NCBI GenBank assembly: GCA_019636335.1
Contig: JAHBXR010000007.1
Location: 109,978 to 173,977, forward strand
DNA length: 64,000 bases
Direction: 5' to 3'
DNA from: Pirellulales bacterium
Lineage (GTDB): Bacteria > Planctomycetota > Planctomycetia > Pirellulales > JAEUIK01
Shown: one piece after another, positions 1-64,000 of the stretch
How positions within the stretch are numbered: the first letter of the stretch is position 1
Layout: the number at the start of each line of letters is the position of its first letter
The notes under the pieces: model-generated
Databases searched by the model: none
Told to the model about the DNA's origin: nothing
The model's input: only the letters and a program-made list of their open reading frames with translations
Position numbers and translations under genes: made by a program

Positions 1-2163
1 GAACAGATTCCAATGCGGGTCGAACGCGAGTCCGACCGGTCCGCGCAGCCCACCTGCGACGTAGCGCAGGTCGGTGCCGTCGGGCTTGAGACGCCAAACG
101 GCCCCTGCCCCGTTGTAGGGCACCTTCGTCCCGCCGGGCCGAGGATACAAGGTCCAATGTCCCCAGGCGTCGGGACGTTTCCAATCGCCGTAGCCGAGCA
201 AGGGATCGCCGTGATCGAGATAGAGATCTCCCTGCGGTCCAAAGGCCAGACAGTGAAAGCTGACGTGCAAGTCGAGAGGCAAACCCCATAGCAAGCGGCG
301 CGGTTGCAACCCCTCGCGGCGGACGCGTCCCTCGGGCAAAACGTAAAGTGCGGCGGACGTCATGACGTAGAGATCGTCGCCGCGCAGCTCGAGACCGATG
401 ATGATCGAATCGTGCGGAAAGCGATACAGCTCTTGCCGCGGCAAGAATCCCCCCTGCCCGTTCGGCTCGAAGACGAACACGCCTTCACGTCCGCCGACGA
501 ACAAGCGGCCGGCGCTATCGCAGCGCAGTGCCATGTAGACCTGGTCGGGGGAGCGATCGATGAGCGTCGATTTCAGTTTCGGATTGCTAGGGGTGACATG
601 CGATCCGATGGTGGGCATCAAGTGGCTCGTCGGTGTGGCGACGATCATCGCCCGTTGGGCATGGTTGGCCGGCGATGCAAGGTCGAGCATTCGCTCGGCA
701 TCCTTCGTGTCGCGTTTCCAAAGGGCCACGGTCTCGTCGTCGAGGGGAGGCGCCTCGGCAGTCGTGCGGGGTGCAACCAGCCCGCGCGAGATACGCGCCC
801 AGTCGATTGTGCCCTCGCAGCCAAACTTTCCCTCGAGCAGCCTGCCCAGGGCGAGACCCTGCGGCGCGGAAGATTCGGCCTTGCGCGCTGCCCCCCCTTC
901 TGCCACGACGCGGCCGTCGACCAGCAGTTTCGTATGCCCCGCTTCGAGCACCAGCACGAGGTTGTGCGGCTGGCCATCGCATACATCGACTTCGCTATGC
1001 AGGTGGTCGGGAGTCGCACCGGGCATGTACGCGGTGAGGTGGCCGCTGCCGGGCAGCGTGAAGAGTTCCCAGTGCGCCGCCGAAGACTTCGTGTCGCAGG
1101 CCAGCAGAATGTTGAAGCCCTGTTTCGAGCGCAGCGTCGCGCGGCACTCGATCGTCAGGGGAAGCTGGCGATACGACTCGCGCCCTTCGGCGAGAAAGCC
1201 TTCGGCGGTCTCGAATGCGTCGAGTTGGCTCCGATACGTGCGATAGACCGGTCGTGGACCGGCGGGCTGACCCTCGAGCTGCGGTACCAGCCAGTCGAGG
1301 CCAGCCAGGTTGTCCTGCAGACGACCTTCGGCGTCTTCCTCGGTGTGGTTGAGTATGCCGATAGGCCCACGGTAACCGCTCGCGCGAATGATTTCGAGAA
1401 GTTGGAGATCGAGATCTCCCGTGGCCAACGGCATGATCTTCAAGCCCCGTTGATCGCCGTCGCGGGTCATGCCGTTAAGATTCACCGCCAGCAGATACGG
1501 CCGCATCAACTCGAGCAGGTCGGGCAAGCGGTCGAGGTGCGCATGTCCGTGGTGCAGATTGTAGACGATCCCGACGTTGGGCAAGCCCAACTCGCGGATG
1601 ATGGCGATCTGATTCTCGGGTTCGCCGAACCAGGCTCCGTGGTTGTAGAGCCCCACCTGGCAGCCGAGGGGGGCCGCGGCCTCGGCGATGGGGCGAATCC
1701 GTGCGGCCTCGGCGCGAACTCGTTCTTGCTGTTCGGCGAGCGTTTGGGTGGGGGCCCCGCCGCCGGTGATCCAGAGTTGTGGATGGATGTCGTGCCGGCG
1801 GCACACGTCGAGGATCAAGCGCGCCTCGTCGTTCAACTCGGTGGGAAACCACCACGCGTCGAGCGAGACGCCGTATCGCTTGAGCGCGGCGACTTCCTCA
1901 TCGAAGGTGGGAATGTGTTCGGCGCGGTAATCGTAGGCGAGATGCTTGAGGCCGAGCTTTTCGAGCATGGCCGCTCGTTCTTCCGGCCCACGCCGCTTGG
2001 CATCGAAGGGAACAATGCACCAGGCCCAAAGATTATCGCGGGCATAAAGCTGCGAGGCCGGCAGTGGCGCGTCGGACGAGAGGGGCGTTTCGGCCCTCAG
2101 CGAGGACGCGGCGGTACAGAAGATCGCCAGCACGAAGAGCGAGCGCAAACGGCGGAATGGCAT
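1..2163 (-). CDS. Secreted multidomain PVC-type protein, partial (runs off window start): xylose-isomerase-like TIM barrel + LamG-like domain + PVC/glucose-sorbosone dehydrogenase-type beta-propeller
   Basis: Absent from the ORF track because there is no stop in the window. Manual translation from ATG 2163 gives a signal peptide (MPFRRLRSLFVLAIFCTAASSLRA), TIM-barrel motifs (GLYNHGAWFGEPEN, IVYNLHHGH) and propeller motifs (LAFGPQGDLY, GAVWRLKPDGT, VAGGLRGPVGLAFDPHWNLF). The + strand ORFs 13..291 and 304..2172 are its shadow. Confidence 0.8.
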   Translation of the reverse strand, partial: MPFRRLRSLFVLAIFCTAASSLRAETPLSSDAPLPASQLYARDNLWAWCIVPFDAKRRGPEERAAMLEKLGLKHLAYDYRAEHIPTFDEEVAALKRYGVSLDAWWFPTELNDEARLILDVCRRHDIHPQLWITGGGAPTQTLAEQQERVRAEAARIRPIAEAAAPLGCQVGLYNHGAWFGEPENQIAIIRELGLPNVGIVYNLHHGHAHLDRLPDLLELMRPYLLAVNLNGMTRDGDQRGLKIMPLATGDLDLQLLEIIRASGYRGPIGILNHTEEDAEGRLQDNLAGLDWLVPQLEGQPAGPRPVYRTYRSQLDAFETAEGFLAEGRESYRQLPLTIECRATLRSKQGFNILLACDTKSSAAHWELFTLPGSGHLTAYMPGATPDHLHSEVDVCDGQPHNLVLVLEAGHTKLLVDGRVVAEGGAARKAESSAPQGLALGRLLEGKFGCEGTIDWARISRGLVAPRTTAEAPPLDDETVALWKRDTKDAERMLDLASPANHAQRAMIVATPTSHLMPTIGSHVTPSNPKLKSTLIDRSPDQVYMALRCDSAGRLFVGGREGVFVFEPNGQGGFLPRQELYRFPHDSIIIGLELRGDDLYVMTSAALYVLPEGRVRREGLQPRRLLWGLPLDLHVSFHCLAFGPQGDLYLDHGDPLLGYGDWKRPDAWGHWTLYPRPGGTKVPYNGAGAVWRLKPDGTDLRYVAGGLRGPVGLAFDPHWNLF

Positions 2164-2472
2164 GATCGTTGAGTTCAAAAAGGCGATGAGGCGTGATTTA
2201 CAGGATCTCGCCGGGGCTGGCGCGATCGTGGACCTATCGATACGGGCTTGGGGCGAGACAGCCGCTGCTCAGCACGCGTTGGGGATCCGACAAGGGCTCG
2301 GCCCGCAAGGGGGACCGCACGCAACGTGACCAGATTAGCAGATGGCGAGTCACGCCGCTGCAAAGGGGCCTGCCGAGGGAATTCTGCCAGGCGAAATGCT
2401 TGCCCGATTTTTCAATCCGATCCAGACTGGCACCTACGGAACATCTTCGCGCCAGAGGGGGGGGATAACGTC

Positions 2473-4737
2473 ATGCAAAATCATTGTTCTGGGAACGTGT
2501 TCGTTCCCACGTCTGCAACGCACCGCCGTTTGAGTGGTGGGCTTCTCATTCTCGCCACGCTGCTGGCAATTCCCTGTCGCGTACGCGCCCAAGAAGAGTC
2601 TGTCACGGACCAGACCTCGGCGGCCGTACAGAACGAATTGCACGAGTTCACGATCGACGGGACTCGCAAGTGGTTGGCCAGGCCGGTCAGCGTCCAGCGT
2701 GGAGTGGTTGAATTCCGTTTCCAAGGGGGTGGCGGAAACTATGCTCCGCTTAGCAAGCTGTCGCCGGAAGACGTGGCCTATTTGCGGCCGTTCTTGATGA
2801 GCGAGTTGCGCCAGAGCTATTCGCTCGCGGCCTGGCAGCACCTGGTCGATGCGGACGCGAAGAAATCTAAAGTGTGGCGTGCGATGGTCGAAGCCTTCCC
2901 GGCCAAAGACTACGACAAGTTGGAGGAACTGGCGACGACCTGCCGAGAAGATACCGCCACCAGCGTGGGACCGTGGCAAACACCGCTATTGTCTTATTTC
3001 TACAACCGGCTTGATTACTCGTCCGAGATCACGCTCGAAGACCTTGAGGCGTGGGCCGAGGCCCGGCCTCGGTCGAAAGCGGCGCAGCTCGCGCTAGCGA
3101 GTCGTTGCATGCGATTGGGCTGGGAGGCACGTGGTGGCAAGACGATCGATCAAGTGACGAAAGAGGGCTATGCCGAATTGCAGCGGCAGGCTCGCCGGGC
3201 CGCCAAAATCTTGGAAGATGCCAAGGACTTGCCCGAGGAAGACCCCTACTACTACGACCTGGCCGTGAGCACCAACCGCGCCTTGGGCAACGATGGTGAC
3301 GAGCTCGTGCGCATCGCGGGAGAACTCGCCGAGCATGCGCCGACGTATATGGCGGCACATGTCTCGTTGGCGTATTCGTTGCTCCCCCGCTGGGGCGGAC
3401 ATCCCGATGCCACCGAGACGTACTGCAAGCTGGCAGCCGACAACGTCGGCGGACGCGACGGTGACAAACTCTATGCTTCTCTCTGCATGAAGCTGCATGG
3501 CTGGATCAAGCGCGAGGTGTTCGAGTTCGATCTCGACCGAGTAGAGCGGGGAGCAAGGGCCATTCTGGCCGACGAACCAGACGATTTCTGGGCGGTCGGC
3601 GAGATCGCGCAGCAGGCGATGCAGATGCATCTCTTTCCGCTTTCACGCGACGCCTTCGATCAATTGGAAGCACGCGATCTGCCCTGGAATGACGCCTACT
3701 ACGGCGATTTCGTCTACTACGAGCGCGAACGCCGGCGGGCAAAATTGTCGGTCGACATGGATGCCGTCTACATGTTGATCTCGATCCATCCCGAAGGGGC
3801 CCGCGAGATTCGTTTCTTGCCGAACGGCCGCAGCATCATCAGCGTGGGGCCCGGGCCTGCGCCAAAAGATCAAGTCGGGCGCTGGAGCGTGTTGCAGGGA
3901 ATCGATCAAACGCACCGGGGACGATACCACGAGAACAGCTTCGAGGGGTTTGCCTTCGATCTGGCCGGCGGAAGCGAATTGAATGAGAACTCGACGTTCG
4001 TGGCCGGCCGCGACGGGCAAGGCAACGCGCGCTGGTACTGGAGTCTCGATGGGCGGTTCATGACGTCGCACGAAGAAGGCTCCCATCCCATTCAAGCGGC
4101 GCTGCTGCTGCCCCACGAAGACCGCGCCATCATTGCGGGAGGCCAGGCGGCATCTTGGGTGCGCTCGTTTACCTGGCCACAGGGCAACGATTGGAAGCTC
4201 GATCCCGGAGTGCGCGTGATCGACATGGCTTTGGACGAGGGAGCCGAGAGCTTCGTCGTCGTGGGCGCGCGCGGCAAGATCGCCGTCGTCGACATCGCCA
4301 CACGCAAGGTGACGCGGAGCGCCACGTTGCCGACCACGCACTCGCTGACCAAGGTGGCCTACGCGCCTGATGGCGAAACGCTGCTCGTCGCCACGAAGAA
4401 TAAGGTCTATCTGCTCGACATTGCGACCTTGGAAACCAAGGCCCAGATCGAAACGCCCGGCAACCTGAGTGGATTGGCGGTGTCGCCGAAAGGGACTTGC
4501 TTCGCCACGGCTCATGGCAAGGAGAACCTGGCCGTGCTGTGGGATTGGGAGACGCGCAAGGAGATTCGTAAGCTGGTCGGGCATAGCGAGGAGGTGACCA
4601 GCGTCGACTTCCATCCCAGCGGACGACTGCTGGGCACCGGATCACTCGACGGCAGCATCCGTCTGTGGGACGTCGAGCTCATCACGACGGGCGAGAGCAG
4701 CCTGCCCCCCCTGGGTGAATACGACGGATCCTATTGA
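2473..4737 (+). CDS. Secreted protein: SHD1-like domain + DUF4034-like domain + C-terminal WD40 repeats
   Basis: Within ORF 2248..4737; ATG 2473 follows a G-rich RBS. Hydrophobic signal (LLILATLLAIPCRVRAQ), SHD1-like PLSKLSPEDVAYL, DUF4034-like LEAWAEARPRS...LGWEARGG, WD40 GHSEEVTSVDFHPSGRLLGTGSLDGSIRLWD. Confidence 0.75.
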   Translation: MQNHCSGNVFVPTSATHRRLSGGLLILATLLAIPCRVRAQEESVTDQTSAAVQNELHEFTIDGTRKWLARPVSVQRGVVEFRFQGGGGNYAPLSKLSPEDVAYLRPFLMSELRQSYSLAAWQHLVDADAKKSKVWRAMVEAFPAKDYDKLEELATTCREDTATSVGPWQTPLLSYFYNRLDYSSEITLEDLEAWAEARPRSKAAQLALASRCMRLGWEARGGKTIDQVTKEGYAELQRQARRAAKILEDAKDLPEEDPYYYDLAVSTNRALGNDGDELVRIAGELAEHAPTYMAAHVSLAYSLLPRWGGHPDATETYCKLAADNVGGRDGDKLYASLCMKLHGWIKREVFEFDLDRVERGARAILADEPDDFWAVGEIAQQAMQMHLFPLSRDAFDQLEARDLPWNDAYYGDFVYYERERRRAKLSVDMDAVYMLISIHPEGAREIRFLPNGRSIISVGPGPAPKDQVGRWSVLQGIDQTHRGRYHENSFEGFAFDLAGGSELNENSTFVAGRDGQGNARWYWSLDGRFMTSHEEGSHPIQAALLLPHEDRAIIAGGQAASWVRSFTWPQGNDWKLDPGVRVIDMALDEGAESFVVVGARGKIAVVDIATRKVTRSATLPTTHSLTKVAYAPDGETLLVATKNKVYLLDIATLETKAQIETPGNLSGLAVSPKGTCFATAHGKENLAVLWDWETRKEIRKLVGHSEEVTSVDFHPSGRLLGTGSLDGSIRLWDVELITTGESSLPPLGEYDGSY

Positions 4738-5055
4738 GCATCGTCCAAGGGCATCCTGCCCTTGGTTGCTCACGGGGAATTCGCGTCGACTCTCGTGGCC
4801 AAGTCCGCGGGCTCGACTTCGGCGACCGCCAGCAACGCTAGCAACTTCGAGCTTAGCGCCGGCGATTCTGCCTGGTTCGCCTGCCCCGGCGATTCTCTGT
4901 TTCAGGCAAATTTGCTCTGCGACTGCGCACGCGGAACTACCGATACAACCGATACGACCCGCAAACTTGTGGGTGTCGAGTGGGAGCGTGCGCGGGGCAC
5001 GCGGCAACGGCCGCGAGGGGTGCGCGTCACGCGACGTCGATCGGAGCCAAGGGGG

Positions 5056-6852
5056 ATGCGTCCGATGATTGGGCGTTCGAAGCATTGGATGGTACCGGCG
5101 GTCTTGTGGAGCTGCAGTGCCTTGCTCGGCCTGCCGGCCGCGGCACAGGATCCTTACGCGCGCCTGGCTCGAGCGAGCCAGATGCGGCAGCAAGAGCAGC
5201 AGCGGACCGGTTGGTATCGCGCGACGGAATACGGGCCGCCGGCCTACGAGTCTGCAAACGACGCTCGTCGGACTTCGCCAAGCCCGGCGAAGCATGCCAC
5301 GGCGCATGCACCGCGGCGAACTTCCGGTGTCTCGATCGGCTCGGCCTCTCCTGCCGAGGGATCGCCCCGCCGCATGCCCGGGCGGCGCCCGCAAGCCATC
5401 GCTGCGCAGCCCTACAACGAGCAAGACGCTTACTACGAAGAAGATGCCTCCTACGAGCGAACCGAATTCGAGCGTGCGCGGCCCTCGCGCGTGTCGCGCA
5501 CGGCCTACGACAATCCCACGCCGGCCCCCATGACAGAATATGTCTATGAGGACGGTCCCCCCGGCCAGTGGGAAGGTGAATATGTGCCTGCGCCACGCGG
5601 CGGTCGGGGCGGATATGAGGCGTTCGATGATGCCTATAGCGCGATTGATGGTACGCACTATCGCTCGTCGTACAGCACGCGTTGCGACGGCGGCTGTTGC
5701 GAGAATGGCTGCGATAGTTGCGACGGATGCGGATCCTGCTTCGGGCCGTTCGCCTCGTTCTTGCACGGCCTCGGCGAGGCGGGCGCTTGGGTCCACGCCG
5801 ACTACCTGATGTGGTGGATGAAGGGGCAGGCGCTGCCCCCCTTGGTCACGACCAGCCCCGACGAGACCCCGCGTGCCGATGCTGGCGTGTTGGGGGAACC
5901 GGGGACGCAGATCGTCTTCGGCAATCAACGCTATCTGAACGAGATGCGCGCGGGAGGACGAATCGAGTTCGGCGCGTATCTCGACGATTGCCACACGATC
6001 GGCATTGGCGGCGGATTCTTCGGCCTCGGCGAAGACACCGCCACATATGCCAACGCGTCGGCGGGCGAGCCGATCATCGCGCGTCCCTTCTTCAGCACGT
6101 TGACGAACGCGCAGGACTCGGCCCTGACAGCCTATTCGAGCACCGAGAGTGGTGACATCGCGGCCGGTACGATTCTGGCCAGCACCTCGAACGATTTGAT
6201 CAACGCGAATGCGTTTCTCACGAAGATGATCTACCGCAATTGCGGGGTGCGCTGGGACGCCCTGGCCGGTTATCGCTTCACGCGATTTGACGAAGGCCTG
6301 GCGATCAGCGAATTCATCACCGTGACGGAGACGGGCTCGGTCGTTCCGCGCGGCACTACCTTCGATGCGCTCGACTCGTTCGACGTCGTCAACCGCTTCA
6401 ACGGTGGCGATCTGGGTCTGCAATTCGAACGTTGTTCCGGACGCTGGGCCTGGAGTGGCTTGCTCAAGGTCGGCCTTGGCTCCATGTACCAGGAAGCCAA
6501 CATCTGGGGGCGCACGATCGTGACGGCGCCGGGCAGCGCGCCCGATCCCCGCGAGGGCGACCTCCTGGCCATGACTTCGAACATCGGCTCGTACAGTCGC
6601 AACAAGTTCGCTTTTGTACCCGAGGCGCGTCTCAACCTGAGCTATCTGATCACGCCGAATTGGCGCGTGACGGTAGGCTACACGTTCATCTACTGGAGCG
6701 AGGTCCTGCGTGCCGGTCAGCTCATCGATTCGACGGTGAATCCGACGCTGATCTTCCCGCCGGTCCAGGGTCCGCAGCGGCCGACATTTGCCTGGCACGA
6801 CAGCGACCTTTGGGTGCAGGGCCTCAACTTCGGCACCGAGTTGCGTTACTAA
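5056..6852 (+). CDS. BBP7-family (DUF1551-like) outer-membrane beta-barrel protein
   Basis: Within ORF 4762..6852. Signal peptide ending AAAQD, low-complexity and Cys-rich linker, then typical motifs WVHADYLMWWMKGQALPPLVTT, FNGGDLGL, FVPEARLNLSY, VGYTFIYWSEV and C-terminal GLNFGTELRY. Confidence 0.8.
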   Translation: MRPMIGRSKHWMVPAVLWSCSALLGLPAAAQDPYARLARASQMRQQEQQRTGWYRATEYGPPAYESANDARRTSPSPAKHATAHAPRRTSGVSIGSASPAEGSPRRMPGRRPQAIAAQPYNEQDAYYEEDASYERTEFERARPSRVSRTAYDNPTPAPMTEYVYEDGPPGQWEGEYVPAPRGGRGGYEAFDDAYSAIDGTHYRSSYSTRCDGGCCENGCDSCDGCGSCFGPFASFLHGLGEAGAWVHADYLMWWMKGQALPPLVTTSPDETPRADAGVLGEPGTQIVFGNQRYLNEMRAGGRIEFGAYLDDCHTIGIGGGFFGLGEDTATYANASAGEPIIARPFFSTLTNAQDSALTAYSSTESGDIAAGTILASTSNDLINANAFLTKMIYRNCGVRWDALAGYRFTRFDEGLAISEFITVTETGSVVPRGTTFDALDSFDVVNRFNGGDLGLQFERCSGRWAWSGLLKVGLGSMYQEANIWGRTIVTAPGSAPDPREGDLLAMTSNIGSYSRNKFAFVPEARLNLSYLITPNWRVTVGYTFIYWSEVLRAGQLIDSTVNPTLIFPPVQGPQRPTFAWHDSDLWVQGLNFGTELRY

Positions 6853-6892
6853 GGCGCCGTATCGCTCAGCTCCATCAGACCTGAATCAGATG

Positions 6893-6922
6893 ATGGCCAC
6901 CGAGGAATTCCTGGGTGGCCAT
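6893..6922 (+). terminator. Stem-loop downstream of the BBP7 gene (possible terminator or RNA-stabilising hairpin)
   Basis: ATGGCCACC (6893-6901) pairs with GGTGGCCAT (6914-6922), with an inner AGG/CCT stem. No U-tract. Confidence 0.35.
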
Positions 6923-7377
6923 GCTGTTGGTACAGACGCTCTCTCCAGCGCTCGGAACGGCTCCGGCGCGCGGTTCGCTGCTGTCACTGCTAGCGGTGGC
7001 GGTTGTGTTCGCCAGACGTCAGGCACCGCCATCTGGTTGCGATAACAGTGCAAAACTGCAGCACCACTACAAACGGTGAAAGTTCGCTTTCGCCGGGGTC
7101 GATGAGACCAGTGAAGGTTGGGCAGATTTGGTAGCTGCTGCGCGCGATCTCCTGCCTACCGGATCGCGCCCTGCGCGCCCCTCCCACGGGGCGCTGCGCG
7201 GAATCCCCTTCCGCGACGCTGTAACTTCGCCCGCCTGCCCTGCTTGCTCTCGCCGTTAATCTTTCTCCATCATTTTCCTGGCGATTTCACACGTGTTGAC
7301 GGCAACGTCAGCCGCAGGAAAGCCAGCCGAGGAACAGCGCGACGTTGCTCGGCGAGACACGCTACAAGGATGAAGAT

Positions 7378-9468
7378 ATGAGCCTTTCGAGCAAGACGCG
7401 CGGCTGGCGATCGATTTTGTTCGGCTCGGCGAAATCCGCGCGTCGCCGCTCGGCGCCGCACCGGCTGCAGATTGGCCGGCGGTTGCGTTTCGAAAAGTTC
7501 GAAGCGCGCGAGCTACTGACGGCGATCCCGATTGCCGTCAACGTGCCGGACGACATCCAGGTGAAGGACATTTACCTGCAAGTCTCCGCCGTGCTCACCG
7601 AGGCCTATCAGCCCAAGTCTGGGCCCGTGCTGCCAGCGAATTCGGTGGTCTATTACGATCACGCGCTGGAAGACTATGCGCTCGCCAAGCCGGGGGGCGA
7701 CTTCGTGTTTCAGTTGACGAGCAACGGCGAAGAGATCCAACTCCCCAACGCGTACGCGACCGGTGGACACATCGTCATCGGCATCGGCAGTCCGCCGAAC
7801 GTCCAGTACACGCCGAAGGGTATCTCGACCCCCACGGCCGCGACGAATCCGTACAACATCTTTGGCTTGTTCGAGTACGCGATCGACGGTCATGGCCTCG
7901 ACATCGACTTGTCCGAGGTGGACCAGGTGGGGTTCCCCTTCACGATCACGACGACGCCGAGCGCGCCGGTGCCCGCCAACGATGGCGTGGGCATTACCAT
8001 CCCGCGCATGAGCATGTTCGACATGTACGCCGACTTCATCACCAGCCAGGGGGCCACGGCGGCGCTCTTCCAGCAAGCGTCGACCGATGGCTATCCCTAC
8101 CGCATCGTGGCGCCGCAGAACCTGATCGCGGGGGGAGCGTCCGTTCCGCTGTTGCACCCGGTCAACTACCTGACGGGGGGCAGCCTGACGATCGACCAGC
8201 CCTACTATTACTGGATCACGGCCACCGACAACGGGGGCGCGGGGGAGACGATCGTCAGCAACGTGCAACAGGCGGTCCCCTACAACCTGTCGTACCGTTC
8301 GATCAATTATCCGCAGCAGACCGTGGTCCTTGGCTGGGCCCCCTACGAAGGCGCCACGGGATACAACATCTACCGGAGCGTTGCCAACGATCCGCGCACG
8401 GCGCATCGCATTGGCAGTGCGACCGCCACGCAGTTTAAAGACACCGGTCTGCCCTTGGGCAAGGAGGTGCCCCCCACGAACAACTACTCATACGATGGTC
8501 TGAACTCATACTTCAATACTGCCCTGGTTGAGTTTTTCGACCACTACACGGCGAAGGACTCGTTCAAGCTGGAACGAGATGGTCACCTCTTCCAAGGCGA
8601 AACCTCGACCTGGGTCGATCCGACGACGAAGCTGGCCTACACGGTGTTGAATATTTCTCCCACCACCGGTCCGTTCAAGGATCAAGAGTTCCTGATCTTC
8701 CGCCCCTTCTTCTCGACGAACACGAACATCCACGGGATGGTGGCTCCGCCGGCGTGGATGCCGCATCCCGATCAGTCGCCGGGCGCCATGGTGCTGGCGG
8801 CCGATGGCGTCTTCAACACAGGCGGCGCCCAGCCGGTGGTCGATTCGAAGACGTTGTCCGATCTGGAGAACTCGATCGCCTCGGCCTTCAATCGAGGCAT
8901 CGCGAACAATTTCAACATCGCGCCGAGCAACTGGGCCGCCGAACCTGCCTTGAATTCGGCGACCGCTATCGAAACCCCGCCCGCCACGAACAAACTCGCG
9001 CCGAATACGACCTACTACTACATGATGACCGCGGAAAATGGTTACGGCGAAACGACGACGAGTCTCGTCCGCCAGGCGACCACCACCTCGACCGAAAAGA
9101 CGGTCCTGCTCGAGTTCAGCCCGCAGTCGAGCCCCACGTCGTACAACATCTATCGCAGCCTCAGCCCGACGTCGGGCTTTACGCTCATCCATTCGGTGAC
9201 CAACCCGGCGAACAACATTCACAGCTTCGTCGATACCGGCTTCGCCGACGGCACCGTCACGCCGCCGATTTACTATGCTCCGAACTCGACGTCGAACTGG
9301 TACGCGGCTTTCTGGCACCAGAACAGCACGATCGACCCGACGAACGGCGTCAGCATCAACGGGCTGGCCTATGGGTTCGCTTACGACGACCAGGGGGGCT
9401 CGTCGACCAACTTCCAGGGCTTCTTCACGCAAGTCGATATCAACATCGGCCAGTGGGCGGCGAACTAG
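7378..9468 (+). CDS. Planctomycete extracellular (LEPR-XLL-type) protein with a GH64-like beta-1,3-glucanase domain and two Fn3-like inserts
   Basis: N-terminal RRLRFEKFEARELLT export motif. GH64-like motifs FEYAIDGHGLDIDLSEVD (E and D 16 residues apart), IASAFNRG and NGLAYGFAYDD. Two YYYxxTA..GET / YNIYRS / FxDTG modules. Confidence 0.7.
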   Translation: MSLSSKTRGWRSILFGSAKSARRRSAPHRLQIGRRLRFEKFEARELLTAIPIAVNVPDDIQVKDIYLQVSAVLTEAYQPKSGPVLPANSVVYYDHALEDYALAKPGGDFVFQLTSNGEEIQLPNAYATGGHIVIGIGSPPNVQYTPKGISTPTAATNPYNIFGLFEYAIDGHGLDIDLSEVDQVGFPFTITTTPSAPVPANDGVGITIPRMSMFDMYADFITSQGATAALFQQASTDGYPYRIVAPQNLIAGGASVPLLHPVNYLTGGSLTIDQPYYYWITATDNGGAGETIVSNVQQAVPYNLSYRSINYPQQTVVLGWAPYEGATGYNIYRSVANDPRTAHRIGSATATQFKDTGLPLGKEVPPTNNYSYDGLNSYFNTALVEFFDHYTAKDSFKLERDGHLFQGETSTWVDPTTKLAYTVLNISPTTGPFKDQEFLIFRPFFSTNTNIHGMVAPPAWMPHPDQSPGAMVLAADGVFNTGGAQPVVDSKTLSDLENSIASAFNRGIANNFNIAPSNWAAEPALNSATAIETPPATNKLAPNTTYYYMMTAENGYGETTTSLVRQATTTSTEKTVLLEFSPQSSPTSYNIYRSLSPTSGFTLIHSVTNPANNIHSFVDTGFADGTVTPPIYYAPNSTSNWYAAFWHQNSTIDPTNGVSINGLAYGFAYDDQGGSSTNFQGFFTQVDINIGQWAAN

Positions 9469-9532
9469 CCCGCGCGTCGCATCCTTGGAAAACGACGCGC
9501 GAAGCCGCGTCCGCCGTAGAGGCCGCCAGCGA

Positions 9533-11080
9533 CTACTGTCCCAGGTAAAAATTCGGCTGCACGACGACGGTGCGCGAGCCGGTGGTGCTGGGGGTACTCG
9601 GCGAGAGACGCACGGCGAGGGGTTGATCGACTTCGGCGGAACGCAGCGCAGCCTCGAGATCCCCGATGGCGCGAATCGGCTGCCGGCCGATCTGGTCGAT
9701 GATTTCGCCGCTCTTGATCTGTCCCGCGGCGGGACCTTGCGGATTGACCCACGTGACGACGAGCCCATGCCGGCGATGATTGATGCGGAGTCGCTTGGCG
9801 GTCTCCGCGTCGAGCCCGATCACCGTGAGTCCCAGCGAATCGACATCCCAGGCCTCGGCGTCTTGGTTGTCGCTCAACTGCGTTTCAGCCTGGTTCACCT
9901 CGGCGGGGGGGACCACCTGGCTGCGTTTTTCGAACTGGCTGCGATCGCCCACGCGCACCGTGACGGTTTTCTCCTGGCGGTCGCGGAAGATCAGTACCGG
10001 GATATCGCGATTCACTTCGGTCAGGCTGACCAGGTTGATCAGGTGGGAATCGCTTTCGATCCATTTGCCGTTGAATCGCAGAATGACGTCTCCCACGCGC
10101 AGATCGGCCGCTTCGGCGGGAGAGTTCGGCGTGATGCCGTTGATCAGGGCGCCGCGCGGTCGTGGCAAGCCCAGCTTGGCCGCTGCCGTCGGTCCGTAAT
10201 TGCGATCGAGGTGGACCCCCAGGAAGGCCCGCATCACGCTGCCGCGATCGATCAACTGCGTGGCGATCTGCTGCACCATGTTGATGGGAATGCTGAAGCC
10301 GATGCCTTCGTTGCCCCCCGAACTGCTGGCGATGGCGGTGTTGATGCCGACGACTTCGCCCCGCAGGTTGATGAGCGGACCTCCGCTGTTGCCGGGATTG
10401 ATAGCGGCATCGGTCTGGATGAAGTCCTGGAATTGGACCTGATCGCTCCCGAGCTCGAGATCGCGCCGGCCTTTGGCGCTGACGATGCCGAAGGTCACCG
10501 AATGGCTCAGGCCGAAGGGGCTGCCGACGGCGAGCACGAAGTCGCCGATCTCGAGGTCATCGCTATTGCCGAGCCGGGCCGGGACCAGGCCCGGGGCCGA
10601 GACGCTCATCACGGCGACATCGGTTTGCGCGTCGTACCAGACGCGGCTGGGATTCAGCACGCGCCCGTCCGACAGGCGGATGTTCACGTGATCGAGCGTG
10701 GCGTCGCGGATGACGTGCCAGTTGGTCAGCACGTAGAAGTCGTCGTGCAGGCGGAGCACGACCCCGGATCCGGCCTCTTCGATGGTGCGTTTGCCGCCGA
10801 TGCGCGTGCTGAGAGCGTCGGTCTTTTCGGTCTCGATGTGGACGACCGTCGGACCGACCAGCCGCACGACCAGCTTCAAGATGTGCGCGTGACGTTCGAG
10901 ATCGGAGACCTCGCGGCCGAGCTGTTCGTAGAGCTTGTCGCGCGTGGCCAGATCGGGCTCGGAAATGCCCAGGCTGTCTTGCGCGCGGACGGTCTCTGTT
11001 CCGCAGACCGTCGCGCACGCCAGAAGCAGCACCAGGCTGGCCGACCAGAGGGCCCTACCACGAGAGCGCCGCAAGATCAT
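9533..11080 (-). CDS. htrA: HtrA/DegP-family trypsin-like serine protease with two PDZ domains
   Basis: Catalytic motifs LTNWHVI, TDVAV, FIQTDAAINPGNSGGPL; signal peptide; two PDZ-like regions. Confidence 0.92.
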   Translation of the reverse strand: MILRRSRGRALWSASLVLLLACATVCGTETVRAQDSLGISEPDLATRDKLYEQLGREVSDLERHAHILKLVVRLVGPTVVHIETEKTDALSTRIGGKRTIEEAGSGVVLRLHDDFYVLTNWHVIRDATLDHVNIRLSDGRVLNPSRVWYDAQTDVAVMSVSAPGLVPARLGNSDDLEIGDFVLAVGSPFGLSHSVTFGIVSAKGRRDLELGSDQVQFQDFIQTDAAINPGNSGGPLINLRGEVVGINTAIASSSGGNEGIGFSIPINMVQQIATQLIDRGSVMRAFLGVHLDRNYGPTAAAKLGLPRPRGALINGITPNSPAEAADLRVGDVILRFNGKWIESDSHLINLVSLTEVNRDIPVLIFRDRQEKTVTVRVGDRSQFEKRSQVVPPAEVNQAETQLSDNQDAEAWDVDSLGLTVIGLDAETAKRLRINHRRHGLVVTWVNPQGPAAGQIKSGEIIDQIGRQPIRAIGDLEAALRSAEVDQPLAVRLSPSTPSTTGSRTVVVQPNFYLGQ

Positions 11081-11206
11081 CGACGGAGTCCTTCCCTAAC
11101 CATCGGATCGACCGGGAAGGGCACCAGCGCGCTGCCGCGCCTTGCGCCACGCGCAAGCTTCCGGTCGCGTGACCGCAATTCGATGCTCGCCTGCAGCCCA
11201 ACTCGC

Positions 11207-11653
11207 TCAGGAGACGTCGAGCTCGATGTCGTTGATCGACAGGTCCGCGTCGCCCGAGTTGTCGAGGACACGCCCCCAGTCGGCATCGCCGGCACCATGC
11301 CCGCCGAAGCGTTCGGCCTCGCGCTGGCATTCAATGCACATGGTGGCGTAGGGAAGTGCGTTGAGCCGGGCGACCGGGATTTTACCCCCGCACCCTTCGC
11401 ACACGCCGTACTGCCCAACGCGCATGCGTTCCAGGGCGTTCTCGATGCTGGCGAGCTCGCGGCTTTCGACTTCGGCCAGTTGCGAGTTGATTTCGTCCTG
11501 GGCCGAATCGAGCGCGGCATCGATGACGTCGCCGCTCGATTGCGAGCTGAGCTCTTTGAGCAGACTCAAATCGCCGGCCAGGGCCTTACGGAGAGCGTCT
11601 CGTCGAGTAATCAGCGCTTGGCGCATGGCCAAGATTGCGTCTTTGCGTGCCAT
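11207..11653 (-). CDS. dksA: TraR/DksA C4-type zinc-finger protein
   Basis: Within ORF 11207..11809, start at MARKDAIL. Coiled-coil tip DVIDAA (DxxDxA) and zinc finger CEGC...RLNALPYATMCIECQ. Confidence 0.88.
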   Translation of the reverse strand: MARKDAILAMRQALITRRDALRKALAGDLSLLKELSSQSSGDVIDAALDSAQDEINSQLAEVESRELASIENALERMRVGQYGVCEGCGGKIPVARLNALPYATMCIECQREAERFGGHGAGDADWGRVLDNSGDADLSINDIELDVS

Positions 11654-12207
11654 GATTGCTTCCCCTTGGTGTCCGATGGCGTGCTGCGTCGAAGGTGAAG
11701 CCCCCCTTCGAATAGCCGTTGTCGAACTCCGTGCTGTTTGCCTCGTTTCGGTTCCCTGACTACCAGTCGCAGGCCGCATATCCCGGAGAAGGGTTACCGC
11801 GGGCAGCAACCAAAATATAGTACGTGGGTCAACTCGAATGGGTCGCGAAAATGCGCACCCTGCCCGGGCCGACCGTCAGCGTCGAAATCGTGCCTCTAAA
11901 TACTTTGTAAATAAGAGTTTCCACCGGCGCTGGACTGCTTTTGCCCCGATCGAGGGGCCAGCCAGTCAAGGAGTTGGTCGCTCCGGCGGACACTTTCGTT
12001 CCGCCGAAACCGTAGTCCGGAAGAACTTTGCCCGGCGGGGGATTCTCGTGGAAGATTCCTACCCGCGACTTGGCTATGCAATAATCGGCAAATGCCACAG
12101 GCAGATGCAGTAGATTTTGCCGACTGCGGCGAAATCTGCCGATCGGGCAAGACGCGCCGCTGCCGGTGCCAGCGGCGCTGGCAGACCGCGCGGCCATCGT
12201 TCGGACG

Positions 12208-13767
12208 TCAGGGAGTGCCCCCTTCGATGCGCGTCACGAACGCCTGTCCCGTCACCGTGCTGCGGCGAAGAAAGATGTGCAGCGCGGGGGGGCCATCGTA
12301 GATCCACTGCTCGCTGATCGAGTTCTGCGTGGCGACGCGCGCCACGCGGTCGGGGCGGCGGAGACGAGCCAGCACCGTGGCCTCGGGCACCCCGGCGGCG
12401 AGCGCCGGCGGCTCGGCCGCCGGTGCGGACTGATTTTCGCCCGACTTATCGGTCGGCGGTATCCACGTACCACCCCGCTCGGTGTAGCCGAGTTCTCCGA
12501 GCGTCATCCTGGCTTCGCCCAGATCGGGCACGATACGCAGCGCCTCGATCAACAGGTTGGCGGCCGCCGAGCGATCGGCCAGCAACTCGCGATACTCGTC
12601 GGCGAGCATGAGCCGCCCTTCGGCGTCGTTCGAAGCGAGACCCTGACGCTGCGTTTGCAGCCAGCGCTCGACGACGGCTCGCGAGGCTGCCTCTTCTTGC
12701 AGTTCGGCGAGATCGTCGCGCAGACGTAGTAGTTCGGCGCGGGTGAGCGTGGTCGCCAGGGCGGCACGCTGCCGCACCGCCAAGAGGCGCAGTTGCCGAA
12801 TCGTGTCGGGGCGATCGGGAATCTCCTGCTTCGCCAGCGCGATGAGGCTATCGAGTTGGTCGCCACTCAGTTGGGTTCCCTGACGTTCGAAGGCCCCCGC
12901 GACGAGATGGGCCCACAGGGCACGGGCGGCCTGGCGTTGTTCGTCGCGCGAGAGCTCGGCCCAGATTCCTGCCGGATCGGCAAGGTACTTCGCGGCCCAG
13001 TCGAGGCGTTCGGCCGCCAAAGGAACGTCCGTCCCCGGCAGCAACTCGCGGACTCGTTCGGCCGCGGCCAGTCGCGCTTGCGGATCGGCCGCCGATCCCC
13101 GTTTGACGAGCAACAGGCAGACCTGGTGTCGCAGATGGTTCGCCCGCTCTGGCGCCAAGCCAGTGGCTTCGCCCCAGGTGGCAAGGTAGAGCAGCCGGTC
13201 GACATCGTTCAAGCGACCGGCTTCCTCGGCTGCCCAGGCAAAGGCCTCGCGGAACGCCTCGGCCGAGGCCCGTTTCAGAGCGCGATCGTGATACCAACGG
13301 GCCTGTTGCCCTCCCCAACGTGCGAGCGCGTAGAGTGATTGGTAATTTCCTGGCGTGATGCGCCCGCGCATTTGGGCAAATCGTTCGAGATCGGGGGGCA
13401 AGGCACGGAACGATTCGACGCGAAACACCGGCCGCGGCAGTCCGCGGGTCAACTGCCCTTCGACGACAATCCCCTGCATCGAGCGCCGTACCTGGCCGGC
13501 GAATTGGCCCAGTTGGAATTCGATGGGGGAGTCGACGAGATAAAGCTTGCCGGCGCCGGCCGAGCGGAATCGCCCTTCGATCTCGACCTGTTTGCCTACC
13601 TGGGCTGAGAGGTCTTTTTGATATTCGTGGATCTCGACGGCCGCGCTGTCGCTGGCCCACAAGGAAACCAGCAGCATCGTGACCGTCAGCCACGATGCCG
13701 CGAACTTCGCACCACGGTGTTGGCAATGCGTGCCGTGGACGGAGACTGCTACGGAGGTGATCTTCAT
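12208..13767 (-). CDS. Hypothetical exported protein (N-terminal OB-like beta region, helical middle)
   Basis: Within ORF 12208..14070. ATG 13767 overlaps the stop of the upstream gene (ATGA coupling). Signal-like hydrophobic segment (WLTVTMLLVSLWASDSAA). Confidence 0.7.
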   Translation of the reverse strand: MKITSVAVSVHGTHCQHRGAKFAASWLTVTMLLVSLWASDSAAVEIHEYQKDLSAQVGKQVEIEGRFRSAGAGKLYLVDSPIEFQLGQFAGQVRRSMQGIVVEGQLTRGLPRPVFRVESFRALPPDLERFAQMRGRITPGNYQSLYALARWGGQQARWYHDRALKRASAEAFREAFAWAAEEAGRLNDVDRLLYLATWGEATGLAPERANHLRHQVCLLLVKRGSAADPQARLAAAERVRELLPGTDVPLAAERLDWAAKYLADPAGIWAELSRDEQRQAARALWAHLVAGAFERQGTQLSGDQLDSLIALAKQEIPDRPDTIRQLRLLAVRQRAALATTLTRAELLRLRDDLAELQEEAASRAVVERWLQTQRQGLASNDAEGRLMLADEYRELLADRSAAANLLIEALRIVPDLGEARMTLGELGYTERGGTWIPPTDKSGENQSAPAAEPPALAAGVPEATVLARLRRPDRVARVATQNSISEQWIYDGPPALHIFLRRSTVTGQAFVTRIEGGTP

Positions 13768-14909
13768 GGCGTCTCTCCCCTCACCCAGCCGCGCTGCTGC
13801 GCGAGCACGGGGTCGATCGGATCGGACGTTGGCCAGTTCGCTCGGTGCAACGGCTCGGCGAAAGTGAGCAACGCCACGCTCCCCGGCCGAACGACGATCT
13901 TCCATGGTTCTTGTGGCGCGCGGGGTGCTTCCAGCTTCTCGAGCTCGGCGCCAAATAGGATCCGCGTGGGCGTGCCCGGCTCCAGCCGATCGAAGGCCGG
14001 CTCGCGCTGCAGCTTCAACACCACACGGCCTCGCTCGCCGATCAACGACCACTCGACATGAGGGCCCCACTGCCCGGCCGATTCGGCGCCCCCTCCTGCG
14101 GCGTTGGCCTCGTCGCGGGTGACCCAGGCCTCGATGATGACGGTCCGGCCGCCAAACAGACGGTCGAACTCTGCCTGGACCTCAGTGGTTTTGATGCGTC
14201 CTTGATCGTCGTCGGCGCGATCGATCGTTTCGGTCAACGCATCGAGCGACGTCAGGGCGAGCCGCGACCAGATCTGTACCTCGCGGTCGAGTTGCAGGGC
14301 GGCGCGTCCTCGTTCGGAATCATCGCCCAAGATGCGAGCGGCTTGGGCCGCGGCGCGAGCGCGATCGGCAGCCGTGAGCCAGTCTCCCGCGAGAAAGGCT
14401 TTTTCTGCTTCTTCGCCCGCCACGTTCAGCACCTGGTCGTAATGTGATTGCCGTCGCACGTGCCAGGCCAGGGCGATCGCCAGCATGACTCCCAACGTCG
14501 CCAGCAAGAGGCCGACCCGACCGCGCGAGAAGAAGGGACTTCGCGGGCGCGCAAGGCCAGCGACGCTCTGGACCGAACGGCGGCGGAGGCCCCAGTTGCG
14601 ACGGCCAGGCGCGACACCGTCGACCGGCCTGTGGGGGGCGTGCGATGGGGACCGCGCTGCGGCGGCATCTGCCGGGGCTCGACGGACGACGGCGTCCGAG
14701 CCGATGGCGCTCGGGCGCGGGCGTGGGTTTCGTGGCAGGACGAACAGGACCGTCCCACACGCGGGACAAGCCACTTCGCGATGCGATTTGTGCCGGCGAC
14801 CACGAATCACGCGTCGGCACTCGCACAGCAAGGCAAACGATTGTTCGCCCTGGAGGGCCGGCTGCCACGGTGGAGCGGACGGATCGGTGCTCGCGTGTTT
14901 GGCAGCCAA
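13764..14909 (-). CDS. Hypothetical single-pass membrane protein with an N-terminal zinc-ribbon-like motif
   Basis: ORF 13764..15053. Likely TTG start at 14909 after GGGGAAGAG (start uncertain). CEC...CPAC motif and TM segment VGLLLATLGVMLAIALAW. Translationally coupled to the downstream gene. Confidence 0.65.
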   Translation of the reverse strand: MAAKHASTDPSAPPWQPALQGEQSFALLCECRRVIRGRRHKSHREVACPACGTVLFVLPRNPRPRPSAIGSDAVVRRAPADAAAARSPSHAPHRPVDGVAPGRRNWGLRRRSVQSVAGLARPRSPFFSRGRVGLLLATLGVMLAIALAWHVRRQSHYDQVLNVAGEEAEKAFLAGDWLTAADRARAAAQAARILGDDSERGRAALQLDREVQIWSRLALTSLDALTETIDRADDDQGRIKTTEVQAEFDRLFGGRTVIIEAWVTRDEANAAGGGAESAGQWGPHVEWSLIGERGRVVLKLQREPAFDRLEPGTPTRILFGAELEKLEAPRAPQEPWKIVVRPGSVALLTFAEPLHRANWPTSDPIDPVLAQQRGWVRGETP

Positions 14910-15101
14910 AAGCTCTTCCCCGATTCCCGTCCGCGAGCCACTCCCCAGCCTGTCGAGGCACTGTCTGCGGGCTGTTCCGATTATAGCGAGCCTGTCGATT
15001 GCCGCTTTGACCGGGCTCGCCCTGCAAGCTACATGCTCTGGGCGACTACGCACTTACGTCGTGTGGAAGAATTTCCACACCCCCAGCAGGAGAAGCGAGC
15101 A

Positions 15102-17702
15102 ATGGTAGGCGTGTCTGAGCGGCAGAGCAGCGAGGGACTCCTGGGAGCGCGATCGCACGAGTTGGTGCTGCGCGTCAGCGGCGGTCCGCGAGATGGTCAC
15201 GTCGTGCGGCTCTCGTCGACGAAGTGTGCCGTTGGTTCCGCTCCCAACTGCACGCTACGGCTGCGTGGCGCCGGTTTCCAACCGCTGCACTGCCTGATTC
15301 TGCGGGGCGCCGAGCGTACGACGATCCGCTCCTGGTCGCGCGATACCCGGCTCAACGGCCGCGCGTTCGACGATGCCCACCTCGAGGCGGGCGATCGCCT
15401 GTCGGTGGGCCCCCTGGAATTTGACGTCGTGGAGACGGGCGCGCTCGCCGGCGACGTCGAGACGACCACCTTGCCCTGCCCTGCCGCCGACGCGGTACCG
15501 GCGCAAGCTGCCTCGCTCGATTCGGCCGCGGCGCTCCTCGAGGCGAACCGCACCGAGATCGCTCGCTTGCGAGCGGACTTGGAAGCGGAACAAAACGCTT
15601 TCGAAACGAGCATGCGCGATCAGCTTCTTGCCTTCGAAGCGCAACAGACCGCCTGGGAAGCGACCTGCAACCAAACCCGCGACACGAGCGAAGCCGAACA
15701 TCAAGCACGTTTGTCGCTGCTCGAAGCTCGCGAAGCTCAACTGTGCGAGCGCGAAACACAACTGGCACGGCAACTCGACGGATCGCAGCAGGGCCAGTCG
15801 CTACTCGAGCAAGAACGGCAGCAGATCGACGCGCAGCGCCAGGCAGCGGAGTCGCAGTGGGCCGAGCTCGCCGCGACGCAAAGCGAGCTCGCGCGTCAGA
15901 CCGAAGAACTGATCTCACGGCAACAGGCCAACCACGACCTGCAGCAACGGCTCGAGCAAGAACGGGCCGATCTGCAAGTCCGCCGCGAGGAACTCGAAGG
16001 GCAGCGTGCGGCCTTCGACTTGCAGCATGCCGAGCTCGAGCAACAGCGGGCACAACTCGAATCGGCCCTCGCCGAGCAGCAGAACGCCGAGCGCCAGCAG
16101 ACGGGAGACGTCGAGCAGGCACGGGCCCGCTATGAAGCGGAGCAGCAACGTTTGGCCGACGAGCTGTCCGCGCTGGCCGCCCGGTTGTCGACTGCCGAGC
16201 AGTTGACCGCCTCGTTACGTGCCGAGAAAGAAACCGCCGATACGGACCGGGCGACCGCCCAGCAGCAGGTTGCCGAGTTGCAACGACAATTCGACGAGCA
16301 GAACGAGCAACTCGTCCAGCTTCGCGAACAGCTTGCTCACCACGAGCAGCAGGCGAGCGAGCAGAGCCAGCGCAGCGACGATCTTGGCAGCGACGATCTT
16401 GGCAGCGACGATCTTGGCAGCGAACTTGCCGAACGCGAGCGTCAATTGACAGAGATGGCGGCCGAGCTGCAAACGCTACGAGCAGCGATTGCCACGGCAG
16501 AAGGCCAAGGCTTGGCAATGGCCGAGCAGGAGTCGCGACTCGAGTTGCTCAAGGCCACGCTAGAAGAGGCCGCGCAGAAATTGGAGAGCGAGAAGACTTC
16601 GTTCGATCGAGAGCGACGCGAATGGAACGACGACCGCACGGCCGAGGAGACCCGCTTGCGCGACGATCGAGAGCGTCATCAGTCGCTCGAGGCACGCCTG
16701 CAAGAGGAACGGCAGAACTTGTCCGATCTGCAACGCGAACTGGAAGAAGAACGCAAGGCCATTGAACTGTTGCGCGGCGCGCTTAAGCCAGAGGAGCCTC
16801 AGCCTTCCGAGGAAAAGCTGACCGTGGCGCAGTTGCTGCGCGACAGCCAGAGCGAAGGGGAAACCGACTCGACGTTCCAGCAGGAAGCGGAAGAGGCGAT
16901 CGATTTCAGTGCTCCCAAGGCGGAGGCGCCCCTGAATACGAGCGATCTGTTTCGTCGTTTAGGCATTGCCACGCAAGACGCCGAGGAGAATGAGGAGGAA
17001 CTAGAGGCATTTCGACGTATGAGCGCCGGAGCGAACGAGCGATCGCGACAGGTCTCGCGCCCCGAGCTGCCCCCCGTCGTGGCCGCCCCGCCCCAGGTGA
17101 AGGGAGAAGAGCAGGAGGAGTCGATCGAAGAGTACATGCAGAAGCTGCTGCAACGTACGCGTCGGGCAGGAGATGTTCCGTCGTCCGTCGCCAGCTACAC
17201 GCCGGCGCCGGTAGTCGAAGAGAAGCCGACGAAGGTTGTCGAGCCGAAACGCGAGGCGGCAGATGCATCCGCCGCTCCCGAAGTCCCCGAAGAGGAACGT
17301 CCCGTCCGTCCGCGGCCGACCGCGCCCGAGCGGGGCAAGGATATGTCAGGCCTGCGCGAGATCGCCAATCTTTCCGCGCGCGGCGCCATTGCCACGTTCG
17401 ATCGCAAGAAGCGCAAGCACGCCGTGCTCGGCCGCTGTGTGATGGCGATCGGCATGTTGGTATTGAGCGTGGTTTTGCTGGTAATGTGCCAGCACGATCC
17501 ACTGTTCTACTATTGCGGTCTAGTCGGCATCGTCTTCGGTATGCTCTCGTCGGGCTACGCCATGGCCTCGATCGTACGGTTCCACGCTCAAAGGCGTTCG
17601 TCGCGAGCTTCTCGTGCCGAAGAGGGGGGCGACGAACAGCAGGCCGTGGCGGAAGAAACGGCCACGCCGATCGTCGCCGCCGAACCGGCCGACGTGCAGT
17701 AA
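15102..17702 (+). CDS. FHA-like domain + long coiled coil + two C-terminal TM helices
   Basis: Within ORF 14448..17702; ATG 15102 follows AGGAGAAG. FHA-like VGSAPNCTLRL...LHCLIL...TRLNG...LEAGDRLSVGPLEF, then several hundred residues of E/Q/R/L heptad sequence and two hydrophobic helices near the C-terminus. Confidence 0.8.
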   Translation: MVGVSERQSSEGLLGARSHELVLRVSGGPRDGHVVRLSSTKCAVGSAPNCTLRLRGAGFQPLHCLILRGAERTTIRSWSRDTRLNGRAFDDAHLEAGDRLSVGPLEFDVVETGALAGDVETTTLPCPAADAVPAQAASLDSAAALLEANRTEIARLRADLEAEQNAFETSMRDQLLAFEAQQTAWEATCNQTRDTSEAEHQARLSLLEAREAQLCERETQLARQLDGSQQGQSLLEQERQQIDAQRQAAESQWAELAATQSELARQTEELISRQQANHDLQQRLEQERADLQVRREELEGQRAAFDLQHAELEQQRAQLESALAEQQNAERQQTGDVEQARARYEAEQQRLADELSALAARLSTAEQLTASLRAEKETADTDRATAQQQVAELQRQFDEQNEQLVQLREQLAHHEQQASEQSQRSDDLGSDDLGSDDLGSELAERERQLTEMAAELQTLRAAIATAEGQGLAMAEQESRLELLKATLEEAAQKLESEKTSFDRERREWNDDRTAEETRLRDDRERHQSLEARLQEERQNLSDLQRELEEERKAIELLRGALKPEEPQPSEEKLTVAQLLRDSQSEGETDSTFQQEAEEAIDFSAPKAEAPLNTSDLFRRLGIATQDAEENEEELEAFRRMSAGANERSRQVSRPELPPVVAAPPQVKGEEQEESIEEYMQKLLQRTRRAGDVPSSVASYTPAPVVEEKPTKVVEPKREAADASAAPEVPEEERPVRPRPTAPERGKDMSGLREIANLSARGAIATFDRKKRKHAVLGRCVMAIGMLVLSVVLLVMCQHDPLFYYCGLVGIVFGMLSSGYAMASIVRFHAQRRSSRASRAEEGGDEQQAVAEETATPIVAAEPADVQ
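16372..16423 (+). repeat. In-frame 15-bp tandem repeat (GCAGCGACGATCTTG x3 plus partial), encoding (SDDLG)x3
   Basis: Three exact copies at 16372, 16387 and 16402, read directly from the sequence. Confidence 0.95.
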
Positions 17703-17836
17703 ACCATGCTGCCTCGCATCGCTCGGTGGCGGTCGCTTGACGCCCGGCGATTGCCCCGCCAGACTTGCATTTTCTTTGGGCCCCGCCTGGCTGGTGGGGC
17801 CGGCGGTTTCTCGAGTGCCTGGCTGCGAGTTGAGTG

Positions 17837-18934
17837 ATGAAAAAGGTCGGCGTGGGTCTGGTCGGGAGCGGTTTCGTCACGAGCATCCACTACGAGTCGT
17901 TCGAGTACGTGGCCGCCGCCGAGGTGTTGGCGGTCGCCAGTCCCACGCTCGAGAACGTTCGTGCTTTTGCCGAGAAACGCGGTATCCCGCGCTGGTTCGT
18001 CGATTACCGCCAGATGCTCGAGATGCCCGAGATCGAGATGGTCGTCTTCGGCATTCCGAACGACTTTCACTGCGAGGCCGTGCTGGCCGCCGCGGCCGCG
18101 GGCAAGCACGTGGTGCTCGAGAAGCCGATGGCGATGAACCTGGCCGAGTGCGATCGCATGATCGAAGCGTGTCGCAAAGCCAACGTCAAGCTGATGTACG
18201 CCGAAGAGCTGTGCTTCACGCCCAAGTACGTGCGCCTCAAGCAACTGGTCGAGTCGGGGGCGCTCGGCAAGCCCCACCTGCTCAAACAGTGCGAAAAGCA
18301 CGACGGCCCCCACTCTTCCTGGTTCTGGGACGTGAATCGTAGCGGCGGTGGCGTCACCTTCGACATGGGCTGCCACGCCTTCGAGTTCTTCCGCTGGATC
18401 CTCTCGGGGCCCGACTGCAAGAACCGTCCGCAGGCGACGAGCGTCTATGCCCAGATGAATACGAACGTGCATGGCGACAAGACGCGGGGAGACGACGATG
18501 CGATCATCATCGTCGAGTTCGAGGGGGGCTGCGTCGGACTGGCCGAGGAGAGCTGGACCAAGGCCGGCGGTATGGATGACCGCGCCGAGGTGTTCGGTTC
18601 CGGAGGCGTCGCCTATGCCGACCTGCTGCGCGGCAACTCGATTCACACCTATTCCAAAGCGGGTTACGACTACGCCGTCGAGAAAGCCGGCTCGACCCAG
18701 GGCTGGAGCTTTACGATCTATGAGGAGGCGTGGAACTACGGCTTCCCGCAGGAGATGCAGCACTTCACCGAGTGCGTGCGCGACGACAAGGAGCCGATCG
18801 TCACGGGCGAGGATGGCCGCGCCGTGCTCGAGATCGTCATGGCGGCCTACGCCTCGGCCGGCCAGGGACGCAAGATCGAGCTCCCCTTCAAGACCGACGC
18901 CCAGCGTCCGATCGATCTCTGGCGGCCGAGCTGA
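17837..18934 (+). CDS. Gfo/Idh/MocA-family oxidoreductase
   Basis: Rossmann motif VGVGLVGSGFV, GKHVVLEKPMA, and GGGVTFDMGCH. Confidence 0.92.
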   Translation: MKKVGVGLVGSGFVTSIHYESFEYVAAAEVLAVASPTLENVRAFAEKRGIPRWFVDYRQMLEMPEIEMVVFGIPNDFHCEAVLAAAAAGKHVVLEKPMAMNLAECDRMIEACRKANVKLMYAEELCFTPKYVRLKQLVESGALGKPHLLKQCEKHDGPHSSWFWDVNRSGGGVTFDMGCHAFEFFRWILSGPDCKNRPQATSVYAQMNTNVHGDKTRGDDDAIIIVEFEGGCVGLAEESWTKAGGMDDRAEVFGSGGVAYADLLRGNSIHTYSKAGYDYAVEKAGSTQGWSFTIYEEAWNYGFPQEMQHFTECVRDDKEPIVTGEDGRAVLEIVMAAYASAGQGRKIELPFKTDAQRPIDLWRPS

Positions 18935-18979
18935 TCCAACGGGACGTCCTCCGCGTTTCCGAGCGCCCCCGCTCACGCT

Positions 18980-19141
18980 TTTTGAAGTTGCGCTTTTCAA
19001 GGTTTTTTGGCCTCGATCCTCGGCAAATCAGCCCATCCTAACCCGACGCGTCAGCGAGGGGATTCCTGCAAAGAACGTCGAGCAAAGTGCTCCCTCGCTG
19101 ACGCTTCGGGTTACGATTCCGCGAAAAGCGCAACTTCAAAA
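18980..19141. mobile_element. Non-autonomous MITE/REP-like nested inverted-repeat element, copy 1
   Basis: Perfect 19-bp terminal inverted repeats TTTTGAAGTTGCGCTTTTC (18980-18998 / 19123-19141). Inner 22-bp stem TAACCCGA(C/A)GCGTCAGCGAGGG (19039-19060 / 19092-19113, one mismatch). About 120 bp is near-identical to the reverse complement of 41217-41340. Confidence 0.75.
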
Positions 19142-19248
19142 CCCATGCTTGGCGGCTACACGCTTTCATTGGGTCACCGCCATGCCGGGCAAAATCGCGG
19201 TCAAGCCGGGGTCTTTCCGCGGCCGAAAGCATTACTGTACAAACGCTA

Positions 19249-19276
19249 TTGACTCTGTACACCCGTATATTATGCT
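19249..19276 (+). promoter_or_regulatory. Sigma70-like lexA promoter with a candidate LexA operator between the -35 and -10 boxes
   Basis: TTGACT (19249-54), 16-nt spacer, TATGCT (19271-76). Imperfect palindrome TGTAC-ACCC-GTATA at 19256-19269. Confidence 0.55.
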
Positions 19277-19360
19277 AGAGATAGGTTTACGGGTTGATTG
19301 AGTTGCCGCCGGGTTGATCCTTGTGCGGCAAGCCTCCTGCCAGGAGAGAGGATCACGGCC

Positions 19361-19969
19361 ATGTCACAACTCGATCGTCTGACGAATCGTCAGCGCGAGG
19401 TTTACGAATTCATCCGCGAGAAGATCCGCAGTCGCGGGTATGGGCCGACGGTCCGCGAGATCGGCACCGAGTTTAAGATCAGCTCGCCCAACGGTGTCAT
19501 GTGCCATCTGAAGGCCCTGGAGAAGAAGGGGCTGATCAATCGCGAGCCGAACATGTCGCGTGCGATCATGCTCGCCACCGAGCCAGCGGAAGAACGTGGC
19601 CTGCCCCTGGCTGGTCGCGTGGCGGCCGGCCTGCTTCAAGAGGCGATCGAGCAGAACGAGCGCATCGACCTCGACGAATTGTTCAATCCCGATCGAGGCG
19701 ATTTGTTCGCCCTGCGAGTCGATGGCGATTCGATGATCGACGCGCAGATCGCCGATGGTGATATCGTCATCATTCGCAAGCAGGGGACGGCCCATCGCGG
19801 CCAGATCGTCGTGGCGGCGACCGATGAGCACGAGGCGACGCTCAAGCGCTGGTATCCGGAGTCGAATCGCATCCGGCTCGAACCGGCCAACTCGACCATG
19901 GAGCCGATCTACGTCAAGAACGCCAAAGTGTTGGGCGTGCTCGCCGGGGTCGTGCGACAAGTCGATTAG
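19361..19969 (+). CDS. lexA: Transcriptional repressor LexA
   Basis: Winged-HTH LTNRQREVYEFI...GYGPTVREIG, Ala-Gly cleavage site RVAAG, catalytic Ser (GDSM) and Lys (TLKR). 202 aa from ATG 19361. Confidence 0.95.
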   Translation: MSQLDRLTNRQREVYEFIREKIRSRGYGPTVREIGTEFKISSPNGVMCHLKALEKKGLINREPNMSRAIMLATEPAEERGLPLAGRVAAGLLQEAIEQNERIDLDELFNPDRGDLFALRVDGDSMIDAQIADGDIVIIRKQGTAHRGQIVVAATDEHEATLKRWYPESNRIRLEPANSTMEPIYVKNAKVLGVLAGVVRQVD

Positions 19970-20000
19970 TCGTCTCGATTAGTCGTCTCGATTAGTCGTC
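19962..20000. repeat. 13-bp tandem repeat (TCGATTAGTCGTC x3) at the junction of two convergent genes
   Basis: Three exact copies. Contains the lexA TAG (19967-69) and the DUF1559 TAA (19992-94, minus strand). Confidence 0.95.
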
Positions 20001-21110
20001 GAAATCGCCTGCGGCCAATGGCGTGGCGCGGAACAACTCGTGCGCCGGCCTGTCGTTGGCCATATCTCGCGCATGCGTGCCATCGGGTGTCATCAGCAGG
20101 CAATAGACGAGATAGTCCGTCTCGTCCGAGAGAAACCTGACGTGGCCATCGCAGAAGGTGGCCACGACGCCCCCTTCGTGCAGGCTCGAAGGGCGCGCGA
20201 ATAAACTGCGTGCGGCCGTGTCTTCGACGTGGACCTGGTCGATGGTCCCGCCTGCCTGGTTGATGCTCGCGACGGGTACCCCTTTGGCCAACGGTGGCAC
20301 GGCCCGCGGTCGTCCCTCGACCATCGCCACGGTCGGCCACCAGAAAAGCCCCAACTGCGGTTCGATGCGCTCGGCAGCGCCCCAGTTGCCCGAGTCGAGA
20401 TTCTCGGACAAGAGCAAGGTGGTGGAGAGTCCATCCCCGCGTTGGATGTAGGTGTCTGTCTGATGGATTACGCGGATCGGCGCCGGGCGCCCCGTGCGGT
20501 GGTTGTACGGAAAGTGATTGAAGAACACACCGTTCGCCTGCACGTCTGGGGTCGGTGGACGCTGCGGATTCGCAACCCGGTCATTGCGGTCGAACTGCCC
20601 ACAGTTCACGGCGTAGCTGTTGGTTGTGTGTGGCGAGAATGCCGTCAGCCGAGTCGCGAATAGATCACTCGGACAGAGAAAGATCGCCACGTGCGTATTG
20701 ATGGGCACCCCCGTTTCGAGTCCCGGCCTCTTCGAGGCATGCCGTTCGAGGAGATCGTTTCGCTCGAGGTAGGGGAGCAGCGGCACTGCCCAACTGCAAG
20801 GGGTGGGACGCGCCTGCGCGAGGATGGTCGCGTTCGGCAAGCCCGTTTGCCAGTCGACGTCGCGCGACCGATAGCCGAGCAGGTTGACCGAACCTGGATA
20901 TTCGCGCTGTGCAAGCAGATGGGCGTTGATGGCCTGCGCGATTTCACGCTGCTGATCGACGCATCGCGTGCGCTGGCCCGATTCACGCACCGCTTGAATG
21001 GCGGACAACAACAGCGCGGCCATCACGGCGATGATGGCAATCACCGTGAGCAACTCGACGAGCGTGATGGCGCGACCGCCCTGCACAGACACGCTGCTGC
21101 CCCTCAACAT
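19992..21110 (-). CDS. DUF1559-domain prepilin-like protein (H-X9-DG)
   Basis: AITLVELLTVIAIIAVMAALLLSAIQAVRESGQRTRC, FLCPSD, LLLSEN and HEGGVVATFCDGHV. Confidence 0.92.
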   Translation of the reverse strand: MLRGSSVSVQGGRAITLVELLTVIAIIAVMAALLLSAIQAVRESGQRTRCVDQQREIAQAINAHLLAQREYPGSVNLLGYRSRDVDWQTGLPNATILAQARPTPCSWAVPLLPYLERNDLLERHASKRPGLETGVPINTHVAIFLCPSDLFATRLTAFSPHTTNSYAVNCGQFDRNDRVANPQRPPTPDVQANGVFFNHFPYNHRTGRPAPIRVIHQTDTYIQRGDGLSTTLLLSENLDSGNWGAAERIEPQLGLFWWPTVAMVEGRPRAVPPLAKGVPVASINQAGGTIDQVHVEDTAARSLFARPSSLHEGGVVATFCDGHVRFLSDETDYLVYCLLMTPDGTHARDMANDRPAHELFRATPLAAGDFDD

Positions 21111-21220
21111 GCGCGCGACAGTTCTTATCGAGCGGCTGAGTATAGGAGCGCGGCGCGTGGTGAGGCAAACAGATTATGCAGTTTTTTTTGCAAGGGGCTT
21201 TTACAGGAACCAGATCGTGT

Positions 21221-21784
21221 TCAGCGCAGCATTTCGACAGGGGGCAAGGCGATGTCGAAATACTGTGCGAATTGGCCCACGCTGGGGGTGATCGCGCCAC
21301 CAGGGGTAATTGCCAACTCGAGGACGGTGCCGGCCTCGGATTCGAGTTCCATGTAGATCCGATTTCGCGACTGCTGGAGATCTTCGGGATAGATCTTCTT
21401 GCCAAAGACCGGTCCGATCCGTTTCACCGTGTAGGGCACCCCGGCTTCCAGCGTGCGCTGCTGGCCACTGGGTCGCAGATACATGAACTGATTGGCCATG
21501 GTGGGGCCAGTGCCGATTTCATATTTCGTGCGATTCGGCATGATCAGCCGGTCGTCGCGAAAGGTGAGCTTCGTACCGATCGGTAGCAGCCAGACGGGGC
21601 GACCGGCAATGTCAGATGGTCCCGGCGCGACCATGGGGGGCATCGTCTGCACGTCGGGAATCAGCGGCCCGACGCGGAGCTTGCCTTTCGGCGGCCAAAC
21701 ACCTTGCGCCGATGCTTCGCTCGCAAAGGAAACGCAGCAGGCGGCCAGGGCCACGACGACAACCAACGAAAGGGTGCGAATCAT
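21221..21784 (-). CDS. Hypothetical secreted protein
   Basis: 187 aa with signal peptide MIRTLSLVVVVALAACCVSFASEASA; no family recognised. Confidence 0.65.
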   Translation of the reverse strand: MIRTLSLVVVVALAACCVSFASEASAQGVWPPKGKLRVGPLIPDVQTMPPMVAPGPSDIAGRPVWLLPIGTKLTFRDDRLIMPNRTKYEIGTGPTMANQFMYLRPSGQQRTLEAGVPYTVKRIGPVFGKKIYPEDLQQSRNRIYMELESEAGTVLELAITPGGAITPSVGQFAQYFDIALPPVEMLR

Positions 21785-22214
21785 GAGAAGATCTCTTGGC
21801 CAGGAGTACGCGAATTGGTCGAGAAGTAGGGTAACTCGCAGTATGATTCAGCCACCTGGCGCCTGCAAATTCGAGGCGTCTCTGTCATGGGCCGGCGTCG
21901 CTGGGGCAGCGCGAGTCGACTGCAAGGGTCGAGCGGACGAGTGCCGAGGCGCAGCAGAGGTCGTTCGAGGTTGGAGGATCGAGCGGTATGGCTATACTTA
22001 GCACTGCCGCGCAACGGCTGGATCGCAGAGCAAGGGAGTGTTCGATCGTGTGACACGTCGGGTCCATGCTGTCCCTGGTTTGGCACGCCCAATGGATCAC
22101 TTGCGTCAAGTTTCGACGAGCGCCTTCCCGCGCGGTAATGCGGTTGCTGTGTTTCTAGTGGGGCGTTGAATTGGCCGTAGAAGATTTATTCTCGGCGATC
22201 AGGCGCGACGAGAC

Positions 22215-24386
22215 ATGGTGATGCAAGATCCGACGAAATCGGGAGCGAGCTCACGTCCGGCGGAAACCTCGCTGCCCCGGCCAGCGGTCTCTCCGCATCG
22301 TCCGGCGGACGTCGATGCACCCCACCCACTGACGCCCCCCCGCTGGCTCGATTCTCCCCGCCGTACCTACGATTTGTTGCCCTGCGGGGTGGCCGAACTC
22401 GATCCCTCGGGCATCGTGCAGTTCTGCAATCCGGCCTTCGAATTGTTGCTGGGGAAAAGTCACGAAGAGATTGTCGGCCGCTCACTTTGGCATGGGGTGG
22501 AAACGTCAGGCGACGAATCCACGTATCGCTCGGCGCTTGCCGCCTGGTCATCGGGCGGCATCGAAGCGTTGGCCATCGAGATACGCTGTCGGCGGGCCGA
22601 CGGAACGCTGGTCAACTTGTGCTGGCAAGGCAGCCCTCGATTCGACGCCAGCGACGAGCTTGTGGGGTATCTCGTGGCGGCCATGCCCCAACCGGCAACT
22701 GCGGAAGCAGCACGCGACACCGTGGTCGATGCCGCTCAATTGCGAGACATCGAGCGGCGTGCCAATCAACGCGCCACGGCACTAGCGAATTCGGTAACAC
22801 GGCTCGAGCGTGAAATCGAACAGCGTTGTGCTGCTGAAGAGGCGCAAGCACGCCTGGTGGCCATCCTCGATACCACGCCCGACTTTGTCGGCATTGCCGA
22901 TGCGTCGCACCGCGTGCTGTATATCAATCGCGGTGGTCGCGAAATGTATGGACTGGCCGAGGACGAGGACATCTCGCAGATGACCTTGGCCGACTTGACC
23001 ACGCCGCAGACCTTGGTGGAGCATATCGAGCACCGCTTCCCGATCGCCATGCACGAGACGTACTGGCAGGGAGAAACGGTGCTGCACGGGCGGAATGGCC
23101 GGCGCACGCCGGTTTCGCAGGTGGTGCTGGCTCACCGCGACTCGACGGGACATGTAGCTTACTACTCGACCATTGCCCGCGATCTCTCGGCACGCGTGGC
23201 GGACGAAGCGGCCTTGCGGGCGCAGCATCGGCGCCTGCGCGATATTCTCGACGGCGTGGTGACCTTTGCGGCCTTGATCGCCAAGGATGGCACGGTGCTC
23301 GAAGTGAATCGGGCGGTGGTGGAGACTTCGGGCTATCGGCGCGAAGAGATTATCGGCAAGCACATCGCCGAAACGAATTGGTGGAACTACTCGGCCGAGG
23401 CCCGCCAGCACATCAACGATCAAATCGCCAAGGCGGTCTCGGGCACGACGGCCCACTTTTCGGCACTGTGCCAATCGCGCGAGGGAAACTTCATGCCGGC
23501 GCAGGGGGCCTTCAGCCCCGTCTTCGACGCGCAAGGCAACGTAACCGAGATCGTCGGCTCGGGCGTCGATATGACGGCGCGCGACGAGGCCGAAGAGGCG
23601 GCGCGGCAGCATTTGAACGAATTGGCGCACGTGTCGCGCATCGCGCTGCTTGGTGAGATGGTGGGGGGCATCGCCCACGAATTGAATCAACCCCTCACGG
23701 CGATCGCGAATTTTGCCGACGTGTGTGCGGCGGAACTCGCAGAGCGGGGTATGGCAGGTGTTGCCAATGTGCAGAAGAGTCTCATCCGTATCTCGGAAGA
23801 GGCCTTGCGTGCTGGGGCGATCATCCGCGGATTGCGCCGCCTGGTTCGCAAGACCGAGGCTCAGCGCGCGCCGACCGACCTGGGCGATCTGCTACGTGAA
23901 GTGGTCGATCTGGCCAAGGCCGATGCCCGCGATCGTGGCGTGCAGGTCGAGACGCATCTGGCCGACGGACTGCCCTTTATTCTGGCCGATCGGATTCAAA
24001 TTCAACAAGTGGTGCTGAATCTGCTTTCGAACGCCTTCGAGTCCTTGGCCGCCGGACAGCCCGAGCAGCGGCGCGTGGTCATCCAGTGCGCTGCACGCGA
24101 AGCAGGCTTCGTCGAGATCGCTGTCGCCGATAACGGGCGTGGCTTCGACCACCACGACGCCGAACGGCTCTTCGACGCATTCTATACGACGAAAACACGA
24201 GGCATGGGACTCGGGCTATCGACCAGCCGAGCGATCATCGATGCGCACGGGGGGTGCTTGTGGGCCGAGTCGAGCGCGCCACGCGGTGCGACGTTTCGGT
24301 TGAAGTTGCCGGTCGACAGCGGCGAAAGTGGAGAGCGGCTTCGTCCGCGCGGTGCATTTCTGAGCGGGCATGACAGTTCACGCTAA
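22215..24386 (+). CDS. Cytoplasmic multi-PAS sensor histidine kinase (FixL/TtrS-like)
   Basis: About three PAS-like domains, H-box IAHELNQPL, N-box QQVVLNLLSNA, G-boxes DNGRG and GMGLGLS. No TM helices seen. Confidence 0.92.
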   Translation: MVMQDPTKSGASSRPAETSLPRPAVSPHRPADVDAPHPLTPPRWLDSPRRTYDLLPCGVAELDPSGIVQFCNPAFELLLGKSHEEIVGRSLWHGVETSGDESTYRSALAAWSSGGIEALAIEIRCRRADGTLVNLCWQGSPRFDASDELVGYLVAAMPQPATAEAARDTVVDAAQLRDIERRANQRATALANSVTRLEREIEQRCAAEEAQARLVAILDTTPDFVGIADASHRVLYINRGGREMYGLAEDEDISQMTLADLTTPQTLVEHIEHRFPIAMHETYWQGETVLHGRNGRRTPVSQVVLAHRDSTGHVAYYSTIARDLSARVADEAALRAQHRRLRDILDGVVTFAALIAKDGTVLEVNRAVVETSGYRREEIIGKHIAETNWWNYSAEARQHINDQIAKAVSGTTAHFSALCQSREGNFMPAQGAFSPVFDAQGNVTEIVGSGVDMTARDEAEEAARQHLNELAHVSRIALLGEMVGGIAHELNQPLTAIANFADVCAAELAERGMAGVANVQKSLIRISEEALRAGAIIRGLRRLVRKTEAQRAPTDLGDLLREVVDLAKADARDRGVQVETHLADGLPFILADRIQIQQVVLNLLSNAFESLAAGQPEQRRVVIQCAAREAGFVEIAVADNGRGFDHHDAERLFDAFYTTKTRGMGLGLSTSRAIIDAHGGCLWAESSAPRGATFRLKLPVDSGESGERLRPRGAFLSGHDSSR

Positions 24387-24404
24387 GAGGGAGCGAGCTT
24401 CGAC

Positions 24405-25089
24405 ATGATTCCGGTCCAGCAGGAGTCGGTGGCCGTGGGGGATGTGACCACGGGGGGGCAGCGCCGACGACGGCGCGCGAGTTTACATCGTCGACGACGA
24501 CGTCGCCGTTCGAGATTCCATGCGCGAGCTCGTTCGCGGAATGGGACTCGCCTGCGAGTGCTTTGCTTCGGCCCAAGAGTTTCTCGAAGCTCGCAACGAA
24601 GCGCTCGGCGGGTGCCTGGTGGTCGATTTGCGCATGCCTGGCATGACCGGCATCGAGCTGCAGCGCCTGCTGCGCGAGGCGGGGGATGGCCTGCCCTTTA
24701 TTTTCGTCACGGGCTTTGCCGACGTGCCCACTTCGGTGCTGGCGATGAAAACCGGCGCCGTCGACTTTCTCGAAAAGCCCTACCAGCCGGCGGAACTGCG
24801 CGCGAGCATTCGCCGGGCCATGTCCGAGGATCGGATCCGTCGGCGGCACGCGCAACGCCGCCGGGATCTGGCCGCGCGATTTGCCTGCCTCGATGAAGAG
24901 GAACGGGCCGTCCTCGAGCTGCTCTGTCAGGGCGAGCCGATGAAGTCGATCGCCAACCGGCTGTCGATCAGCCTGCGCACGGCACACTCGCGGCGCGCGA
25001 GTATCCTGACGAAGACCGACGCTCGCACGCGCGAAGAACTACTGGGCATGTTCGTCGAGCTCAATCAGCTCGAAGGACGCTTCGAGTAA
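24405..25089 (+). CDS. FixJ/NarL-type response regulator, apparently frameshifted in a G7 run at 24452-24458
   Basis: The receiver (VYIVDDD, CLVVDLRMPGMTG, FVTG, FLEKP) and LuxR HTH are in the frame of ORF 24520..25089. That frame has a TGA at 24445 and no start codon before VYIVDDD. ATG 24405 (with RBS) joins it if one G is removed. Confidence 0.8.
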
Positions 25090-25159
25090 GCGACGTATGC
25101 CGGCGCGCGACGTTCTCAACATCATGCGTCTACCGGCCGGGTAACGCAGCTCGAGGCCA

Positions 25160-26221
25160 TCAACCGTCGGCGATGGCCGCTTCGATTTCGCGGGGCGTGA
25201 GTCCCACGGTGCGCGCGGCGCCAGTGATTTGCCCCCAGGTGTTGTCGTCGAGCTCGATGCCGTGCGCGAGCCGGGCCGCTCGCGTGCGCTCTTCGAGCTC
25301 GCCCGGCAGCAAGATCTCTCCGCCAGGTACCGCCGTACGCGAGCTCTTCACGAAGTCGATATAGCGCCGCACTTCAGCCGCGAACTCATCGCCGGGCTGT
25401 AACTGCGCCGGGTCGAGGATAATGGAGAGCATGCCGTTGGCGACGCGGCGCTCGCCGGTGCGACTGCACCCGCCGCCAGTGAGTGCGCCGGCGAGAATCT
25501 CGACCAGGATTCCCAGTCCGTAACCCTTGTGTCCTCCGAACGGCAGGATCGCGCCGGGAGGATTCGCGTAAAACACCTGCGGGTCGTCGGTCGGTTGTCC
25601 GGCGGCGTCGATGATCGCGCCGGCCGGCACGCGCACGCCTTTGTTCAAGGCTACTTTGATTTTGCCTTCGGCAATGGCGCACGTCGAGATGTCGAGCAGG
25701 ATCGGCGAGCCCCCGTCCACCGGCACGCCGGCCGCGATGGGATTCGCCGACAGGCGACGCTCGATGCCGCCGAACGGAGCGACGAGGATGCCGCCTCCGT
25801 TGGTATTGACGAAGTAGAGCGAGATCATCCCTTCGCGCGCGAGCAGCAGCGGCCAATCGCCGATGCGTCCGAGGTGCCCGGCGTTCTTGAGCGCGATCAC
25901 CGCGACGCCGTGCCGGCGGGCCTTCTCGAGTCCCAGCCGCATGGTGGCTTCGCCCACGACCTGCCCGAAACCGAAGCGGCCGTCGACGACGGCGAAGGTC
26001 TCGGCGTCGAGCACGACCTCGATCGACTGATTGGCCACGACACGGCCGTCGCGCAGCCAGTCGATGTAAGGCGCGACACGGATGACGCCGTGCGAATCGT
26101 GGCCGACGAGGTTCGCCTCGACGAGATAGCGGGCGATCTGGTTCGCCTCAGTCTCGTGGCAGCCTGCCTTGTAGAAGATGCTGGCCACGAGTCGTTCGAG
26201 GGCCGGTGCGGCAATCAACAT
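25160..26221 (-). CDS. Ldh_2-family (malate/L-lactate/hydroxycarboxylate dehydrogenase, HcxB/YbiC-like) oxidoreductase
   Basis: ANLVGHDSHGVIR, GHLGRIGDW, LSANPIAAG, LPFGGHKGYGLG and LLPGELE. Confidence 0.9.
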   Translation of the reverse strand: MLIAAPALERLVASIFYKAGCHETEANQIARYLVEANLVGHDSHGVIRVAPYIDWLRDGRVVANQSIEVVLDAETFAVVDGRFGFGQVVGEATMRLGLEKARRHGVAVIALKNAGHLGRIGDWPLLLAREGMISLYFVNTNGGGILVAPFGGIERRLSANPIAAGVPVDGGSPILLDISTCAIAEGKIKVALNKGVRVPAGAIIDAAGQPTDDPQVFYANPPGAILPFGGHKGYGLGILVEILAGALTGGGCSRTGERRVANGMLSIILDPAQLQPGDEFAAEVRRYIDFVKSSRTAVPGGEILLPGELEERTRAARLAHGIELDDNTWGQITGAARTVGLTPREIEAAIADG

Positions 26222-26388
26222 GGGATCATCACAATTTCATAGTCCGGTAGAAATAAGATCTTCCAGATCCTCTTGTCGCTGCGCGACACGGACGATTCTC
26301 CGACTCTGGGTTGCAGAAGTTGGCGAACTATGGGAGGAGAATCATCCGTGCTACCCGCCTACCCGCCGCGAATTGGGGCAGGCGTTTG

Positions 26389-28530
26389 CTACGACGACAG
26401 GCTTTCGCCCGCGGCGGCCTTGCGCTGGAGGAAGTCGCACGGAGCGTAGACCGCGCCGTGTACCTTGCTCCAGTCGGCCAGCTTGTCGTGGATGTATTTC
26501 GCGCCGAGCGAATCGGCGTACTTCATGATGCCGCCGCGGTAGGGTGGAAAGCCCATGCCCATCACGGTCGCCACGTCGATATCCGAGGCGCGGATGGCGA
26601 TACCTTCATCAAGGCAGCGGCAGGCCTCGTTGATGACGCCGAAGAAGACCCGTTCGACGATCTCCTCGTCCGAGATGTCGAGCGGCTGCGGATTGCCGGC
26701 ATCGGCACGGGCCTTTTCGACGAGCGCCGCCAACGAGGGGTCGGGCTGGGCGTTCTTGCCGTCGGGGTACAGGTAGTAGCCGCGGCCGGTTTTCTGGCCG
26801 AAGCGTTTCTCTTCGAACATGTACTCGACCAGCGTCGAGGCGTAGGAGCGCTCGCGGTAGGCCTCGAGCATGATGCCGCCGGCGAACTTCGCTACATCCA
26901 CGCCGGCCAGGTCGCCCATGCGGAACGGACCCATCGGCATGCCGAAGTCGTAGATCACCTTGTCGATGCGGTAGGGATCGATCCCGTAATCCACCAGCAG
27001 CCCGGCGGCCTGGCCGTAGGGAAAGAAGATGCGGTTTACCAGGAAGCCGATGCAGTTGCCCACGGTGACGGGGGTTTTCTTGAGCGCCTTCACCAGGTTG
27101 ACGGTTGAGTTGAGGGTCTCGGGGCTGGTGTGCTTGCTGCGTACGATCTCGACCAGCGGCATGATGTGCGCCGGCGAAAAGAAGTGCGTGCCCACGATGC
27201 GTGGGGCGGCCTTGGTGTTCTTGCCGATCAGCTCGAGGTCGATCGTCGAGGTGTTCGAGGCGAGGATGCAGTCGGGGCGTACCGCCTTCTCCAGGTCGGC
27301 GAAGACTTTCTGCTTCAGTTCGATGTTCTCGACGACCGCCTCGATGACGAGGTCCATCTGATCGAAGCCGGAGTAGTCGGTCTGGCCCTTGAGGCGGCCC
27401 AGCATATCATCGTACTTGGCCTGCGCGAGCTTGCCCTTCTTTACGCGCGACGACAGGTTGCCGTCGATGCGTCCGCGGCCTGCCTCGAGATACTCGGGCG
27501 TGACCTCTTTCAAGGTGACTTCGATCCCCGCGTACAGGAGAGAGGTGGCGATACCGCTCCCCATGGTGCCGCCGCCGAGGACGGCCGCCTTGCGGATCTG
27601 CTTCGGCTCGAGCTTTTGATCGGTGACGCCCGGCACCTTGGCCGCGGCGCGCGAGGCGAAGAACATGTGGATCAAGCCGCCGGCCTGCGGGCTCTCGAGA
27701 CACTTGATGAAGTTCTCACCTTCGCGCTTGAGGCCGGCCTTGTAGCCCTCGGTGATGCCGCACAGGATCGCGTCGAGGCACAGATCGGGATGGACGAGAT
27801 TGCGGGCCTTGTCGCCGGCCATCGCCTTGCCCATGTCGACCATCATTCGGGCGGTGTCGGCGTCGGGCAGCTTATCGCTCATTTGCGAGGCCCGCACGCG
27901 CTGCAACTTGCCATCGGCCAGCTTGTGCGCGGCTTCGATGGCGGCGGGAATCAATTGGTCGGGTTCGACCAGCTCTTGCAGCACCCCCTGCTCGTGCGCT
28001 TCCTTGGCCTTCATGTTCGAACTGGTGAGCATCATCTCGGCGGCCTTTTGCAATCCGACGAGACGCGGCAGACGTTGCGTGCCACCGGCGCCGGGCAGCA
28101 GACCGAGTTGCAACTCGGGCAAGCCGACCGAGGCCCGGGTGGTGCCGACGCGGTAATGGCCCGACATGGCCAGCTCGAGACCGCCGCCGAGCGCAAAGCC
28201 GTCGATGGCCATGACGACCGGCTTTTCGTTGGCGTCGATATCTTCGAGCGAGTGCTGGAGATCGTCGGCCAGGCCGCCGTCTTTGGCGCTGCCCCCCTTG
28301 GCCAGGTGGGCGACGGCTTGCTGCAGCTCACCAATATCGGCGCCGGCGACGAAGTTGTTGTTTGCCCCGTGGATGACCATGGCCCGCACGGCGCTGTTCT
28401 TGTTGGCCGCGGTGATGGCGTCGATCAGGCCGCGAACGACGGCCTGGCTGAGCGAATTGACGGGGGGAGAATCGATGGTGATGACGGCGACGTCGCCTTG
28501 AACTTCGGAATGGACGGGTGAACTGGCCAT
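26389..28530 (-). CDS. Multifunctional enoyl-CoA hydratase / 3-hydroxyacyl-CoA dehydrogenase
   Basis: Hydratase motifs GGGLELA and LPELQLGLLPGAGGTQRLPRL; dehydrogenase motifs VLGGGTMGSGIA, EAVVEN, LASNTSTI and THFFSPAH. Confidence 0.95.
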   Translation of the reverse strand: MASSPVHSEVQGDVAVITIDSPPVNSLSQAVVRGLIDAITAANKNSAVRAMVIHGANNNFVAGADIGELQQAVAHLAKGGSAKDGGLADDLQHSLEDIDANEKPVVMAIDGFALGGGLELAMSGHYRVGTTRASVGLPELQLGLLPGAGGTQRLPRLVGLQKAAEMMLTSSNMKAKEAHEQGVLQELVEPDQLIPAAIEAAHKLADGKLQRVRASQMSDKLPDADTARMMVDMGKAMAGDKARNLVHPDLCLDAILCGITEGYKAGLKREGENFIKCLESPQAGGLIHMFFASRAAAKVPGVTDQKLEPKQIRKAAVLGGGTMGSGIATSLLYAGIEVTLKEVTPEYLEAGRGRIDGNLSSRVKKGKLAQAKYDDMLGRLKGQTDYSGFDQMDLVIEAVVENIELKQKVFADLEKAVRPDCILASNTSTIDLELIGKNTKAAPRIVGTHFFSPAHIMPLVEIVRSKHTSPETLNSTVNLVKALKKTPVTVGNCIGFLVNRIFFPYGQAAGLLVDYGIDPYRIDKVIYDFGMPMGPFRMGDLAGVDVAKFAGGIMLEAYRERSYASTLVEYMFEEKRFGQKTGRGYYLYPDGKNAQPDPSLAALVEKARADAGNPQPLDISDEEIVERVFFGVINEACRCLDEGIAIRASDIDVATVMGMGFPPYRGGIMKYADSLGAKYIHDKLADWSKVHGAVYAPCDFLQRKAAAGESLSS

Positions 28531-28684
28531 GATTTCGCTTCTCAGTGAGTACTAGCCGGGCAAGTGGATTGGATAGAAGTCCGTCATGGTAGGGGCCGCG
28601 CCGGGCGGGTTCAATCCCCTGGGAACCAGGACTTCCCGCCCCGGGGGATCCTAAGTTCGAGAGAAACTAAGGAACACTGATTTG

Positions 28685-28733
28685 CACTAATCGACACTAA
28701 TGATGGATTAACGGGAATTCGTGTCGATTAGTG
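28685..28733. repeat. Intergenic inverted repeat
   Basis: CACTAATCGACAC (28685-97) / GTGTCGATTAGTG (28721-33), perfect 13 bp. Confidence 0.8.
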
Positions 28734-28782
28734 TTCCGTTCCTCCCAACCTGCTGTACTGACCACAAGGCCAGCGAGGAGAA

Positions 28783-28869
28783 GTGGCACCGGCGTTCTGG
28801 CCTGTGCGGAATCGGGCGAGGGCGGATCGGAGCTTTTGCCGAGCAGCACAGGCTGGCAGCCTGTGCCAC
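28783..28869. repeat. GTRG-type REP doublet (REPIN-like)
   Basis: GTGGCACCGGCGTTCTGGCCTGTG (28783-28806) and an inverted copy CACAGGCTGGCAGCCTGTGCCAC (28847-69). The second is itself a hairpin with a GTGG foot on the minus strand. Confidence 0.6.
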
Positions 28870-28899
28870 TTTGCATGAATAGATTCGCTGGAAAAGTCC

Positions 28900-30084
28900 T
28901 CAGCGGACTTTGCTCATGTAGCGGAGGAACTCGGCGTCGAGTTCTTCGAGCGGGCCGAAGATGCGTTTGAACTCTTCGAGACGCTGGCCTGGCTCGTCGC
29001 GCCCCAAACGCGGCTTGGCCGACAACAGCCGCATGTATTCGTGAAATTCGTTGGGCCGCTGTCGGATCAGAAAATAGGTCAGCGCCCAGGCCTCGGAGTA
29101 GGCGTCGCCGGCGGTCTGCGGATCGCGCAGCTTGTCGTCGCCGGTGACGAGCGCGGCGAGCGAATCGCTGTCGCGGTTTGGTACATAGCGACGGAAGCCG
29201 TCCAGACGGTGCCAGTTGATGCCGCCGATGTTGCGCCAGCCCGAGCGACTCGAAAGATCGGGCGTTTCGAAATAAACCGCGATTCCTTCGCTGACCCAGA
29301 GTGGAATATCCGAGTAGCGCGTCTGCAGCCCGCAGTTGAAGGCGATCTGGTGAGTGGCCTCGTGTACGATCGTGGCCACGGTGCGTTCCGCTTGTGGGCG
29401 AGCGAGCATGGCATTGATCTGCGCGGCCGTAGCGCGGCGGTCGCCCGGCTGCCGCAGCGTTTCGATGCCGGTCAGATCGAACGTGGTGATGCGATTCGTG
29501 CGAATGCTGTAATAGCCGGCGACGGCGGGGGCGGCGCCTCCCAACTCGGGCTCGGCGAATTTGATGTACGCCTGCCGATTGGCAAAGATTACCGCCACCA
29601 GCGGAAACTCGGGCTCGACGACGTCGAAGCCTTTGCGCTGCCAGTAGTTGGTAAAGGCCATGTAGAGACGTTCGAACAGTGCGCCGGCCCATTGCGCGAA
29701 CACACGTGACGTGTCGTAACAGATCACGTAGTGATTCGTCTTGTGGATTTGAAATCCCGGCGGGAGCTCGGCCAGCACGCGGCGCCCGACCTCGTCGGCC
29801 GAGAGGGGCTTGAACTCGGCGTCATCCTGGCGACGTTCGACCAACTGCTGGGCATCGATCGCCCAGGTCGCGCCATCGTCCGATTGAAACAGCAGGCCTC
29901 CCTGTTGCAATTCGGTCAGCACGCGCCCGCTCAGTTGAAGCTGGTCGTCCTCGTGTCGGAAGAGCACGTGGTCGACCCCCCAGGCCACTGGCGTCCCGGC
30001 GCAAATCGCCGCCAGACCCAGCAACAGGCAGGCGATCGACGCTCCGCAACGACGCGCAGGGGGCAGAGATCGAATCCACAGCAT
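28900..30084 (-). CDS. DUF1570-domain (zincin-like, HExxH) secreted protein
   Basis: Within ORF 28900..30444. Signal peptide from MLWIRS, TIVHEATHQIAFNCG, PLWVSEGIAVYFE and YSEAWALTYFL. Confidence 0.85.
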   Translation of the reverse strand: MLWIRSLPPARRCGASIACLLLGLAAICAGTPVAWGVDHVLFRHEDDQLQLSGRVLTELQQGGLLFQSDDGATWAIDAQQLVERRQDDAEFKPLSADEVGRRVLAELPPGFQIHKTNHYVICYDTSRVFAQWAGALFERLYMAFTNYWQRKGFDVVEPEFPLVAVIFANRQAYIKFAEPELGGAAPAVAGYYSIRTNRITTFDLTGIETLRQPGDRRATAAQINAMLARPQAERTVATIVHEATHQIAFNCGLQTRYSDIPLWVSEGIAVYFETPDLSSRSGWRNIGGINWHRLDGFRRYVPNRDSDSLAALVTGDDKLRDPQTAGDAYSEAWALTYFLIRQRPNEFHEYMRLLSAKPRLGRDEPGQRLEEFKRIFGPLEELDAEFLRYMSKVR

Positions 30085-30275
30085 ACGCAGGCGACCGCTC
30101 GGTAAGGCGACGAACGCGGGATGAACGTTGGGCGATTGCGAGCAACCGTCCGACGCCGAGACTCGTTCCAGGGTATCAGATGACGTCGAGCTTGGCGCAC
30201 GCGGCGCGCAGAAACGGCGCGTCTGCGCTCTCCCCGTGGGAAGAAGCTTCGCCAATGGCCGGCAGGCCCGACGTC

Positions 30276-30827
30276 CTACTTGCGCACCAGCTTGCCGCTG
30301 AAGCCCGCCTTGTGCAGGGCCTCGCGCATCTGGGCCACCGAGAGCTCCTTGCCGGTCAGCGTGACGGTCCGCTCGTCGACATCGCAATCGACGGCCACGA
30401 CGTCCGTCAGATCGGTGTAGCCCTGGACCACTCCCTTGGCGCAACCGCCGCAGCAGAGATGCACTCCCTCGAAGACGATGCGATCGGCCTTGAGTTCGGG
30501 CTCGATCTTTTCGGTCGGTACGGTGAGCTTCTTATCTCCTTGCGTGGCCGTGGCAAAGAAGCCGGCCTCGGCCATCGCGCCGAGCGCTTCCTGGGTCTTT
30601 TCGTCACTGGGCGAAAGGAACCGCGCCGAAGCCGTCTTGCGATCGACTTCAATCTGCTCGATGCCTTCGACCGAGCTCAGGGCATCGGTCAGGTCGTTGC
30701 TGCACGTCTTGCAGCAGAGGTGCATGTTCTCGAGCTGGACGGGAGTGCGATCGGCAGCTCCGACGCTCGTTGCCCCGAAGAGCAGAACCAGGCAGGCCAG
30801 CGCGACACAACGAGAGCGAAATAACAT
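30276..30827 (-). CDS. Secreted protein with two heavy-metal-associated (HMA)-like domains
   Basis: Signal peptide followed by MHLCCKTC and VHLCCGGC motifs, each in a ferredoxin-like repeat ending AGF. Confidence 0.8.
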   Translation of the reverse strand: MLFRSRCVALACLVLLFGATSVGAADRTPVQLENMHLCCKTCSNDLTDALSSVEGIEQIEVDRKTASARFLSPSDEKTQEALGAMAEAGFFATATQGDKKLTVPTEKIEPELKADRIVFEGVHLCCGGCAKGVVQGYTDLTDVVAVDCDVDERTVTLTGKELSVAQMREALHKAGFSGKLVRK

Positions 30828-31134
30828 GGGGACACCTCGGGGGCCGAATGGCGATGAAGAAGCGTGAAAGGGGCGTACGAGCGACGCTAGCGTCGAGTCT
30901 ACGGCTCGTTCGTTCCAAAGGTCAACGTCAATCACCATCGCGGGCGATGAACTCGCGATGAACTTCGCCGCCGATGATTAGTTAAAGCGCCGGTCTTGCG
31001 CAGATTGTGATGGCGAAAGTTTGCTCGAAGACTCGTCTTGGAGCGCGCGGATTGAGTCGATATAGTCCCCGGCCACTCCCCTTCGGGAGGAAGGCTTCTT
31101 CCACGTCCTCACGTCCTTCGAAGCCCGAGTGATA

Positions 31135-31845
31135 ATGTTGCGTTTCACCAGCGATCGCTGGATCGTGCCTGTCGTCTGCCTCGTCATCCTCTTCGGTGGT
31201 GGTTGCGCCGATACGCGCAACAAGATGCGCCATTCGTGGAAGAAGACCTTTGGCTACGTCGACGATCATCCGAATCGGCCGGCCATCCAGTCGCCGAACG
31301 AGCGCGTGGTCGAATTGCGCGAACTGGGCAAAGAAGCGCCCAAGCGATCGCAGGAAGAGCAGGAAGAAGTGTCGGCGAATTTGGCCAAGGCGATTCGCAC
31401 GGAGCTCGACCCCTTCATGCGGGCCGAGATCGTGCGGGCGTTGGCGAATTTCCAGACCGGCTCGGCCACGGCCGTGCTCGCCGCGGGGCTCAACGATCCC
31501 GATTCCGAAGTGCGCATTGCCTGTTGCGAGGCCCTGGGCAAACGGGGTGGTCCGGCCTCGGTCCAGGCGTTGGGAGAGGCGTTGACGAACGACACGGATA
31601 TCAACGTGCGGCTCGCCGCCGCGCGCGGGCTGGGCGAAACCAAGGATCCCGGAGCCATCAAGCCCCTGGGAGTCGCGTTGGAAGAGAACAATCCCGCCAT
31701 TCAATTGCGGGCTGTCGAGTCGTTGCGTTTGGTCTCGGGCAAGGAATATGGCAACGACGTAGAGTCCTGGCGAGCCTTTGCCGCCGGTCGCGAGCCCGCC
31801 CCTTACACGCCCACCGTCGCGGAGCGGCTCCGCAACCTCTTCTAG
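31135..31845 (+). CDS. HEAT/PBS-lyase-repeat lipoprotein
   Basis: Lipobox-like ILFGGGC, then repeats DPFMRAEIVRAL, DSEVRIACCEALG and DINVRLAAARGLG. Confidence 0.85.
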   Translation: MLRFTSDRWIVPVVCLVILFGGGCADTRNKMRHSWKKTFGYVDDHPNRPAIQSPNERVVELRELGKEAPKRSQEEQEEVSANLAKAIRTELDPFMRAEIVRALANFQTGSATAVLAAGLNDPDSEVRIACCEALGKRGGPASVQALGEALTNDTDINVRLAAARGLGETKDPGAIKPLGVALEENNPAIQLRAVESLRLVSGKEYGNDVESWRAFAAGREPAPYTPTVAERLRNLF

Positions 31846-32280
31846 CTCTTGCTGGCTTTCTGCCTGCTAGCATCCGTCGTGGAAATAGCGAAGACCTGCG
31901 AACTGCGTCTGCCGTGCCGGGGCGTTACGGATAGCCAACTCGACGCAGTTGCCGCCCCCGCTAGCATCTCGTGTGCGGTCGCAAGAAAAGCCTCGGCGTC
32001 GCCTTGGGTTCGTCCGACGAAACGGCCGATATGACAGCTACGACGACCGCGCGAACCGCGCCCGCGCAGACGGTTTGCCCCGACCGAGCGGTTCATTCCC
32101 GACTCGGTTCGGATGGCGTCCCCCCGCGTAGCGTTTAGCGCCGGTCGTGTACGCCCAGATTTGCCCTCCTGACGGGGACTCGCACGCCGCCGCGAGCTCC
32201 ACACGCCGTTCGAATAACCTGCCGCCGTAGCCACGCCTTGCCGGTGACCACCAGGTCGAGCGACGTTCCCCGTCTGCCAG

Positions 32281-33753
32281 ATGCCACAACCCAGTGAGTT
32301 GGAAATGGTTCGCACCGCCCTGCACCTGTGCGTAGGCACCGCTGTTGTTTGCGTGGCCCTGGTTGGCGACGCGCTGGCCCAAGGCCGTATGCCGGCGATC
32401 AACGATCTGCGTCCGATCGACGCGGCGGCCAAGCGTTTGGGAGTCCCCGGCCGCCCCGAGACCGCGGCCGGGGGCGAAGGGATGACGGCAGAAGATGCCG
32501 AGCAGATCGATCCGGCCCTGCTCAAGCTGCGTGAAAAGGTGCGCCGGGCGCTCGCGCTCTACTACCCCCGCAACCTGAACTCGCGCGACCATAATCCGTG
32601 GGAGGTGATGCACCAGATCATCGCCTACGGCGTGAACACGAACCTCTTGAAAGGGGGACCGAACGGCGAATCGGTGAATGCCATCGCCTATGTCTGCTGG
32701 AACAACCCCTGTGCGGGCAAACGCCTGCTCGAGCTCCGCGGCGACCGTATCAATGCCGCCAAGGGGCCGCAGGTACAAGGGCATCACGGTCAGTTTGTCG
32801 GCATGCTGGCGCAAAGCCGCGTGCCGATCGACTACCCGATGCGCAGCGGCGATCGCGAATTCACCGTGGCCGATCTCGTCGAGACCGAGAAGCTGACCTG
32901 CCGCTCGGGCGAAGAGCTCACCTTCAAGCTGATCGCCATTTCGCACTACTGCGATCTGGACGTCACCTGGAAGAACGATCAGGGGCAGGCGTGGGATATT
33001 CCCCGCTTGCTACGCGAGGAGATCGCCGCTCCGGTGAAGAAGATGAGCACCTGCGGTGGCTCGCACCGCTTGTTCTCGGTGGCCTATCCCGTGCGCAAGC
33101 TGATCAAACGCGGCGACCCGATCGAGGGTGAATTCCGCCGCGCCCAACTTCACACGCAGAACTACATCCGCTGGACCCTGAAGCTGCAGAACTCGGATGG
33201 CTCGATGAGCACCGAATGGTTCGAGGGACGCGGTTCGAATCCCGACCTGGATCGCCGCATCAAGACCACGGGGCATATTCTCGAATGGCTCGGTTTTGCC
33301 ATCGATGACGAGCAGGTGGGGGATCCCCGCGTGATGAAGGGGTTCAATTATCTGTCGAACATGCTGCTCGAGAATCGCAAGCGTCAGTGGGAGATCGGTT
33401 CCGTCGGACACGCGCTGCACGCCCTGGCGATCTACGAGGAACGCATCACGAACTTGGCGAAGGAATCGGACGAGCAGGCTCCGCTGATCACGCGCCCCGA
33501 GGAACCGACGCCGGGGCTCGACCTGCAGGATGCGGTGGAAAAGGCGATCGCCCGACCGGCTCGAGAGGTCATCGAAGAGCCGACCGCCGGCGTGCGGGAC
33601 GAAGAAGAATCGAGCGTCGATCTGACCGAGGACGAAATGCCCCAGCTCCGCACCGCGAACCGCGCCAAGAAGATGGTCAAACCAGCGGCGCCCCAGGGGC
33701 AGCGTCGGATGAACCGTCCGACGGTCGAAGGCCCCTCGTTCGGACGTCCGTAA
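32281..33753 (+). CDS. Conserved-looking hypothetical secreted protein (possible alpha/alpha toroid core, acidic disordered tail)
   Basis: 490-aa ORF with signal peptide ending ALAQ, QNSDGS (QW-like motif), GHHGQF, CGGSHRL and TTGHILEW; coding-like codon usage. Confidence 0.7.
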   Translation: MPQPSELEMVRTALHLCVGTAVVCVALVGDALAQGRMPAINDLRPIDAAAKRLGVPGRPETAAGGEGMTAEDAEQIDPALLKLREKVRRALALYYPRNLNSRDHNPWEVMHQIIAYGVNTNLLKGGPNGESVNAIAYVCWNNPCAGKRLLELRGDRINAAKGPQVQGHHGQFVGMLAQSRVPIDYPMRSGDREFTVADLVETEKLTCRSGEELTFKLIAISHYCDLDVTWKNDQGQAWDIPRLLREEIAAPVKKMSTCGGSHRLFSVAYPVRKLIKRGDPIEGEFRRAQLHTQNYIRWTLKLQNSDGSMSTEWFEGRGSNPDLDRRIKTTGHILEWLGFAIDDEQVGDPRVMKGFNYLSNMLLENRKRQWEIGSVGHALHALAIYEERITNLAKESDEQAPLITRPEEPTPGLDLQDAVEKAIARPAREVIEEPTAGVRDEEESSVDLTEDEMPQLRTANRAKKMVKPAAPQGQRRMNRPTVEGPSFGRP

Positions 33754-34069
33754 TCGAGAACCGAAACGCCTCTCGGCCGCACTCGGCCTGGTAGGCCGTT
33801 CACCTGGCCGAGGGAGGCAGCGCCAGCGTCGCGCTGCCTCGGGGCGGAGGGGGATCATCGTTCGCGGCGGTAGTCCCTTGTTTCGACGGGCGTGGAATGG
33901 CGCTCGAGCCGGACCACTCGTCTCGCACCGCGCTCGACGGCCACGTCACGGCCGATTACATTGGGCACCAGGAAGCCCCCCGCTCGGGAATCGTTTTCGC
34001 CCCGAGCCCCCGCCCTTTGACTCGTGTGCCCTGCGAGGCGCGCGGTCCATTCCCCGCGGAGAATCCCTG

Positions 34070-35313
34070 GTGATCTCATGGCTGCAACGGGGCACGCTCG
34101 CGCTGGCCGGCGTGATCCTCGCCCTGCCCCTTTCGACCGCCCTGGCCGAACCCTTCGATCTGGCCGATGGCGAACGCGTGGTGCTGATCGGTGGCACCTT
34201 CGCCGAACGCGCGCAACAGCACGACTACATCGAAGCGGCCCTGACGGCACGTTTTCCGGGACGGAAGCTGGTCTTCCGCAATCTCGGCTGGAGTGGCGAC
34301 ACCGTCTGGGGCGATTCGCGAGCCGGCTTCGAGACTCGCGCCGAGGGCTACCGGCGCCTCGTCCAGCACGTGCTCGAGCTGGACCCCACGGTAGTGCTCG
34401 TCGCCTACGGCGCGAACGAGTCGTTTGCCGGCGCGGAAGGACTTCCCGACTTCGTTGCCGGTCTCGATCGGCTATTGAACGATCTCCGCGATACGGGGGC
34501 ACGCTTCGTCTTGTTGTCTCCCACGCGACAGGAACATTTTGCGGCGCCGCTTCCCGACCCCACGGCACACAATCGCGATCTGCGTCTGTATGGGCGCATG
34601 CTGGAGGTCGTGGCGGGGCAGCGTGGCTATCGCTATGTCGATCTTTACTCGCTGATTCCCGATGGCCACGCCGAGCAGCCCCCCTGCCCTCTCACGGACA
34701 ACGGCCTGCACTACGCGGCCTATGGCTACTGGCGCGCGGCGAATGCGTTGCTGCAGGACCTCGAGTTGACGCCGGGCGCCTGGTCGCTCGAGATCGATGC
34801 CGATGGCGAAGAACTGGTGGCTAACGGAACGACGGCCACCGACGTGGCACGCGAGTCTGGCTCGATCCGGTTCACGCTGACCGACGCGCATCTGCCGTCG
34901 GCCGCGCTCCCCGACGAGGCACGGGCCTGTGGCCGTCCCGTCGGCGTCACGCGCACCGTGCGGGTACGCGATCTGCCTGCCGGCAAGCACACGCTCAAGA
35001 TCGATGACGCGGCGGTCGTTACCGCCCGTGCCGAAGAGTGGGCCGCTGGCGTGAATCTTGAGGCCGCCCCTGAGTTGGCGCAGGCCGAGGAATTGCGCCG
35101 CGCGATCCTGGCCAAGAACGAGCTCTATTTCCATCGCTGGCGGCCGCAGAACGAGACCTATCTGTTCGGCTTCCGCAAATACGAACAAGGACAAAACGCG
35201 CAGGAGGTGCCGAAGTTCGATCCGCTGGTGGCCGAGGCCGAAGCGAAGATCGTCGAACTCGCACAGCCGAAACCCCACCGCTACGAGCTGGTGGCCGAAA
35301 GTGAGGTGAGCGA

Positions 35314-35317
<4 letters not shown>
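34070..35317 (+). CDS. SGNH/GDSL-like hydrolase-fold secreted protein
   Basis: Within ORF 33878..35317; GTG 34070 follows GGAGA. VVLIGGTF (block I variant), RNLGWSGDT, YGANES and DNGLH. GTGA overlap with the next gene. Confidence 0.8.
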
Positions 35318-38820
<3,503 letters not shown>

Positions 38821-38850
38821 GCCCGCCCGGTTCAGGGCAAACGGGTTCAT

Positions 38851-38939
38851 CCGCAGAGACGCGCCGAGGAACGCAGATAGCTTGCGATGGTGTTTTTTGC
38901 CATCGGGCATAGCACATTGCCTCCCATCCGCGTAATCTG
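38851..38939. repeat. Imperfect intergenic inverted repeat
   Basis: CGCAGAGACGCG and CGCAGAT on the left versus CGCGTAATCTGCG on the right, with an inner GATGG/CCATC hairpin. Confidence 0.4.
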
Positions 38940-39021
38940 CGAACACGTTGGATAAGCTTCTCTGGGCTCGGGTCGCGCGGCAAACCGATGCGGGCCCCTT
39001 CTTGCGCGCGAAAGGATCGCG

Positions 39022-40308
39022 ATGGCGTCATACCGCGAGCGTTCGCTGGCTGTCTTTCCGGCTGGCTCGAATGGCGAGTTCAACTTCACCGAGGAGCTGA
39101 CACGTGTCTTTCACCGGGGCGAAGGCTGCCGGCTGTGGGACACCGAGGGACGCGAGTATCTCGATTTCTCGCTGGGGTGGGGATCGGTGCTCGTGGGCCA
39201 TGCGCGTCCCGAGGTGGTCGAGGTCGTGCAGCGCCGGGCGCCGCTCGGCTCGAATTTTTCCTACATTACGGAAGAGACCCTGCTGCTGGCCGAAGAGATC
39301 GTGCGCGTCAGTCCGGCCTGCGAGCGGATTCGCTTTTGTGCGTCGGGCACCGAGGCCACGATGTACTGCCAGCGGCTCGCGCGGGCTTTCACCGGTCGAG
39401 CGAAACTGCTCAAGTTCGAAGGGGCCTATCACGGCGCCAATGAAGTCGGCGTGACGAGCCTCTTTCCCAGTGGCCAGACTCCCTTTCCAAGTCCCGAGCC
39501 CTCGAGCGCGGGCATCGCGGCGCTGGTCGACGAGACCGTCCTCATCGCCCCGTTCAACGATCTCGAACGCACGGCCGCGGTGGTCGAAGAGCACGTGCGC
39601 GACCTGGCGGGCATCATTGTCGAGCCGTTGCAGCGCTGCGTGCCCCCGCTGCCTGGTTTTCTCCAGGGACTGCGCGAGTTGGCGACTCGTTACTGCGTGC
39701 CGCTCGTCTTCGACGAAGTGGTGACCGGTTTCCGGCTCGCCTACGGCGGGGCGCAAGAATACTACGGCGTGGCGCCCGACCTGGTGGCGTATGGCAAAGC
39801 GCTTGGCGGGGGGTATCCGATCGGGGCGTTCGGCGGCCGGCGCGAGATCATGGATCAGGTGCGCGAGGATCGTCTGGGACAGCCGGATTATGTCTGGACG
39901 GCTTCGACGCTCGGAGGCAATCCGATCTCGGCCGCGGCGGCCCGGGCGGCGCTGGGCGTTTTCCGTCAGCCGGGTACGTACGAGCGGCTGCACGCGCTCG
40001 GCAGATACTTGCGGGCTGGCTTGGACGAAGTGCTGGCGGCGTTCGATCTGCCGGCGCAGATCATCGGCGACGGGCCGCTGGCACAAGTCGTCTTCTCGCG
40101 CGAGCCGGTTCGCGATTATCGTTCCACGCAGCGGGGAGATCGCGCCCTGACGCGTCGGCTGATGCTCGAGCTCTTCGCACGCGGTATCTTCCTCAACCCC
40201 ATGGGGACGAAGCTCTATCTTTCCGTGGCGCACGACGAAGCGGTGTGCGACGATTTCCTGACGCGGTTTCGTGCCGCCCTGACCCACGTGCTGGAGACCG
40301 GACGATGA
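39022..40308 (+). CDS. Class III PLP-dependent aminotransferase (glutamate-1-semialdehyde aminomutase-like paralog)
   Basis: LWDTEGREYLDF, SGTEATM, KFEGAYHG, LVFDEVVTGFR and PLP lysine in YGKALGGGYP. Confidence 0.88.
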   Translation: MASYRERSLAVFPAGSNGEFNFTEELTRVFHRGEGCRLWDTEGREYLDFSLGWGSVLVGHARPEVVEVVQRRAPLGSNFSYITEETLLLAEEIVRVSPACERIRFCASGTEATMYCQRLARAFTGRAKLLKFEGAYHGANEVGVTSLFPSGQTPFPSPEPSSAGIAALVDETVLIAPFNDLERTAAVVEEHVRDLAGIIVEPLQRCVPPLPGFLQGLRELATRYCVPLVFDEVVTGFRLAYGGAQEYYGVAPDLVAYGKALGGGYPIGAFGGRREIMDQVREDRLGQPDYVWTASTLGGNPISAAAARAALGVFRQPGTYERLHALGRYLRAGLDEVLAAFDLPAQIIGDGPLAQVVFSREPVRDYRSTQRGDRALTRRLMLELFARGIFLNPMGTKLYLSVAHDEAVCDDFLTRFRAALTHVLETGR

Positions 40309-40763
40309 TTCTCGACAGCCTCTCGCAGGCCGAACGCTACTCGAAGTGGATGCCTTCGCTGAAAATGGGGTTCGGTTTCATCATCGGTCAGGCGCGGGCC
40401 TCGCTCGCCCTGGGCAAGCACGAGATCGACGGGCAGCGGGCCTACGCCATGGTCGCCAAGTACGACACCCGCGACTACGAGAGTGCCGAGCCCGAGGCCC
40501 ATCGCCGCTACCTCGACATCCAGTACCTGATTTCCGGTCGCGAGACGATCTATTGGACTCCGCTCGACGAGACCGGCAAGGTGACGCAGCCGTATGACTC
40601 GGAACGGGACATCATCTTTTTCGAACGGAACGCCCGGGCTCGCCCCTTCGAGCTGGCGGCGGGTCACTTTGCGATCTTCTTTCCCGATGATGCCCACGAG
40701 CCCAACTGCCACGCCGGCGACCCTGCGCCGGTACACAAGGTGGTGGTGAAGATACTTCTTTAG
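40305..40763 (+). CDS. YhcH/YjgK/YiaL (DUF386) family protein
   Basis: ATGA overlap with the upstream gene; EAHRRYLDIQYLISG, FAIFFPDDAHEP and HKVVVKI. Confidence 0.9.
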   Translation: MILDSLSQAERYSKWMPSLKMGFGFIIGQARASLALGKHEIDGQRAYAMVAKYDTRDYESAEPEAHRRYLDIQYLISGRETIYWTPLDETGKVTQPYDSERDIIFFERNARARPFELAAGHFAIFFPDDAHEPNCHAGDPAPVHKVVVKILL

Positions 40764-40790
40764 GGGGAATCCGTGGTTGTCAAGAAAAAT

Positions 40791-40806
40791 TGGCACTGGG
40801 TTTGCT
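40791..40806 (+). promoter_or_regulatory. Sigma54 (-24/-12) promoter
   Basis: TGGCAC-TGGGT-TTGCT matches the TGGCAC-N5-TTGCW consensus exactly. Confidence 0.7.
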
Positions 40807-40816
40807 TTCATTGATA

Positions 40817-41146
40817 GCCGTTGCCTGACGGCAACTGACCGGGGCCGAAACAGAGAAGAGCATGTTGCCGGGGCCGGTCACTGGAAGAGGTTAGTGCAGC
40901 ACAATCGTTTGCATCTCAGTAACGCCTTGCAGTAAAGCTACTTGCGAATAGAGAGAGGTGGCGTTCCTGAACGATGGGCCGAAGCGGAACCGAGGCCCGA
41001 GGTTGAGTTGGAAGCCCCTGCCCCCCCGGGGGCTTCCAACTCATTGTTGCAAAACGATACAGCAAAATTGCACACGTGTTGCACTTTTAGACAGTAGCCA
41101 GCCCAGCGATTTGACCCCCCAGTCGATCGCAGGGCTGGCTTTTTTT
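40817..41146 (+). ncRNA. Candidate sigma54-dependent structured non-coding RNA
   Basis: Lies between the sigma54 box and an intrinsic terminator, has a run of stem-loops and no convincing ORF. No known family recognised. Confidence 0.45.
41096..41146 (+). terminator. Intrinsic terminator
   Basis: AGCCAGCCC (41096-104) / GGGCTGGCT (41132-40) stem with an inner GCGAT/ATCGC extension, followed by a T7 tract. Confidence 0.8.
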
Positions 41147-41202
41147 GTGACTGGGAGAAATCGTGCGAGGGGCAACGAAGGCGAGGCAATGATCTTAACT
41201 TG

Positions 41203-41394
41203 CCCTCGCTGACGCTTTTTTGAAGTGGCGCTTTTCGCGGCATCGTAACCCGAAGCGTCAGCGAGGGAGTACTTTGCTCGACGTTCTTTGCAGGAACTCC
41301 CTCGCTGACGCTTCGCGCTTAGGATGGGCTGATTTGCCGAATACAGACGCCAAGGAACCTCGAAAGGCACAACTTCAAAGAGCGTCAGTGAGGG
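41203..41394. mobile_element. Non-autonomous MITE/REP-like nested inverted-repeat element, copy 2 (inverted relative to copy 1)
   Basis: Outer CCCTCGCTGACGCT / AGCGTCAGTGAGGG, then TTTTGAAGTGGCGCTTTTC / GAAAGGCACAACTTCAAA, and inner AAGCGTCAGCGAGGGAGT / ACTCCCTCGCTGACGCTT. Confidence 0.75.
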
Positions 41395-41419
41395 GAAATC
41401 TGGATCGAGTGCGAAAACT

Positions 41420-41447
41420 TTGACAGCATTGCTCGCACGGTTAGCAT
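41420..41447 (+). promoter_or_regulatory. Sigma70-like promoter of the DUF1549/DUF1553-DUF1501 pair
   Basis: TTGACA (41420-25), 16 nt, TAGCAT (41442-47), about 50 nt before ATG 41495. Confidence 0.5.
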
Positions 41448-41494
41448 AAAATCTTGTAGTACAAGCGTTTGCCGAAGATTCGGCGGAGACCGAA

Positions 41495-43219
41495 ATGCCA
41501 GTCGTTGCCAGCCGCCTCTCCCCGCTCGCCTTGTTGCTTGCCGCGCTCGTGGCATGGCCGGCGCTGGGGGCGAACGAGACGCCCGAACGTCCCCAGGCGC
41601 CCGCCACAGAGCAAGCGCAGAATTCGCTTGGCGCTGCCCGTAGTGACAGCGCGGTCATCGAGGCGATCAACGCCCGGATCAAGCAAGGCTGGGCAGACGC
41701 CGATGTTAGTCCTTCTTCGCGGGCGACCGACGGCGAGTGGTGCCGGCGCGTCTATCTCGACGTGATGGGGCGCATTCCGTCGCTCGATGAAGTGACAGCA
41801 TTTCTGAAAGACCGCGATCGCGACAAGCGCGCCAAGCTCGTCGATCGCCTGCTCACCAACGACGACACGAAGGATCGCTATCTCGAACAGTATGCCCGGA
41901 ACTGGGCCACGATCTGGAGCAATCTGTTGATCGGTCGCACGGGGGGCATGGACAATCGCAGCCTGATCGATCGCGACGGCATGCAGCAGTATCTACGCCG
42001 TTCGTTCGAGCGCAACAAGCCGTACGATCGGTTGGTGTTCGAGTTGGTGAGCGCCGACGGCGTCAACAAGCCGGGCGAGGAAGACTACAACGGCGCCGTG
42101 AATTACCTGGTCGAAAAGCTCGACGAGGATGGCGTGCAGGCCACGGCGCACGTCTCGCGTTTGTTCTTGGGCGTGCAGGTGCAGTGTACGCAATGCCACA
42201 ACCATCCGTTCAATAGCTGGAAGCAGGATCAGTTCTGGGGCATGAACGCCTTCTTCCGGCAAGCCCGGCCGCTGCGCACGCGCGAGGGGCGCAACGTGGT
42301 CTCCGTGCGGTTGGCCGACCAGGACTACACGGGCTCGAGCCGCGATCCCAAGGATGCCACCGTCTCGTACGAGCTGCGCAATGGTGTGCTGGCCGCCGTG
42401 CCGCCGCGATTCATCGATGGCACGGAGATCAATCCCAGCGGCTATGTGACCGAAGTGAATCGCCGCGAGGAGTTGGCCCGGCTGATCACCGCCTCGGACG
42501 AAATGCCGCGGGCGATCGTCAATCGCACGTGGGCGCATTTCCTGGGTTACGGCTTTACGCGACCGATCGACGACATGGGACCGCACAACCGCACCTCGCA
42601 TCCCGAGTTGCTCGACGAGCTGGCGCTCGATTTCAAGGCCAGCCAATTCGATCTCAAGCGGCTGATCCGTTGGATCGTGCTCAGCGAGCCGTACGCCCTG
42701 TCGAGCCGAGCTGGCAAGTCGAACGATAAGGACGATCCCGCGCTCGGCAATCCGCCGCTGTTCAGTCGCTTTTACCTACGTCAGATGCGGGCCGAAGAGT
42801 TGTACGAATCGCTGCTCGTGGCGACGAAGGCCGACGAGACCAGCCAGAAAGATCAGGATGCGATGAAGCGGCAATGGCTCGGCCAGTTTGCCATTGCGTT
42901 CGGCACCGACGATGGGGAAGAGGCAACTACGTTCAACGGCACCATCCCGCAGGCGCTGATGATGATGAACTCCGACCTGGTGCAACGTGCCACGGCCTGC
43001 GAACCAGGCTCCATGTTGCACGATGTGGTACAAAGTCAGTTGCCCGACAAGGAAAAGATCAACCGCCTCTACCTGGCGGCGCTCGCGCGCCCGGCGACGG
43101 GGCCCGAGATGAAGCTGGCCCACGAGTTGTGGCAGGCGCGTGGGGGAGACTCGTTGAGTGCCACACAAGACATCTGGTGGGTGCTGCTCAACACGAATGA
43201 ATTCATTCTCAATCACTAA
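41495..43219 (+). CDS. DUF1549/DUF1553 (PSD1-type) domain protein
   Basis: EWCRRVYLDVMGRIPS, FLGVQVQCTQCHNHP, RAIVNRTWAHFLGYG, SHPELLDEL, PQALMMMN and WVLLNTNEFILNH. Confidence 0.93.
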   Translation: MPVVASRLSPLALLLAALVAWPALGANETPERPQAPATEQAQNSLGAARSDSAVIEAINARIKQGWADADVSPSSRATDGEWCRRVYLDVMGRIPSLDEVTAFLKDRDRDKRAKLVDRLLTNDDTKDRYLEQYARNWATIWSNLLIGRTGGMDNRSLIDRDGMQQYLRRSFERNKPYDRLVFELVSADGVNKPGEEDYNGAVNYLVEKLDEDGVQATAHVSRLFLGVQVQCTQCHNHPFNSWKQDQFWGMNAFFRQARPLRTREGRNVVSVRLADQDYTGSSRDPKDATVSYELRNGVLAAVPPRFIDGTEINPSGYVTEVNRREELARLITASDEMPRAIVNRTWAHFLGYGFTRPIDDMGPHNRTSHPELLDELALDFKASQFDLKRLIRWIVLSEPYALSSRAGKSNDKDDPALGNPPLFSRFYLRQMRAEELYESLLVATKADETSQKDQDAMKRQWLGQFAIAFGTDDGEEATTFNGTIPQALMMMNSDLVQRATACEPGSMLHDVVQSQLPDKEKINRLYLAALARPATGPEMKLAHELWQARGGDSLSATQDIWWVLLNTNEFILNH

Positions 43220-43267
43220 TCGAATCACCCAGACCCGAGCGGTCGAATAGCGAGGCGAGGATCGGTC

Positions 43268-44548
43268 ATGCGACGCTTGTTGACGACGCCCACGGGAATG
43301 AACCGGCGCCACTTCCTGCAGCACCTGGCGGCCTCTTCGGCCCTAGCGGGGACGGCGCTGCAATTCACGTCGACGATGCAGGCGCATGCCGACGATCTCA
43401 AGAAACGCCACAAAGCGGCCATCCTGCTGTGGATGGGAGGCGGGCCGAGCACGATCGATATCTGGGACCTGAAGCCAGGGGCCAGCACCGGCGGCCAGTT
43501 CAAGCCGATCTCGACCGCCGGCGATCTGCAAATCTGTGAGCACATGCCGCTCGTCGCGCAGCAGATGCAGCACCTGGCCGTGGTGCGCTCGATGAGCACC
43601 CGCGAGGCCGATCATAATCGTGGCCGCTATTACATGCACACGGGCTACGTGCCCAATCCCGACATCATGCACCCCAGTTACGGCGCCGTCATCGCGCACG
43701 AGTTGGAGAGTCAGTCCCCCCAGCTCGAGATTCCCCCCTTCGTGTCGATCGGCGGGCCGAGTGAAGGGCCGGGCTTCCTGGGCATGACCTATTCCCCCTT
43801 CGTCGTCGACTTCAACGGGCAGGTGCGCAACCTGCAGATGGGGGTCGAGTGGGATCGCATGCAGCAGCGCATGCAGATGCTAGGCGCCGTCGAGACGAAC
43901 TTCGTTCGCGAACGGCGCGGCGCGGCGGCGGAAGACCACTCGAAGGTCCTCGCCAAGACCTATCAGCTCATGACGAGCAAGCAGATGGAGTCCTTCAAGA
44001 TCGACCAGGAGCCCCAGGCCGTCCGCGAGCGTTACGGCACCACGGGCTTCGGCCGCGGCTGCCTGATGGCCCGCCGGCTGGTCGAGACGGGGGTCTCGTT
44101 CGTCGAGGTCGATCTCGGCGGCTGGGACAATCACATGGGGGTCTTCACGGCGCTCGAGCGCCGCTTGCCCGAGTTGGATCAGGGCATGAGCGCGCTGGTC
44201 GAGGATCTCTCCCAGCGTGGCCTGCTCGAAGACACGGCCATCATCTGGATGGGCGAGTTCGGCCGCACGCCGCGCATCAACGCCACGGCCGGCCGCGACC
44301 ATTGGGCCCGTAGCTGGAGCGTCGTGGTCGGCGGCGCCGGCATCAAGGGAGGCATCGCCGTCGGCGCGACGAACGAGGACGGCACCGAGGTCGACACGAG
44401 CGTCGCGCCAGCCTACACGTCGCAAGATCTGATGGCCACGGTGCTCAGTTCGCTGGGCATCCCGCTCGACAAGAATTTCACGAGCCTGAACGGGCGGCCG
44501 ATGAAGATCGCCAACAGCGGTCGGGTGATTAAAGAGCTAGTGGCGTAA
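43268..44548 (+). CDS. DUF1501 domain protein (Tat signal)
   Basis: NRRHFL twin-arginine motif, LLWMGGGPSTIDIWDLKP, FGRGCLMARRLVE, GGWDNH and GEFGRTPRIN...GRDHW. Confidence 0.93.
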   Translation: MRRLLTTPTGMNRRHFLQHLAASSALAGTALQFTSTMQAHADDLKKRHKAAILLWMGGGPSTIDIWDLKPGASTGGQFKPISTAGDLQICEHMPLVAQQMQHLAVVRSMSTREADHNRGRYYMHTGYVPNPDIMHPSYGAVIAHELESQSPQLEIPPFVSIGGPSEGPGFLGMTYSPFVVDFNGQVRNLQMGVEWDRMQQRMQMLGAVETNFVRERRGAAAEDHSKVLAKTYQLMTSKQMESFKIDQEPQAVRERYGTTGFGRGCLMARRLVETGVSFVEVDLGGWDNHMGVFTALERRLPELDQGMSALVEDLSQRGLLEDTAIIWMGEFGRTPRINATAGRDHWARSWSVVVGGAGIKGGIAVGATNEDGTEVDTSVAPAYTSQDLMATVLSSLGIPLDKNFTSLNGRPMKIANSGRVIKELVA

Positions 44549-44563
44549 CACGATAGAGAGCCA

Positions 44564-46015
44564 CTACTCGTCCCCTCGCGCATTCAGCCGCAGCCGGTCA
44601 ATATAGATTTCCACTTGGTGCCCGCCCGCTTGGTGGTTGAAGAGGCCGAAGCGGTTCACCGTGACGCCGCGCTGGCGCTCTTCGGGCGAGATGGCGAACG
44701 TCTTCTTCGCGCCGTCGAACTCGGCGGTGATCGTGCCTCCCCCGGTCTCGTCGTCGGGGTGGTAGCTCAATGCCCAGGTGTGCGTGCGACCGTCGGGGCG
44801 GATGACGGGCCAGCCGTCGTCGCCGTCGGCGGTGCGGCCGGTGCGGTCTTGCAGACCATACGCGGGTCGCACGTAGTGCCCGACGCGGCTGGGGCCTTCG
44901 ATCAAGAGGGACAGATAATTCACCTGCCGGGCTTCTTGCTCCGGCGTGTCGTTCGCCTGCTTCGTGGTGGAGTCGAACCAGCCGAGATAGACGCCGCTGT
45001 CGGAGGCGGCCGCCACGAGCGACAGGCGGCCCGCGGCGTGAAGCTCATCGTCGAGCGAGAACGGCCCGACCGGCAGACCGTAGTAGCTCGGCCGCTCGTC
45101 GCGAAAGATGATGCCGCCGAAGGCATCGTCGGAGAGGGGATTGTTCGTCGCCACGGCGTCGGCCACGTGGCCGTAGTCGTGCCAGGGCCGCTGCACGCGC
45201 TCAACGAACTCGACGTCGTTGCCGCGACCCTCCCAGCGGGGATCGCGGTCGAACGTCCACTCGCGGCCATCGACCGAGAGGTCATCGAGGTACAACTCGA
45301 GGGGCGCGCCGGCGATCTGCACGTTCCAGATGCCAAAGCGGTTCAGCTTCGCACCGTCGCGCTTGTGTTCAATGGGCACCTCCGTCTCGTAGCGGCGGTC
45401 GTCGATCTGGAACGTGAGCGTGCCGGGCTCGTCGGCGCCGCGCGGGTCGTAATCGAGCGACCAGGTTTGCGGCCGGCCATCGGTCTTGAAAGGAGGCGTC
45501 GCCGTCGTCTGATAGCGATCTCCCTCGAACGCGCCTCCGCCGCCGGTCTGCCACGACTGCGTGCCGTACTCGTAGAACATCCAGAAGCTGCCACCGTTGC
45601 CATCGACGCGGATGCCGACGGAGTTCGGCGTGCGCCAGCCGCGCGAGCTTTCGTGGAACCAGCCGAACAGGGCGCCGCTGCCTCCTTCGGCGCCGACCAC
45701 GGCGAGCTTGCCCTCGGCATGAAGCGGGCGATCGAGCGAAACCTCGGAGATCGGCACGCCGTACGTCGCCGGCACGGTCGAACGCTGCACGCGTCCGTCA
45801 ATCTCGCCCGGCGCCCGTCCGCTGGCGTGATTCGTCGTGCGGTAGCCAAAGTGTTGCCGAATCGTCGGCGGATCGACGAGCAGTCGATTCCGAAAACCCT
45901 CCCACGGCGCGTGAGCGGTGCTCGCGGGGCGATCTTGCGCTCTCGCGGAGCCTGTGATTACCGGACCGGCGAACAGCAGACTGACGAGCGCGAGACAAGA
46001 GGCAGACGATTTCAT
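44564..46015 (-). CDS. Hypothetical secreted beta-rich protein with an internal duplication
   Basis: Signal peptide ending ARAQD; two homologous halves of about 220 aa. Confidence 0.75.
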   Translation of the reverse strand: MKSSASCLALVSLLFAGPVITGSARAQDRPASTAHAPWEGFRNRLLVDPPTIRQHFGYRTTNHASGRAPGEIDGRVQRSTVPATYGVPISEVSLDRPLHAEGKLAVVGAEGGSGALFGWFHESSRGWRTPNSVGIRVDGNGGSFWMFYEYGTQSWQTGGGGAFEGDRYQTTATPPFKTDGRPQTWSLDYDPRGADEPGTLTFQIDDRRYETEVPIEHKRDGAKLNRFGIWNVQIAGAPLELYLDDLSVDGREWTFDRDPRWEGRGNDVEFVERVQRPWHDYGHVADAVATNNPLSDDAFGGIIFRDERPSYYGLPVGPFSLDDELHAAGRLSLVAAASDSGVYLGWFDSTTKQANDTPEQEARQVNYLSLLIEGPSRVGHYVRPAYGLQDRTGRTADGDDGWPVIRPDGRTHTWALSYHPDDETGGGTITAEFDGAKKTFAISPEERQRGVTVNRFGLFNHQAGGHQVEIYIDRLRLNARGDE

Positions 46016-46221
46016 CGGTCGAACCTGCGGATCGTGCCGAAAGGATGGGGTTTACCGACGCTCAGATTAGCGTTCCGTGAAGACCGAAGCACCAGGCGCA
46101 GCCGAGGAGTTTGGAAAAACTCCGCACGCCGTCGCCGGGACGTGGCATCGTCGGTCGCGGCTGGTTAAGTTGGTGCGTTTCGTGTCCCACGCCTCTCGTT
46201 CGTTTTGAGGTTCGGTTGCCC

Positions 46222-47526
46222 GTGTCGCACGATGCTCGTCCCGTTTCGAGGTGGCTGTCGCGTGCGCCGGATGCGGTCTTTACGACTTACGCGATCGCGG
46301 CTTCTTTTTCGGCGTATTTTGCCATGTACGCCTTTCGCAAGCCATTCGCCGCGGCCAGCTTTGCCGATCAGCACTTCGGCGCGGTCGACCTGAAGACGGC
46401 ACTCGTCATCGGCCAGATCATCGGCTACGCGCTGTCGAAGTTCATCGGCATCAAGGTCTGTTCCGAGATCACGCCCAATCGCCGCGCCGCGGCACTGGTG
46501 CTGCTGGTGCTGTGGTCCGAGCTGGCGCTGGTGATGTTCGCCGTCGTGCCACCGGGCTTGCAGATCGTGGCCATTTTTCTGAACGGGCTGCCGCTGGGCA
46601 TGGTGTGGGGAATGGTCGTCGGCTATCTCGAGGGTCGCCGCACGAGCGAGTTGCTGCTGGCGGGCTTGAGCTGCTCCTTCATCCTGGCCAGCGGCGCCGT
46701 GAAGGACGCCGGACGCTGGTTGATGCATGGCTGGCAGGTGAGCGAGGCCTGGATGCCGGCCGCCACGGGACTGTTGTTCTTGCCGATGTTTCTGGCGGCT
46801 GTCTGGGCCTTGGATCAGATACCCGCCCCCAGCGAAGCGGACGTCGAGGCGCGCGTGCTGCGCGAGCCGATGGATCGCCAGCGGCGCTTCGCCTTCGTGC
46901 GCGAGTTTCTCGTCGGGCTCGTGATGATGCTCGTGGCCTACTTCTTTCTCACGGCCTATCGCGACTTCCGCGACAACTACGGCATCGAGATCTTCACCGA
47001 GCTGGGCTACGGCGAACAGGCCACGATCTTTACCCGCACCGAGTTGCCGGTCGCCTTCGGCGTCATGGGGGCGCTCGCCGCGTTGTTCCTCATTAAGAAC
47101 AATCGGCTGGGCCTCTTGGGAGCATTTGCCCTCATGGTCGGAGGGACCGTGCTCCTGGGCATTGCCACGCTCCTCTTCGATGCCGGCGCCATCAATGGCG
47201 TGTGGTGGATGGTGCTCGTCGGGCTGGGGTCGTACCTGGCCTACGTGCCGTACGGCTCGGTCTTGTTTGACCGCTTGATCGCCTCGACCGGGTTTGTCGG
47301 CACGGCCGTGTTCGCCATCTACGTGGCCGATGCGATCGGCTACACCGGTTCGATCGGCGTGCAGCTTTACAAAGATCTGGGACAGGCCGAGGTCTCGCGC
47401 TTCGGCTTCTTCCGCGGCTACACCTACTTCATGTCGGTGCTGGGCACGGTGCTGTTGGTGGCCAGTTGCGCGTACTTCCTGGCTCACGATGCGCGAGCGA
47501 ACCGCAACAAACAGACTACGAACTAG
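46222..47526 (+). CDS. DUF5690-like multi-pass membrane transporter (MFS-like)
   Basis: Within ORF 46111..47526; GTG 46222. AYFAMYAFRKPF, GYALSKFIGIK, YLEGRRTSELL and RDFRDNY; about 11-12 hydrophobic helices. Confidence 0.75.
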   Translation: MSHDARPVSRWLSRAPDAVFTTYAIAASFSAYFAMYAFRKPFAAASFADQHFGAVDLKTALVIGQIIGYALSKFIGIKVCSEITPNRRAAALVLLVLWSELALVMFAVVPPGLQIVAIFLNGLPLGMVWGMVVGYLEGRRTSELLLAGLSCSFILASGAVKDAGRWLMHGWQVSEAWMPAATGLLFLPMFLAAVWALDQIPAPSEADVEARVLREPMDRQRRFAFVREFLVGLVMMLVAYFFLTAYRDFRDNYGIEIFTELGYGEQATIFTRTELPVAFGVMGALAALFLIKNNRLGLLGAFALMVGGTVLLGIATLLFDAGAINGVWWMVLVGLGSYLAYVPYGSVLFDRLIASTGFVGTAVFAIYVADAIGYTGSIGVQLYKDLGQAEVSRFGFFRGYTYFMSVLGTVLLVASCAYFLAHDARANRNKQTTN

Positions 47527-47544
47527 CGCCTGCACTCGGTTCTT

Positions 47545-47610
47545 CCTTTGCGCACTTCGCGCCTTAGCGGTAATCATTTTCTTACCGCTAAGGCGCGAAG
47601 TGCGCAAAGG
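47545..47610. repeat. Perfect 29-bp inverted repeat between convergent genes (possible bidirectional terminator or REP-like element)
   Basis: CCTTTGCGCACTTCGCGCCTTAGCGGTAA (47545-73), 8-nt loop, exact reverse complement at 47582-610. Confidence 0.9.
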
Positions 47611-47634
47611 GACAAAGCCAAAAGAGCGATTGGC

Positions 47635-48867
47635 TTAGCACGATTCGATCGTGTAGTAGGTCTCGTAGACTCGGCGGGCTTCTCTTCTTGCTTCGTCCCA
47701 ATCCCAGGTTCGATCGTTGAAGCGGTCGGGGCTGAGAGCGCGGACGTAGTCGGAAGGCTTTTCGGCGAAGAGCGATTCGACGAGCAGCTTGCCGATGCCG
47801 GGCGAGCCGGAGATGCCGTGCGCGTTGCAGCCGCCGGCCATCACGAAGCCGGGGACGCGCGAGCTTTCGCCCAGGATGAAATGACCGTCGGGAGTGAAGG
47901 TGGGCCAGCCGCGGCCGATGCGCGTCTTTTGCGATCCGCGCGCGGCGGGAAACAGCGGCGCGAAGCGAGATTCGAAATCGTCGAGGACCGGCCAGTCGGG
48001 CTCGAGCGCCGGCGGCTCGCCGGCCAGCTCGTAACCGCGCGGGTCGGTGTCGAGGCTCGTCCCTTCCCAGCCGCCGAGCAACAGCGCCTCGCCATCGGCA
48101 CGCCCGTAGAGCGAAAGATCGGGAATGCGGAAGCAAGGCAGATCGGGCGAAAGGCCCGGCAGCGGCACCGAGACGAAATACTCGTGCCGCACGGGCACGA
48201 TGGGAAACTCGAGCCCGACCAGTCGCGCCACGTGATAGGCATGCGCCCCCGCGGCGTTGATGACGTACTGGCAATTTACCGTGCCGCGCGATGTGTGTAC
48301 CGCTGCCACACGGCCGCCACGCAACTCGATCGACTCGACCGCCGTCGACGTGGCGAAGCGTACGCCGCGCTCGCGGCACTGATACTCGTACGCAGCCACG
48401 ACCGATTGCGGCCGCATGTAACCATCGGTTGGGCACCAGAGAATCGAACGCGCCGAACGGAGATCGATCGCCGGCCAACGGCGCGCGGCGGCCGCCTGAT
48501 CGACAAATTCGACGTCGAGCCCGGCTTGTCTTGCGGTTGCGTGCAACGTTTTGAACATCTTCGCCGCGCGATCGGAGAGCGCGATGCGCAGGCTGCCGAC
48601 GGCGTGCCACTCGGGCTTGACGGGGGCGTCGCGCTCGAGCTCGGCGAACGTCTGCGCCGAGTGCATCGCCAGCCGCGTGCGGTCGGCGCTCGTGCGGACC
48701 TGGCCGCACAGGCCGGCGCCTTGCGACGTGGTGGCGCTTGCCAGCTTCTCGGCACGTTCGACGAGCAGGATATCGTTGTGCCCCGCCTTCGCCAGCGCAT
48801 AGGCCACACCGCAGCCCACGGCCCCTCCGCCGATGATGACGAACTTTGCGTCTGCCAGCTTTTCCAT
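47635..48867 (-). CDS. FAD-dependent amine oxidoreductase (DAO / sarcosine oxidase / dimethylglycine dehydrogenase-like, no GcvT domain)
   Basis: VIIGGGAVG, ATTSQGAG, PTFTPDGHFILGE and GCNAHGISGSPGIG. Confidence 0.88.
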   Translation of the reverse strand: MEKLADAKFVIIGGGAVGCGVAYALAKAGHNDILLVERAEKLASATTSQGAGLCGQVRTSADRTRLAMHSAQTFAELERDAPVKPEWHAVGSLRIALSDRAAKMFKTLHATARQAGLDVEFVDQAAAARRWPAIDLRSARSILWCPTDGYMRPQSVVAAYEYQCRERGVRFATSTAVESIELRGGRVAAVHTSRGTVNCQYVINAAGAHAYHVARLVGLEFPIVPVRHEYFVSVPLPGLSPDLPCFRIPDLSLYGRADGEALLLGGWEGTSLDTDPRGYELAGEPPALEPDWPVLDDFESRFAPLFPAARGSQKTRIGRGWPTFTPDGHFILGESSRVPGFVMAGGCNAHGISGSPGIGKLLVESLFAEKPSDYVRALSPDRFNDRTWDWDEARREARRVYETYYTIESC

Positions 48868-48879
48868 GCTTGAAGTTGG

Positions 48880-50142
48880 TCAACCCTGGGTTAGTTGTTG
48901 TAGATACCAGCGCACGAAGGCGTCGACGTTGTACTCTTTGTACGTGGAATAAGGACCCGGTTTGTAGGCTTGCGAGCAGATCCCGCGCTGTGCCCGATCG
49001 CAGAGCTGCCAGTCTTGCTCGGAGGTGAGTTGCCAGAAGGGGAGCAGCCGTTCGAGCTCGTAATCGCGCCCTTCGACGGCATCGGCCGCGATGAGCCAGG
49101 CCACTTGCGCACGCGTCTTCGCGCGGCCGGCCGGCAGCAGCCGCGTGGCGACGGCGTGATCGCAGCTCGCGTGACACCAGAAATTCGGCAACGTGCGGAC
49201 GCGCAGCGTGCCGACGTCGGGATCGCGGTAGTCTCCCATCAGGGGCGCCACCTGGCGGCCGTCGAGACTCTCGCTCACGAAGCCCTCGACCAGGGGCGTG
49301 CGATTGGCCGAGTACCAGATGCCGCGCTCGGGATCGGGAAACGTGGTCATGCCGGTCTGGCGATGCGTGACGGCCAGGCCGTCTGCCGCCCATTTCGTCT
49401 CGCTACGAGAGACCGCGGCATCGATCTCGCCGCGGATGCGCGGGCTCGTATCGTCGGCGTTGTAATGGTCGAAGTTCGCCTTGATGTATTGCGGATGATT
49501 GACGTTGCAGTGGTAGCACTCGCGGTTGTTTTCCCAGACGAGCTTCCAGTTCGCGTCGATGTCGTATTCGATGAGGGCCGCAATCTTGGCGCGATCGAGC
49601 CCTTGCGGCCGCAGCAGAGGTTCGAGCAGCTCGCGCACCGCCGCGAAGTCGGGAGCCCGCTCGGCAAGCGACACGAAGACCAGGCCGGCGAGTACTTCGA
49701 CGTGGAGCGGCAAGAGCCCGAGCGATGCCTTGTCGACGTCGTGCATACCGCGGCAACTGACTAGTGCCCCGTCGCGAGCATAGACCCATTGATGATAGGG
49801 GCAAATGATGCGTCCCGCGTGTCCCAAGGGAGCGTCGCAAAGGATGGTCCCCCGATGGCGACAGATATTGTGCAGCGCGCGAATCTTGCCGTCGTCGCCG
49901 CGGATCACCAGGATCGAGTCGGTGTCGACCTCGAACGTGAAGTAGTCGCCCGGCTGGGGGATCTGGCAGGTATAGCCGGCGACCAGCCAGCCGCGCCGCC
50001 AGATCTGCTCGACGTCGGCCTGATAGATGTCCTCGCACACGAAAAAGTCGCGCTCGAGCGTCTGGTTTGCTTTGCGGCGCGCGATCAAGTCGGCGAGGAC
50101 TTCTAGTCGCGTGTCGCGAAGTTTGGCAGGTAGCTCGACCAT
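48880..50142 (-). CDS. Rieske non-heme iron oxygenase alpha subunit (GbcA/Stc2 betaine-demethylase-like)
   Basis: Rieske ligands NICRHRG and CPYHQW; mononuclear Fe motif NWKLVWENNRECYHC...H; EQDWQLC. Confidence 0.88.
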   Translation of the reverse strand: MVELPAKLRDTRLEVLADLIARRKANQTLERDFFVCEDIYQADVEQIWRRGWLVAGYTCQIPQPGDYFTFEVDTDSILVIRGDDGKIRALHNICRHRGTILCDAPLGHAGRIICPYHQWVYARDGALVSCRGMHDVDKASLGLLPLHVEVLAGLVFVSLAERAPDFAAVRELLEPLLRPQGLDRAKIAALIEYDIDANWKLVWENNRECYHCNVNHPQYIKANFDHYNADDTSPRIRGEIDAAVSRSETKWAADGLAVTHRQTGMTTFPDPERGIWYSANRTPLVEGFVSESLDGRQVAPLMGDYRDPDVGTLRVRTLPNFWCHASCDHAVATRLLPAGRAKTRAQVAWLIAADAVEGRDYELERLLPFWQLTSEQDWQLCDRAQRGICSQAYKPGPYSTYKEYNVDAFVRWYLQQLTQG

Positions 50143-50182
50143 GCCCACTAGTTTAGCTTTCAGACTCGGAATGTCCGAGAGC

Positions 50183-50605
50183 TTATTGATTCGTAGCAGC
50201 GCGTCTCACCTGCAATTCATGCAAACGTATGCGTTCTTCGAACCAGGGCAGCGCCACATTCTGGACAAAGTCATGAATTTCCCTGAGGCACTGTTCGACG
50301 GCATCCTCCCCCCACCGGAATCCGAAATTGTATTTCCGGCCTCCCGGGCAGTTCTTGCAAGTCCATTTATCAGCAAATTCAACAATCGAACTTCGTTCCG
50401 CACCGCCTGCGGGATGGAATGTCATGCCAACTCGAAACAATGGGCTGCTCCGGAACTTTTGCAACCATACACTGCACGAATGCCCATTGATGTCACGCGA
50501 ACAACAGCCGCGTGCGTCCTTGGTAAAGCCAAGTTTCTCCAGCGTGGGGGCCAAGCGACGCTTTATCGTGGCAGTGCGGCGTTTTTCGATATCCTTGTCC
50601 AACAT
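50183..50605 (-). CDS. Small hypothetical protein, DUF4304-like
   Basis: 140 aa; IKRRLAPTLEKLGF at the N-terminus and VALPWFE near the C-terminus; GC lower than the neighbours. Confidence 0.55.
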   Translation of the reverse strand: MLDKDIEKRRTATIKRRLAPTLEKLGFTKDARGCCSRDINGHSCSVWLQKFRSSPLFRVGMTFHPAGGAERSSIVEFADKWTCKNCPGGRKYNFGFRWGEDAVEQCLREIHDFVQNVALPWFEERIRLHELQVRRAATNQ

Positions 50606-50656
50606 GGCGGCTCCGCTGCTTTTGGCGTTCTGATCGCCTTTGGTCGGTAATGGATT

Positions 50657-51661
50657 CTACGTCGAGCCGCGATAGATCTTCTGGTAGAGCGTATTCTTCT
50701 TCGACGTCATGTGGCCGGGGTTCGTGTCGTCGCGCAGCGCGGCGTACATCATCTCGAACTTGGCGTCGAGATCGTCGGCGTAGTGGACGATCAAGGCCTC
50801 GGGGGTCATCGGCGGCTTGGGCGAGCCCCACTCCGGCAGCCGCTGGTGCGAGAGGATGATGTGCTCCAGCCGCAGCAGGAGGTCGGCATCGACCGGGTAA
50901 CGTGTCGCCGCTTCGCGGACGATGTCGCGTCCCTGGACGAGATGGCCGATCAGATTGCCGGCCGCCGAGTAGGCCGCCCCCTCGGGCTTCAACTCCAACT
51001 CGTGCAGCTTGCCGATGTCGTGCAGGATGCCGCCAGCGATGACGAGGTCGACCTTGAGCGGTGGTTGCAGCTCGGGATAGAGCGCCGCGTACTTCTCCCC
51101 CAAAAGCACGCAGTTGCGCGTCACGCTGAGGACGTGCTCGAGGTAGCCCCCTACGAAGGCGTGATGGTTCCGCGTGGCGGCCGGCAGGACGAGCAACCGC
51201 TCGGCGTTTTCTTCCATGATGCCGACGACGAGCGCCCGGAGCGCCGGATCGGCGATCTTCTCGCGCGCGAGGCCCTGCAACTCGGCGAACATGGTGGCGG
51301 GGGCGAAACGAGACTGTGGCAGGCACATGCCAGGGTCGAATCCCTCGGCTTCGTCGGCGGGCACCGCCTCGCGGATCTTCACGATGTCGAGCTGTGGACC
51401 ATAGTTCGTTTCGCGATAAATGGCGCGGAGCTTGTAGAACGCGCCGGGGGTCCAGTGGTCGCGGCAATCGGCTGCCCAGGGCGAATCGCCCCAAATCGGA
51501 AAACTCACCTCACGGCGGGCATCGCGAAAGCCCACCTTCCAGTAGGGCTTGCCGTCGCGGGTGGTGAGGGCCTCTTTCGAGGACATGAGGGCGAAGAGAT
51601 CGGCCTCTTGATTCGGCGTCATTTCCGCCAGCGCGAGCAGTGGAATCGTGCGCGTCGCCAT
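50657..51661 (-). CDS. yhaM: OB-fold + HD-domain 3'-5' exoribonuclease (YhaM/Cbf1-like)
   Basis: TTRDGKPY OB start, HHAFVGGYLEH, LHDIGK, GHLVQG, GSPKPPMTPEALIVHYADDLDAK. Confidence 0.85.
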   Translation of the reverse strand: MATRTIPLLALAEMTPNQEADLFALMSSKEALTTRDGKPYWKVGFRDARREVSFPIWGDSPWAADCRDHWTPGAFYKLRAIYRETNYGPQLDIVKIREAVPADEAEGFDPGMCLPQSRFAPATMFAELQGLAREKIADPALRALVVGIMEENAERLLVLPAATRNHHAFVGGYLEHVLSVTRNCVLLGEKYAALYPELQPPLKVDLVIAGGILHDIGKLHELELKPEGAAYSAAGNLIGHLVQGRDIVREAATRYPVDADLLLRLEHIILSHQRLPEWGSPKPPMTPEALIVHYADDLDAKFEMMYAALRDDTNPGHMTSKKNTLYQKIYRGST

Positions 51662-51781
51662 GATTTGCCCCCTCGAAGGAATCGCGTGCGAATCGAGCCA
51701 CGCCGGCCGAATCGCGTTCGGCCGACGAGCTTGCATCTTAACGCGCGAAACGGTCGGAAGATACCAATTGCTTCGAGCAGA

Positions 51782-54700
51782 TCACGCCTGCCAGTGTCGC
51801 AGGTTGTCGACCACGCGGAGCACGTCCTGCCGTTTCTTCTCGAAGATAGCGAAGAGGACGATGATGGCGATGCCCGCCGCGGTGATGCTGGCGGCCCAGA
51901 TCCAGGTCTGATGCAGGTTCACGGCGGCGTGGTAGATGATCGTCACGATCGACAGGATCAAGAAGCCCGTGCCAAGGAACAAGAACGCGCGGACCCGCAC
52001 CAGGATGCCTGCGAAGATGCCGCCGAGCGACAGCGCCGCCAGCACGAGCGGCAGCCAGGGCGCCTGGGCCACGCCGTTCAGGAAGATGTCGGCCGTGCTC
52101 GATAGATAGATCGTCATCGAGGTGATGTAGCGGATCGACGTCATTTGGACCGGCGAGAGACGATCGCGATTCAAGTAGGCCGCCGCGAGCACGCACAGGG
52201 CCGGCGGAATCAGCCAGAGTTGCGGGTGCTGGAGCAGTCCGACACCGCCGACCTGATGCAGGTAGTGCCACAAACCACCATTGGCGGCCAGCGCCGCCAG
52301 CAGCCCAAAACCGAACGATTTGCGCGTCACCGCCAGCGTCGCGTAAAGCCCCCCCACGATCAGCAACACTACCGAGTAGTGCGTGCCGCTGGGGAAGAAC
52401 CAGAATCCCAGCACCGGAAGGAGCGGCAACAGAATGCCCGTGCGCTCGAGCGGCTCGGCAAGGATCTTTTGCTGCCGGCGCGCAAACCACTCGCCCAGTC
52501 CCACGCCGAGGAACGCGATGACCATGACGATCAAGGGCCAGAACTGCTGGAAGCGGCCAGAGAACAACCAGGGCATCGTCACGCGAATATGCAGGAACAA
52601 GAGCGCGAGCACTGCTTCGGCGGCGTAGACATACGCCATGCGTCCCCGTTCCGAGAGCGAGAGCGGATCGCGACCGGGCACCAGCGCCGCGCCGAGCGCC
52701 GCCAGGAAGAGGGCGCCCAGGGCAAGTGCCACGGCCAGGATGCCGTGCCAGGCGAGCGGGACCGGCGTTTCCGCGGCAAAGTATGAGACCTCTTGCAGCA
52801 GTACCACGGCAATCGAGGCGACCAGCGCTACGATGAGCACCGGCACGAAGCGCCGTGCGGCTTCGATCCAGGCTGTCCATCCGGCCGGCAAGCGGTTGAA
52901 GCCCAGGCTGTAGAGAATCGCCGTAACGACGAGCGCCACGCAGGTGGCGACGCTGCGTGCCAGGATCGGCGCTGCGACGGTCGGTTCGATCCACGACCAG
53001 GCCAGCGCCACCATGCCGAGCATGCCTACTGCGAGTGCCGCGATACGCAGGTGATGTCGCTCGTTGCCGCGCGCGAGCATCGCCAGAGCGAAGGCCTGCG
53101 CCAGCGCGGCCTGCGCGGCCGTGACGCGGAGCATGCGATCCGTGCTGCTCAGTTCGATCGCAAAAACGAGCGCCAGCACGATGCCGATCGCGAGTACCGT
53201 AACCGGCACCATCCAGATCAGGCCTTCTGTCTTGCCCGCGGTGCGGGCCGGCATGCGCAGCCGCTCGGCCAGTAGTTGCAGGCCGGCGCGTCGGCTCCAG
53301 AGATAACTCGTGGCCAGGTTGAAGGCGCCGAGGGCGATCGCTCCGCGCCAGACGAGCGCCTCTCCTTCGAGATTCAAGGCATCGAGATAGTTCAGCACCA
53401 GCGCCAGGCCATAGACGTAGAGCGAGAAGACTGCCTCGCGAGCGCGATCATCCCACAGGCACGCGATTGCCGCGATTCCGACCGCCGCGATGGCCCCGCC
53501 CTGCCAAAGCGTAAAGCCCGTGAGATACTCGCCATAGAATTCGGCCAGGAGCAACAAGGCCAACATCAGGGTAAGGACCTTGACCGAGATCCAAGTGGCC
53601 GGGCGATGAAACGGCAGCATGGCCGAGCCGTCCACCTGGTCGCGCCACGGGCGAATCCAACGCAGCTCGACCAGCAACCAGAGGACGACCGGCAAGGCGA
53701 GCGCGATCAAGTTGAGGTAGAAGAATGCCGGCACGCTGGCATCGCCGCTGGGACGCCACGGGTTGTCGTCGTGGACGTACCACAGCGTCGTCGCGAGCAG
53801 CAGCAACATGCCAGCCAGATAGAGATACCGCCGGCGATACGACCACAAGGTGACGAGTACCGCCACGTAGGCCGTGGTCTTGACCGGAATGCTCGACCAC
53901 CAGATTCCTTGCGGATCGTCGTCGTAGCAGCGGAAGGCCATCATCACCACGAGGGGGATCGAGAGCACCGCCCACAACGTGACGGCCTGGCGACGGCGAG
54001 CGAGAAACTCGGGCGCGGCGCTGCGATACCAGAGCCACGCCCCCGCGAGAAGCAACGCCGGCGAAAGGGTGCGTCCGACGATTAGCGTATGGAACGCCAG
54101 CCAGTTGCCGGTATCGTGTCCGGCCGCGAAGAGGGCCGCGAGCGTGGCGGCCGACCAAAGCCCCACGGCCACCAGAGAGATCGACACCACCGGGGCGCGC
54201 CGTTCCGCCAGCAAGAGTGCTAGGCAGAAGCTCAGCGCCGTGGCCGTCATGCCGAGCAGTGTTGCTCCTAGCGCAATCCAAGGCGATACGGGAGATGGCG
54301 TGTCGACCAGCGACATGGTAGCGGGTAGCAGCACCAACAGGCTCAATCCTAAGCCGAGTGCTCCCTGCAGAACGTGCAGAGGATGCACTGCGTAGAAGGA
54401 ACGCTCACGGCGCGCCTGCCACCAAAGGGCCATGAGCCAGGCGAGTCCGTAGGTGCTGGCCACCGCCGCGTTGATTTGGCCAAGCTGAATCCATAGCTCG
54501 ACGTCGTCGAGCAAGAGTGTCGTGCCGGCCGTAAAGAGCCACGCCAGCGAGGTCGCCAGATTCGTGACGAGACCCGCGCCAAAGGCGAAGACCGCCGAAC
54601 GCTCGCGAATTGCGTGCCCCACTAGGACGGCCGCGGCCAAGGCGAGAGGGAAGGCCAGGTTCGCTGCCAGTCCGATCCGCCCGAAGGCCGACCCGCTGCT

Positions 54701-57700
54701 GGGGCCAAGCACGGGATCGTCCAGCAGACGCATGAGGGCCACGTACAGCGCGATAACGACGACCGGTATCAGCGTGAGGAACACGAGCACCAGATCGATC
54801 GCGCGTCGGCTATCTGGGCTGCTTTCATCGGTGCCGGCGATACCGGCGCGCATGCCGAGTGCGGTCAGCCCCGAACGGTTCCAGACCACCACCGACATGG
54901 CGAAAAATCCCCCCGTCAGTGTCCAACGCAAGGCCGACGCTGTCGCGACTGCGGATTCAAAGGGGGCGGCGACTAGCAAGCAGGCGCTCGTGCCGAGCAC
55001 GAGCAGGCCCAGGAAGCGCGCCAGCGCCGGTTTCTCCCACAGGCCGACCACGAGCAGGATCGACACAAGGCCCCACAGCAACCAGGTTCCTCCTCGTCGC
55101 GCCGGCTCGTGCGGAATCAAGGCATCGGCAAAATTAGCGGCACTCGGTACGACACGATCGACGCCGTCGTCGATCATCGATTGCGGTGCTTGTGCGGCAA
55201 TCGCCCGTACGGTTTGCTCGTTGGCCAACTCCTGCAGTGTGCCGGGCAGCGCGGCATAGGCGGTTAATCCCAACAATCCCAGAACCAGCATGCCGGTGGC
55301 AAGGTAATCAATCGAGACAACCGTCGGCCGTTGCAATAAAGATCGCAGGGGCGAGAACCTGTTGTCCTCGCGCCGACAGAGGAACCAGCGCAGTGCCAGC
55401 CAGGCGAGACACAGGCAGGCGGCTACCGATCCCTGCAATTGCAGCATGCGAGGATCGTACAACGGTTCAGCCGAGGTGGCGTACCAGGCCTGGCGCGAAG
55501 CGAAATCGAGTGCGCCCAGCCCGGCAACACCGAACAGCGCGGACTGCGACAGATCGAACAGAACGGACGAGCGACGTGAGAGCGCGCTTAAGAACCACAC
55601 GAGCGCCAGTACCGCGACATGCGCAGCCAGCGGTATCAGACGCAGCGCATCGTTCGTCAACGGAATGGTCAACAGGTAAAGGCCAACCTGCAGTGCCGCA
55701 AACGCCGACGTGATGAATCCCGTCGTAATCAGCGCATCGTGTACGACGAGCCCGTTCGCTTCGGGGTTGCCGGCATCGTTCCGGGGGCGGCGTCTGAGCG
55801 TCAGCGAGGCCAGAAGGCAAACGAGGAGTGCGTGTGCCGTGGCCGCGGTCATCCAGGGGGCCGCCAACACATGTCCGTCCGCCGGACGGTAGACGATGCC
55901 TTGGACGAGCGCGAGCGCGAGCAACGCAGAACCGGCATAGGCCGTCCACCTGCGAAGCCGAACGGCTCTCTCCTGCCCTGCCATCGACTCGGGCCAGGGA
56001 AGCATCGCCGCGATCAGCGTGGCTACTGCGTACAACGCATAGATCAGCGTCGCGTGATGGGGGTCGCCCGATACGCGAAAACCGAACAGCGTGACCAACG
56101 TGAGACTCAGGACCGCCGCTGCGCCGGCGATGATCGCGTAGTAGCGGGCATCGAACGGACGCCGCAAGCGATACCATACGGCGGCGCCCGCACCATAGAG
56201 CAGCGCCAGCACGGTCAGGGCATTGCCGCTCGAGGCGGAGAGCAGAGCCTCGGTTGTCTGCTGGGTGGTAACCTCGCGCCACGGCAGTACCCCACGCACG
56301 ACCTGCACGAGCAGGAGATAACCAAGTGCGAAGGCAACCCCCGCCAAAAGATGTGCCGGCGCCAACTCGACGGCCAGCGCCACCGTGGTCAGCACGACGA
56401 AGCACAGGCCCGCCACTGTCACCAGCAAACCAGGCTCCGGCCATGCCAGGACAACACCGCCGAGCATGATGAGACTGCCCAGCACGGTGAGCGCCGTCCC
56501 CGCCGTACGCAGCCCCGACAGCTCGATGTTTTGCACGCGGCGCCAGAGCAGCAGCCCCACCGCCATCGTCGGAGCGCCGGCGAGTGTGACCAGCGGCGCT
56601 AGTCGCTGCATCGTCTCGGGAATGTTACCCGAAAGGGCCAGCAGCAGTCCGCAGGGAGGCAACGCCGCGAAGGCGGTGACGCCCAACATGCGCAACAGCG
56701 CATTGATTGCTGGTTCCTTGAGTTCCGCATTCTTGCGTAGCCGCGCGATGAGGGTGGCCACAGCGCCGCCGTGACACAAGAGGGGCAGCGCAGCCAGGAT
56801 GTAGAGCATCGAGTCCGGGGCGTTCGGGTCGATCCAGCGCCGCACCAGGAGCGACGAGATCGACGCCCCCATGACCCCTGCCGTCATGGCGATCGGAGCC
56901 GGCGTGACGATCGCCCGTCCGGCCAGAAACACGAGCGTCGAGAATAGCCCGAGCGAGAGGACTTCTCCCACGAGCACCTTGGGGTCGGAGGCTAGCGCCC
57001 CCTGCGTGAAGGCGGCGATCGAGAGAAAATTCAGCGGCACCAGCAAGGTGGCAATCGCCAGCACGCCGCGGCTCGTGGTGGGCAACTTCCATTTCCGCGC
57101 CGTGTAAAAGCCCAACGCGAAGAGCGAGGCGGAGACGCCGTTGAACAGACCGAACTTCAACAGCGGCCGGGCGGCGATTTGCGACCAGAAGCTGATCACG
57201 AGGGCCACGGAGCCGCCGACGATCAACAGGCCACCGACCAACTCGCCCCAGCGGACGTTCTTTTCCTCCATGAAGGCCGAGAGCAAGTCGGCCAGCCCAC
57301 GCTGGCGTGGCGGAACGGCCACGACCGAAGCACTGGCAGGAGACGGCCCCTGGGGTGATACAGCCGCGGCGGCAGGTGTGCCTGGGATCTCTTCAGCCGC
57401 GACGTAGATCGGGATCGTGGGGGTGACGGGCAGAGTCGGGGACGCATCGTGCCGTGGGGGGGACGCCTCGGTCGGGACAGAAGGTTCGATCGATTCCGCG
57501 ACCGCGAAGGTCGGCTCGGCAATCATCTGGGGAACGACGAGCGAATCATCTCCCGGGGCGGTCGAGTTCTCGGTGACCGTTGCCGGCAGCGGCGTGCTAG
57601 GAAGGGTGGCCGGCGCAGATTGAGCCAGACGCGTCTCTTCGGCGGCGACAGAAGCGAGCAATCGCTGGAACGAATCGGCGGGAAGCGATCCCTCGCGTTG

Positions 57701-57952
57701 TAGCTTTTCGAGCTGAGCCCGCAGCGTATCGAAGGCGAAGGCAGGCGCATTTAGCGCAGGGGCCTGCCAGCCGCACGTTGTACAGGTGTGGCCTGGCATC
57801 TCCACGCCGCAGCGTTGGCACCGCGCCGTGGACGAGGGCTTCGCTGCCGAATGGAACAGCGCGCGCCAGATGCCGCGCAGGATCAAGAACATCACCAGCA
57901 GCGCGATCGCCAGTGAAACGAGCAGGCAGAGGCCGCCGATCAGGACTTCCAC
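51782..57952 (-). CDS. Giant (2056 aa) polytopic membrane protein of unknown function
   Basis: Uninterrupted ORF with an N-terminal TM, CQRC/CTTC zinc-ribbon, Pro-rich linker, FMEEKNVRWGELVGG, then dozens of hydrophobic helices. Confidence 0.85.
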   Translation of the reverse strand: MEVLIGGLCLLVSLAIALLVMFLILRGIWRALFHSAAKPSSTARCQRCGVEMPGHTCTTCGWQAPALNAPAFAFDTLRAQLEKLQREGSLPADSFQRLLASVAAEETRLAQSAPATLPSTPLPATVTENSTAPGDDSLVVPQMIAEPTFAVAESIEPSVPTEASPPRHDASPTLPVTPTIPIYVAAEEIPGTPAAAAVSPQGPSPASASVVAVPPRQRGLADLLSAFMEEKNVRWGELVGGLLIVGGSVALVISFWSQIAARPLLKFGLFNGVSASLFALGFYTARKWKLPTTSRGVLAIATLLVPLNFLSIAAFTQGALASDPKVLVGEVLSLGLFSTLVFLAGRAIVTPAPIAMTAGVMGASISSLLVRRWIDPNAPDSMLYILAALPLLCHGGAVATLIARLRKNAELKEPAINALLRMLGVTAFAALPPCGLLLALSGNIPETMQRLAPLVTLAGAPTMAVGLLLWRRVQNIELSGLRTAGTALTVLGSLIMLGGVVLAWPEPGLLVTVAGLCFVVLTTVALAVELAPAHLLAGVAFALGYLLLVQVVRGVLPWREVTTQQTTEALLSASSGNALTVLALLYGAGAAVWYRLRRPFDARYYAIIAGAAAVLSLTLVTLFGFRVSGDPHHATLIYALYAVATLIAAMLPWPESMAGQERAVRLRRWTAYAGSALLALALVQGIVYRPADGHVLAAPWMTAATAHALLVCLLASLTLRRRPRNDAGNPEANGLVVHDALITTGFITSAFAALQVGLYLLTIPLTNDALRLIPLAAHVAVLALVWFLSALSRRSSVLFDLSQSALFGVAGLGALDFASRQAWYATSAEPLYDPRMLQLQGSVAACLCLAWLALRWFLCRREDNRFSPLRSLLQRPTVVSIDYLATGMLVLGLLGLTAYAALPGTLQELANEQTVRAIAAQAPQSMIDDGVDRVVPSAANFADALIPHEPARRGGTWLLWGLVSILLVVGLWEKPALARFLGLLVLGTSACLLVAAPFESAVATASALRWTLTGGFFAMSVVVWNRSGLTALGMRAGIAGTDESSPDSRRAIDLVLVFLTLIPVVVIALYVALMRLLDDPVLGPSSGSAFGRIGLAANLAFPLALAAAVLVGHAIRERSAVFAFGAGLVTNLATSLAWLFTAGTTLLLDDVELWIQLGQINAAVASTYGLAWLMALWWQARRERSFYAVHPLHVLQGALGLGLSLLVLLPATMSLVDTPSPVSPWIALGATLLGMTATALSFCLALLLAERRAPVVSISLVAVGLWSAATLAALFAAGHDTGNWLAFHTLIVGRTLSPALLLAGAWLWYRSAAPEFLARRRQAVTLWAVLSIPLVVMMAFRCYDDDPQGIWWSSIPVKTTAYVAVLVTLWSYRRRYLYLAGMLLLLATTLWYVHDDNPWRPSGDASVPAFFYLNLIALALPVVLWLLVELRWIRPWRDQVDGSAMLPFHRPATWISVKVLTLMLALLLLAEFYGEYLTGFTLWQGGAIAAVGIAAIACLWDDRAREAVFSLYVYGLALVLNYLDALNLEGEALVWRGAIALGAFNLATSYLWSRRAGLQLLAERLRMPARTAGKTEGLIWMVPVTVLAIGIVLALVFAIELSSTDRMLRVTAAQAALAQAFALAMLARGNERHHLRIAALAVGMLGMVALAWSWIEPTVAAPILARSVATCVALVVTAILYSLGFNRLPAGWTAWIEAARRFVPVLIVALVASIAVVLLQEVSYFAAETPVPLAWHGILAVALALGALFLAALGAALVPGRDPLSLSERGRMAYVYAAEAVLALLFLHIRVTMPWLFSGRFQQFWPLIVMVIAFLGVGLGEWFARRQQKILAEPLERTGILLPLLPVLGFWFFPSGTHYSVVLLIVGGLYATLAVTRKSFGFGLLAALAANGGLWHYLHQVGGVGLLQHPQLWLIPPALCVLAAAYLNRDRLSPVQMTSIRYITSMTIYLSSTADIFLNGVAQAPWLPLVLAALSLGGIFAGILVRVRAFLFLGTGFLILSIVTIIYHAAVNLHQTWIWAASITAAGIAIIVLFAIFEKKRQDVLRVVDNLRHWQA

Positions 57953-58117
57953 GCGAGCAACTCCGGGAGCGATGTGCGCCAGGCGAGACCGTCTGGTCTC
58001 AAGGCGACATCGCTGCCCAAATATAACTCGCCAGGATGGATCGCACGGTGCGGCAGTCGATCTATCTTGTTACGGGGTAAGGCGATCTGCGGAGCGACGG
58101 CGGGCTCCGCTGAGACC

Positions 58118-59032
58118 CTAGTACGGTGTCGGGCGACGGGAGTCATTCCCGCCGCCGACGAGGCGTTTGGCCCCTCGCAGCGTGCGAATAAAGCCGTATT
58201 TAACGCCATCGCAGAGGGGCGACTTGCCCACCGGGTTCGGTTCGAGCCCCAAACGCCGCATTTGACGATTGAACCGGTAGAGGGACTGCCGTCGCAGCGA
58301 ATCGTCGGTCTGGAACGTGATGCTGAACGAGATCGACACGGCCGGTCCGTTCTTGACCCAGTGTGGGGCGGCGACGGGAAAATGGAGCCCCTCGCCCGGC
58401 AACAGCTCGAACAATTCGCCCCGGTTGCGGAAGGCGTCGTCGAACGGAATATTGCGGTGCGCGCCGGCGAAGAACGATTCGACGTCGCGCTCCGAGATCA
58501 CGACGCGATCCTCGCGATCGAAAAGATAGACCTCTTTTTGGCCGCGGATTTGCAACAAGAAGTTGTTTTCCGGATCGACGTGGAAGGGGGTGACCGAGCC
58601 GGGCGATGAGATGAAGATGAAGCCTTCGCGGCGGCACATGCCCGGTGCCACGGCTTCGGTATAGGGGCGCATCGCGTCGAGACAGGCATCGAGCATGGCG
58701 CCGTACTCGGTGTCGGACTCGACGTTCTTGAGCACCATCCACGAGCTACAGTCCTCGATCCGCGCGATCGTTTCTTCGATGCTCAGGCCGTTGCGAGGCG
58801 TCTTCTTCGGGTCGTGGCTGACGGGAAGATTGCCCGGGTTGTATTCCACGCGCGATTCCGGCAATCGCTGGGCGAGCTCGACTAGCCGCGAAAGATCGAA
58901 GAGTGGATGATCGCTCAAGTAATGTTCGATCTTGAACGGGCGTCGATTGAAGCAGGCGCGGAACTCGGCAGGGTCGAGTTGCCCCAGGGGCTGATCGAGG
59001 GCTTGCGGATCGGCGGCGAGCATGGCGTTCAT
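58118..59032 (-). CDS. JmjC/cupin-like Fe(II)/2-oxoglutarate-dependent oxygenase
   Basis: Within ORF 58118..59200. TPFHVDPENNFLLQIRG (HxD) and LLPGEGLHFPVAAPHWVKN (distal His). Confidence 0.82.
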   Translation of the reverse strand: MNAMLAADPQALDQPLGQLDPAEFRACFNRRPFKIEHYLSDHPLFDLSRLVELAQRLPESRVEYNPGNLPVSHDPKKTPRNGLSIEETIARIEDCSSWMVLKNVESDTEYGAMLDACLDAMRPYTEAVAPGMCRREGFIFISSPGSVTPFHVDPENNFLLQIRGQKEVYLFDREDRVVISERDVESFFAGAHRNIPFDDAFRNRGELFELLPGEGLHFPVAAPHWVKNGPAVSISFSITFQTDDSLRRQSLYRFNRQMRRLGLEPNPVGKSPLCDGVKYGFIRTLRGAKRLVGGGNDSRRPTPY

Positions 59033-59043
59033 CGAGCGGGCTC

Positions 59044-60396
59044 CTAGCTTTCGAGCGTGGTTGCGGTGTTTCGGCGAGGGCGCAGCGCGGCCATCTTGCG
59101 CTTGGCCCATTTGAACAAGGGGGAGCTGGCCAACAGCAGATCGCCCGGCGCGCGGCCTGTAGCGAACCACAACGACGCAATTGTGCGGCGGTCGTGCCAA
59201 AGGCGGTTGATCATGGGATGGTCCTGGATGGCACAGGAGTCCATCCAGGTACAGTCGGGACGCTCGTGCAAGCGAGCGATGTTCTCTATTTCGAGCAGCG
59301 TGCCGGGCGAATACGACGCGTACGATTCATCGAAGGCCACCTTAAACGCAAATCCGGCCGAGTGGCTGAGAAAGTTGCATTTCATGGCGATGGAACGTCC
59401 CTGGAAACGCATTGCCAGCAGCATCAAGCGGCCACGCACCACGGCTTCTTCGGCGGCATTCCGGAAGAATGTCACCTCCTCGTGGCGGCAGGCAATCGCG
59501 GTTCCTTGCCGGCCCTTCCAGCCGCACGCCTCGAGTTCGAGAAACTCGTCGAGCCATGCGGCAAGATCGTCGCCCGGCTGCCAGAGGGCATACTCGAGCT
59601 GCCCCTGCTCGGCCAACCGCCGCTCGAGACGGCGCAGTTCGTGGCGTCGCTTGCGTGGCATGGCCGCCTGCGCGTACGCTTCGGCATTTTCGGCGGGTCG
59701 AAAGACCGCGCGCGTGTGTCGATCGGTGATCCAAAAGGGGCGCTCGCGCCGGTGCAGTTCTTCGACCAGCAGGCGTTCGACGTCCCCCCCTGCGCCCAGC
59801 AATTTCCATTGCACGAGTGCGGCGCCTGCGTGTGTACCGACCCAATCGAGAAACGCTCCGAACGTCTCGGCGGCGAAATCGCGGCGCACGAGTGGCGTGC
59901 AAAGGAAACAATGCACGTAGTGCCACAGAACGATCGTGGGGCAAGGGATACCGTGATACGTGCGACGACGATCGAGCGGGAACATGCCGCAGAGCACCGG
60001 CGGACCAGCCGGGTATTTGCGATTTGCGCCAAAGACGAGCGCCACCTCGACCTGCGCTCCCGCGGCAATGGACTCCCACGCCGGCAGGAAGAGCGCCGGT
60101 TCGTAGAACACGTTTGGTTCGAGGGACATCTCGGCCAGACGTTCCCACGCGGCCAGGTGAGCACGCAATTCGGCTGGGCTGCGCACGATCTCGACCCGCA
60201 GCGGACCGTCGGGCAGATCGGCGGCGACTTTTTCCTCGCGTGCCAGCGCAGGAGACGGCGCGGCCTTCTCGGTCTTGCCCGCTTGCCGCTCGGTGGCCGA
60301 TGGCTTGACGTCTGCTTCGGGAAGCTCCGGGGCCCAGGGAATGGCCACCTCGAACGTCGAGGCCCAAACGCTATCTTGTGTGCTTTCGAATTCCAT
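59044..60396 (-). CDS. GNAT-family (CelD/BcsL-like, Acetyltransf_6) acyltransferase
   Basis: HELRRLERRLAEQG, FLELEACGWKGRQGTAI, FKVAFDESYASYSPGTLL and MDSCA. Confidence 0.85.
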   Translation of the reverse strand: MEFESTQDSVWASTFEVAIPWAPELPEADVKPSATERQAGKTEKAAPSPALAREEKVAADLPDGPLRVEIVRSPAELRAHLAAWERLAEMSLEPNVFYEPALFLPAWESIAAGAQVEVALVFGANRKYPAGPPVLCGMFPLDRRRTYHGIPCPTIVLWHYVHCFLCTPLVRRDFAAETFGAFLDWVGTHAGAALVQWKLLGAGGDVERLLVEELHRRERPFWITDRHTRAVFRPAENAEAYAQAAMPRKRRHELRRLERRLAEQGQLEYALWQPGDDLAAWLDEFLELEACGWKGRQGTAIACRHEEVTFFRNAAEEAVVRGRLMLLAMRFQGRSIAMKCNFLSHSAGFAFKVAFDESYASYSPGTLLEIENIARLHERPDCTWMDSCAIQDHPMINRLWHDRRTIASLWFATGRAPGDLLLASSPLFKWAKRKMAALRPRRNTATTLES

Positions 60397-60599
60397 GCAG
60401 GCCCGGCCAGACTGATCCTGGGTCAACGAAGCTCCGTGACATCGATTCGCCGCGAGCGCGTGGCATGTACGAACCGATACGGCTGCCCCCCGCGCGGAGG
60501 ACGCCTAGAAAAACTTAGTTCAAATCCAGCGGGGGGGATGAACGCGTGGACGCGATTTCGCCCCTTTAACCACGTCCTGGCAGCGCAACCGGACGGTGT

Positions 60600-61499
60600 T
60601 TAGCAGGCGAGGGCCGGGGTCACGTCGGCAGCCTGGGCGCCGATGTCCAGTTCCTGGATGGAATTCTTGCCGCTGCGTTTGGCCTCGTACATCAGATCGT
60701 CGGCGGCACGAATCAATTCATCCACCGTATCCGGAGCGGTGGGAAAACTGGCCACGCCGACGCTGAAGGTGACGGGCCAATCATGTTCGAGCATGATCGC
60801 CGCGAGTTGGGCCAGCGACTTGTCGAGCGCCGCACGCACGTGTTCCGCGCAGGTTTCGGCAAACAGGATGACGAATTCGTCGCCTCCCATCCGCGCGGCC
60901 AGATCCGACCCGCGCGTGCTGCCGGCCAGCGATTTGCCAATCGACGCAAGCAGCTCGTTGCCCGTGGCATGGCCGAGCAGATCGTTCACGCGCTTGAAAT
61001 TGTCGCAGTCGATGAAGGCGATGCTGATGGGGCGCCGGTGACGGCGTGCGCGGGCGAGTTCCGTTTCCGCGGCCTCGAAAAAGCCGCGGACGTTCAATAA
61101 CCCCGTGAGGGCGTCGCGGCGCGCTTGGGCCTTCTCGCGATCGAGCACTATCCGCAGTTGCCCGATCGTGCCGGCGAAGGAGGCGAAGACGATGAAACGC
61201 ATCACGCTCTGCCAGAACTTGAAGAGACCCGGCAGCGGAACCTGCGGCACGACAAAATCGTCGAGCAACCAGAGCACCGATGACAGCAAGGCCACCCACA
61301 GCGAGGCGCGAAAACCGGCCACCCAGACGGTGACGGCAACCATCGGCAAGTAAAACACGGACAAATCAAGCTGATCGCCGGTGGCGTAGTCGAGCGTCCC
61401 AACGCAAAGCACCATGCCGTAGATGAAGGCAAACTGCACGCGGCGTTTGGAGCGGCGCAGGCGTTCGATGCCGCGGACGATGTAGGAAGAAGCAAGCAT
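60600..61499 (-). CDS. Membrane-anchored diguanylate cyclase (GGDEF)
   Basis: About four N-terminal TM helices, DALTGLLN, DCDNFKRVND, RGSD I-site, GGDEF and ADDLMYEAK. Confidence 0.93.
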   Translation of the reverse strand: MLASSYIVRGIERLRRSKRRVQFAFIYGMVLCVGTLDYATGDQLDLSVFYLPMVAVTVWVAGFRASLWVALLSSVLWLLDDFVVPQVPLPGLFKFWQSVMRFIVFASFAGTIGQLRIVLDREKAQARRDALTGLLNVRGFFEAAETELARARRHRRPISIAFIDCDNFKRVNDLLGHATGNELLASIGKSLAGSTRGSDLAARMGGDEFVILFAETCAEHVRAALDKSLAQLAAIMLEHDWPVTFSVGVASFPTAPDTVDELIRAADDLMYEAKRSGKNSIQELDIGAQAADVTPALAC

Positions 61500-61644
61500 G
61501 GTGTACGCGTCAGAAGATGACCTGCGGCGCTGGCAGTTGGGCGTCTGGTGGAGTTATCCACCCAAACATAGCTCGCACGCATGTGCGAAACGGAGTGCCA
61601 GGCGGGCCGAGCCGCGTCGTGGGCCGAATGCCCCGTCACAGTCG

Positions 61645-64000
61645 TTAAAACTGGCGCAGGCGGCGGTAGCGCCGGGCGAAACCCAGGAGGCCGATTCCCC
61701 CGAGCGACAGCAGAATAGCCGTCGAAGGTTCGGGCACGGCGATGACCGAGAGGACCAGTTCCCCTCCCTGCTCGAGCACGAGCTGCGCGTAGCCCGTCTG
61801 ATTCGTGAAGGAGAGGGGGATGCCGTTCAACGTGGCGCTTACGATATTGATATCGAACAACTGCAACTCGGTGCCGGCGAAGAGACCATCTTCGGCGAGC
61901 GTACCGTAGATGGCATCCTGCTCGAAGAGCAGCGAGAGCGTCACCGGATGCGAGGCCTCGAGTACACGGTCGCCGTGGTGCCGCAACGAGGTGCCCTCGA
62001 CGATGAGCGAGCCGCTCAATTCGCCATCGATCTCGCGCACGTAGGCATAAGGAGCGTCGCTCGTCAGCGGGCCAACCGTGCGTTGGATCTCGGTCCATTG
62101 CGCGAGAATGGTGTCGGTCCAGCCGGCAGCCGCATCCTGCACGCGGAGCCCCAGGTATTCATCGCTCGAGGTCAGCCGGGTGAGTTCGAAACGCGAGGGC
62201 GCGCCCGCCTCGGCAGTCTCGATGACGCTGAGAAAGGCCGCGTCGCTGGCATACATCGACGCGGTCATGCGCTGTGTCTCTTCGAACTGATCGAACTCGT
62301 CGTGCATGTAGATGCTCGACAGGTCGAGGACCATGTCGTGCGTCGAGATAAGGTGTTCGATCGCCTGCTGGCCGCCGTGCTCCCAGGCCACTTGCATCAT
62401 CTGCGGCGAATCGGTCAGCACGGTCTGCGTGCCGCGACCGACGAGGTTGAATCCGTACCAGTGGTCATCGTCAGATCGCATGCGATCGAAGACGACGAAA
62501 TATTCCTCGCCGGGGAAGGCGATGCTCCGTGTGACGTCGGTGCCGCGGTAGGTCATGCCGAGGCTCGAGAAATCGCTCACGCCCACGAAGCCGCCATGCT
62601 CCGTGCTGTCGAGCCGATTCGTGTGCGTGAAGTCTTCGGGGCGCATCGTGCGGCCGCCGTCGCCATTTTCGGGATCGAAGAATGCGGGTACGACCGGATC
62701 CCCCGCCTGTCCGTCAACGAGCACCACGTTGTGCCAGTCGCCGTGTTGGGAATCAAACCCGGCTGGCGTGTTCGAGATGTCGGTGCGCGCATAACCGGGG
62801 GCCACGAGAATATAGTGTCCGCGCGAGGAGACGAGGATCTCGCCCGTATCGTTGTGAGAGTGGAACGCCGCGACCTTGATCGGCCCGTGCGTGCTCGTGG
62901 CGGCGCCGTGGGGACTGTCGATGCCGGCGGACAAGAGCAGGTAGTCGCTCGTGGGTCCCCAGTTCTGACGAAAAACGGAGACGTGGCTCTGTCCCATGGC
63001 CAGGAATGTGGGGGACGTCGTCGGTTGGTGAGGCGCGACGTTCGTGAAGTCGGTCAGCGCGAAGAAGGAGCTGTACGAGTAGTCGTTGAGTTGCAGATTC
63101 GTGTTGGCGAAGGGATTCGGCGGCAGCGAGTTCAAGTACCACAAAGTCTGCGCCGCGGTGTCCGGATTCGTCGATTGCGAGAACAGGTTCACGCCGACGC
63201 CGTAATTCAGGCCGTTCGATACGTTGGGAGTCGTGCCGTCCGGTTTCCGCAGCGCGATCGACATATCGATCAGCGGTTGGAAATTCGGATATAGATCGAC
63301 GCCCGAGGCCTGCTCGTACGCGCGGGTGAAGAGCGACACGTGTCGCATGATGTAGTTGAGGTAGTGCCCCTGGCCGTCGGTATACCAGCCGTCATCGGTC
63401 GTGCTGTAATTGAAATGCACTTGCAGATCGCCGAGCCCCTGATTGAGGAGCGTCTGGCTGCGCAGCAAGACCCCCGCCAAGGCTCGTGTCGCGCCGATCT
63501 TGCCTTTCGCGTTGCTGTTGGTGAATCCACTTGCAAGGCTTTGCGTGGTGAGCGCCAACTTGGTGCGAATGGCGTCGCGCGTTGCCTGAGGTAAATCCGC
63601 GAGCGGCGCGAGACGGATAAAATCGTAAGCCGATAGATAACTGGTAACGACCTCGGGGCGGGTGATCGTCGTGCCGCCGGGGACGTCCATGAGCAACAGT
63701 GCGCCGACGGCCTTGTTCAGATCCGCCACATTGCCCGTCATGGCATAGCGCAGGCCAGCCGATTGAGCGATCGACGAGTCCGTGGCGGCCTGGCTGTAGG
63801 TGGTGGGCACCACTCCGCTGGGAGTCTGATTCGCGCGGCCATTGACCGTGTCGCGCCAGAACTGCTGCGTCGCGTTGAGGGGCGAGAGCCAGACAGCCCG
63901 AAAATCGTCGAGATCGTTGCCCAGAATGACCGAGACGGTGTCTTTCGTTTCGGGGGGTAGGACCCCCGTCAGCGAGCCAATCGACATTTGCGCTAGTGCC
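61645..64000 (-). CDS. Heparinase II/III-like polysaccharide lyase with PEP-CTERM anchor, 5'-partial
   Basis: The frame stays open past ATG 63987 to the window edge (...ALAQMSIG). DDGWYTDGQGHYLNY, FHSHNDTG and HNVVLVDG motifs; C-terminal VPEPSTAILLSLGGIGLLGFARRYRR. Confidence 0.8.
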   Translation of the reverse strand, partial: ALAQMSIGSLTGVLPPETKDTVSVILGNDLDDFRAVWLSPLNATQQFWRDTVNGRANQTPSGVVPTTYSQAATDSSIAQSAGLRYAMTGNVADLNKAVGALLLMDVPGGTTITRPEVVTSYLSAYDFIRLAPLADLPQATRDAIRTKLALTTQSLASGFTNSNAKGKIGATRALAGVLLRSQTLLNQGLGDLQVHFNYSTTDDGWYTDGQGHYLNYIMRHVSLFTRAYEQASGVDLYPNFQPLIDMSIALRKPDGTTPNVSNGLNYGVGVNLFSQSTNPDTAAQTLWYLNSLPPNPFANTNLQLNDYSYSSFFALTDFTNVAPHQPTTSPTFLAMGQSHVSVFRQNWGPTSDYLLLSAGIDSPHGAATSTHGPIKVAAFHSHNDTGEILVSSRGHYILVAPGYARTDISNTPAGFDSQHGDWHNVVLVDGQAGDPVVPAFFDPENGDGGRTMRPEDFTHTNRLDSTEHGGFVGVSDFSSLGMTYRGTDVTRSIAFPGEEYFVVFDRMRSDDDHWYGFNLVGRGTQTVLTDSPQMMQVAWEHGGQQAIEHLISTHDMVLDLSSIYMHDEFDQFEETQRMTASMYASDAAFLSVIETAEAGAPSRFELTRLTSSDEYLGLRVQDAAAGWTDTILAQWTEIQRTVGPLTSDAPYAYVREIDGELSGSLIVEGTSLRHHGDRVLEASHPVTLSLLFEQDAIYGTLAEDGLFAGTELQLFDINIVSATLNGIPLSFTNQTGYAQLVLEQGGELVLSVIAVPEPSTAILLSLGGIGLLGFARRYRRLRQF

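Follow-up and report, generated by a model that had tools for sequence, protein, structure and literature searches.

Positions 40791-41146 of the window, by which we mean the whole 64,000-nucleotide stretch of Pirellulales DNA that was analysed, carry the gene of a widely conserved and expressed non-coding RNA of 230-330 nt, here termed RNA-B; this assignment is supported, the transcript data being unstranded contigs. The core of RNA-B is an extended complement of a segment of a second RNA, RNA-A, and this complementarity is kept in relatives. The function we favour, with a probability of roughly 0.5, is that of an activator-controlled decoy, or sponge, which would pair with RNA-A through several sites; that the two RNAs pair, and to what effect, is an inference. 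Sigma-54-dependent regulatory RNAs and RNA sponges are known as such, while this family, its partner and their arrangement are undescribed in Rfam and in the literature searched. That literature described neither regulatory RNAs of Planctomycetota in general nor planctomycete sigma-54 sRNAs in particular; the available survey of sigma-54 covers protein-coding genes only, and the Rhodopirellula-1 motif (Weinberg 2010) could not be compared from the main text. RNA-A and RNA-B thus offer a first testable, though still putative, RNA-RNA regulatory pair in the phylum.

The gene begins with a sigma-54 (-24/-12) promoter, TGGCACTGGGTTTGCT (40791-40806, plus strand), recognised by its TGGCAC-N5-TTGCT sequence and conserved in homologues. 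In an alignment of the RNA-B 5' part from 19 loci of many families, the GG and TTGC of this promoter are invariant, and the TGGCAC-N5-TTGC box is part of every full-length match (at least 130 genomes) to R1, a sequence model built from the same 5' part. Transcription is predicted to start near 40817. The strict consensus TGGCAC-N5-TTGCW occurs 14 times in the genome itself, where about 5 occurrences would be expected; the genome also has one ORF with an RpoN box (contig C22) and at least 14 ORFs for enhancer-binding proteins combining the GAFTGA motif, Walker A and a C-terminal HTH. No GAFTGA ORF was found beside RNA-B, either in the flanks of 32 RNA-B loci or on the contig of the window. The sigma-54 promoter implies induction by an enhancer-binding activator; the dependence of RNA-B on RpoN and on such a protein is inferred, with no experimental data. 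RNA-B gives a handle on one of the approximately 14 orphan enhancer-binding proteins per genome.

When the unit was compared with 40 relatives by BLAST, a 50-nt core alone was matched, in three other families. The features common to the aligned loci are the TGGCAC-N5-TTGC box, a core comprising GGGGCCGRAACAGAGAAGAG followed by CGGGGCCGG-N5-8-GAAGAGG, a long hairpin and a conserved AT-rich block. In the 19-sequence alignment the two complementary sites of the core, sites 1 and 2, are invariant or nearly so; the spacers differ in length and sequence. Of the 301 Pirellulales genomes, at least 130 have matches to R1 that span the promoter and both sites. Outside the order, R1 matched three genomes of one other family of Planctomycetia, and the copy from that family (L217) is shorter and contains one site only.

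The region 40818-41146 folds with a minimum free energy of -147.3 kcal/mol, compared with -110.8 +/- 5.7 kcal/mol for dinucleotide shuffles (z = -6.4). A reading of this segment made from the sequence alone had proposed a perfect TGGCAC-N5-TTGCT box at 40791-806 followed by a series of stems; the box held, and every listed stem is present in the minimum-free-energy fold. The 5' hairpin, GTTGCC-TGAC-GGCAAC (40820-40835, plus strand), lies 3 nt past the predicted start in this fold, and a hairpin of different sequence occupies its position in many homologues. No structural covariation was detected in the 5' module, where the sole predicted pairing is an invariant GGCC/GGCC. The inference drawn by the sequence-only reading, a structured RNA under activator control, is supported with a refinement, namely that the core consists of primary sequence complementary to RNA-A; the control by RpoN and an activator remains inferential.

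The absence of a credible ORF, also claimed in that reading, was confirmed. None is conserved in the 32 homologues: their longest sense ORFs are between 11 and 91 aa long and lie in differing places, and the conserved core is read in three different frames among them. A small protein is ruled out on these grounds, since neither the length, place nor frame of the ORFs is conserved. Neither a tRNA nor a tmRNA was detected. A search of the whole window against Rfam 15 at gathering thresholds gave no match, and at E-value thresholds RNA-B gave chance matches, the best reaching 22.6 bits where the gathering score is 70. Known RNA families, including Qrr, GlmY/GlmZ, CrcZ, CsrB/RsmZ and 6S, are ruled out because RNA-B and RNA-A produce chance or terminator-only matches to Rfam.

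About half of the sampled words of RNA-B are present in 20 or more metatranscriptomes, which come from at least 10 studies of sludge, bioreactor, soil and compost. The RNA-B contigs from seven metatranscriptomes are single, 185-263 nt long, and all lie inside 40830-41094. Six of the seven are about 95% identical to the window and come from a close relative, while the seventh, from compost, is identical save for a 1-nt deletion in a C run. None of the seven metatranscriptomes yielded a contig on the upstream DUF386 gene or on 41146-41600. These data support the expression of RNA-B as a discrete RNA, with the reservation that the contigs are unstranded and that DNA carry-over is possible. The orientation is nevertheless fixed, because the promoter and the covarying terminator hairpin set the plus strand. 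In sludge, soil and compost, RNA-B appears abundant enough to assemble by itself in at least 20 metatranscriptomes, the contigs having been examined in seven. A further reservation is that the contig ends may mark the limits of the conserved block instead of RNA ends; a presumed DNA run yields a similar short contig.

The sequence-only reading had listed four outcomes that would refute it: no transcript from the interval, no conservation of the box or stems in relatives, a conserved small ORF, or an Rfam hit to a known family. None of them occurred. A transcript was found as unstranded metatranscriptome contigs, relatives retain the sigma-54 box as well as the main hairpin, the latter with covariation, no ORF is conserved, and no Rfam family matches.

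RNA-A is marked by the 20-mer GGGGCCGGAACAGAGAAGAG, which is matched with at most two mismatches in 238 of 301 Pirellulales genomes. Most listed genomes have one exact copy, often accompanied by a second, more variable copy, and these variable second copies are the RNA-B genes. The 20-mer also occurs in records of Gemmataceae, Isosphaeraceae (including Paludisphaera soli), Planctomycetaceae and Thermoguttaceae, and in RNA-A it is identical across Planctomycetia. The functional strand of the exact copies is the opposite one, so that the transcribed strand of RNA-B carries the complement of RNA-A. An RNA-A gene comprises a sigma-70-like promoter, TGGACA-N17-TAnnAT, approximately 110-130 variable nucleotides, the segment CGGCCUCUUCUCUGUUCCGGCCCC, and a terminator, CCCCGCCG...CGGCGGGG-U7, the stem of which shows compensatory changes. 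The genome's own RNA-A copy is located on contig C18. No Rfam family matches RNA-A, and the two RNAs represent very widespread unannotated families outside Rfam, one of them with a 20-nt segment identical across the class. RNA-A of this organism's own type was not assembled in four metatranscriptomes, one of which had only the conserved 3' end of the RNA-A of another organism.

The first of the RNA-B sites, site 1, is GGGGCCGAAACAGAGAAGAG (40841-40860, plus strand), the complement of the invariant RNA-A 3' segment CUCUUCUCUGUUCCGGCCCC with one A-C mismatch. Its calculated duplex with RNA-A has an energy of -47.9 kcal/mol, against -32.0 +/- 3.0 kcal/mol for shuffled RNA-B. Site 2, CGGGGCCGG-TCACT-GGAAGAGG (40869-40890, plus strand), keeps the RNA-A complement in both flanks around a variable middle; its GGGGCCGG part is nearly invariant in the 19-sequence alignment, and its duplex, at -39.3 kcal/mol, is also stronger than those of the shuffles. 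Fold predictions place the site cores in exposed loops. The GAGAAGAG core of site 1 has a predicted unpaired value of 0.97 in the window and a mean of 0.70 over 28 homologues, and the GAAGAGG core of site 2 has a mean of 0.60 over the same set, compared with 0.37 for the whole molecule (p = 7e-8 and 2e-4, respectively). According to the fold predictions, the two GGGGCCGG parts tend to pair mutually.

Further, weaker sites are suggested by the fold. A possible partial site, AGAGAGAGG (40950-40958, plus strand), lies in a bulge of the AACGCC/GGCGTT stem (40921-40965), and GAAGAGGC-type motifs recur at its relative position in homologues; its duplex with RNA-A is weak (-23.5 kcal/mol). Partial site 3 is the loop GCGGAACCGAGGCC of the GGGCC/GGCCC hairpin (40976-40998, plus strand); its counterpart in homologues is the loop motif GGAACAGCGAGGC, and site 3 forms a duplex of -34.2 kcal/mol, inside the shuffle range. 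In this window the duplexes of sites 3 and 4 are no better than those of shuffles. In homologues, extra copies of GGAACAG or GAAGAGG are found in inner hairpin loops and terminator loops.

In cofolding, the heterodimer of RNA-A and RNA-B is favoured by 12-13.5 kcal/mol, RNA-A positions 93-112 pair with 40841-40860, and the base of the RNA-A terminator is melted; the RNA-B sites reach 4-5 nt into the 8-bp arm of this terminator (CCCCG). Among 30 distinct sequences of site 1, two blocks, comprising positions 2-4, 7 and 14-15, never change, position 5 shows C>U as its sole change, which retains a G-U pair, and positions 8 and 13 show G>A changes that are true mismatches in some variants. Covariation between RNA-A and RNA-B is untestable because the RNA-A segment never varies. 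Pairing of the two RNAs in the cell, and its consequence, are inferred, no experiment having shown such pairing.

The purine-rich loops of RNA-B also raise the possibility of a protein sponge, in which GGA loops (CGGAACAG and GGAAGAGG) would sequester a protein of the CsrA family. CsrB and RsmZ are known to sequester CsrA through GGA-containing loops. This was the suggestion of the sequence-only reading itself, and it gains from the presence of six CsrA paralogues in the genome, where no Hfq was detected, and from the occurrence of GGA in sites 1-3 of most homologues. Against it, site 1 of the window is devoid of GGA, there are just 3-4 GGA-bearing motifs per RNA, pairing is predicted for the GGGGCCGG part, and the conservation over about 20 nt mirrors RNA-A and goes beyond what GGA recognition would require. 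The suggestion is therefore weak and we regard it as very unlikely, but given the presence of CsrA genes a CsrA-sponge function is not excluded.

In the decoy reading, the sigma-54 promoter and an enhancer-binding activator would switch RNA-B on. Its working part would be the purine-rich sites, two full and one or two partial, with their GAGAAGAG cores exposed, and these would target the CU-rich segment of RNA-A just 5' of the terminator, extending 4-5 nt into it. Once induced, RNA-B would pair with RNA-A and put it out of action. The tandem dyads situated past the RNA-B terminator would probably bind the activator and so constitute an enhancer 3' of the small transcription unit. Points that tell against the decoy reading, besides the lack of experimental proof of pairing, are the true mismatches among site 1 variants, the shuffle-level duplexes of sites 3 and 4, the missing covariation in the 5' module, the leader-like setting of RNA-A and the failure to assemble RNA-A of the own type from the metatranscriptomes.

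The context of RNA-A bears on what such pairing might achieve. In 74 of 110 loci RNA-A is succeeded, on its own strand, by a conserved gene of about 250 aa; the gap between the terminator and this gene is often shorter than 60 nt, which is too little to accommodate a promoter. The position of this gene so close behind RNA-A suggests that RNA-A is probably also an attenuating leader; we consider this role likely, while a trans-acting role of RNA-A with targets of its own has not been shown. The 5' purine-rich arm of RNA-A pairs with its own CU-rich segment in a switch-like manner. The protein encoded after RNA-A has no sequence match in Pfam, NCBIfam or PDB, and a galactose-mutarotase-type fold is predicted for it (pLDDT 91), with no clear functional lead.

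A rival explanation is that RNA-B acts as a trans-acting antiterminator, pairing across the 5' arm of the terminator in the nascent RNA-A leader and thereby causing read-through into the next gene. This rival assumes the same pairing as the decoy reading and differs in its output. It is favoured by the homologous, often promoterless gene behind RNA-A, by the entry of the RNA-B sites into the CCCCG arm, by the melting of the terminator base in the cofold, and by the switch-like pairing within RNA-A. Against it, the several sites per RNA-B fit titration better than a one-to-one co-transcriptional event. No read-through has been shown, and we consider antitermination unlikely. A bolder version would combine RNA-B as antiterminator, its downstream enhancer and a class-wide (Planctomycetia) RNA-RNA switch for the mutarotase-fold gene; its logic would resemble that of a T-box, except that the effector would be another regulatory RNA. 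This combination is improbable as well.

RNA-B might alternatively be an ordinary base-pairing sRNA whose purine-rich loops hit CU-rich mRNAs, with RNA-A being one target or an incidental match. Exposed, repeated loop motifs are indeed the usual design of multi-loop sRNAs. Against this view, the match to RNA-A spans 20 nt, is kept across the order and is duplicated within RNA-B; moreover, no site of equal quality was found in the genome save RNA-A and one start codon that matches the target side of RNA-A, although no systematic search for mRNA targets was made. We therefore hold this explanation to be unlikely. For RNA-A, one strong mRNA site was found in the own genome, at the start codon of a TadE/G-like (TadG-like) gene (-50 kcal/mol); it is not conserved in orthologues and is confined to this genome. 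Targeting of the DUF1549 mRNA by RNA-A is ruled out, the duplex energies being at background and the 5' region having no match to the segment.

The decoy reading has parallels in other bacteria. Well-known RNA sponges or decoys are RosA, which acts against RoxS and FsrA in Bacillus, SroC against GcvB, chbBC against ChiX, and 3'ETS-leuZ against RyhB and RybB. Like these, RNA-B is a transcript separate from its partner and has sites, predicted to be accessible, that are complementary to the pairing segment of a small RNA; expression of the known sponges is under signal control, as is inferred for RNA-B. Unlike them, RNA-B comes from a separate gene under a sigma-54 promoter. It combines two full sites with several partial ones, and its partner may be a leader RNA in place of a classical sRNA. 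Its host setting is also distinct, being the Planctomycetia and a genome in which no Hfq was detected, and its proposed action has no experimental proof.

The 3' end of RNA-B is formed by one or two terminators. A 15-bp hairpin (41004-41043, with arms at 41004-41018 and 41029-41043, plus strand) is followed by the weak U-tract AUUGUUGCAAAACG. Every one of the 28 sequences in the 3'-module alignment has this hairpin; its 16 pairs are 95.3% paired there and 13 of them show compensatory changes, a number reached by none of 500 shuffles. A U-rich tract follows the hairpin in most homologues, which identifies it as the family's terminator 1; the window has only a poor tract, and terminator 1 looks leaky there. 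Terminator 2, GCCAGCCC...GGGCTGGC followed by T7 (41097-41146, plus strand), is supported by the fold and by a terminator scan that finds its inner part, and confirms, with a start at 41097, the GC stem with T7 that had been noted earlier. A second terminator past the dyads also occurs in loci L004, L078, L040, L041 and L042. The poor U-tract of terminator 1, the presence of terminator 2 and the contigs extending up to 41094 together make a long form of about 330 nt likely here, and terminator 2 is the likely effective 3' end of this form.

Between the two terminators lie three 17-bp TGT-N11-ACA dyads (41045-41061, 41058-41074 and 41077-41093; not assigned to a strand), with PWM scores of 25.2, 17.1 and 15.3 bits. 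The family consensus is TGTATCAAAATGATACA, and two or three units are found directly past the terminator 1 hairpin. In nearly all of the 32 loci the dyads are confined to +254 to +358 from the promoter box, and within 600 bp upstream none was found in these loci save for one weak match, which speaks against an upstream enhancer. The inner positions of the dyads form pairs in 43-45% of units, no better than shuffles, and RNAalifold predicts no structure there. RNA hairpins are thereby ruled out, and the dyads are to be regarded as symmetric DNA sites. They likely bind a dimeric DNA-binding protein, although there are no binding data and the protein is unidentified.

The dyads keep a fixed distance from terminator 1, whereas anything from about 60 to 400 bp separates them from the next gene; in the window, the intervening DNA contains terminator 2 and a repeat element. 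The RNA-B locus is the only tandem-dyad site in its own genome. A regulon defined by the dyads is ruled out, since there are no other dyad pairs in the genome, and so is a second sigma-54 promoter served by them, since the interval from the dyads to the next gene is free of sigma-54 boxes. That the dyads are activator sites forming a downstream enhancer of the RNA-B promoter is a tentative proposal, which we rate slightly below an even chance in the absence of binding data. The alternative that they are an operator for the promoter of the downstream gene is not excluded.

Downstream-acting sigma-54 enhancers are known from the ftr elements of Caulobacter and from relocated NtrC sites at glnAp2. 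Like those, the RNA-B dyads are dyad-symmetric, tandem and located a few hundred base pairs on the transcribed side of the promoter; unlike them, they lie directly past the terminator of a small RNA gene and at a fixed distance, and their binding has no experimental support. If the proposal is true, a natural enhancer behind a small gene's own terminator would be of interest to the sigma-54 field.

The sigma-54-dependent RNAs Qrr1-5, GlmY and CrcZ, controlled by LuxO, GlrR and CbrB, respectively (PMC10162802, PMC3045617, PMC4152352), resemble RNA-B in having a -24/-12 promoter, a short non-coding unit, a terminator and control by an enhancer-binding protein, the last being inferred for RNA-B. 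GlmY and CrcZ also act as decoys, as is proposed for RNA-B; these two trap proteins, whereas RNA-B would appear to trap an RNA. There is no sequence or structure relation between RNA-B and these RNAs, as indicated by the lack of an Rfam match, and their activator sites are upstream, in contrast to the only conserved candidate sites of RNA-B, which are downstream.

RNA-B is preceded by a gene for a DUF386 (YhcH) protein, which ends at 40763, and followed by a gene whose product contains the DUF1549 (PSCyt2) and DUF1553 (PSD1) domains of Pfam (41495-43219, plus strand), after which comes a DUF1501 protein gene (43268-44548). The DUF1549/DUF1553 gene has its own sigma-70-like promoter, TTGACA-16-TAGCAT (41420-41447, 10 of 12 matches), as had been claimed from inspection of the sequence. 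The description of RNA-B as orphan and standalone failed for its genomic context, because 31 of the 32 loci have a DUF1549/DUF1553 orthologue (48-58% identity) directly 3' of RNA-B and in the same orientation, as part of DUF1549/DUF1553-DUF1501 gene pairs. This synteny is not explained by the decoy model.

The neighbourhood is compatible with a further rival, in which the segment, read from its sigma-54 promoter, would serve the DUF1549/DUF1553-DUF1501 operon in cis as its 5' leader or attenuator, with the dyads as the operator of this operon. The near-universal synteny, the leaky-looking terminator 1 of the window and the dyads of family f18, which precede the next promoter by 30-100 bp, speak for it. 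Against it, the unit is closed by one or two terminators, the downstream gene has a promoter of its own (sigma-70-like here and ECF-like in family f18), and a repeat element separates RNA-B from the gene in the window. In addition, the RNA contigs end at 41094 with none on 41146-41600, and the variable dyad-to-gene distance stands against the fixed distance between dyads and terminator. A cis-acting leader is thus very unlikely. Co-regulation of RNA-B and the DUF1549/DUF1553 gene through the dyads is possible, and RNA-B may also provide a handle on these enigmatic gene pairs. On its other side, a gene for an MsbA-like ABC transporter, absent there in this window, lies 5' of RNA-B in 18 of the 32 loci.

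RNA-A, the second RNA, whose invariant CU-rich 3' segment is complementary to sites in RNA-B, is encoded on the minus strand of contig C18 of the genome from which the window derives (about 55990-56140; L037:1455-1620) as an unannotated gene of ~150 nt. It comprises a sigma-70-like promoter, a purine-rich 5' arm, the CU-rich 3' segment and a terminator, and the CU-rich segment is also complementary to the purine-rich 5' arm of the same molecule, allowing intramolecular pairing. A 20-nt segment of RNA-A is identical across Planctomycetia, and no corresponding family was identified in Rfam. Because a conserved 250-aa gene begins 1-90 nt downstream in 74 of the 110 RNA-A loci, RNA-A probably functions as an attenuating leader as well.

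On C18 this gene (55182-55925, minus strand) encodes a 248-aa protein, for which no sequence match was found in Pfam, NCBIfam or PDB. Its AlphaFold model (pLDDT 91) predicts a galactose-mutarotase-like beta-sandwich, and in Foldseek the model aligned with a TM of about 0.55 both to mutarotases and to the P1 domain of YidC.

The same genome encodes six CsrA paralogues (contigs C25, C43, C13, C14, C18 and C56), and Hfq was not found in a whole-genome tblastn search with the E. coli protein as query. In a Tad pilus cluster of this genome (RcpC/CpaB, TadG-like, CpaE-like, CpaF-like, TadB-like), a match of 17 + 12 nt to the complement of the RNA-A segment (C28:36323-36370; L220) overlaps a TadE/G-like gene at its start codon. 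For the duplex of RNA-A with this site an energy of -50 kcal/mol was calculated, the lowest background value being -35.6; the match is not kept in orthologues from other genomes.

The upstream flank of 18 of the 32 RNA-B loci compared contains an MsbA-like ABC exporter gene, whose end in many families lies 20-240 bp upstream of the sigma-54 box; in the window, the upstream genes instead encode an aminotransferase of class III and a DUF386 protein. Downstream, a MITE-like repeat insert with inverted copies of CCCTCGCTGACGCTT (window 41200-41340) lies between terminator 2 and the promoter of the DUF1549 gene. This promoter is sigma-70-like in the window; one family (L003, L069, L080-L089) has in its place, ahead of the DUF1549 gene, a conserved promoter motif of ECF-like type, G(G/C)AATAAA-N14-16-CGAyT, about 40-100 nt past the dyads, the tandem TGT-N11-ACA units following terminator 1.

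Outside Pirellulales, another family of the class carries a shorter RNA-B-like gene (L217; G394:C4:48474-48564) with a TGGTAC-N5-TTGC box, a GGAACAG loop, a single exact site and a strong terminator, and without dyads. Genome G118 contains 12 copies of the 20-mer complementary to the RNA-A segment, which may represent a repeat family that has acquired an RNA-A docking site; they are spread over 11 contigs, and the majority read GCAGCCGGAACAGAGAAGAG.
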